64,000 nt of DNA. It comes from Raillietiella orientalis (lineage: Eukaryota). The notes under the pieces were generated by a model. That model was given only the letters and a program-made list of their open reading frames with translations, was not told the DNA's origin and did no database searches. Made by a program: the position numbers and the translations under genes. The stretch is taken from NCBI GenBank assembly GCA_036172245.1, contig JAYWIR010000031.1, positions 2,046,001 through 2,110,000 on the forward strand. Reading direction: 5' to 3'. Positions 1-64,000 of this stretch are shown piece by piece. Position 1 is the stretch's first letter, and each line of letters begins with the position of its first letter.

Positions 1-1339
1 TTTTAACATGTAATGCAATAAGTGCAAAAATTATGTTCCATGCTTTGCTGCTCGACTGCACGCTACGGTGCGCGCCATCCCGCGGATCGCTTTTTATGAG
101 TGCACGCTGCTCGCCTTAATTCGAAGTAAAACGTTAAAAACATATTTTAATGACATTGTAGACTTATTGTAATGCTCATTGCATGGACTGATCAAGGAAG
201 GGGAAAAAAAGGGGGAGAGCGAGAGAAGAAAAAAAAAAGAAAAAGAAAAATCCACTTAAAGAGCAAGGCGCTGCAAAAAAAACATCGTCACGTTTCGAAA
301 AATGGATGTGCCGAAATAGACACGAATACTGTTCCCAATATGGGTGGTCGATGTTCTAAGAATTTGGGATTTCTATGCTCATTGCATTGACTGATCGAGG
401 ATCTTAGTTACTCGTAATCTCCTAAGCTCTTGTGATCAACAGGATCAATGCTGTCTCCGAAAATGCTGAAACGATAAAAATTCTTTAGCTGTTGTTTTTT
501 ATGGTCTGCTGTCAGAGAAGGATATATTCTCTTGGTTTAAAAAAAACACAAGCATCGGGAAGAGCACTTTCATTGACAATGATGCTGGAAGATCTCCTCA
601 TTTTCCATCCATACTGACTTTGATTTAAACATAATTTTGCCGCATACTTTTAAAAAATTTCCAAATGGATTTGGTATTGTGCTTAAAATACTTATTTTAA
701 ACATAATGACAAGTCGATTGCATGTATTAGTTGATTTGTGTTCTGCTTCTTGTTTCAAATCATGAGCACATAATTTATATCCAAAACTTAATTTGCTAAT
801 CCTAAATGCGATTTAAGATTGCTGACCTCACCTTACTTCATTTTTTGCAGGTCATAGTTTTGGCAACCTTAATGTCACCACAAAGCAGACTGAATTTTTT
901 TTTTAAAAAAAAAATCCATTATTTACGGATTTTGAATGTTTCTGCTGAGAAACAATGATGATAATGATATCGTGCTAATGTATACAATTATCGCTTGAAT
1001 AAAAGAAAAATAAAAACCGAATGAGCTATTGTACAATATATTTATTCCCTTGATGCAATATGACATCTCTAAATTTGCTTCTTCCTCAGAGAGGAGCTTC
1101 CTTGATAACATGAGACTATCACACTACGACGCTGCTTTGCAATTCACTCGTAGTTTTATTTAACTACTACTGATTGCTGCTCTTTCAAAGATTGAGTAGC
1201 CGGCACCCTAAAGACTGTATCGTAAAAGAATCTAGTGAAAGGATACCTGTTTGTCCACGTTTCTTATAGAGTTCACATGAATCCTTAAGAAGTTTTGGAG
1301 CATATACTTTTGTTAAAGATTCACCCTTTTATTTTATAA

Positions 1340-1400
1340 GTAAAATTTTGCTAATATGCGTGCCAGCAGTAGCGGTTAAACGTAAAGATTAAATTAACAT
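1340..1400 (+). rRNA. Short small-subunit rRNA fragment, probably mitochondrial 12S (NUMT); not a functional gene
   Basis: GTGCCAGCAGTAGCGGTTAAAC at 1360-1381 matches the conserved SSU '530 loop' motif (GTGCCAGCAGCCGCGGTAA) in the GCGGTTA form typical of invertebrate mitochondrial rrnS. Context is AT-rich. Boundaries are approximate. Confidence 0.65.
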
Positions 1401-1476
1401 GACAGTACCCATGAAAGTCACTGTGCCAGAACAATATTGACAAAAAAGAAAAAAAAGGTAAGAAAAAAAGAAAGAA

Positions 1477-1509
1477 CTATATTGCTTTTCTGAAGGAAAA
1501 GCAATATAG
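1477..1509. repeat. Perfect 14-bp inverted repeat (hairpin) with a partial second copy at ~1538-1559
   Basis: CTATATTGCTTTTC-tgaag-GAAAAGCAATATAG; a near-copy TTTTCTGAAAGAAAAGCAATAT lies just downstream. Confidence 0.8.
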
Positions 1510-2569
1510 GTTTTCGTTCGTAGTTTATAACTCAGCATTTTCTGAAAGAAAAGCAATATTGTTGGTTTTGTGTCTTTTTCTACTGACTACAAACATTAAT
1601 AACATTCACCATTTCAGTCTGAACCAATGTGGCAGTTGAGGTTGAAATTGCTAAATATTTGTGCACATTGGAAAGATTTCGAATTCATGCATGTAACATA
1701 GGAGCTCCTCGCGGGATGTGTAAGTTATGAGCGATATTTTAGTACTGCTAATGGTTCGTTGAAGCATTCCGTCTTTCACGTTATTCAACCTGATTCACCA
1801 TCGTGTAAGTTTTATCTTGGTTTAATGATGATTCATGTTCTTCTGCTTTTTGACTATGCATTGTTTCCTTTTTTTTGAAAGTAATTACACTTTGATGTAT
1901 GCTTGACGAAATTTCATCCTTCCAATGAACACTTACCTAAATAATCATCTTTCGCTGAATTTAAAGATGCTAATTACACTGAAAAGAGAAAATTATAAAA
2001 ATCTACCATAATACATAAATTAAGTTGAAATTAGATCAGAAAATTAGGGGCTCTTTTACTGTGCATCCATATGAATCAGGAAAAGAGTGAAAACCTTTTT
2101 CGTATCTACTGAATAGTTTGCGGTTAATTTTGATTCTGAACTGCGCTTTTTTTAGGAAAAAACACTTCCCTTTATAGGATAAATTTTTATATTGAGCTTA
2201 TAAATCAGCAAAATACAATTTTTATCATATCATATTATACATTTGTTGATAGCTTTTGTATCTGACATCATCTTGTGCTTTGAAGTGCTTTTGTTACATC
2301 ACTCAACTTTCAAGTAAAATTGAGAACATATATAATATTTTTATATTATATTGAGAGATGTGAAAGCATCAGATGGCTATGTTTGCGAATATCAATAATA
2401 AATGTAACTGATTTTTTGGTTTTCCATAATTCAATATATTTTTCGGATTATGATCTTGAAAAGATTGGCAATCCGGTTTTCATCGTATCTGTATTTTCAG
2501 ATGATAATGTGCCTGTAGCCGATGTCAAGTGTAACTTTCATAGTTTTCCTGTGATTTAATGCTTTTGTC

Positions 2570-5434
2570 ATGATGAACGAAGCCGAAGAGGAACTTCTCA
2601 GGTTGCAACAGGTAAATTAAGTTGATCAAAATTGGTTTTGTTATTATTCGTTCTCAATATGGAATCCATGTTACATTTCTTTTTTTCCTGTTCAGCATTG
2701 GTCGTTAGTCAGAACCTAATGTTCTGTCATCCGATAATGAACCTCTGCCCGGATACAAATATTTTGTTAACTTATATGGCATCGAGAATAAAGTAACAAT
2801 TTGTTAATCATGATTGTTGACGTAAAAAGTTGAGTGATCATGTAGTTGAAAGTTTTTTGTGCAGTTTCAAAGAAAATGTACATCTACATTTGTCATTTTG
2901 CAATCAGTTAATAAAACATTTCATTAAATGACTTATGAATTGATGCGTGATACTTTCATGTTGTTTAGGATAAGTTATCTTTATTGAGTGTGTTAAGAAT
3001 TGAAACCTTGGTGTTATTTAATCTTTTAGCATGCTGCATTTGGAAATGACTATTCTGCAAGCTTGGCTGCAGGTGTTTTAGCCCCAGTGGTACCAGCAGT
3101 GATGTTAAGTGCAGAAGATGCATTATCACAAACAGTTATGCTTCAGTCTCCTATGATGGAAATGTCTATGCTGGCAAAAGAAATGCCCCTACCACAGGCT
3201 TTAGAGCAAGTACTGGCTTTCAAACAAGAGCGAGCAAGATTACTGGGACTTCATCCGGAAGACATTAGCAAAATTGGTAAGTAGTTATTTGATTATCACA
3301 ATTAAGACTAATCATACATCCAATGACATCCAAAAAAGAACATGAAGGTTTCCATCAGGAGATTGAAGATCTTGGTCCAGAACCACCTCCACCAGCCATT
3401 TTTGTTTCTGATTTAGATGAAAACAAGGAAAACAAAATAAACCAAGCACAAAAAGAGAAATCTAGGAAAAAGAAGAAGCATAAGAAACGAAAGAAAAAAC
3501 ATGCTCCTAAAAAGGAATTGGATCTTCCTTCTAAAAGAGAAGAAAGCAAGAAGAAAGATCGGAATAAAACCGACGTGCAGATTGAGTGAGCAGATGATAA
3601 TGTAGTGAAAGAAACTGTGTGTTTCTAGGTATGTTCCTGAAACAATCCGACTGGATCCCACAGATCCCATGTCTCGCTACTTCAATCGAATTTTCGAGGC
3701 GTTCAAAATTGTTGAGAAAGAAGGTGGTGATGAAAGAAGAGAATTTCAAAGAGATCAGCCTCATCTAGATATGGATTTGAAGAAAGTTCCAAAATTGTTG
3801 GAAGAGGAACCTCTTGATGAGGTTTGTATGTTCTTCATGTATGTTAGACAACCACTTTTAATAGAAAAAAGAAGAAGATAAGCCAAAACTTTCCAAAAGA
3901 AAGATGAAGAAATTAACGCGATTAACTGTAGCAGAGCTGAAACAGTTGGTTCAGAGACCTGATGTGGTTGAGATGCATGACATCACAGCTCGTGATCCAC
4001 GGCTTCTCGTTCTCCTGAAATCTACAAGAAACACTGTGCCAGTCCCAAGGCACTGGTGTTTTAAGAGAAAAGTAATGTTTTTTTTTTTTCTTCTTCTTTT
4101 CAAAAATGCGTGATGTTACATGTGATTCAGTATCTGCAAGGAAAAAGAGGTTTTGAAAAACCTCCTTTCATGCTTCCAGACTTCATTCGGCGTACAGGCA
4201 TAATGGAAATGCGCCAAGCTTTGCAAGATAAAGAAGACCAAAAGAGTATGAAAGTTAAAATGCGAGAACGTATCCGTCCAAAAATGGGAAAAATTGATAT
4301 TGATTATCAGAAGCTGCATGATGCCTTTTTCAAGTACATGGAAGCTCATTTATAGAGAACTTATATATTTATATCTTATAGATGGCAGACCAAGCCAAGG
4401 ATGAGCCTTCATGGAGATTTGTACTATGAGGGTAAAGAATTTGAAACCCGACTCAAAGAGAAGAAGCCAGGAGAATTGTCTGATGAACTACGTATTGCAT
4501 TAGGCATGCCTATTGGCCCAAGTGCACATAAAGTGCCACCCCCATGGCTCATTGCCATGCAACGCTATGGTCCTCCTCCCTCCTATCCCAATCTGAAAAT
4601 ACCAGGATTGAATGCTCCCATTCCAGATAATTGTAGCTTTGGTTATCATGCAGGTGGATGGGGGAAGCCACCTGTAGATGAACTTGGCCGACCTCTGTAT
4701 GGAGATGTCTTTGGTGTTGCAAATACAGAAAGTCATGTAAGTTAGACAGTGTCCAACCAGAAGTTCTAATCAGGAGTCAGGCTCCCACAGTGGATGATGA
4801 TGTTGATCGTAATTTGTGGGGTGAACTGGAATCTGAAAGTGAAGAATCCAGTGAAGAGGAGGAGGAAGAAGAGATGGAAGATTTCCAGGCTGAAGGACTG
4901 CTGGATCAGACAGGACTGATTACTCCTGCAGAAGGTGGCCTTGTCACTCCATCTGGAATAACATCAATTTCTGCAGGAATGGAAACACCAGAAATGATAG
5001 AACTGCGTAAACGCCGAATTGAATCTGAAATGGAAGGGTAAGAATAAGTCTTGATGCTGATCATCTCATTATCATATGATAGGGGAGAAACTCCTGCCTT
5101 ATATGCAGTACTACCAGAAAGGAAGGCAGATAACATGGCTCGCTCCTTAATGGCCTCCACACATACTTATGATATTACCCAGGTTAAAACCATGCAGGGT
5201 ATTGAAGTGGCCCTTGATCCCTCAGAGCTTGATTTAATGGATACTGAAGCCATGGCAGCTCGCTATGAGCAGACAGTTCGTGAACAGCAAAATCAGTTGG
5301 CAAAAGAAGATTTATCTGATATGGTAGCAGAGCATGCTGCAAAACAAAAGAACAAACGAAAACGTCAACAGCAGCAGCAGCAACAGCAGCAAGATAATAA
5401 GCAAGCCAAAAAATATAAAGAATTTAAGTTTTAA
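2570..5434 (+). CDS. SF3B2: Splicing factor 3B subunit 2 (SAP145), multi-exon
   Basis: The spliced product contains VAELKQLVQRPDVVEMHD, VPVPRHWCFKRKYLQGKRG, KIDIDYQKLHDAFFKWQTKP, the PSP domain PPPWLIAMQRYGPPPSYPNLKIPGLNAPIP and the C-terminal KKYKEFKF*. GT-AG introns were traced at 2612-3029, 3277-3338 (likely), 3586-3628, 3822-3864, 4073-4130, 4334-4381, 4737-4780 and 5038-5082. The ATG at 2570 is inferred. Confidence 0.96.
5366..5392 (+). repeat. CAG/CAA coding repeat (Q9) near the SF3B2 C-terminus
   Basis: caacagcagcagcagcaacagcagcaa encodes nine Gln between KRKR and DNKQAKKYKEFKF. Confidence 0.9.
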
Positions 5435-5748
5435 TCCAGGAAAACAGTAATACAAAAAATAATTTGCGGATGTTCCATTTATTTGTTTTTTTTTCATTCC
5501 TGCAGATACTGCAAATTTGTATAAGTTCTTAAATTAGGGCAAACCCCTGCAATACAAAAAAACATTAAAGATGGTGCATGATATCATGAGGGGATTTAGC
5601 ATTCCGTTCGACACTTCAAACTCATTGCTGCCCTTTTGGGCTTTGGGGGCAGCAATAGTGGGCACTGGCCCCAAACCGAAAATACTGTGCTTAAACTATC
5701 ATTGTGCACCTGTCAAGACATTCAGTTACTTCTTTATAAGCAACTGTT

Positions 5749-8087
5749 TTACGGTTTAAAAATCCATTTTTTCATGGCTTCCTTGTACAATTTAAAACAT
5801 CTGAAATAGTGACTTTCCCCACTAAAATGACCAATTCGTATTCGCTTGCGTATAGCATGTTCCATACGTAGTCGATCAGAACTTTTGTTCTTTCCATGTA
5901 CACAGATATTTATGTTTGAAAAGTTCATCGGTTTTTTTAAGTTCAACAGATTTTTTGCTTACAATCGCTATAAGAAACATTATTTAACCTTGAAATTGCA
6001 AAGTTGCTTTGGTTTCCTTTGTTTCGATTCCTTGCAATTTTTGTTTTTGATTTCCTTACTTGACAATACTTAAAAGCATAATTTTTACTGGTATTAAGGC
6101 TGAAGTAAAGTTCAATGCTTAAGTGAAGGAAATCTAAAGGGTGTAACCTAAATGAGTATGCCAGCAAGTTTGAAAGATATAGTAGAACGGTATTGCTAGG
6201 AGAGTGCACCTTTCATATAACACATGGCAGATGAACACATAACGTGAGAATGCTTTACAGAGTATCCATTCACAAGATTTTCGTGAAGAAGCCCAAACTT
6301 TTAGCAGACTTCGTGTCTTAAGTACATCGGTAAAGGCAAAGAGGTGAAAAACACCACTGCAAAAGTTAGAGAACGAATGCACAATTATCCTTCAAACAGG
6401 TGATGTAGTACACAGCATTTGCTACGCAAGTTCTCGTAACTTTGCAAGGGTTCGCAGGAACACAAAGGTTTGCTGGTTCTAGAGCCAGAACAGTTATAAA
6501 TAATCCGTGTTTTTCGTGTCACTATCTCACGATATTTGAATGCTTTTGTATGAGGCGAAAAACTAAATTCATTTGTTCTCCAATGATCACCAATTTGTTT
6601 CTTGTGAGGGGAGATATCCTCAGATGGGAAAATAGCATTTCTAAAATTGCTCTTTCTGTATGTGATGTGTATGCAAGCCTACTGAGCTAACTAATCTTCA
6701 AATATGCACGTAAAGGGTTAGTGCCATATAATAATTCCAGTTTCTTACAATAAACATGCATTTTCAATCCACAAAGTGTATATTTAGTATTACGCTTGGA
6801 AATCATTTGAGCTAATCTCAACTGCAACTGTTGATTTCAAATGTGAAGCGAACACTAAGGAGTCCTCATCATTAAATTTATGGAAGATCAATTTACAATT
6901 ATTCTTTATTTCATTTAAAATTTAGACATTCTTTTATTTAGCCTATTCTTTTTAACATAATTTACCTGTTTGCAGATCAGCAAGAACTGTATTTATTCAC
7001 TAACACAATTTTATCCTAGCCTTCTTTACAGAAACTAAACTAGTCAATTTTAGTCTTCTGCTTATTTTTATCACTTTTAGTTCTGTTATATTCTCATACA
7101 CAACATCTGTTTTTTTTTTTGGAAACATTCGTTCAAAACAATATTTATTTGAAACTTTGTGAAATATTTGTGTTATGATATTTGTCTGATTGTTGTGTAG
7201 TAACGGAAAGATACCAATGATAAGTATTTCGCGATTAATTTTTTGCAGTATCGTGTTATTCTTCAAGCGCTATTTCATGCATAATCTGTTACAATAAAAA
7301 TATGCACAACTTGTTTTCAGTACATTGTGAGTTGAGAAAATAAGAATAACGACAACCGTTAAGAATAATGTCGATGACTTTTGCTATTTCAATGAGATCA
7401 ATCCTTAATGTTAGCATCTTATAGTCTGTTTTATCTACTCTTTTCTGAAAATATTTCCTATCAATAATTCCTTAAAGCACTATATGATTTCCACGTCACC
7501 ATTATATTAAAGTTTACATGCTGAAAATTAATGTGGTTGGATTCTTTTTAAGCTTTCAATCAAATAATAGTTTGAAGAACACAACTATGAATCAAATAAT
7601 CAACTGCTGTACAGCTTCCTTCAGTTGTGGATTGTTATTCGAACAGTTTTGACCACCAGTTTGCTAGAATGAATATGTACCCTTAATTTCTTGAAAATGA
7701 TGAGAATGTAAATCCTTCGTGTTTATTCTCTCACTTATTATCTTTTACTCATGCTTAGGATGCAATCGACATTTGCATCATTTGCTTCTAATTCTCGTGA
7801 GCACAATATTTTCAAGATGTATTTGTAGAAGTTTGTGGTAGTTTACATTTATATGTAAATATTGTATTTATTCCTCAGGATAAGTCCTCAAATATAGATT
7901 CTTCCCACATTTTCCAGCTTCAGTATACAGTGAGCGTATGATTATTTCGTTTCCTGATGAGGGATATGAATTTTGAAAATCCATCTAGTCTTCTCAAAAC
8001 TAGCATAAATTTCTATTTTATGCTTTCAAAATCAATACCTTGATCAATGTTATTGTCTTTGGGAATATTTTGTCGTTTCCGCATCAT
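5749..8087 (-). CDS. Putative uncharacterised multi-exon gene (or decayed gene); ends uncertain, best-supported core ~6085-7110
   Basis: Successive minus-strand segments join in phase across GT-AG introns that are mostly of locally typical size: ...KLTSLVS|FLLICKQ|LQLRLAQMISKRNTKYTLCGLKMHVYCKKLELLYGTNPLRAYLKI|KMLFSHLRISPLTRNKLVIIGEQMNLVFRLIQKHSNI|NQQTFVFLRTLAKLRELA|GVFHLFAFTDVLKTRSLLKVWASSRKSCEWILCKAFSRYVFICHVLYER|LHPLDFLHLSIELYF... A candidate first exon MMRKRQNIPKDNNIDQ starts at 8087. No family recognised. Confidence 0.4.
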
Positions 8088-8265
8088 ATAAACCCGGGAT
8101 TCTATTCAGTATCGAAATATAATATGGTAACACCTGGAAAATTGCTAATTGCTAATGGTCGTGGCTGCAATGGAGTTGTAGGTGACGCTTTTGCTCTTGT
8201 GTTGTAAGCGTAGGTGAAGTGGTGGGCTTAAGCTTCATTCCTGAAGTAAATTTTTGGGTTACGAT

Positions 8266-11200
8266 ATGTTGGATGTCACAATAAAAACCTTAGATTCACA
8301 AAATCATCATTTTGAAGTTTCTGACGAGGTACATGATTTCTTATTATCTGTAATAGATAGATGTATGCTATTTCGTCGTATATATTGCATATTAGTGTAT
8401 TATGTGTTAGTAATGTAGCAACTGTTATGTTGAGTGTAATGAAATATTGATTCATTGTATTTGTTTGTGTGTTTAAGTGGTATTGGAATCATGGATTCGG
8501 TAATTTGGATTTGCTCATTTTTTTTTATTTAGATAACTGTACAAGAATTCAAGGTAAAAATCGCTGGGTCAGTTGGAATTCCAAGCGAAAGGCAGAGGCT
8601 TATTTATTGTGGCAGAGTATTACAGGACACAAAGAAGTTAAATGAATATGGTGAGATTTAAGTTTTGTGTACTTTATAGTTTGTTTGCTGATACGAAAAT
8701 ACAATAAAATGATTTGAACTTCTCTAAGTATGCCCCAGTTCTAACCAGTAAGCCTCCAGACAAGGAAAACTGTATTTCGTTTGGAGCATAAAGAATATCA
8801 GTTTTGCATCCCACTCGAAGCTAACTCGAAGCTTTTTTGTTTGTATTTGTGGTATGCGTTTTTTTCGAAATTCGAAAATACAAATGCCCACTTCTGAAAT
8901 CAGTTTACTTTGCCTCACCAGTAATGTGTAGAATTTTGCAAATTTCCTACCTCATGTTTATTCTTAGTGATAAGTGTAGTTTTCTTTCAGAGAATTTGAT
9001 ACTTTGGAATTTTTTTTCCCTTATGTCAAGTTCTTTTTTCATTTTATGCTCCAATGCAAGGTGCAAAGTGTTTTTCCTTGAAGCTATATAATTTTTGTTT
9101 TGCATCAAAAGAATTTAAAAAATTCTTCTAAATCAAAAGTTACAATCAAACTTTTATCAGATAGTTTTTATTCATGAGTAGCACTTCAAAATTTTTCTTG
9201 ACTACTGATTTTTATTCATTTTGTTTAGATTTTTGAGTATGGATGAAGCGTAATTAGGTTTTCGTTTTCTATTTTCTGGGTCGAACTCTTTCTAAAAATC
9301 ATGCAGTTATTCTTTTCTATAAGATTGCTTTATTTAGTTGTCTGAGTTTTAAAGGATCTATTGTGAATACATCTGTTTGCTGTTACTCAAGAATTTTGTC
9401 CACTGATTGGAGTTGGCCTTAATCAATTTTTAGAATCATAAATGTGGTATTGTAACATTGATGGCTGCAGTTTTCATAACACGTAGAATAAAAGGAGAAA
9501 CTGCAAAATTTAAGTGGATTAGTGCAAAATATGAATTTTGGTAAATGAAATTTGCAAGTGCCTCAAGAGGAACAGGGGAGTATTAAACAGAATTGCGGGC
9601 AAAAAGTTTTGTCAGAAGATCAATTGAAGTTGAAACAACTGATTGGAACCTTGAAGTTTTTAATATGAAAGAATAAAATTTTCATGTGAAATTAATAGAT
9701 TAATGAAAGCATGATCTGCAGGATTCTAAAATAGAAAGTTTTTTCTTCATATAGTTACATTGCATCCTGCAGCAAGTTTCTTTTTCTAATGCATTTTTTT
9801 TGTTTTTTTAAGTGATGATTCTTTGCAGCAATAATGTCCTTAGTCTGAGTTTTATTTTGGTGATTTTAGTTATACTCCTAAGCTAATAAATGAACTTTCT
9901 GCTATTGAAGTGCATGCTTCTTTGAAACAAATAAATTTTGCTCCTTGGTCTTCTTGATTGTTTTTTAGCAAGCAAATATATTACTGGGCTGTAATAGGAA
10001 TTGATAGGAAAAGTAAATAATGCTGTAAAAAAGTTTTGGGATTAATGTAGATTATGTTAGATCATTTATTTAATGTGGGAATAAGCTTTGACCAAGATGA
10101 TCACTTAAAGAGAAAAATAAAGAAGCAAAAACAATTGTGAAAGAATTGGAAAAAGTGTGATTATAATTCAGATCAGGGAAAACACAAAACAGAAAACATT
10201 ATAGATGGAAGCTTAGAAACCATTGATTGATTAGTAAAAATCATATGTGAATGCAAAACCAATCAGTCAGACAACTCTTGGTATGAATTTCTTTTTAGTT
10301 CTTGCAAAAATTATTAATGTTGTTATTCATTTTTTGTTTATGATTCATCTTTTTCTATTTCCTTATATTGTGATGAGCAAGGCATAAAAGTATTTTTATG
10401 CTTCTTTTCACGTTCTTCTGTAGCAAATTGTTTTTAATAAAACTGGCGCTCATTTGGTTGTATTGGTTTTTAACTGCTTTGTGATTTGCTTTATGCTCTT
10501 ATGAAAACAAGGTAAATATTATAAAAAGCTGTAGTAACTATATGTTTTTATGTGAAAGTTTTGAAAATTAATTCATATGATTATGCATCAATGAGATCTA
10601 ACAAACAGTGTGGTGATTTTAATTTTTTGTAAAGATGTTCATGGCAAAGTAATTCATTTGGTTCAACGGCCACCTCCTGAAGTATTGAATAATCAGAGTG
10701 AGCAACAAAACCCAAGTAATGAGCAGAGATGGAGATTTACTCGTCAGCGTCGTAGTGGGAATCCCATTTATTTGGGAACCATTTCAGTTCCTGGTAAAAG
10801 CATGATTTTTTTTTGTTTTGATTTGGTTTGTTTTTTTTTGTTATTTTTCACTTACATGCAATTTTTTTGTATAGATGCTGGTTTCACTATTCCTGGAATT
10901 GGTCCATCATCTGCCTCAGTGCGATTGAGTGTGGCCCGTAACATGTTTCAGAAAGCCTCCCAAGTAATTGATCAGCTTGAATCCATCAGTAATAATGCTG
11001 AGCATGCTCAATCTACATCTTCTCCATCGGATGTTTCTGAAACTGAGACTGAAGAAAGCACTCCATCTGTTAATGCCAATGCTGCTAGTGCATCTAATGT
11101 TGAAAGTGCTTATCTTAATCAGGATGCTTTAGGATCCACCACTTTGCAGATAATTAATGCTGCTCATGAGGCTGCTTTAGCAGCAGCAACACAATCTGTT

Positions 11201-14200
11201 GGCCTTGAAAGCCTTGCTGGAATCTCAGTAATGCAACGTAAGCTGTTTTTATAGTTATGAATTATTTAATGCTGTGTATTTCAAAAATGATTCTTCAGCC
11301 CAATCTGTGGTATTCCCTTGGGAAGGCGAAATTCAATTGATGCAGGTTCGGGTCGACATTAATCCAGTTACTGGTGGACAAGACACACAAGGTACATGAC
11401 CATTGCCCTGGTTACAACAATAAGACAGTTTTATTATCATAGTGTTCATGATGCAAATACATCTCTATAGGAGATGTATTTGTCTTCAATGTTGATCAGA
11501 ATGTTTGAAATTCCTGTTAAAAAAGATGCTTTTTGAGTATTTTGATGTAGTATGTTTGATGATATTGGATAGGTTTTATTATTTCATTGTGGATTGCCAT
11601 GTGACGTTCATACAGGGCTCATTTTGTATATTCCCGTTTATTCATTTTTTTTTGCATGTTTTATTGCAGCTGTTAGTGTTTCTGTAAACATGCTAAACAT
11701 ACCTTAACTAATTGAGAATTGAGTTTGGTTTTCTTCTCATTTTGGGGATTTGGGAAGCGCATTTTAGATTAGCATTTGTTAGTATGTTAGCTTAATTAGC
11801 ATTAAAGAGAAAATAGGGATTTGAATTTGGAAATAGTTTAACAGACTGATACTAGAGTAAAATAGCATAGTGTACTTTGGCGAATTTTGTTTTTTGCTCT
11901 CCTGGCTTTTTTGGATAGTACTAATATTTTATTTATTGTTGATATAAATTTGTCCCTTAGAACAATTTTTTTAAGAAATTGATCTCTGCATAGTGCACAA
12001 GTTATAATTGTGTTTTGTGTGTGTTTTTTGTTTTATTTATGAACACTATTTGTTTGATAGCTACCTAATTGTTTGTTAGAAGCGGTATCAAGAGAAGTTA
12101 GTTCATCAGCAGATAATTCCAATCAGAATGCAACTGTCAACACATCGCAGACTTCAACAAATTCAGCAAATGAAGTGCATCCAGAAACTTCTGGAAATCA
12201 TGAACCGAGTTCTGCTCGTCAGCAGCAGTTGCCTAGAGTTCCAGAGTATATAAATGACTAACATAATAATATTTTTATGATGTACATGCAGACATCCACC
12301 GACAACAGATCTTATGCAGGTCCTAGATCAGATGAGCAGTATACATCAGCGTCTGCAGCCATTTCTTAATCAGTACTATCAGTTGATAAAAAATGATCCT
12401 GTATTTAGCACAGAGGTGATAGTGTTCTTTTCATCTCCTTATACTTTCCTAAAGTCTCAGGAAGTTGATACATCACAGAAAATCTTCAACAAAGTTTCTG
12501 AAGTATTTCACTTTTTGTCACATGGTTATCATGCTCTTAGTGATATCATGTGTGATTTTAGCCAAGCTCCGCCACGAGAATTACGAGCACGACCTTTTGT
12601 ATTGCAACAACCGGCAATGCTGCAAGTAAAGCACACTAGGCTGTTTGTGGTTCTGATTTTTTTGCCATTTGTTTTTCAGGCACATATCAATCTTTCAGAT
12701 AATCAGAACAATCAGAGTGTGGTTTCTGGTGGGCAGACATCTTCAAATGCAGCTTCAGCTTCGGTGGAAGTACCCAGTGTGTCTTCAAATTCATCAGTTC
12801 CACCAGTGACACCTGTAACATCCATGAATTCAACTGCAGAAGAAACTCCAGTTGCAGAGCAGAATAGAGAATCAGAATTGAACACAAGACCTAACCTAAA
12901 TGTAAACAGTGATCATCCTCCTTCTCTTGTGCCTATAGCTCAGCTACAGGCAAACAGAGATGGTCCTCCCACAACAGAGAGTAGATCTGGTCAGCCAATA
13001 ATGGTAGCAGGGTTTAATGTCACAGATGCTCCAAGCAACTCTTATCGATTGTCAGATCATTTGGATGATCCTATTTTGCGCAGTAAGAAAGCAATTGTTG
13101 AGAGTGACATAAACATATCTTAGGAATGCTTGATGATCTTTTGGAAGTTGGATTACCTCAAATGCAAGTTATGCAGCAGGGGGATAGCAGTAGGCAACCA
13201 GAGCAGATGCCAACCAGCTCTGTTCTTCCTTGTATGTCACAGTTTTGTTTTTCTTTTCTTTTTTGTTGTTCTCTCTTTAGGGAGGGAGTCTTTATACTGT
13301 TATTTTTTTCAGTAACAGGCTCCATCCATGATCCTTTCCTGCAGTGTTCGTCACATCATTGGTATCGAAGCCGAAGACAACAAGGCAATATTATTAGAAG
13401 AGAGCCTAGAATTGTAAGTAGGAGAACAAGATAAGAAATTTCCTCAGCACATCATTTGTCAGACACCTTCAGCTGCTCCCCTGAATTCATTTGTTTCTCC
13501 TATTATCAATGCATCAATTGTTAGTGTTCCTAGTGCTAGTACAAGACAGGTTGGCAGCAAGTATAATACATTGTAAGAGACTTGTATTTCTTTTTCAGGA
13601 AACCAACAATGAATCTCTCTGGAGAGAACTGGATACTCTTGTAAACAACTTAGATAGTTTGACCACCCATGGGGAAGATTTTCTTTCTAGGTTGCTCATA
13701 GAAGCTGTCAGTACTAATGGGAAATGAGATAAGAGTTTGATGATTGATGTTTTTTTATTGCAGATCCGCTATGTACGTCTCCATGCAGTATTGGAGGATC
13801 AGAAGATTGAAGACAGACTTCTGACAGATTTAATTTTACTAAACAAACTAAAGGAACCACTTGTAAACTGTATTAAAAGCTATGTGGGGCATATTGATGG
13901 AGATACTTTAGAGGGTGCCAAACATTTCTTCTTGGAGTGCTGTAGATCAAACGTGGAAATTATTGCGGTTTGTAATGGTTGGCTGTAAGCTGGTTTTATT
14001 TGAATAGCAGGAATGTGCAAAGAAAGTGGCTGGAAATTCAACCACAGACATTGATGTACGGCAAACCTTCTTTAATTTTATTAGCTCCCATCTATCGAGT
14101 TTCTTCTTGCTGTTGATACATGAAACGGATAACGCAGTTTTTGGCAGGACACTACTGACACAATTTAGAAATGTAGTTGATCAATTTCTGCATCTTTGCT

Positions 14201-14945
14201 TACATTATTTCCAAAATCAGCACAGTCTTCTACAGTGTTTTTGGAAAGATGTGCAAGTAAGAAAGGCATTGGATATTTGAACATAGTTTTGAAATTTTAC
14301 TTATCAGGAAGCTTTAAAGAAAAAAGTGTATCCTGCTATGCTACCCTTGTATGATGATATCCTGTTTCGGGGTATGTGTGCACTAATGACATCTGATCAA
14401 AGAATGGAAGAGATATCAACATATGTTGCTCACACTGTGTGTTCATCTACAGAGAATGAAGCAGCTACTACTGTGCCAGAAGTAAGGCATATTCAAACAA
14501 AATAGTGTCCCCTATATTGTTTTAGGCTATGGATGTAAGTGAGGTAACTCCAAGATTGATTTCATCAGAACGATGGGAGGATATTGTACCACTTGAATGG
14601 ATCCCTATTATTCGCGCTGATATAGAACGACAAAGGAGAGCTCCTGCAACAACACCATTTAGTGATGCATATTTAAGTGTGCTTCCCAGCAAGCGACGCC
14701 GTTTGCTACAAGAATGCAAATTGAGTACTGATATGACACAGTGCTTTAGTCAACTGTTAACCCGTGCTGTTGAGAAAGTTTCAGCTCCTGTTAATGTTCT
14801 TTCTGTAAGCAATGCAATCAATAACATGGAGCTCCAGTATAGTTATCGCTGTTTGCTTCGTGATATGGTTAAAGAACGTGTGTGTGCTGATCCCAATTAT
14901 GATCCAATTCGATTCCCGAATATTTGTCATTTTTTGAATACCTGA
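8266..14945 (+). CDS. BAG6: BAG6 / large proline-rich protein (Scythe/BAT3), multi-exon
   Basis: N-terminal ubiquitin-like domain [28 protein letters not shown]...[39 protein letters not shown]. The central region has [34 protein letters not shown] and [10 protein letters not shown]. The C-terminal BAG-similar region reads [20 protein letters not shown]...[15 protein letters not shown]...[11 protein letters not shown]. Confidence 0.92.
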
Positions 14946-15018
14946 ATTTCCAAATGTTAGATTATTTGTATTTCTATTAACAACAAATCATAATAAAGTA
15001 GTGACTAGATGTGGTGTG

Positions 15019-18000
15019 TCATTTGGAACGGCTTCCTCTGGGCTTGATTGCTTCCGATATTTGCCACAATTCTTCTTCATTGAGATGGGCATCAAAACCA
15101 CCAAACATGGCCAGAATCTTCTCGTTTTTTTTAAACCCATACTGACTGATGGAAAGAATATGCGTCATATTAGCAATAAGAACAAAATCCAACATATACA
15201 GCTTATGGCTCTTGATATTTCAAGAGGTATGTGGTAATCATGCAGCAAATTTACAAGGGAATATTTGCAAAATTTATAATCAGACAATAGTTAGCCAAGT
15301 GCATGCATGTAAAATGCTGCATGTTCAGTCCTTTGCACAACAAGATTGCAAGAACGAACCTGATTTTTAATTGTTAAATTAATTTCATTACATGCCTTGT
15401 GCTACAAATTTGGTTTCCATTCCCTAAGAGCATCTTCTATTCAGCCTGAGGTCTTAAAAAAAATTAAAACAGAAATGAATGTAGAAAATGAGATTGCAAA
15501 CATCCTAACCTGATCTTATGGATACATCTGTTTGAATGGATCAAAATACGCTTTCAAATTTGTTCATGTCTAATTACATTACGAATTCCTCTCATTCCGT
15601 GTATTCCCTATATAACCTGTTAATTTTTTTTGGCAATTAGAATCAAGAGCTTTTGATTATTTTAGTTCCTAATGAAATACTGCATGAGCATCTTAAGATG
15701 ACACTAAAGCTTCGTGAGATAACTTGAGTAACACGTATGGAAGGCAAAAATACTAGCTCTGTCTAACTGATGGTAATTAATTTCACCAACACAAGTGTCC
15801 TGCATACTGCACACTTTGATCCATCCTAAAGTGGTCTTCCTCAGACTTGTTTAGAGTTAGTTTAAAAAATTAAAATCGAATTCGTTTCCATTTGAATTTT
15901 GAAATAAGAATGAACCATTTCTGCAATGCTATCCATAATTTCATAATTCATCCCAGACCACCCAAGACAACCAACTGACCCAATAAAGAGAATGTTAAAG
16001 CATCTACTCAAAGTTGCCATTTAACACACTAGAACATCTACACATCTCCAAATGTAATTATGGTACACATCCTTTCGAGATCTATTTTAAAAATGTTATA
16101 TAATTGTTCTCTTAAACCCAGAAAAAGTTATTAGCATCATTGGTTGATAACTATAATTCTCCTATAAACTACATTTTATGATTTAACGTAAAACAGTTTG
16201 CACAAAAAATACTGAATACTGCACCAATCAGTAATTGCAAGCAAGAGATTCAGTTTAAAAAAGAGCTATGAAGAATACTTGAAAAGCCTTCATTTTTATA
16301 CAATACACTGAAATGGTCTCCTTGAATAAATTGTACATCTTCTAACAGAGAAACAAAAAAGAGGGAAATACGATAGCAATCTCTCCTCAAAGAGTGCAAC
16401 TTGTGCAATTCTGCATTTAAATGCATTGGTACAAAGAACAGTTTTCCAAATTACAAAAATGGTTACATAAACAAAAATCTAAAATTCATTGAAGCATAAC
16501 ACACACAATCATCTGATGTGAAAAAAACTCCAAAACAATTACTTTGAAATATAAAGTCATAATAATCTCACCAAGATTTGAATCGTTTAATGTTCTGCAG
16601 TATATGATGCTGCTGCCAATGTTTGGAAAAATTGATTTTTCCATCAGGAAGAAAATCTGCATTACCTATGTGCACAAAAGTTAAATCCTGAAGAACAAGA
16701 CCTCTATTCATAAAAGAATAAATCAATTAAATACTTGTTTCCTGAAACTCACATGTAAGGAATGCAAGGAGGGTGGATTTCTGATAGCACTTGTCGGTAT
16801 GCTCGAAAACTTGATGAACTGTCGATTAACTGGCAAAATTCAGCAAGACTATCAGTTATATGGCGTTGCCATTCTAAACGTCTGATGGGTGCAGAGTCTA
16901 AGGCTGACAGGATGGCAAGATAAGAATTAAAATTACTGAGCCGACGTAAATTTTTCATAATTTTAATGAATTTTGCCAGGTAATGTTCCCGCTCTTTGGC
17001 TTCAGGCTGTTCCAAAATACGAGACCGAACCCTTTGAAAAGTTGATGGATTGTGTTGAGACATAACTGAAACTGACCAATATGACATCTTGTTGAAATGT
17101 TCTGTGAACCGGGTAAGATTAGGACTCTTTTCTTCATTCTGATCACATGCCCACAACAAAACTTCAGAAATCTCTATGCGTTGAAACAAAGCTGCATCCA
17201 ACAAAGTCATTTGTTCAGCCAATAATTCAGATTTGAAATCCACTATAGTGTGCTGCTTACATCCAAGTAGAGGTCTGCAATCATCAACCAATAAAATTTT
17301 AAAAACTACATTTCTTAACCTCAGGCATAACCATGTAATGGCAGGGCACACCAACTGGTGCTGTCGCATTTCTATTTTATCCAACAACACACGACGCAAA
17401 GCTTGTGCGAAACTAAGATGTCCTTGACAAACTAATTCGAGAATAAAATTGCTAACTGTTTTTAATAAAGAGAGCTCCAAATCTGGTAGCCTGAAAAAGT
17501 ATAATGAGCCACTTTTAGAAAGACTTGCATGCTCTCACGCCAATTCTCCTACAATCCTCATCAACAAAGAAAAAGTATGCCGAGCAGCTCTTTGGGAAGG
17601 TTTATCATACTTGAAGACTAATGATTGGTACCGGGAAAGCAGCTTAAGAATTAATAGCTCTGGAGCTATGAAGGTGCGATAGGTAGTCAGAAAAGCTTCT
17701 TGGAATTCATCTATTCAGGTTAGCATAGTTGTGAAGCTTGTCCTACCATTGTTTCTGTCTTGAAAAGTAGCATGCACCACAAGGACATCTATATCTCCTC
17801 CTCGGATCTCCAGGTTTGATGATTCCATTTTAACATGTAGGAGATGATGCACATCTAAGCTCTCCAATACTGTACTAATCGACACAACAAAATCCTCCAA
17901 GATTTATCTTTATATCACCTGTTTCCATGACTGAAAAATGAATTATCTTCATGGACTGGATGTAAAACCAGTTTGTTAGATGTTTTTTCGGTTAAATTAC

Positions 18001-19532
18001 GTGCATTATCTTGCATAGTGTTGTCTTCAAGTTTAGACATGCATGCATCAGGATGATAACTGCCTAGCATTTGCACATATGTCATGACTGAAAGCAAAAG
18101 TATAGATTATAATCTGAACTGTCACTTGTTCTTACTGTGCTTCTTTTTGGGAGGTATAGGTGGCTTTCCATCCACACAAGGTTTCAACAAAGAAGTTTCA
18201 ACAGGTACAGATGAACTGCCAAATTTTGAATTATAGGAGTTAGGCACATTGTCATATTGAGAGTTTGATCTCTCTCTCCTATAAGGTATCACAGGTGAAG
18301 GTGATTCTCTTTCAGCACTGTGCAACATCAAAGAAGAGTAAGAATGATCATGACTGCAATTCAATGAATGAAATCCTGAATCCTCCTCTACAGTCATGTC
18401 TGCAACTCTCCAATAGAGATCCATGTGACTGGTAACTTCCACAGACACATTTAAATTACTGTCATACCAAACACTATCTATAAGAGAAGGAGCAACTTTC
18501 CACTCATGGGAAGCTACTTCTGCACAGCAACAGCAAGTTTCTACCACTGAAAGTCTTGAGAGAGGATGCCAGAATTTTATTGCTGTAGGGGAGGCATCCC
18601 TAGAATGCATGTGGTGCTGTTTAGGTGGCACTGGTGGAGCCACATCAGTGTCAGTTCTACAAATAGGAGAGTCTGGACAATTTTGTCAAACACTTACGAT
18701 GCTGACTGAGACACATGATTTGAGGTCCACTGATCCATTTTCATTCTCTGTTGCGACTCGAGATTCAGGGTGTCTTCTAAGATGCTATGAAGCATCATCT
18801 CTGAATTCTGCCAGCAATCATGATCACTATGGTGAGAAGGCTCACTTAATTCAGACAAAGAATTTCTTGGGCAATGACTAGCAGATGGAATCAATGAAAA
18901 TCGTAATTTTTGTTCTGTATTATCTCTCAAGAGCTCGACACCTTCTTGTGGAGAAATATGCATTTTAACCAGGTGTACTATACCCTTTAAAAGCATTAAC
19001 CAGACTTCACCTAACAAGTGAAAAACTTACAGCCAATGCTTGATACAGATTAGTGATGATTCCACTTGCTTCTTCAAACAATGCACCATCTTTGCCAAAC
19101 AGTAAAATGCCATCACAACATTGCAACAGTGCTGCAGTGCAGCTGTTGAGATTATCACACCAATTTCTAAGAAATGACTCAACAACTATAAATTTCTTAA
19201 AAACTCATACTTTGGTAAGTTAGTACATGGCTCCAAGAGCTGCTGAATACGTAGAAGAATATCTAAAATAATTGACACACTCCCAGCTAATTGTTCAATT
19301 GTCTCCTTATTGATTACATCACTCAGATATTTCAATGCAACCTGAAACTTTATTTGCAAACTTTAAGCAATACTAATTAACAATCAGCAAACTTTTTTTT
19401 GAAGCTCAAGTAATTTCTCCCATAAATTTCCGAATAAATGGTGGCGTTCTTCAAAATCTACAATATTGTCATCATCATAAGATTTATAAACGTGATGCAA
19501 ATTCCTCTTACTCACAGCATTTTTTGAATATG
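15019..19532 (-). CDS. RAPGEF1: Rap guanine nucleotide exchange factor 1 (C3G), multi-exon; 5' end not resolved
   Basis: Crk-SH3-binding motifs PPVPPK and PPIPPKKK. REM domain EIRGGDIDVLVVHAT...FQEAFLTTYRTFI. CDC25 domain LAEQMTLLDAALF...EEKSPNLTRFTEHFNKMSYW...NFNSYLAILSALDSAPIRRLEW...PPCIPYIGLVLQDLTFVHIGN. The last exon QYGFKKNEKILAMFGGFDAHLNEEELWQISEAIKPRGSRSK* ends at 15019. N-terminal ALKYLSDVINKETIEQLAGSVSIILD lies at ~19.3 kb. Confidence 0.92.
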
Positions 19533-22500
19533 CTAAAAAATAATTATACATTTGACATTAAGATGTTTTAAGATTTTACATTGTGCTGACAGTGATCTTG
19601 AATGATCAGAGGATTTCACCTGCATTTGAAATGCACTTGTTATTCAGATTTATGGGATGGTTTCATGGTCAATTCCTTGTAATTTTTACACCGAAATGAA
19701 CTCAGAAACTATTTTAAAGTTTCATGCTGCACTAAAACTACACTCAAGTCAACTTAAAGAGCATTTCCAATTCCTGAATATTTGGCAATTTTTTTGCTTC
19801 AGTCTGCTCTGTACAACATTTAATGTTCTCCAATTCATAAACGAGTCGGCATTACAAAATGCTTCCATGAAACGTGATACGTGAATTATTTGCAAAATAT
19901 TGGAAGATCTCCAGCATCTTCCTCGATCTATTTTAAGCAAAACACTGATTACTTTTAGAATATTTGTGAAATTAAACAACAATGTTCTGAAAAAAAAATG
20001 AATAATAAACATATGGTAGCAGATTCTGCGAAAAATTGGGAAATTTCCTACGTAAAGTATTCCAGGAAAGTTACGCTATCCTGATTTGCATCGTCCCACT
20101 CCAAATTCGAAATAAAGGTTCATTCATTCGAAAACCGAGCAGTATGAACTCCGAAATAAATTGACATGCCAACTTTCCATCAAAGCATGCACTTAAATGG
20201 ATACATTCATTAACATACTCCCATGACTGTACAAGCATGTGGCATAATGTGATTTATGAATCGGGTTTGTTACATAGGTCTACATAAACTTGCGAAATAG
20301 GCTCTTTGAATTTTCAATGTAATGTGTCGTCTACAGGAGGCCAAGAGTGCTATAAAAGATTTTCTAAACCCACATAAAAGAACAGGATACATGAGCAGCC
20401 ATACAAAAACATTGGTCAGCGCATGCATTAAGGAGAGGACAGCACAAATCTGCTCCAAAATTTTCGCACTGCTTCAAATGCCTACAGTCCCATAAAGTAT
20501 CAGGTATTTTGAATCTCTCATGTTTGCAAAAATACAAGTAAATGTTAACCATTTATCTGAGGACAGACTTACTATTCACTCCAAGTATTATAAATATTGC
20601 ATTCACGCAGGTTCCAAGAATCTGTAACAAGTAGTGAGAAAAAAGTGCAAATATAATAAGCAAGCAATGAATACCTATTAAACATCGGGTGAGCAGTATT
20701 AAAATACTAGCCCACCAAAATTTCCCTGGATAAGTTTGTCAGATAAATGAGGACAAAAATGGTTTTTTAGAACTTTGCACACAAAGGATTGTTTTTACCC
20801 AGCATACCATGGAATGAATGAGTTTTTGAATCAGGTTATAAGTATTATACAATACAGTACGATAAGTAAAGACAAACCACAGACTAAATGGAAAATACCA
20901 AACTCGTGCATGATAAACAAGTATTTAATGCAATAGCATGGATTCCCTAATCATTTTAAAGCATACGGATGTTTAGAAAACACTGCAGGCTTTTCTGAAA
21001 TAGTATTTCAAAAATTGAACGGAATAAAACGCTTAACAGCAATTTCAAATTCAATTTTTCATCTCAGTGTTATAGTTTTTCAAGCACTGTTTAACTGCTT
21101 CATACATTGCAAACCTATAGTGCATGACGGATTCCAATTTGATCACCATTACATTTTTTTAAAAAGAAGAAAATTTCTTTTGACTTTTGAATCAGCGTTC
21201 GAACGATCATAGGACAATGTGCAATTAGAACATCAACGTGAGGACATCTCTATTAGGGAACAGTGTGCGCAGAAATGATTTAAGGGATACTTGCTAAATG
21301 TAGATAGCTATCAAATAAACATATGGATATTTATTTTAGTACACTACAATTATAATAATGTGAATGAGCTTTTTGATTAAGAGATTCTTATACGTCTTAC
21401 CACCGATTATTAATTTTTATTCCTTTCTATCTTCCTATGATCGCAGAATCGATGCTTCTCTGATGCCAAGAATCTGGAATATTAGAAAATAGACTTTGTA
21501 ATATTAGTTCTTTAAGTGGAATTCAAATACTAGTTTGCATGAATTATGACAATTTCATGTAAGCATATAAACTTCAGAGACCTTGTCTCACTATGTTTAC
21601 TATTAACAGGAAGTAAAGTGAGATTTATGCTTGAAATTCGTGGACCTATTCTACTGAGATTTTTCACAGAAGTGACAATGAGGATTTCATTCACAGCATA
21701 TCATATATCGCCATTTGTATTCTAGTGCAAATGGAATCATAGATTAGAAAAGTGGGCTTTATGATTGGTCACAAATGCTTTCTACTTTGCTTATTTGATG
21801 TATTTATTTGTTCTTCTTGGTGATGGAACTGAATTGATGGATCTTGCTACCGGTAGCGTAAAGAACTGATTCGTCTAGAAAGAAAGAAAAATCGGCTATA
21901 CCATTTACCTGCAAAAATTTCAAGTGAAAATATTACTTTTGAACTGAAAATATTACTTTTAAAATCTTTGGCGACGACACCTGGCAACATTACCTCACTT
22001 TTTTGAAATGCATCTTTGCGTAGCACTTGACGCGTATCGGAGTATCCTCGTTAGTGTAGTGCAATACTTTGCGTGTCTCTGGTAATGTAATTCGTACACA
22101 TGAATTTGACTGTGGACGTGTTCAGCTGTTATCGAATTCCTCCTTAGAAGCGTTATCCTCAGTGTTCTTAAGAGATAGGTCATAATATGTACAGATTAAA
22201 GTGGAATTCGTAATGTAAAAGCTGTTCAAATTACCAGTGACTTCATCGAAAGACCTACTGTTTTTAGGAATAGGAATGGAAAAAGAAATCTGAATATCCA
22301 CGCATTGTAGTTTGCATAATTCGAAACAGAGAAGAAAAATTAATTCAATTTGCATAAAGACTTTTTTTCAATTGTGGATATGTACTGCATTCACTTATTG
22401 TGGATATTTTTTACGTTCAACACAAGCATTGAGAGCAATAATGGGATTGTATTGCCATGCGATTACACAGAGAATTCTTCAGTTTTCAGATAACTTGCGT

Positions 22501-23200
22501 ACATATCAAACTGCAGTAGTGCATAATGCAGTTTTCGTTTTCCAGAATCGGTGAACTAATGGGACATATATGAAAATCCAAAGACTTGAGTGTGATCAAT
22601 ATTATGCTGATAATCAGTCATGTACATGCTCTCAGTATTACAGGCTATCCTGTGGGATTAAAGAACCCAATTTAATGCTTCTGAAAATTTTTCAAAATTT
22701 GCAGTAATTATGGAGCTTATTGGGGCAAAAGTTACTTTGGCAATTGCTCGAACATTTATGCAATTCGTTCCTCAAATTGTGCGCTCTGTTACACTTGATG
22801 TCATAAGCAGTACCTTGGAATAAGATTTCCTAGTTTGCTAGTTAAACTTATGTAGACAACACTGGTTAAAAAATCAGGCTAGTTCATTTAAAATTTGATT
22901 ACATCACATGTTTGCTTCATTCTATCATTTCATCATGTACAAAATTTCAAAAAAGTTTTGAAATTACGTATTCTACAAAGAAAAGCCGGAACATTCCTTT
23001 TGAATGTTCAGTTTCGCCTATATTTAGAATGAAAGAAACATTAAAGGCCATATAGATCAAAAGTGCACTTCACTTAAGCTTCTAAGCAAAGCATTCATTT
23101 TTCTTACTAAATAATAAACCTATTTATTATTAACAAATGTGTTACGTGGCACCAAAAAAAATTTACATTTTTAATTTAATTCATTTCATACAATTTGCAT

Positions 23201-26200
23201 TTATGCTTGTAATGATGCCTTGCGCTTCCGATGATTCACATTAGTAGTAACATCAGGTTTCTCCTGAACTAAAGAGAGAATAGCATCTGGATTTATAGTC
23301 ACTGATTTTGTGCAGTTATTTGTTTTGTAGATACCAATAAGAAAGTTTGCTAATTCAAACATCTGTGGTCGAAGAGAAATGACAATGAATTGAGCATTTG
23401 ATGTGCGTTCCTATAAAGATATACATTTTTTAAAAATATTTGCATTTAATTGGTTTTACCTTTATATAGTTAGCTATAATAGAAACATTTTTGTAATCCA
23501 ATGCAGCATCAATTTCATCCATTACGTAGAGGGGTGTTGGACGAAAATGATGGAGGGCAAATACTAAAGCAAGAGATGAAAGTGTCTTTTCACCTCCAGA
23601 CAGATTTGATATTGTTTTCCATGATTTCTTTGGTGGTCTAACACTTGAGATACAATGTTATTTTGTTATCTAATGCAAAAAATGTTCATATCATCAAATA
23701 TGAATGAAACAAAAATAATGGACATGTTATACTCCAAATGAAATAACATGTTCTGGTAATTTAAATAGACATGAAGATGTATGCACCTGCAAAGTAAACT
23801 TTTCCTTAAAGGCAAATGTAACGAATCATTTCTTTTTAAAGTCTATAGATAAATGTGCACATGCACATCGGAGAGAGCTGTTCTAAAGGGTGATTGTAAA
23901 TTAACAACAAAATTTACAAAAACCCATTTTTAATTATAATCAAGATGTGAGATGCAGCCTCTGGAGATTCCATCCAAAATATTTCAGCAAGATGATTCCT
24001 ATTCAATTATATTCAATTGCAAAAGCAGCTCAATTACAATGTGAAGTACACCTGAGAATCAAATAACATGAAAAGCTAACTTAATAATTAATAAGACCAG
24101 GTTTGAAAGTGCTCTGATGTTTAACTAGAGTTCTGTGTTCAATTAAAAATGCATCTTATTTTCAAATGTCAAAATCACATTTCAACTAAAAGTGGAATAT
24201 ATCCTCCAAAGTAAATGGATGCTATGAATTAAATATACCTGTGCAAATGAAAATACCTATGCATAAAATAATGCATTGCAGTTTGAACATAAGATGAAAA
24301 TATTAGACACTACTGAATACTAAAGCTTGTGACAAATCTGAGTATTAAGTCAAAACAATAGGAATTATGATACATTTTGGACAAGACAGGATTGTTGGTC
24401 AATGCAAGATACCTAACCTATGTACTAGGATTATTGAAGGTGCAAATTTCAAGAGATAAAAGTCACTGCAGACATTACAACTAAGCTAATCATAAAAATT
24501 ACAAATAGTGTCTCAAATGTGAATTCTGCGAATGGTAAAGATAAGACAAATCTGGAACTTCAAATCACTTTGGGAAAAATGGTAATAATCTCTCATTATA
24601 ATTCCTTAAAATTTTCGTGGAAAAAAAAAAAAAAAAAAGGGAGATATCTTACATTGTCACTCAACTCTAGGCAATAAATTCATATGATTTTAGAATGCAT
24701 TTCCATGTTTTATAATGTAAATAATCGTGATGAGAAAACACCTTTTCTGCATGCCAAGAATGGTAAAGAGCAGATAGTTAAATTTCTGGGGAAGTGCTTA
24801 GGAATAAAAGAAAGCATTCCTGAATAAGTCTTATTCTAAATTAAACCATCAATTACTATAAAAAATCTCACAGGAATATATGTGTATAAGTAAAATACCT
24901 GAACACAACACCTTCACTAAAGGGATCCAAGGAATCTAATAATTCTAATTCAGCATCACCACCTAAAGTAATCATTTGATACATCTCTTTGAGCTTTGTG
25001 GTTATACAATTGAAACCCTCCATAAATTCATTCAATCGCTGCTTCTGAAACTTGTCTAGTAGGCTTTTGTATTGATCACGTTGTTGTGTGACTGCCTCTA
25101 ACTCAGCAACTCTTTCCAAATATATTTCTTCCTTGAAAAGGAGAAAGAACAAGTTGTCACTTACATAGCAACTGCACATGCTGGAAACATATACATTAAA
25201 TCACAAATTACCTTTTTCCTGTACTCTTCAATTGCATTTAAATTCGGATTTTCTGCTTCTAATTTTGCTTCCAAAAGTGTTAGGTCGTATTTTATTGTTT
25301 GAGGAACAAATTGTAAAATTTCTTCTGGTGTAAACGTCTTTAATGGCTCCTGTATTTCTCCATATAAGAATTCTAATTTTAATGTTGAAATCTTAAGACA
25401 ATACCCCATAAATAAGAAAAAATGTGAAATGCTACCTCTTTCTTCCAATGGGCAAGTTTGCTTTTATTTTCTTTTATGACACTCTCACATTTTTCGGCCT
25501 CTTGATCTAGATCTATTTTTAATATTTTCAATTCATTTTCCTTCTGTATAAGTTCCTCTAAATCAATTTTCATAGTTTTTAGATTTATTTCTTCTTCTTT
25601 AAGTTCTATCTTTATAAGAAAATTAAAAATAGTAATTAAATAATGATTTAAAAAATAAGTACTATTAGTAATTAAATACTAATACTAATTATTTAAAAAA
25701 AATTCAATTCTCAATGATAATATGCAGCATATACTGTAATTTATTTTATTTCTAATATTTACCAAATAAATTAACTACATATCAATGTCATTTGTGTATT
25801 AGTGCTACTATCACTGCTATTAGCTTATGATAAAATGCCATGTTTCGCAAAACAAAAAATTTATAAACCTATTTCAAAAAACTTGGCAATTTCTCTCACA
25901 ATGTGCATTTATAAGGAAATGTTAACATAAATTGAACAAAATCATTTTGTAAATAGATCTGATATAGATCACAAGTTTAATAGTAATCCCAAAAATGCAT
26001 ACTTTCAACTGGTTCATTTCTTCTAATATGAGTGCAGCTTTTTTTTCTATTTCTTGTTTGCTAACTCTTATTGTTTCTTGCTGTGCGATAAGATCATTTC
26101 TTTCTTGTTCTAAAGATGCCACTTGATCTTTACTTTTCTTCAGATTTCTGGATAAAAATTAATCACTTTACAATTCAGTTAATGCATTTCCGAAAACGGA

Positions 26201-29200
26201 GCAAACAGTAAACAACTGACACTCATCCATACATTGAGACAAAGCTCTTGAAAATAAAATGAAGAATGCAACATTCAAATCCAATTCATGATTTGCTTTA
26301 ATTCCACAAGTAGTCTGGCTACTTTAAGACCAAAATAAATGATGAATTATAATGGTAGCTCTTAAATTGAAAAATAAATAACTGACTTTAAATTTAAATC
26401 ACTATCTACTATCTATTTTTTGATTTTATGCCTCTGCTCTAATAATGGAACAATTAATTTTCTTCTCATCAATTGCATAGCAACGAAAAGAGCATTTCCT
26501 GCTTAATGTTATTTGTTTACAGCTATAATTTTGGATATTTTTTTGTGAGGTGAGGGGGGGAGGGGATCTATTTCAGCATTCCATATACCTGAAGTATAGG
26601 AGGAATTTCTATTGTAAAATACAGATCACAAGAATATTTTGATAGAAGGCTTCACAAAAATGTGAATCTATCAAAATTTAAAAAATAACAAACAATCCAT
26701 CACATCCGCAAATCATCATTGGGTTGAATTTTTCAGTTCATAAAATAAACTTTACCATATTATGCATTCCTTTATAATTGACTGTAGATGTATTTTGCAT
26801 TCCAGTATATAATAGCATGTTGTGTATGGCAAACAAAATACGTATGAACTATGTTTATTGAGGAAAAATCGTATGCAAAGAAAGAATTTCTTTTTTTTAA
26901 ACACGTTCTTCAACATTCTTTTTCATTCAGTAAAAACATGAGAACGATTGCGAATGAACTGCAACATGCATATTTAATAATATACACACCTTTCACTAGT
27001 TTTAATAGCAACTGTAAGTTGAGTGATCTGTGAAGAATAGTTCTGAATGTCTTGATCAAGCTGTTGAATGTGTTTCTTTAGACCAGATGTCTTTTTATCT
27101 ATTAATGCTGTAATTTTCTCATTTAATTCACCAACAAGGACCTCGATGTCTTTGGTTTTTGAGCTTTCACTTTCAAAAACTAAAATTAAGAAACTTTCCC
27201 ATCAATTTTTTATCCATAAAATTAAAATCAAACCTTTCAGCTTGAGTGACAATTCTTCTTCAAGTTTTTTGATTTCTTTCACATCTGGAATGCTTTCTCT
27301 GGCCTTTTCTTTCTGTTTTTCAAGATGAGTTGCTAATGAAGTCTTTTCTTCTTCCAGAGCCTTCATAAAAATAAAAAAGAATGCACAGTTGATATATAAG
27401 ATAACTCAGACTAGTTACATGACCACTTCCTTTTTATAATTCAACTTAAAATAAGAATAAATATCTAAATTTAAATTTACAAAAATTTCAAGAACCTACT
27501 ATACGACACCTGGATTTTTTGAACAAATTTTGCTTTATTTTGTGTGAACTGTGTGATTTGCAACTTTAGTTCTGAACAATGCTTTCTCTCTAACTCTAAG
27601 TTCTTTACTATCTCTTCTAATTTTTTCGAAATTTGTGTAGCCTCTTCCTGAATGTGATCCAGTGAACTAGCAGATTCAGTTGTGGATTTGTCAGAACTAC
27701 TCATTCGACCAGACAATACAGTTTTACCTCCTCCACTCATTATCCCTGAAATACAATAAAGTTTGAACACATGCACTCCATTGAACTATAAAGAAATAAA
27801 GTGAATTATTTTTGATCCTAAGTACTTAAAATATATTTAAAACGAATTTTATAACAACCTTGGTTTGAAATTCTTTTTGATGCTAGGAAGTTCTACTGAC
27901 TATTTAGTGCTGACAACTGAAAAACGCGCAATCACAAAATTACATTCTTTGAACAACAAACAATACTTATACTACTAGTAGAAGACTTTAGTTTCAAACA
28001 ATTACAAAGATTCACTGTGAACTATACTAAAGTACATGAAACATATCAGATTCAATGTTCATGCACTTTCAAAGATAAAACAGCAATCAAGTCTATTTTG
28101 CAGTTAATTTCTTTTTAAATTTCTGCTGTTCGGCATAAGGCAAAATTTACTTAGAATGTCTAAGAAAAGCAATTTACTTGTTACTATTTTAAATTTCAAT
28201 CACAGGTTTTTGAAAGCACACAGTATGAAGTTTCGGTAATCATTGAATATATTTATTAATCTGAGGAATGATGTGATTCCTCCAATAAATGCAATAAAAA
28301 ATTGTATAAAGATTTTTATTTCCTCAAAAAGTAGGTGAAAAAATACCAATTCAAAGAGATAATTAAACAACACAGAAAGCTTAAACACATAAGTATATTT
28401 TTTAAAAATCCTTATGGCAGAAGAATAAACGGATTTTTTCGTCGACTAATTATTAACTAACTGTTTTGCACAACTTAAATAAAATTACTATTTACCTGAC
28501 ATTTCAATTAAATCACCCTTGAGTGTAACAACTCTGTGTCTTTTAGGCCCATATGCTATTTTTACTCCATGTTCCAAATTATTTGCGACTAGTGTATCTC
28601 TCAAAGCAAAATAAAATGCTGTTTTAAACTTTTTATCTTTTACTTTGACTAAATCAAAAAGTCGAGAAACATTATCTGGTCTAAAATTTTAATGAGATCA
28701 CACTGGAAGCATATTTACGTTTGCATTCTCTGTGAAGACAGGCTTTCCCATTTCTTCTGTTTCTCAAGTGCTATAAATGTTGCACAGCCAATGCTATTTT
28801 CTTTTAAATAAGCAATACACTTCTGAGCAGTCATAATTGAATCAACAACAATGTTATCTAAAGCTGCACAAGCAGTAGATATGGCAACATCATATTTAGA
28901 ATCAATAGTTCCTAAATCGCCCTAAAACATTCAGGAGAAAAGCTCCATAAATAAATCAGACAGAGGTTAAACTTTGAAGAAGACTAGAGGGCAGCATTGA
29001 GGATATGACAAGTGTTATGACTTAAGTTAAAATATTAGTTCAACTGTTATTTCACTCTAATATAAAAATGAGAGCAACTCATATGTATAAATAAATAATA
29101 ATAAATAATTAGTCTTTGATACAATGAAGTACAAATGCTTTATTGCAGAAAAGAGGAAGGTTGTAGTTCAACCATCATGTTACATATAGGCAATTACATC

Positions 29201-32200
29201 ACATGGACATTATTTTTAACAAAGACTCACAGTAATGTAACCAAATGTTCAGGTGCTAAGATGTCAACAATGCTTTTATCCAAACTGCAAATGAACCAGT
29301 TTGAGAAAAGGTAAATATAAGCAGAAAAATGAAACCTAGTATCACTGTTTTAACTTTAATGAACCTTTATAAAGATCAAAATACCTAACATAAAAGTTTT
29401 TTAAATTCAGAGTAATAGATGTAATATTCAAATTCAGTAAATGAATAGTTAGAAACTCAAAATTAAAAGTGACATGATAAAGAAATGTTCAAAACAACGC
29501 CACGCATTTATCTTCTCTTGCTATTAAAAAATTAAATAACTAAATTTGCTTAATTCAATTTATGGTTCTTTAATCCAATTCAATTCTCAAATAAACTTTA
29601 CATTTCTATGAGTTTGCATTTGGATTATAAATAAATGCATATACATTAATGATTAAACTTAATACACAAATACACTTAATACACTTAAGCAATTTTCTGT
29701 GCTATAAAGAAATCTGAAAATTAGAGATTATGAACATCCAATGTAAATAGGGAATTCAGTTAGCATTAAATTAAAATAAACAACACAACTCTTCATATAC
29801 AGAAAAACATGATAGCATAAACACTCTCGTACTAACCAAGCGTCCATAAATTCCAGGGATGCTTCCTAATTCTTTTTGGCGTAATAGGGCACTAAGTACT
29901 TTGTTCTTAGATTTCATTACTTGTAAATTGGATTGCTTTTCACTTAAAACCATCCTCAAATTTCTCAAGTGCGAATGTAAATCTTGTTCATCATTTTCAT
30001 ATTTTGAAATAATGGGGAGACACTCTTGTAATTCTGTTTGTTTCTGAGACAAGTCTTTGTTTAAATCATCATAACTCCTAAACAATTATTCAATAAATCT
30101 GAAAACATTAAAAAAAAAATTCACAAACCTTTTTGTTTTCTCATATTCTTCTGATACATTCTGCAGTTCATTTGATAGTTTATCCACTTTCAGCATTTCT
30201 TTTTTTTCTGCACTTTTCAATAAGTCAAGCTTAGATCTAATAATATCGACCTGAAATTCATCTCGAGTAAATAGCTGATATTTTAGAAATCACCTAAGAT
30301 AGCTTAAACAAAAGTTCATTTATTACTGTAAAAATTGGTTCTCCAGATAATTTATATGTACTCAATGTTCTCTTAATTCTAAATTACACTAACATTTGAT
30401 TTTGCTTCATCTCTTTTTCTTGTTAACTTAATGAGATCGTTTTGGTATGCTTCTTTTTCATCCTGAAGAGGATTAGTTTCTAATCTTACTAGTTCCAGAG
30501 CATCAGAGAAATCTTTCTCTAATTTTTGCTTTTTCGTTTCCAAATCTATTGTTAAAGAAGAAAGTTTTTTAATTTTCTGTTCATTCTGTGATGGCACAAG
30601 TTCAAATTCATGAATCTAAAAATCCAGTTATAAACTCAAAAATTGACGATGGGCATAAATTGCAAACCTTCTCTTTCTCCAATTTGCAGTTATTATCTAA
30701 TCTTTTAAGAGTTACATAACTATGTTTCAGGCTCTCATTTAATTTCATATCTTCCTGCTCAAGTGTTTTGAAGTTCTCAGACAAAATTTCATTTCTTTTG
30801 GATAATGAAGAACAAGTTCTAAAAAAAGCATGCTATTAATGATTTTAAAAATAATACAATGGGGCCGCAACTCGGAATCATGAATTATTAAACACTGTTA
30901 AATGCAAACATACAAACAGTGTACGCAAAGCAAAATACTGATAAATGTAGTTACACAGAATTACAAAGAATTAGATTTCTAAAAAGTTGTACTTTGAGTG
31001 CAAGAAACCTGATTCATCAGTGTAAAGCATGAATTGTAGATGTTAGGATTATAGTCAAAAAAAAAAAAAGAATTGAACAGAATGACTCCTCCCGAAATTA
31101 CTACATTAAGTTTCATTCCATTCTAATCAAAAAGCTTTTTCATACCATGACGATCCTAATGATCCCAACATGGGATCACAAAAATCAAAATACTGCAGCA
31201 AGTACTGATTATAAAATTACTTACTTGTTTAATTTGTTTATTTCAGAGTCCTTGTCTACTTTCAATTTAGAAGCTTCAGATAATTCTGATTTGATGCCAG
31301 TAGCTTTACTGATTATTTCTTTTTTTTGTGCATTTGATTCTTCAATTTGGTGCTGACACTGATCTCTAATATTTCAATAAAATCATACAGCACTCATACA
31401 AAACATACATATAACATTGAAACAGAATGTTTTTTTTATACACAATCTCATTCATTTTCTTCAGATAGCTCACTGCAGCATTTTTGGACCCTTCAAGTTC
31501 TATTTTCTCATTTTCAATTATTTTTACTCTGTTCAGTTTTTCCTGTCTTTTTTCAGACAATTCTTCTATATTCAGTGTTAGTTTCTCTATAGAAGCCTTT
31601 ACAATAAAAAACAATTAAAAGCATATTCTTCACTATTAAAGAAATCCAATATCACAAGTTTTGTGCAAATTGAAAATTCATGCAAAAGCATATGTGCATT
31701 CAATGCATTCAATGAATATTTATCAGCATAATTTGACTTTAGGAACAAAATCATTTGCAACAAAACGAAACATTTTAAAATAAGCTATTGATAATACTAT
31801 ATCACCCAGTCATTCTTTACTTGTCCAATCTGTATTCTAAAAACATTGTGGGAAAACTTTGCTGTTTTCATACTTTAATTATATCTATTATGTGGGAAAA
31901 CATTATTCAGAATGAAAATTGGCATCAAGAAAGAATTGGAGCTTTATAAGAACAAGATCAATACAGACCTGATTAAAAGGCAATTTAGAGTAAATACATC
32001 TTATGCTCCTCTTTCATATTATTTAAAAATGCTTTCAAATATTTTGAATACAAGTTTATTGATAAATTCAAAATTGACTATGAAATGTTGGGACTGTGTA
32101 ACAGAAGTAGTGATGACATTTCTCATTCTGATAACTACCAGATAAAACCACGTATGATATGGATTGCACAGGGCATCCATACTCGCTGGTACTTGCCTCT

Positions 32201-35200
32201 AAGTTGTGTTCCCCAAGGATTACAATTATTCGAGCAATTAAAAGTTCATTTAGGATCTTTCCCCATCTATCAACAATTACAAAGTCTTCTGAAATCTCAT
32301 CATAACCAATATGAAATTGCACATTTACTATGTACTGTATTTCCAACAAGTCAAGTTTTAAATTTTCATCACATAGTTGTTATCCATTCCATATTTGTTA
32401 AATACAAGATAAGAAATGTGAAAGTAAAAGTGAGTGTTGGATGTAAGTTGCAAAAAATATTTTTAAAAAATATGCTCTATTATAATGACTATATATTGTG
32501 GAGTTATATAAGGTGCTGAATGAATCTCACTGAGCAGAAATTCAGATATAATAATTGAATTTAACAATAATTTGAAGAGTGAAATTTTAGAATAAACCTT
32601 TCTCAATGAATAAACACTACCTTACTTTTGAAACATGCTCATTTTTTTCTTTTTCAATTTTGTACTACAGAAACTGCAAGAAGTCAAAATAAATTCTGAG
32701 GTTAAGTCAGATTCTAGATATGAATAAAATTATACGAGTATATTTCCACTTCCAAAAAACTACTCATGCAAACTATAGAGAGACCTGAGTGAGCATTAAT
32801 ATGGTTGCTGCCAAATAAATAAGAGTTGTACAAAAAAAAAAAAAAAAAACATTCTAGAAGCAAGAAAACAATAATGCACATCGGGACTGTTGAATTAGTC
32901 AAATTAATATAACAGTCCGTGTGGCATTAACTAGGGACTATTAGTGTTTTTTCAGTGGAATACTGGAAGACAAATAGCATTCAAACAAGCTGAAGCAATC
33001 AGAACCAAAGCTTACCCAAGACAACCATGATAACCATTCTTGCATGTACCTGACTAATTTCCTTGAAAAGAAAAGCAGTCACACAAAAATACACTACACA
33101 GTCTACAGTTGCATGAGAGTCAAATGCAAAAACAACATTTCCAAGAATCTCTAGAAATGCATTACAAAGTGAAAGTTTCCCACTGAGATATCATGGAAAT
33201 TTTTTTTTTTTCCCCAGTTTTACAAAATCATAAAGCAGTAATCAAACAGACACTCATCATGCATTTGAATTTATGTGAAGATTGGCACAATATGCATAAA
33301 CAATAGCGAACTCAATGCTGGAACTTCTTACAATCTCACACTTTCAAATTCTGTAATTTACATTCAAGTATGAATCACTATTCTAATTTTGACTCACTCT
33401 CCTACACAATATTATTTATTTATTCACTTCTCATCCTTACTACAATAAATCACAGTGCATTTAAAATGATTATTTTTCAAAAAGTGCAGCAAAGTATTAA
33501 GATTGCACAGACTTTGTAACTTTTAACACACACCTTAAATCTACAAGAACCAATCACATCTTCTAAATATTCAAGCATTCCAGACTCATGCTCACTTTGA
33601 GACTTTGGTTTCATCTGAGAAATATGTTCAACTTCTCCCTGTAAAACAAAGACCATTTCTTCTGATCACTAAATATGTAAACTAATTACCTGTAAAATTA
33701 AAAAACGATTGTGAACCAAATCTATCCCGAAGGAATTCAGCAGATTCGATACTTCTTTAAAAAGAGCTTTCTTTCCGTCTATTTGATAATAAGAAGAATT
33801 ATCCTTGAATACAGTTCTTGAAATGACAAAACCTGAATGCTGATCTTCATTTGATGGACTACTGGTCTACAGAGAAAAATACGATGATAATTCAAACTTT
33901 GCACAAGTCAATACTTCAAGATAATCCAGGATGTATTTTAGGTAACAATATGCATAGGCTATAATATAAAATTAACAAGACAAGAGATTCAGAAGATATA
34001 AATTAAATGACTAACAATAGATCTCATATATTATTAAACATTTTGATTAGGTAGAAAAATACCTTTTTTTTCCATCATAAAATGACTTAATAGAACAGAA
34101 CAGTGCAAAAACTAAACAGCAACCAGTGTGTAACATTTAAATAAGCACAAAGTACAACGTAAAATCAATATTTTTAAAATTCAATTTTCATAATAAGCCC
34201 TTAAAAACAGTAGTTATTCTAAATGGCTTCCACATAAAAACAAACTAATACTCTGTAAAACTTACATTATATTTATACATAAAATCGAATTCCCACAGCA
34301 ATTATACGGACATGGACATAAGTGTAACTTCTGTGAATGCTTTGGATAAAATAAAACTCATGTTTACAAATATGTGCTCAGTATGCTTGATTTTCCTACA
34401 GCCAACAAGAAAAGTTGTGATTTGACAGACTTTCAAACAAAAATCATAAAGCAAAAATAGCAATGTCGAACATTTAATATTAAAATACACAAAATGGTGG
34501 AAGCAGTGATCACAACTAATAAAAACACACTTATAACATATGTGCATTTGCTATACTGCATACAAATTGCAAATTCAAATCGCAAATTGAAAAGAAAAAT
34601 CTCATCACCGTAAATACTGTATGCACATTAGAAAACTTAACAATTAAAAGGTCGGTGACTAGTACACCATGCTTCCCTATAAACTATAATGATGATAATA
34701 ATAGCAAAAGGCTCCATGTCTATGATTTGCATAATTTTTTTTTTTGGCAGCATGCATCATCTTGATAATCAAGAAATTTGAAAGCCATGTAACAGAAGAA
34801 GTCCAACTTCCATACAAATTAGCAGCAGTGAATGCACTAGGATGTGAAAAAGTCAAGCAGGAATTATTTACTCAGTACATAAATAAACATGCCATGCAAT
34901 GCATTAACATCAGTTGCATTTCTTATTGAAAAACCACTTTCTAATCTCTAAATTAAAACAATTTTCGGGGTTCAGATTATCTGAACAATTTTGCATACAA
35001 AAACCCATGATTCCAAAACTGAATATGCAGTATGCCATACATATCTGCAATAATGACAATTGTAGATACAGGAAACATTGTTTAACACAAGTATCCAATT
35101 TCTTTCAATCATAAATTAATAACAGGTACATCAAAACTTAAGCCATGAAAGATATGGTGAAAAAAAGTCATCATACCAATCTATGAAGTACTTGAAAATG

Positions 35201-35906
35201 AACTGCAACAGTACAAAAATTGAGATTGGGATGAGCATCTGAAGAATGAATTACAACAGAAAGCTTTTTAGATCTTATCTTCTGAGCTCGGTATCCAAAT
35301 ACAAAAAGCATTGAATCGATGACATTGCTTTTCCCACTACCATTGGGTCCAATTATGGATGAAAATTTCTAAAAATTATTAATAGATATATACATATGCA
35401 TATAATAGATACACTTATAAGTGAACCCATAAGGCTCGTTGATGAAATATTTCAAATTGAGTAAAAATACAATTACGGAAAATACTTCTGCAATCAATAT
35501 AATTAACTTTATTGCTAGTGGGGGAGAATTTCGGTTTCTTCAATTACAAGACCTAGCTTAATGTTTCTTCCACCATACAGAAGATTATTGAAACCCCATG
35601 GAAAATTTCACAAATCACACAACAACCCGAGTTATGTAGATGGGATCATACAATACTATGCCCTAAATCACAAACAAGTAAACTATAACAAGTTTCCCAC
35701 AAATGACTTACCTCATGAAATGGTCCCAATACATGCTTTCCAAAGTAGCTTTTAAAATTGGTATTCTCGATACATTTTATAATCAGCATCTGACCCGTTT
35801 CCTGATACCGTGGAGGAGCTTTCGGTATATCCACCAGCAGTTCGTCATCCTCTCCGTTTTCAAATGACTCACACTCAAGTCCTCCAATGCTTTCTTCACT
35901 TTCCAT
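23201..35906 (-). CDS. SMC4: Structural maintenance of chromosomes protein 4 (condensin), multi-exon
   Basis: N-terminal NFKSYFGKHVLGPFH|...SIIGPNGSGKSNVIDSMLFVFGYRAQKIRSKKLSVVIH (Walker A) and HNRFLILQGEVEHISQMKPK. Hinge GIYGRLGDLGTIDSKYDVAISTAC and RVVTLKGDLIEMSGIMSGGG. C-terminal ITLGGDAELELLDSLDPFSEGVVFSVRPPKKSWKTISNLSGGEKTLSSLALVFALHHFRPTPLYVMDEIDAALD. Stop codon at 23201-23203. Confidence 0.97.
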
Positions 35907-37696
35907 TCTATGATTATCCTTACTAACTCTTATTCCACCATTATTCTGGGAGCTTTTTTATTCCACCATCATTTGGCTCTTTTAAACCCACCTATGAATT
36001 TCCCGCATTTTCAAACAGAATTGCTACTGCATGATCTAAATAGTGGAAAATTCGCTTCTTAGTAGTCAAAAACGAAAGTACATTTCCATACGCCTGCATT
36101 TGCAGTTCTTTTCAAATTTACTTTTGAGAAAATGTTCTCTTAAGCGAAACATGTATCGTATTGTAATAATGACATTATAATGTATATTTAAAAACAATTG
36201 AGCATGCCATTAAAGAAATACACTAATGGTTAAATTAATAACGATTACATCTGAGGTGCCCATGTTGAAAAGATTTTACTGCAGATATAAACATAAGAGT
36301 TTATTCTGTAATGCATTCCACAATACGTATTCAAAGGAAACCTCTTCAGTATTGACTGCCACTGTTATTTCACATTATTAGTATGAGTCAAAAGTAAAAC
36401 TTCGTAAATCCGTCTTGCTCAAGAATCAGCCAAGTTGTAAACAAGAATTCATCTCCAGAAGTTGTTAATGCCTTCTTTGAGAAATGAAACAAAATGTGCA
36501 TAGTGTATGAGCACAAATACTTCCTTTGATTTCTTGAGTACTTTCGTAATAGATATAGTGCTTATGTATATATTTGTATGAGAGCGGGATATAATCGCAA
36601 TATCACAAATAAATAATTTTTCAAGTGAATTTGATAACTGAATTTAAAAAGAGCACACCAAAACGTGAAATATATTTAACACAATCGCATGTTTTCTCTT
36701 ATGAACTCGAAAATTTAATGAAATTAAAACTAATGAGTAAAGCATTTCAGACTTCATGAATTTAGTAAGGACAATAAATGCATGCAGATTCAATCAGTTT
36801 TTTTGGAACGATGTTTAATTTTTTTTCTTATTTTTTAAAAATCGACTTGGGACATTAAGAAGACTATTTTTCGATGTCGTCCTATTTCCTCAATGAATTT
36901 GCTTTATGATGCATATTTATTCATCTACAAATTTCCAGAATTGAGATTTTCGTTCCTTTTTGACATCTACGAATGAAATTGTGAAACGAAATTGGCTACA
37001 TATTTCAAGTAGTTAAAGTCTGATACAAAAATTATGCTTGGAGGTGGAGTTCTTTAAAATTTGGAATTCAGGTAGCTCTCAAAGTTGATTGTACTTGTGA
37101 TAACATTGCTACGAGATTTTAAGAGCAACTTTGGAATCCCTATAACTGCAAGTGCAATCATATTTGGAGTATTAATGTGTGTGCAATATCATTTGGGATT
37201 ACTAAATTATATACTTACGTCAAATTAGGACATTGCTCGTTACTAATCTTTGCCATTATTGTTTCGGTTGTGATTGTTTCCTCGAGTTGAAGAATTCTAA
37301 ACAAGTGGATATTTGAACCCAGTACGGATGTTTATTCATTCGTGTTATTAATATTTACGTGACTATTCAGGTGGTTTCCAAACTATGCTTAAGTCATAGT
37401 CATAGAAAATAGTCACGAATAAATGAATGCATCGAGAAGTTTATATTGGTGAGTACATGTTTTGACGGTCATTGGAAGCATTTAAAGTGTGGATTTGAAT
37501 AGGATCTTCAAGATTCGGGTGTATTCCCCACGAATATTGCCAAAGTTTGGTTTTGACTAAAGGAGTTGCATTAAAAATCTCACGCAATGATTGTAGTGCT
37601 TGTAGAATCCTATAGACATATTACTAATTTTTGATTCAAAGAGAGAAAAACAGCAAAAATTCATTGTATTTTCAAAGCAAAAACTTCTGCTAAGAG

Positions 37697-40600
37697 ATGC
37701 TTCCATTCAATCCAAGCCAGCAAAAAATTGCCGAAAAGTTAACTATTTTGAATCATAGAGGCATTGGTATGCTTACAAGGATATATAACATTAAAAAGGT
37801 TTGTTTTGATTCAATACATTATATTACATGGAATCCGAAATATATATTTTATATATTTTGCGTTTTCTAGAAATTATTGTACAAATGAGATTCTCCGTTT
37901 TATTTGATACTTACTTTCTTCAAGTACTTGTGACCAGTTTTATTTTTGGCTATGTAGTTTAATTGAAATAATTTGTGGTCCTTTGTCTTGACATTTAAAT
38001 ATTTTCCTTTAGTGATGATTTTGCCCTCTTTTAAGAGTATATATCTCTTTCAGGCATGTGTGGATCCAAGCTCCAAGCCCAAGTTCTTATCTGAGAAAAA
38101 ACTGGAATCATCAATCAAGTACATTAATAAGAAATTTCCCAATATTGATATTAAGGCTGTAAGTTGTTTCATATTGAATTATTAATATTCACCAAAGTAG
38201 TTTTTTTTTTAAATCATAACTTTATAATTATTGTTTTTGAGTGCTTTTCATTTTGAAATCAAATTTTCTTGCTTATTGTGAACAAAAAGTTGCATTAACT
38301 ATTTGATTCATGTCATGATATTGATGACAGAGTTTCATTCAGTTATAAGGAATCACTGCATTTGTTATTCCAAAAGTAATTTTGATAGTAAGTCAGTATG
38401 TGGACAGTTGAAAGTGTAGATTTTGCAGGCATCTTAGATGATTCACTAGTTAATTATTAATTTGTTTTAGCTACAACCTGTTGCTGAATATAGAATAGAT
38501 ATTATGAAATCTTTATCTGTTTACTACAATACATTTGTTGACATATTAGATTTTAAAGATAATGTTGCAGAACTGCTGACATTAATTGACATATGTCAGC
38601 CAATTCTTGATATTGTAAGTATATTTGAAGGCAGAATAATTATAAACAAGTATACCATAGAATCTAAACTATGATCTCACAAAAAATTATTTGGATCTTG
38701 TTGTCTTATATACAATCCTTGTCTTACTTATTTCCAAAGTTGAAGATAGGAAGATTGCTTTGGGATTATATAATGCAGCTTATGAAATGAACAATCATCA
38801 AACGTAAAACAATAACCAACATGTTTTTAATATTTATTATAAGGGTTATTATTTTTAGTGATCCTAATTATTATCGTATGGGTAAAATGATTGTTGATTA
38901 TGAGCAACCATTTAAGAAACTTGTTGAAGAATTTGCTCCACATTCTCAAGTATTAAATGTTGCATTGTTTTCATTGTATGATGTTTACATGAACAGAATT
39001 AAGATCTTAGACAGCTGGAGGTAAGAGAATTGCATGTCTTTATTTTATTATTTTTATTTCTTTTCCTTTTTCTTATTATTTATATCATATTTCATTTAAA
39101 ATTTCGAACTGTTAGAATATGTTATAGGATGTATTTGATTTTTTTCTTCCTTCTCATCAGGAATTCTTCATTTTTATCGGTGACACTTAATTCACAGCAG
39201 ATTTTAACACCAGATAGAAACACTATTTTCCCAGCTGTAGCATGTGAATATCTTTCTCAAGAAACTTTTGAGAAATGGATCATATGTAAGTGATTGTACT
39301 GAAACACCATTTTAAATTATGTTCTATAATTTAGTTCTTACTGTGAGTCTGTAATGAACTGAAAAGATGTTACTTGAAATAATAAAATATTCAACTTCTG
39401 AATCTGAAAAGTACTGCCTTCTTATCTCAAATAAGTTGTAACTGTAAATGGTATCCAGTACATAGCATGGTAAATGATTCTGAACAAACAAATAAAATTC
39501 TTTTTACACCAGTATCCATCATTGTCTTTGAGACCTTTCGAATTTTTAAGTGTACATGTAATGTTGGTAATTGTATGTTTATGTAATCACGATTCCCTTT
39601 ATCACTATTGTATTTTTGCATGATACAAAATACAATTTTTATCACAAATTTTGCATTGTTATTGTGTGTGTTTTTTTTTTGACATGCTGATTAATGGATG
39701 CAATGCAATTAGCATGTAGTCATCAGGCAAACTTCATTTTGATTTTCATAAGTTATTTCTATTTTATCTGCATTGTTCAGGATTTTTTATTTGGCAACTA
39801 GCTTTTTGGCAAGAATTCTGCCTTGATTTCATCAGTTATCTTTGTATTCAATTCCTTTATGAATCTTTTCTTTTGTGACTTCACAAAAGTGCTGATTTGA
39901 TTGGTTCTAACCTTTGATACGTCTTTTTATCATGAATTGTTGTGAGCTTTCAGTCATTGGAGTACTCTGCTAGATTGGGAAACTGCATAAGCAAAATGGT
40001 TGTTTCATCATCTTATTTCTCATGTTGATTTGGTACTAATTCATTAAGTCTTTAAATATCTTTAAATATTTTTCATGTCAGTTGCATTTTAAATGCATCC
40101 CAGATCTTCAGTATTTTTTAAGTGTTCAATTTCATCTTTATCACTTTTGTATTCTAATCATAATTTTTAGAGCATTTGCAATGATTTTAAATTTTTGCTT
40201 CAATATTAAATTTGAAGTTTTTTCTTGAAGATAACATCCTCAATTGATATTTTTTACAATTAACACTTCAGTTGGATTTTTGTTATGTCCAAACCGTTTG
40301 AGAGATTCAAAAGCTAGTGAGATGTGGACAAAAGTGCTTCAAAACAGCTGGTTTGTGACACTGTTTCGCGATGAAACTATATGCATCCATAATGGAATTT
40401 CAAATTTTTTCGAGAGTCTTAAAGGATTTGCCAAAAAATCATCAGAAATCAAGGAGCTTTATAATTTTGCCATTCAAAATGCGTAAGAAATTCTGGCATT
40501 ATATCTCCTTATGACATTACCTATTACTTGCAATTTCACTTGAATAATAAATAAGTAAATCTATTCCATTTTTAAAAACCATGTATTTCAGGCCTCATCT

Positions 40601-43600
40601 CCACAGAGAAAGAAGAAAATTTCTACGAATTGCCTTGCGAGAACTGAGTTTGCTATTTCTAGATCAGCCAGGTCTTCTAGGACCTAAAGCTTTGCTTGTG
40701 TTTGTTGCACTATCAACAGCACAATATGAAGTTATGTGGTTGCTTCGTCACAGTGAACATTCTCAAAGAAGAAACTGTAAACTGAAATCTGCAGAAGATT
40801 TGGTTGATAGACTTTTACCTGAAATTTTATTTTACATGGAAGAACTTCGAGGTGAAGATTCAATAATTGGTTATTTTATATATTTTTTTTTCCTTTTTAG
40901 CATTATTGAAGAAATATAATATAATCTTACAGTTTTATTATGTGCAGTTTTTGTCGGGACAGGATTCTGTTATACTTAATCAAGTTATTCAGCAAATGGG
41001 GAATATTCCTGAAGATGATAGCATAATTCTTTCTTCAATTCATAATGAGATTTCTTCTCTTAATATAGAACAAGGTAAGAATTCTACTCTTATGTAGGGA
41101 AACCTATGTATGTTTGGAGGGCATATATTGTTTAAAATGTTTATTTCAGTTCAAGCAAAAGAAACATTGGATTTCCAAAGCATCAAGTTAGATTGGTTTC
41201 GATTGCAATCATATACTTCACTCAATAAAAGTGCCCTAAAATTGAGTGAAAATAAAAGTTTGGCTGATATTATGAATACTATTGTGTTTCATTTACACAT
41301 GATAGATGGTTTGGATGAAATGTTTCTTCTGACTTCGGATTTATCATCTTTCTGGTAACAGTTAGATATTAGCCATGTGAAATTTGCATATTTTTCCAGT
41401 TTCTATAACAACATGTTTGAGGCAAACTTTCGTATGTGTTTAGAATTTCCTGCCCAAAATCGTTATATTATAGCATTTCCTTTAATTTGTGCACATTTTC
41501 AAAATTGTGTACATGAACTCTGCCCAGAGGAGGCCAGTTAACTAATATGATAACAATTATATGTTTGGAATTTACAGATGCAGCAGATTCGAGACAGAAG
41601 TGTCTATCTTGCTAATAGTTTCTTAGATGAACTGGCTCAGGAAGCCAAAAATATTATCACTGCTATATGCAATGAACATTGCTTAATGAATGATAAAGTA
41701 ATTTCTCGGGGAAATAATTATATAATATTAGTTTCATTTTTCTAGTTAATGCCAAAGCATAGTATTGATTTAGTATTAATTAGACATAAAAAAGAAAAAT
41801 CAAGGAAACATGTTGATTCTGATAAACCTGGTATTGAAAGTTATAGGAAAACTCGAGAACAACTGACTAGGTAAGCATTCTCATTTCTATTTTTGGATGA
41901 AGTTACATTAATTAATAAATGTGAGTATGATCTTGAAACATTTTTACGAATTACGCCACCAAAAACATTTTCCCAATAGTAAATCCATGATTTAGACAGT
42001 AGATTTATTAGACATTAGTTAGATAGATTTGTTAGATTCAGTTATCTATTTGTATAAACAGGAATTCTAGTTAAATTTTAATCAAACCATCTATTTACAA
42101 AAATTTGTAATCTGTAAGCAAATGACTGCTTTACTTTTATTATCAAATTTTCACTATCTAATTTATAGGATGGATAAATTGCATATGGCTTTGACTGAAT
42201 TGTGTTTCGCGATAAATTATTGTCCTACTGTTACAGTATGGGATTATGTATTTTCTCCAAGAGAATATTTGACACAGCATTTAGAAAATCGCTTTTCTAA
42301 AGCACTGATAGGTATGTTGAAATATAACAATGAAACCAAAGAGATTGCAAAGCCTTGTGACTTACTCATGAATGTCAGGTCATACATGGACGTTTTCCAA
42401 AGCCTTGAAAATTATGGTAAGAAAGCAATTCATTTAAACATAAAAGACATTTTATCAATTTTTTTAGTACATATTGACATAACAAGAGTTTTTAATTGTG
42501 TCTTATTGCAACAAACACAACAATACGATAGTAATGGAGAAAAAACCATTGCATCTTTGTACACATCCTGGTATGATGATGAGGGTATGGGGAAATTGAT
42601 ATGATTTCTGGTTCATTTGCTTTAGGTATTCTGAAACTTTTTTGAGACGTGTTAGTATTGGAAATATAGTGTACTCTCCAAGTCAACATGCATTTGTTAA
42701 TCTGAATAACGATGGTAATTTCTTATTCACTGCAGAGGAATTCACAGATGTCAATGAGATGCGTGCATTGGTTCATTTATTGGGCCCCTATGGAATTAAA
42801 TTATTGTGTGAAACTCTAATGTGGCAAATAGCTGGTCAAGTCCAGGAATTGAAAGTATACATTTAAAATCGAATTATTTAACATCTAATTTCGCGTATTT
42901 AGAAACTTGCAAAGCAAAATAGAGACCATCTTATAAACATGAGAACCAATTTTGAAAAACCAAATATAATGAGAGAGCTTTCGAAGAGATTGTGCTGTAA
43001 GAATAAGAATATTTGAATTGATATCTAAATATATGAATTTACAGCTGTTGATGATGTACTACAAAGGATGACAATTATTGGAGTTATCCTTCATTTTCAC
43101 CAGCTGATCCAAGATTCACTGAATTATGTTCTCACTAACCAAATTCCGTTCTTGATGTGCTCGGTGGAGGATTTTTGGCTTCAGCTGGATACTGGAGGAA
43201 ATATGGTTAGTACTGTAGATAACACATTGCTTATAAGTGTTTACTGATTTGTAGGTACTTCAAGAATTGTGTTCTGCAACTGGTTTTCAATGCAAAATTT
43301 ATCCTAGTCTAATTAATGCACTGCAACAGAATGAAGGTATGTACAATTGCCAGTAATGAAAGAATAATAAGTCCTTAACTGCCAGCGGATTCTGAAGAAG
43401 ATTATTTTCTTTCTTGTCTGCTATTAGTATTTGTAGCAGTGTCATTGCCAAGACTGGCCAGAAATGACAATTCAGTATACCGGCCCCATTTGGAAGCTCA
43501 TACAAATAACATTCACTGTTTGGGCATTGCAATTAATCAGATTTTTACTAATCTCTTCACAATGCACGAACATAATGATGTGACCAGTAGACTTAAAGAA

Positions 43601-43940
43601 TTTTTAGCAGTAAGTAATTTGTAAAATTCCGTCTTGCAGATTTTGTGAATTCAGGTAATGTGTATTTAATTTTTAGCTGGCATCATCAACTTTGTTGCAT
43701 ATTGGACAAGAAGCAGATAAGGATGCAACAAAGTGCCGTGAATCCATATATTTGGTCTTAGATGAAGTGAGTTACGTGTTTGTGCTAAAAATTAAGTTAT
43801 TATCATTTTGCATATAGATTGTTAAGGAATCATCATTTTTAACCATGGATCTCTTGGAATCTTGTTTCCCATATGCATTAGTGCGTAACGCATATCATGC
43901 TGTTTGTAAACATGAAGCAAAACAAGTTGAAAAAAGCTGA
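37697..43940 (+). CDS. NCKAP1: Nck-associated protein 1 / Hem (WAVE regulatory complex subunit), multi-exon
   Basis: Starts [56 protein letters not shown]. Internal [15 protein letters not shown]...[11 protein letters not shown] and [17 protein letters not shown]. Ends [34 protein letters not shown] at 43940. Confidence 0.96.
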
Positions 43941-44026
43941 TTTTAAATAATTATCATCTAAAACCTGTTTTGACAGAAAACATATCTTGTTAAATATACT
44001 TTATACATTCAGTAAATATATGTAAA

Positions 44027-44859
44027 TTATTGATGAGGAAAACTACGGAGCAATATAGAAATTCGTCTTTCTCTTGGGATGGGTTTTTGCTTCCACAAGG
44101 AATCTTCGTTTTTCAAAATTTCATGTGTGTATTCATACCTCACATTATTTCTACCAGTTCTCTATAGGTAACTTAAATGAATACATTCGTATTTACCTCA
44201 TTATGTACAAAGAATATCTTTCAAGCAAGACGTCAGTCACAAATTTGTCATTTTGATGTGTAAACCTCATTACTGCAGTTGACAGCATGGACAATCCACA
44301 AATTGTATCACCACAGTACTTTTATAAAATATTATAAGAAAATAACATAAACTTTAATAGCTCCTTACATCTGCGTTGTCTATATGCGGTTTAATGTAGC
44401 CATTCTTGTCTAAATCAAGCACATGGGCAAACTCTAAAATGAATGTATCTTTAGGAAAAGCAGCTTTTTGCATTTTATTCAGGATCAGTTCATTTTCAGG
44501 ATTCCACTTTGCTTTCTGTATTTCTCTGTAACCATGTATCGCCTTAATGAGGACACAACTTACACGTTTGACTACCGACAAATTTGCATACGTACATTAT
44601 CCCAGTGATCATACTCGTACCTAATTTTTTTGAATGACCCTTCAAGCTCATTCATCAAGCTTTTCTCTTCTTCATAATCGATGAAATTTGGAAGCAGCAA
44701 CATGTTTCCCATAAAGTTATTTTGAAGTTCGATATTTTGGCTATTATGACTGTAGTAACCATCAATGATATATTTGCATCCTCCATTGCTATTCCTATCA
44801 TTACATCTGGAACTGCCATGAAATTTTCTGATTGTGTTTCTCAATATTGCTGTAATCAT
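44027..44859 (-). CDS. ALKBH7: Alpha-ketoglutarate-dependent dioxygenase AlkB homolog 7 (mitochondrial), 4 exons
   Basis: PNFIDYEEEKSLMNELE...RYEYDHWDN|AIHGYRE...HVLDLDKNGYIKPHIDNAD|YCGDTICGLSMLSTAVMRF...RYSLYIMR|NNVRYEYTHEILKNEDS...PRERRISILLRSFPHQ*. The HxD...H iron ligands are present. The Arg/Ser-rich N-terminus is compatible with a mitochondrial presequence. Confidence 0.93.
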
Positions 44860-45334
44860 AACTAGGATTCATATCATATCAAACCATCGCTACGTATATG
44901 ACGTTGTGTGGCACACTAGCTTTCCTTATGAAGACCAGTGGGTATAAGGATTCTTTGAACCCTCAAACTAATGCTCTTAGCATCGTCTTGTAGAAAGCTC
45001 AGTGCTTCGCAATCACCGTGATTTTAATTATTATAAAAGAAATCAGTGACTTCCCATCATGCAGTGCTATTCTGTAGGTGAAATGCATTCAAGGTTTTTC
45101 GAACGTTATTCAGTCTTCGAAATTTTTCGAGTTCCCATATACTATAATGATACAAGTAGAACATGTGTCTCACAAGAATAAGTCCCAAAGAACTTTTTAA
45201 TGAAATAATATTTTTTTTTACACAATTTTCCGAGTCACATACAACGACCAAGATGCTTAGCGGGGATGAAATTCATCTGATGAGCTGAAAAATATTTCAA
45301 ATCTATTTTGAATGAAATCATGTATTTGCTTGAT

Positions 45335-45517
45335 TCATCATTCAAGTTCCTTTTCCAGAACACTCAGATTCTAGCATCCTTTCTCGTTTAAAGTATTCTT
45401 AATCCTTGGGAATTCCTAAATCAGAATTTCATCAAAGTAACAGATGGCTAACTGATCAGACTGTGATTGCTTTAGATTGACTTTGACATTGACAACTCTT
45501 TCGACTTCATAGTGCAT
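45335..45517 (-). pseudogene. Degenerate chromodomain-like fragment
   Basis: The minus strand reads HYEVERVVNVK, then after stops and frameshifts EYF...KG...ESECS...W..NLN. This follows the chromodomain pattern YEVE.I...EY.VKWKG....E.TWEP..NL. Confidence 0.35.
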
Positions 45518-48500
45518 GGTGTTAAGACTAACTATTTCAAGTCCTACATCAATTTTTACTGATTTTAGTGGTTCACCAACAAAACATCAATAACTATTCC
45601 AGAGTTAATCCATATTGAATACTGGATTCAATAAGATTCATAGAGTGTATGCATCCATATAAACACAACACATAGAAAAATAAAGTTGGACCTTCAGAGA
45701 TGAGAATTTCGAAATTGTTTTACTTTGATCAATTAATTTCCATCAAATGTAGATTGAGTAAATGATTATGGAAAAAGGTTTCTTTGAGAATTTTGTAACT
45801 GTTCGTATTACTGTGTATCTAAATAGTAAATATTACAAGGTAAAAATTATTACACGATGGATGCAGGGATTAAAAAAATAATTTCAGTTTGTCTTTCCTG
45901 TTACCCAGGAATCAGTTTTGGGAAAGTGGATTTTTTTTTTTTATGAAAAGCAAACTTGAATTTTTAGCACTCTCGTTTTAGAGCTCCTTGTTTTTACAAA
46001 AAGGAACGTTGTTTTTCTTCCCATTTCCATGATGTCTTCCTCTTTATCTTTGAGAACACGTTATCCTCTAAATTCCTTCGAGAAAAGTGTTTTCAATCTA
46101 AAAATGGCATCCTTAAAATCTGTAAAAAAAAAATTCTTCCTTTGATGTATGCCTGGATGTCACTTGTATGTAATATACAATATTATTTTCGATACACGAC
46201 ACATCGAAAATGCATTGAATTTACCTATTCTGTAGACACATTTTTATTTTGTTTTTGTGTTGATATTAACCAGTCAAATACTTGTAAAAAACCTATGAAT
46301 ACAAAAATATGTAACTTGCTTAAAAAAAGATAAGAAACAATCATATTTATCCAGCTTTCGAGAGGTTTGCCTTTCAGTGAGTTTGAGATACTACATGGAT
46401 GATAAATCATAGCCCAAATTGAAGTGAGCATCATCTTCACAAATTACCAGCCCAAGGCAGATCTTCAGAATAGAGTGATAATTTTATTGAAAATAAAATA
46501 AATGACTGCTATGGAATTGATGGCATAAAAAATCAATACTTATCATCAAAGATGGAGCCCATAAAGTCATATAAGTATAGAATTACGAGTGTTTCTTATT
46601 GTGAGTATTGATGTACTTATTATTTGGAGCTTACGAGCACAGTCAATTTACTAAATTAAAAACGAAGTTTACCATTAACTAGCAATATTAGAGGTATCAG
46701 TAATTATCTGATAAATTAATTATAGATTATGTAAGCTCAAACAAATTTTGTCATGTCTGAAATGTGTACCCCAAAAATGTGAGAATAAACTCTTTTTAAG
46801 GGGTCGTTACCATTAACTACTTTTTTTTCGTTCAGATTTTATATTACCTTTGAGCTTTCGTGTCCGAGCTGAGTTTCAAGTTTCTTTTCATCTGATTAGC
46901 TGTACTGTCTGTTGTAACTACATGCCAACTAATGTGCTTGAAAATTATAGTTAGGTCATAGAGGAACTTTTTCCGTATTACTGTTCTACATTTATGAGCA
47001 ATTACTGTTCACATAGAATCGGGGAACTAGCAAAGACATTGCGAGTGCAGAAATGTCGTCCATTTTCTCTTAGCGCCCTACTAAAATGAAAAGGGCTGAG
47101 GACTGATGAAAACTACAAAACCAGAACGCTGTTTTCTAATGCTGATGCCTTTTTTTTTTTTTTTTTTTCCCCTTTCCTATCTTCAGCTTTCCTTATAACT
47201 CAGCTTTACTAATTTTTTTTTGCTTCATTTCCGTCCTTCTTCCTTTTGGATTGTTCTCTTTCACACTGGAAGAGTTCCGCCTGCATGACGCAACGAACTG
47301 ACACTTCAATCAAACTGAAGTAGTCCTTCAGTAATCATTTCAAAGTTTAGTTATAAATAAGAAAATAAAAGTTGTTTGTTATTTTATAAACTTAGACGTC
47401 AGAATAAACATGCCGAATTTACATGGCAAACGGGTATTGCATTCTTGCACCACCTATTTGCCTGGGCATACCTGCTGTTGCTTTTTTATTACCGTGCGAT
47501 TACGACAACGCTAACGTCGGGTCCGAGGTACCTCAATGCAACGCACGCTTGGTCCCGCACCAAAGAGCTACCAGGAAGTGCCAAGTCCCGACTTCTGTAA
47601 TTACAGTATTATCTCCAATGTCATTCTTCAGGTGGGAGTAATTTCAAATGCTCCATCGTTGGCTTGTTTTTCCGTTTTAAGGAGGTGGACACCCTTATCT
47701 ACAACTTCTGGGAGTGGCGTGGATTTATGAAGCAAAACTGAACTTCTGGCAAATATGGGCAAAAGAGGACTCGAATTAATACAATATTTTTTTCCCTTCA
47801 GATAAAACAAGCTTGCCGAGTAACATTAATTTCAAAGTACTGATATCTTTATGTAGAGTGTTTACTTTACTTGATATAACTATTGCATGAAACAGCAGCG
47901 TAGATAAATAGTTAAATAATATTCGCTGAAATTTCAGTACGTCTGAAAATCATGAATAATTAAGCGGAAATTTATTTTGGCTTCGTGCTTCCACGATTCA
48001 TGATGCAATCTACTTTCGGATTATTTTTGTGTAATGGTTCCCTTAAATTCCTCACAAATTGCATGTCTCAGATGTTTCTTTGTGAAATCAAGTAATTTTA
48101 AAATGTTCGCATAAAACATTTGATTTTTATTTTGATAATACATCGGAAAGACTCAGCCGACTCGCTTAACTCAATTGGCCTATAGCGTTTACCTCCTTTG
48201 TGTTCAACGTTTGGGAAATGAAGTTACGAACGAACCTAAAAAAAGCTAAAATTTATTGGTCGTACTTACGTTTATTTCTTTTTCGAATTTTGAAATTACA
48301 TGTAGGCGATATGCATTGTACGAGTGGGTATCTTGCTTGATGATGGACGTTGTACAGAACCGGTGCATGCATCTTCGTTGTGAACTGATGTGCCTTTTTG
48401 ATTGTGAACTGTTGTTACTGATGTGCCTTTTTGATTAATTAGCAGTGGCCACTTCAAGGCGGATAAAGTTTCTATTGCATGTGTCATCACTAAGGCTGAG

Positions 48501-49705
48501 TTTACGAATTTTTTTTAATGATGGCAATATGCTTTAAGATACTTACAGAATGTTATCTGATGGAAGCAGATTTACTCCTCTGTCTAGTTTCAGCATTATT
48601 CAGACCGTACATCTTGAATAAAATGAAAAAGTTCTGTAATATTTGTGGGATTTACAGATCAATCCACAAGGTTGTGGTTAAGTAGCACCAAAATGTACGT
48701 AGATGAATTGATTTAAGCGCTCGTCATGTAAAATACAGAGCTCGGACTCCTGCTCTATGCCAGTATGTTAAAATGTAGCAAAACACTTTTTCCGTTAAAA
48801 TTAAATTGTTATTTTTTATGTGGACACTCCTTTAACATGTATACTATAAGCAATAATTAGAGAAAGCCTAACGTTATTGGTAAAACTTGAAAGTTATATA
48901 TTTTTAATACTACAGCTGAATGGTGATACTGTATTAACATAAAATGAGTTTTCATTTGTACATTTATGATCATTGTAGGAGACACTTCTGTGGATTTCTT
49001 AATCCCGTTTCATGTTATATATGCTTTAAATCAATCTTTCAGGTTTATATTGTAGAATTTCTTCCATTGTGTGGACTCCATCTTTACATAAATCCTGGCA
49101 GCAAATGAATCGTAGTTGTCACTTTACCATTCTATATTCTTCATGTTATCCAGATAAGAGTGAGAGTATTCCTTTGTATGCTCATAACCTACAAACGATT
49201 ATTTTTGATTTGGAATAAATGATGGGGAACTTACATACTTCACTTATCTCCCAGACCATCAAATTTTTTGTGCATTATTGACCTGTCTAAGTATCTGGTG
49301 TTAATAAAATTTGGTTTATATTGTTATCCAACTACATAGAAAGTTTACGCTTTGTCACTTCCACATTTAGACACACCACAGTTTACTTATCCCACAATAA
49401 GCATTTTCCTTTTGTGATCCACATTATTTGTATTTATTTCTTACATTCAGCCTAATTAAATATTAACTGATATGTTTAATTAACTCAAGTACGACTATTC
49501 TTATGAATTATACATTTATTTTAAAATACTTTTAAAAGCATGCTTCTTATTCATAATCAGGATGGTACCTTCCATAGTGATTCCACTGCAAGTTAGGTTT
49601 CAAATACAACAGAACGTTTCACTGGTAAGAAAATAATTAGGAAAACCAAAAGGAAGCATTTAAATTTCAAAATGCCTTAAAAAACAATTTATTTTGTAAA
49701 TAAAT

Positions 49706-60814
<11,109 letters not shown>

Positions 60815-61999
60815 TTCAATACAATTTTGAACAACAAATAAATCAAATGGATCACTTGTGACCGTTTTGTTATCTGTTGCACTTTTGTTGTGCCCGGTCA
60901 CTTTTGTATGCTTGCTTGCAATTCGCCCAATGTCTGTTAGTACCTATGAAAAATCTCTCCAAGCACACATTTTTGATTTGCTTTTGTTGGGAACTGAAAC
61001 ACACGTGCAAATTACTCTTACGAAAATTTGCATGAAACGTTCAACTTTGCAACAACACAGAATGTTTCGTATGTGAAAAGCATGCTGACAATGTACTCCA
61101 ATTAAACGGTTTATTGTAGATAATCAGTTGTGATCGACAAACAATTCTATTTGGATCTCATTCTCACTTTCTTCAACTGTGGTCATTACCGGCAGCCAAA
61201 GACGAGCGAATTTCCACAAAACTGAATTTCTTTGCATGTAATAAATGATCTTAAATAGAAAGTTCGCTTTCTTAAATGCTATCAAATATTTTCAGTGAAT
61301 GTATAGAACGACTGCTTATTAAATTTCTAACATTATTTACGCCAGAAAACTTAATGAAATTAAATGCTTTGATTCATTTAGTGAAACATCTGAAATTTTA
61401 TTTATAATTTTTCAACCAATCAGTGAATCCAACAGTAACGCTTTCAGGATGAATCTCCAGAATTCGTAATATCTCAGAAAGCCACTTTCGCTATAACTGC
61501 TTTCGATGTTATTAGCCAATTATTTTCCAGAATTAAATAGTGCCGCCTTGAGATCAAAATTAATGCAATCCTCTTATTTAATTAAAATTTTTTTATTCTC
61601 TTTAAATGAAGCTTGCCCTGAAAGATACCAAATAACTTTCAAACGTTAACTGCTTTTAAGATTTTGGTGGTAGACAGCAGTTGGTCTTTTTTGCTAAAAC
61701 AGTTACTAAACCTTGTGTGAATTAAAGCCCACTATTTAAATTTCATTACGAGGACGTCTAATGATGACTAGTTATGATATGTACATACATTTACTGCTAA
61801 CGCTGTTATATGTTTATTTCGTTTGGCAGCGCAATTTTCCAAAAGATACGAGTGGTATGCGGAATGCACTCAGAACGTGAATAATTCTTTGAATAGATCC
61901 GACTTAAAAGAATACGTCCTTAAAGCCAAAGAAATCCTATGTGATTTCTATGTTTATAAAACTTTGGTTTGTTTATGTGGTTGATGATAGGAAGATCCT

Positions 62000-62245
62000 T
62001 TACTGAACTTCTTTAAACAGACCACTTATCTTTTGCATATTACAAATTGTTAATACAACGCTCATTAAACCAGGTATAAAACAGGCCAAGCTATAGTAAT
62101 ACAAACTAGTACTAGATAGGCTGTAAACTAAAGTAAATGACAAAAAATATTTTATTGCAATAAATAACGCAATCTCCCTATTCATAGAAGAACCTCTCTA
62201 ATACATTTCCCAATAAATTCTTTAATTTTACCTACATTTTACCAT
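62000..62245 (-). pseudogene. Bacterial-type gene junction fragment: end of one ORF ([15 protein letters not shown]) overlapping by ATGA the start of a hydrophobic membrane-protein ORF; probable endosymbiont origin
   Basis: ATGA overlap at 62185-62182 with AGAGG just upstream. The intronless hydrophobic ORF MNREIALFIAIKYFLSF...LYYYSLACFIPGLMSVVLTICN directly abuts the dnaA fragment. Product not identified; a CAAX-protease-like N-terminus is only a guess. Confidence 0.45.
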
Positions 62246-62246
62246 A

Positions 62247-62471
62247 GTATTCACAGTGGAAAAGCGCGTGGCAAAATCTGTGGATCCAATACTAGGTAGT
62301 AACCCTTCATTTCTATATGATGGGGTGGGACTTGGTAAATCACACCTAATGCATGCTATAGCTTGGCATATAGTCAATTCTCCATCAGCAAAAAGAAAGG
62401 TGATATATTTATCAGCAAAAAAGTTTATGTACGAAGCAAAGACATTATGTTATTTAAAGAGCAATTTAGAT
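62247..62471 (+). pseudogene. dnaA: Fragment of bacterial chromosomal replication initiator dnaA (Wolbachia-like), frameshifted
   Basis: [62 protein letters not shown], then in a shifted frame [13 protein letters not shown]. This matches DnaA domain III ([20 protein letters not shown]...YLSAEKFMY...FKEQFRSVD). The [17 protein letters not shown] segment is as I recall it for Wolbachia DnaA. Confidence 0.9.
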
Positions 62472-62553
62472 GGCATATTGGGTAGGAAGTAAACCAACTT
62501 AATTTTCAAAGGTTCTATTGAAGAGCTAACCGTTGGAACAGAAAATGCCAAGC

Positions 62554-62727
62554 CAGCTAAGAAACCTTGTATTTGCTGTACTATTGTTTTGCACTGTGTG
62601 CACCGTATGTCTTTATAAAATTTCCGTGTTTTTACCTATACAAGCCAAAACGCGCTTATAAAGCGTTCAAGACATCACCCAACGTCAAATTTTGGCATAA
62701 AGAGTACAATAACTAGCAACTACAGGT
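62554..62727. repeat. Probable Wolbachia-type intergenic palindromic repeat
   Basis: Non-coding stretch containing CCTATACAAGCCAAAACGCGCTTATAAAGCGTT (imperfect AACGC-GCTT/AAGCGTT palindrome) and AATAACTAGC. It resembles, from memory, dispersed intergenic repeats of Wolbachia genomes and lies between two clear bacterial gene fragments. Confidence 0.5.
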
Positions 62728-62732
62728 TTTAT

Positions 62733-62950
62733 TATTGGACAATAAACCAGTTGACAGAATTTTTGCGCAACTATAAAAATACACCAGAAAAGTTTCATCA
62801 GGTTTTCATTATTGACTCCAGAATGGAGCCTATAGGAAGCGTCCATTTAAAAAAGGTAATATATCTCACTCAAGCGAAACACCAATGAAAGAGATAATGA
62901 ATCAGGACATAAAAATCATTAAAACTGGAATAGACCAAGAGGAAGTAGCA
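62733..62950 (+). pseudogene. mgtE: Fragment of bacterial magnesium transporter mgtE (CBS-domain pair), frameshifted
   Basis: YWTINQLTEFLRNYKNTPEKFHQVFIIDSRMEPIGSVHLKKVI, an extra TA at ~62860, then SHSSETPMKEIMNQDIKIIKTGIDQEEVA*. This matches the MgtE pattern WTV...LR...YVVD...G.V.L..L...V.EIM...DQEEVA. It is absent from the ORF track. Confidence 0.85.
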
Positions 62951-63638
62951 TGATTCGTATTTTTTTGTTCGTACCATCGCAAGAGCCAAAATTATGATGC
63001 CAAAGTCCTACATCCGTTTGTCAGCTGGACAGTAGAAAATGTCGGGTGAACTACAAGCATTATGTTTCCTTGATGGCGCTACCCCTTCAACGTCGAGCAC
63101 TGCAAATGGATCTTTTCGAATATATTGTTTTCTTTACAGGAATCAAGAAAATTCACTGCATCGTCTCTTGAGAGCCCCACAGTGGTTTGGGTTAAATCAT
63201 TAGTGTCAAAACTAAAAAAACATTAGTGACAAAATGCAGAAGGTTGAAAATTATTTTTTTAAAGAATGCATAATAAATAATCGTTTTTCATATAGGTTTA
63301 TATTTGAATGAAAAAAATCCTGGATCATGTGTTCTGATTAAATATCTATTATAGTCAACCTCTGCGTAGATATATTTCTAGTATATGTATTCCTAAAATC
63401 TAATCCTGTTGTATGCTTTGTATGATTTCGTAGAAGTGAAGACTTTTTAATTAGAAGTAAACAGAATGCGAAATGCATATCAACTGAAATCGGGATTTTT
63501 CCATCGTAAAAAGACTCATTTTCCTAACCAGTAACTTTCTTTTTTTTGCCCGGAAGCTCTAAGTCATTATGATATCAATGTACCTGTTGGCGTTTTGAAA
63601 GTCTATGTTGAATTCTTGCTTCGTTTTGTCCATATATA

Positions 63639-64000
63639 ATGGCTAATAGTCTGACGCTGAAGGCAATATGTACAAAAGTCATGAAATCGCAACTACACCA
63701 CACTCGTATACTTCGGTATATAGAGATGATGTTAGGAAGGTTCACCCACATGACCCGCGATGTGTGGATCAACCACAACGACCTCGCGTGGTCTAGGGGG
63801 ACCAAAATAAACCTCCGAAGACTCATCAAAAAAGAGGACCGAGACATCAGTGCCCTCCAAGAAGCCGCCGATCGCTACGGGAGTGACCGGATCAACCTGT
63901 TAGCGATCGGAACTACGCTCTGGAGGAGTGACCTTCCGCCGGACACGCAGGACAACCTCCTGATGTTTTATCATGGAGGAATCCAAAGCGGGTCCAGTAC
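63639..64000 (+). mobile_element. Probable non-LTR retrotransposon (LINE) APE-like endonuclease N-terminal fragment; frame is open off the window end
   Basis: GC content rises abruptly from ~63735. The open frame reads ...WINHNDLAWSRGTKINLRRLIKKEDRDISALQEAADRYG..., resembling the APE/EEP motif 'L..LI....PDI.ALQET'. Confidence 0.5.

Follow-up and report, generated by a model that had tools for sequence, protein, structure and literature searches.

How does a run of bacterial sequence come to lie in an animal chromosome beside ordinary animal genes, and in what state is it now? The question is raised by the window (the whole stretch of 64,000 nts that we analysed, in whose coordinates all positions are given), where 1,221 nts at 61999-63219 consist of seven abutting Wolbachia-type pieces in mixed orientation, each 93-246 nts in length. 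The mosaic lies upstream of USP7, about 1.9 kb from the first coding exon that can be recognised; the exons of this gene lie on the minus strand from 60119 down to 49709. In the assembly, it sits between these exons and a host repeat at 63.6 kb. The flanking genes on the contig (USP7, NCKAP1, BAG6, a RasGEF gene and SF3B2/PSP) are of animal type with introns, and a USP7 exon is 57-62% identical in amino acids to its best matches (centipede, isopod, weevil, nemertean and two metagenome proteins). We take the host to be an invertebrate, probably an arthropod. The earlier note on this DNA had described a scrambled Wolbachia-like mosaic in an animal chromosome with at least four pieces, and had it end at 62953. 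The mosaic is borne out with seven pieces, and the end is wrong, for the bioB and ppdK pieces adjoin directly. From left to right, the pieces are:

61999..62244, minus strand: piece 1, 5' end of an Rce1-like/CPBP membrane-protease gene with its leader (protein-level match)
62245..62471, plus strand: piece 2, internal fragment of dnaA, Walker A region (Pfam, tblastn and nucleotide match)
62467..62559, plus strand: piece 3, internal fragment of fabD, malonyl-CoA-ACP transacylase (nucleotide match to Wolbachia)
62559..62733, no strand assigned: piece 4, stretch from within a multi-copy Wolbachia repeat that forms a hairpin (nucleotide match and fold)
62730..62953, plus strand: piece 5, internal fragment of mgtE, CBS-pair region (nucleotide match to Wolbachia)
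62951..63081, plus strand: piece 6, internal fragment of bioB, biotin synthase, BATS domain (nucleotide match to Wolbachia)
63079..63219, minus strand: piece 7, internal fragment of ppdK, pyruvate, phosphate dikinase (TIGR01828, E 1.3e-10)

The insert is confined to these limits. Its right edge is the end of the ppdK piece, with no Wolbachia match to its right: against 60 Wolbachia genomes, positions 63220-63700 give nothing beyond matches of 23-26 nts (E 8e-4 to 5e-3), and positions 61000-61998 nothing beyond matches of 32-39 nts (E 3e-4 to 6e-4). Positions 1-40000 have no Wolbachia match in five genomes, and a comparison of the whole window with the complete genome G049 by blastn and six-frame tblastn finds no Wolbachia match outside the mosaic and a separate region at 47.2-47.6 kb. 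No Rfam family is found at 46500-64000 with E <= 0.1.

Piece 1 has its coding part at 62003-62185, where an ATG at 62185-62183 opens the first 61 codons of the gene and a premature stop at 62000-62002 follows them. The leader of 59 nts (62186-62244) includes a GAGAGG motif that resembles a ribosome-binding site; no homologue was detected for 62186-62244, and this leader may be a separate scrap. The segment 61999-62058 is 80% identical in nucleotides to genome G018. The CPBP-like piece has matches in 7 of 60 Wolbachia genomes, the best with 45% amino acid identity (E 5e-9). Seven of the nine matches are 33-45% identical, and the other two, at 29%, are broken copies with internal stops in G054. 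At full length, the Wolbachia homologue belongs to PF02517; on the frame of the window itself, Pfam and NCBIfam find nothing. Amongst 400 scored Rickettsiales genomes, the only clear relatives are in two Wolbachia, G058 and G007, with a weak extra match (E 7e-4) in G142, outside the 60-genome genus set, and one further genome whose candidates are unscored. In a set of five Wolbachia genomes the piece has no nucleotide match and no protein match at E <= 0.01, and a search of 5.8 billion proteins gave no match among the longer proteins. What had been read here as an ATGA-coupled gene junction is merely a gene start, where ATGA belongs to Met-Asn (ATGAAT) as it does in the Wolbachia homologues. 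ATGA coupling was rejected, as none of the 7 homologues examined has an upstream frame that runs into the start codon.

The other six pieces are matched at the nucleotide level. The dnaA piece is 73-83% identical to Wolbachia, and the frame at 62226-62492 is recognised as Bac_DnaA by Pfam (E 3.7e-13). The best tblastn segment of the fragment is 72-78% identical in amino acids; of the 17 loci, 12 are titled Wolbachia, four are MAGs titled Rickettsiales bacterium or Candidatus Mesenet, and one is a Rhodospirillaceae MAG at 60%. The piece reads DGVGLGKS at the Walker motif, where Wolbachia has GGVGLGKT, and it is frameshifted by a 19-nt deletion, so that the internal, frameshifted dnaA piece on the plus strand described before is confirmed. 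The fabD piece is 72-81% identical to Wolbachia, in which the matching open reading frame is Acyl_transf_1 in Pfam, and it has an in-frame TAA and a 3-nt insertion. This is the stretch at 62472-62553 that the earlier note left unassigned; it is now assigned to fabD on the plus strand. The palindromic repeat of the same note also stands: piece 4 folds as a long hairpin (z = -3.25), has 40 matches in the G049 chromosome of which 27 are near full length, and is up to 86-88% identical to copies in G001/G002. The Wolbachia copies stay conserved for at least 25 nts past both ends of the window piece. The mgtE piece covers residues 154-227 of the Wolbachia open reading frame, between MgtE_N and the scored CBS domain. 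It is 85-86% identical at best, and with a 2-nt insertion that shifts the frame it agrees with the internal, frameshifted fragment on the plus strand that had been proposed. The bioB piece has an in-frame TAG, and bioB is found in only 12 of the 60 Wolbachia genomes; the piece is 81-90% identical in ten of these and 75-77% in the other two. The ppdK piece, 87% identical at best, has a frameshift from a 1-nt deletion. As another candidate, a domesticated functional bacterial gene was rejected: with 31-82 codons each, the pieces are internal or 5' parts of genes, and none has an intact frame.

For the donor, the six nucleotide-matched pieces are 72-90% identical to Wolbachia genomes with E-values of 1e-11 to 1e-69. 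Chance resemblance is excluded because E-values of 1e-26 to 1e-69 were obtained against genomes of 1-1.8 Mb. Wolbachia genomes give the best matches found for six of the seven pieces, and the CPBP-like piece has its clear relatives in Wolbachia, which upholds the proposed donor. The supergroup that was to be assigned by tree did not emerge. In a tree built from 610 columns, with six genomes besides the window, the window stays unplaced, with no starred fork; the nearest by path are G001 and G049, and the identity rankings of the individual pieces among Wolbachia genomes differ by a few nucleotides only. The bioB scrap implies a donor strain in which the biotin operon was present at least in part. 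Rearrangement is extensive among Wolbachia genomes, and the donor may have had its genes in another arrangement than the genomes mapped here.

Are the pieces neighbours in any Wolbachia chromosome? In G049, we find dnaA at 1,014,183 (+), fabD at 977,604 (-), mgtE at 532,397 (+), bioB at 942,075 (+) and ppdK at 252,599 (-). The pieces are similarly scattered in G001-G005, and in all six genomes with mapped positions they are tens to hundreds of kb apart, as expected from the claim that they are unlinked in the donor. None of the six has these five genes on a single strand in monotonic order; in G003, dnaA, fabD, mgtE and ppdK do share one strand, but their order is not monotonic. The closest two pieces on one contig, among the matches compared, are mgtE and ppdK in G031, 4.2 kb apart, and this pair is 4-9 kb apart in G031, G024 and G011. 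These maps bear on two alternatives. One is that the mosaic was made in the donor, as pseudogene junk in a Wolbachia chromosome, prophage or plasmid that moved as one piece. The searched Wolbachia genomes do have many repeat copies and some broken genes (the CPBP-like gene in G054), but dnaA, fabD, mgtE and ppdK have one match each per genome in the tables for the 60 genomes, bioB has two only in G045 and G034, the complete G049 shows each piece once, at scattered places, by blastn and tblastn, and among the matches compared no pair comes closer than the 4.2 kb in G031. We regard a mosaic made in the donor as very improbable.

The other alternative is erosion, in which a large Wolbachia insert, anywhere from tens of kb to a complete genome in size, was reduced to 1.2 kb by no fewer than six deletions, possibly accompanied by inversions. 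Wolbachia inserts of very large size are documented, and many of the transfers are described as large (PMC4299567). In G024, mgtE and ppdK lie 6.5 kb apart in the order and orientation of the window, a pair that one deletion would account for if bioB did not come between, and in G049 a span of 72 kb takes in dnaA, fabD and bioB. Against this, the mgtE and ppdK pieces have bioB between them in the window, and the bioB query is unmatched in G024. Deletions preserve order and strand, which none of the six mapped genomes provides, and at least six deletions, independent of each other, would have spared no more than 93-246 nts each time. The repeat piece, moreover, has both of its ends within the element. 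Erosion thus appears unlikely to us, and ligation of fragments is favoured over it, although the two are not separated decisively.

The mosaic is best read as a non-functional nuclear Wolbachia transfer (nuwt), and it encodes nothing now. All five well-matched coding pieces (dnaA, fabD, mgtE, bioB and ppdK) have a frameshift or a stop codon. The changes private to the window are distributed as 19:17:17 over the three codon positions, of 263, 262 and 261 sites, compared to 32:18:80 for the changes private to Wolbachia (chi-square p 7e-4). Of 429 first and second codon positions without variation in Wolbachia, 34 are changed in the window copy, and its end branch is 0.19-0.2, compared to 0.02-0.13 in the six genomes. 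The mosaic copy has drifted neutrally, with about 8% substitutions plus small indels. Because the private changes are even over codon positions, neutral drift accounts for them and contamination from a live symbiont does not; the argument from decay made in the earlier note is supported both by the five disabled pieces and by the missing codon-position bias.

The same results bear on a possible assembly artefact, with reads of a live Wolbachia or of a contaminant misjoined into the host contig. A live symbiont would give intact genes and not five broken ones of five, its changes would not be indifferent to codon position, and the piece order of the window is absent from the Wolbachia genomes examined. 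A public DNA run adds a contig of 281 nts (62654-62934) and one of 151 nts (62978-63128), both matching the window without differences. They bridge the repeat/mgtE and the bioB/ppdK joints, so that two inner joints recur at a depth like that of the host: among the matches listed, depth is 6 and 3.4 for these contigs and 2-3 for three host pieces, in a run that may be the assembly's own sample. The sequencing runs listed as containing the stretch are one DNA run, with a share of 0.18, and no RNA run. On the side of an artefact, a read that spans a junction of host and insert is not among the matches listed for the one public run, and integration in the host chromosome rests on the assembly and the argument from decay. 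An artefact of this kind is barely credible to us.

How were the pieces joined? For the six nucleotide-matched pieces, the resemblance between donor and window falls to the random level past each end. The five inner joints have strict microhomologies of 5, 1, 4 (or 1), 0 and 1 nts, the first being TAGAT (62467-62471), common to the end of dnaA and the start of fabD; filler is absent, and no long homology is seen at the joints. The null for blunt joining has a mean of 0.75 nts per joint, with P(sum >= 11) = 0.009 and P(sum >= 8) = 0.07, a range that hinges on one joint scored, like most of the others, against donors diverged by 10-23%. The excess of microhomology over blunt joining is only suggestive. 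At the right edge of the insert there is an apparent copied 15-mer. A 28-nt word across the dnaA/fabD joint had no match in one scan of metagenome contigs. Random fragmentation fits the internal nature of the fragments: even the repeat is broken off within the element at either end.

Taken together, the best explanation is probably that fragments were captured and end-joined in one event and later drifted neutrally. Wolbachia DNA from a strain with bioB would have been broken into pieces of approximately 90-250 bp, of which at least seven, unlinked, would have been ligated in a row, whatever their orientation and with no filler between them, during the repair of a break in a germline chromosome. 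The likely route is non-homologous or microhomology-mediated end joining. We infer both this pathway and a single event, in which the joining would have taken place at or before integration; the substitutions, about 8%, and the small indels would have been acquired afterwards by neutral drift.

A single event implies a single age for the pieces, and private divergence is homogeneous, with 11/202 for dnaA, 12/222 for mgtE, 9/131 for bioB and 10/141 for ppdK (p 0.87). The fabD piece is higher, at 11/90, a value from two reference sequences only; when it is added, p is 0.24. The region at 47.2-47.6 kb is different:

47170..47620, minus strand: rpsU (S21), spacer and tRNA-Pro(UGG) in one collinear stretch (nucleotide match to Wolbachia)

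Two Wolbachia genomes, 97% identical to each other there, match this stretch at 68%, and it is roughly five-fold more diverged than the mosaic. Its Wolbachia counterpart includes the tRNA-Pro, and ARAGORN finds no tRNA at 46500-48500. It is a separate, older Wolbachia-derived piece outside the mosaic, so Wolbachia DNA entered the host lineage on two occasions that are clearly apart in time. Such uptake, more than once and at places 15 kb apart, speaks for serial insertion, in which independent Wolbachia fragments entered the same fragile site one after another over a long time, and the higher divergence of fabD points the same way. The homogeneous divergence of the pieces, with fabD or without, argues against it, and repeated independent hits would not be expected to leave pieces that abut with overlaps of 0-5 nts and no host DNA between them. 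We consider serial insertion quite unlikely.

Capture in a single event allows a fuller reading, which we offer tentatively, as possible and not as probable. The mosaic would record one germline repair event that took up a shower of very short fragments from all round the Wolbachia chromosome by microhomology-mediated joining of the polymerase-theta type, and the USP7 neighbourhood would record at least two infections or transfer episodes, long apart, the later one by a strain with the patchy biotin operon, possibly a nutritional symbiont. If true, the locus is a fossil of symbiont gene content as well as of symbiont presence. The biotin operon BOOM has a patchy distribution in Wolbachia, which gained it laterally five independent times (PMC7750005). 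What is left here, in comparison, is 131 nts of one gene, bioB, with a stop; the donor may have had the whole operon or only a part of it.

Transfers from Wolbachia to its hosts are common, and another one as such is no news. We see in this mosaic a symbiont-to-host transfer that is ordinary in kind and unusual in how far it is scrambled. The nuwts of Dictyocaulus viviparus (PMC4046930) are likewise fragments of symbiont DNA in a host chromosome, disrupted by frameshifts and stops; in the mosaic, by contrast, seven pieces of such small size abut in mixed orientation within 1.2 kb, and the closest description in the part of that source consulted is of two adjacent pieces. The literature inspected gave no account of junction microhomology for nuwts. 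Large inserts as in Drosophila ananassae (PMC4299567) have the same donor genus and transfer direction, but they are long and largely collinear, whereas here we find 1.2 kb of shuffled scraps. The closer likeness is to complex numts, nupts and numins, in which several fragments from separate places of the donor are joined ahead of integration or in its course, with the hallmarks of end joining (PMC6215612). The mosaic matches these organelle insertions in direct abutment, either orientation and 0-5 nts of microhomology; it differs in that the donor is a facultative bacterial symbiont, and in that most joints are scored against diverged donors. This suggests that the capture of fragments, a known route for the DNA of mitochondria and plastids, can also bring bacterial DNA into animal chromosomes. 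As a record of mechanism, the insert is compact and fully mapped, and its several fragments have joints that can be read base by base. Such inserts should not be filtered from assemblies as contamination, and they produce false Wolbachia positives where dnaA or a similar marker is screened for by PCR or in reads.

Nuclear Wolbachia transfers are well documented, and the seven abutting pieces at 61999-63219 (1,221 nt) are best read as a decayed nuclear Wolbachia insert. The feature is real and ordinary in kind, though scrambled to an unusual degree, and its map is complete. To obtain a first map, 61900-63100 was searched at the DNA level against five Wolbachia genomes reached via a DnaA-like frame; their hosts are Psylliodes chrysocephala (G001), Cantharis cryptica (G002), Litomosoides sigmodontis (G003), Laodelphax striatellus (G004) and Dirofilaria immitis (G005). 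The map was refined by local BLAST against Wolbachia loci. The six pieces matched at the nucleotide level are as follows.

Pieces matched at the nucleotide level, with strand and nucleotide identity to Wolbachia
62245-62471, plus strand, dnaA, 73-83%
62467-62559, plus strand, fabD, 72-81%
62559-62733, strand not applicable, multi-copy repeat, up to 86-88%
62730-62953, plus strand, mgtE, up to 86%
62951-63081, plus strand, bioB, up to 90%
63079-63219, minus strand, ppdK, up to 87%

Gene names are those of the Wolbachia ORFs under the matches, with the Pfam hits on those ORFs; on the window frames themselves, Pfam Bac_DnaA hits the dnaA frame and TIGR01828 the ppdK frame. The earlier note had placed a mosaic at 62000-62953. 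The mosaic is there, in mixed orientation and made of internal fragments as described, but that end is too early, since bioB and ppdK continue past it. The roughly 80 bp left unassigned in that note are fabD. Donor similarity falls to random right outside each of the six pieces, and neither right of 63219 nor left of 61999 is there a meaningful match in any of 60 Wolbachia genomes.

The palindromic intergenic repeat of the earlier note is real, with 40 hits in one complete Wolbachia chromosome (G049) and a long hairpin fold (z = -3.25). Both ends of the piece are cut within the element. The Wolbachia element itself measures about 230 nt or more, forms a hairpin and occurs dozens of times in G049, G001 and G002; no Rfam family matched 62559-62733.

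At the left end, 61999-62244 has almost no nucleotide-level match. The minus-strand frame there represents the first 61 codons of an Rce1-like/CPBP membrane protease of about 280 aa. Seven of the 60 genomes carry this gene (top match 45% aa identity, E 5e-9), and among 400 scored Rickettsiales genomes the sole additional match is a weak one in G142, a genome not among the 60 (E 7e-4). What had been taken for an ATGA-coupled gene junction is instead the Met-Asn start, which the Wolbachia homologues share; seven of these were examined, and none has an upstream frame that enters the start codon.

We compared the whole 64-kb window with the G049 chromosome (1,551,378 nt) by blastn and six-frame tblastn. 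The coding pieces lie at 1,014,183 (+) for dnaA, 977,604 (-) for fabD, 532,397 (+) for mgtE, 942,075 (+) for bioB and 252,599 (-) for ppdK, and they are just as scattered in G001-G005. None of these six genomes has the pieces on a single strand in monotonic order. Across the 60 genomes each of these pieces has one match per genome, except bioB, with two each in G045 and G034. The closest pair found is mgtE/ppdK, at 4.2 kb (G031), 6.5 kb (G024) and 9 kb (G011). In G024 the two have the same order and orientation as in the window, the sole observation leaning towards a deletion origin, and for that pair only. Against this, bioB lies between mgtE and ppdK in the window, and the bioB part used as query has no match in G024. 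The mgtE-ppdK distance varies by lineage (4-9 kb in 3 of the 60 genomes, hundreds of kb in others such as G049), and this variable linkage could help place the donor. bioB is found in 12 of the 60 genomes, and its operon is described in PMC7750005 as patchy and laterally acquired within Wolbachia, so some or all of the operon was probably present in the donor.

All five well-matched coding pieces are disabled: dnaA (-19 nt) and mgtE (+2 nt) by the frameshifts already noticed, fabD by a TAA and +3 nt, bioB by a TAG, and ppdK by -1 nt. We aligned Wolbachia orthologues for each piece (18 for dnaA, 2 for fabD, 30 for mgtE, 13 for bioB, 15 for ppdK). Window-private states fall at codon positions 1:2:3 as 19:17:17, compared with 32:18:80 for states private to single Wolbachia sequences (p 7e-4). 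Thirty-four of 429 first and second codon positions invariant in Wolbachia differ in the window (Jukes-Cantor distance 0.084), and in a small tree the window end branch is 0.19-0.2. The lesions and the even spread of private changes show that the pieces lost function and then drifted neutrally, unlike a contaminating live symbiont, in agreement with the earlier note.

The pieces are short and alike in size (93-246 nt), all cut internally, in either orientation, and abut without filler. They have a single apparent age (p 0.87 across four pieces). At the five inner joints, strict overlaps measure 5, 1, 4 (or 1), 0 and 1 nt; the null mean is 0.75 (p 0.009 to 0.07). Complex numt and nupt insertions, organelle DNA counterparts attributed to end joining (PMC6215612), are built in the same way. 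We therefore favour a reading in which symbiont DNA fragments would have been captured and ligated in one break-repair event, the repair pathway being an inference. Less likely alternatives are stepwise erosion of one large Wolbachia insert, insertion of fragments in series, a mosaic pre-made in the donor and a chimeric assembly. The last ppdK bases, 63198-63212 (TCATTAGTGTCAAAA), recur with two mismatches at 63221-63235 (ACATTAGTGACAAAA), just outside the insert; this second 15-mer may have been copied from the first as a template in end joining, or may match it by chance. Degraded, frameshifted Wolbachia fragments are described in Dictyocaulus viviparus (PMC4046930) and two adjacent nuwts from different donor genome parts in Brugia malayi (PMC3849323). 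A limited literature search met no seven-piece Wolbachia mosaic or junction analysis, and we do not claim absence from the literature.

The contig around the insert carries intron-split animal genes. USP7 occupies 60119 down to 49709 of the minus strand, which places the insert about 1.9 kb upstream of the first of its coding exons that can be recognised. Host gene order across 4356-60119 is SF3B2-like (PSP domain), BAG6, a RasGEF gene, an exon that looks SMC-like by eye but has no Pfam hit, NCKAP1 and, last, USP7. The tested USP7 exon reaches only 57-62% aa identity with its best protein matches, so close host relatives are sparse among them. The one public DNA run that covers part of the stretch, which may be the assembly's own sample, has contigs that cross the repeat/mgtE and bioB/ppdK joints, both inner ones, without differences and at host-like depth; among the contigs listed, none spans a host-insert junction. 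An open frame (129 aa, higher GC) at 63612-63998, some 400 bp away from the insert and reaching the window end, has no Pfam hit; many diverged contigs of this run stack up there (summed depth 42, against 1-9 nearby), which points to a probable host repeat or transposon.

A separate Wolbachia-derived stretch lies at 47170-47620, about 2.1 kb past the USP7 stop, flanked by the 3' ends of NCKAP1 and USP7. Its parts, rpsU, a spacer and tRNA-Pro, follow one another as in the donor, and the tRNA is no longer detectable. Its identity is 68% to two Wolbachia genomes that are themselves 97% identical there. By Jukes-Cantor distance it is about 5 times more diverged than the mosaic, which implies an independent and much older transfer.
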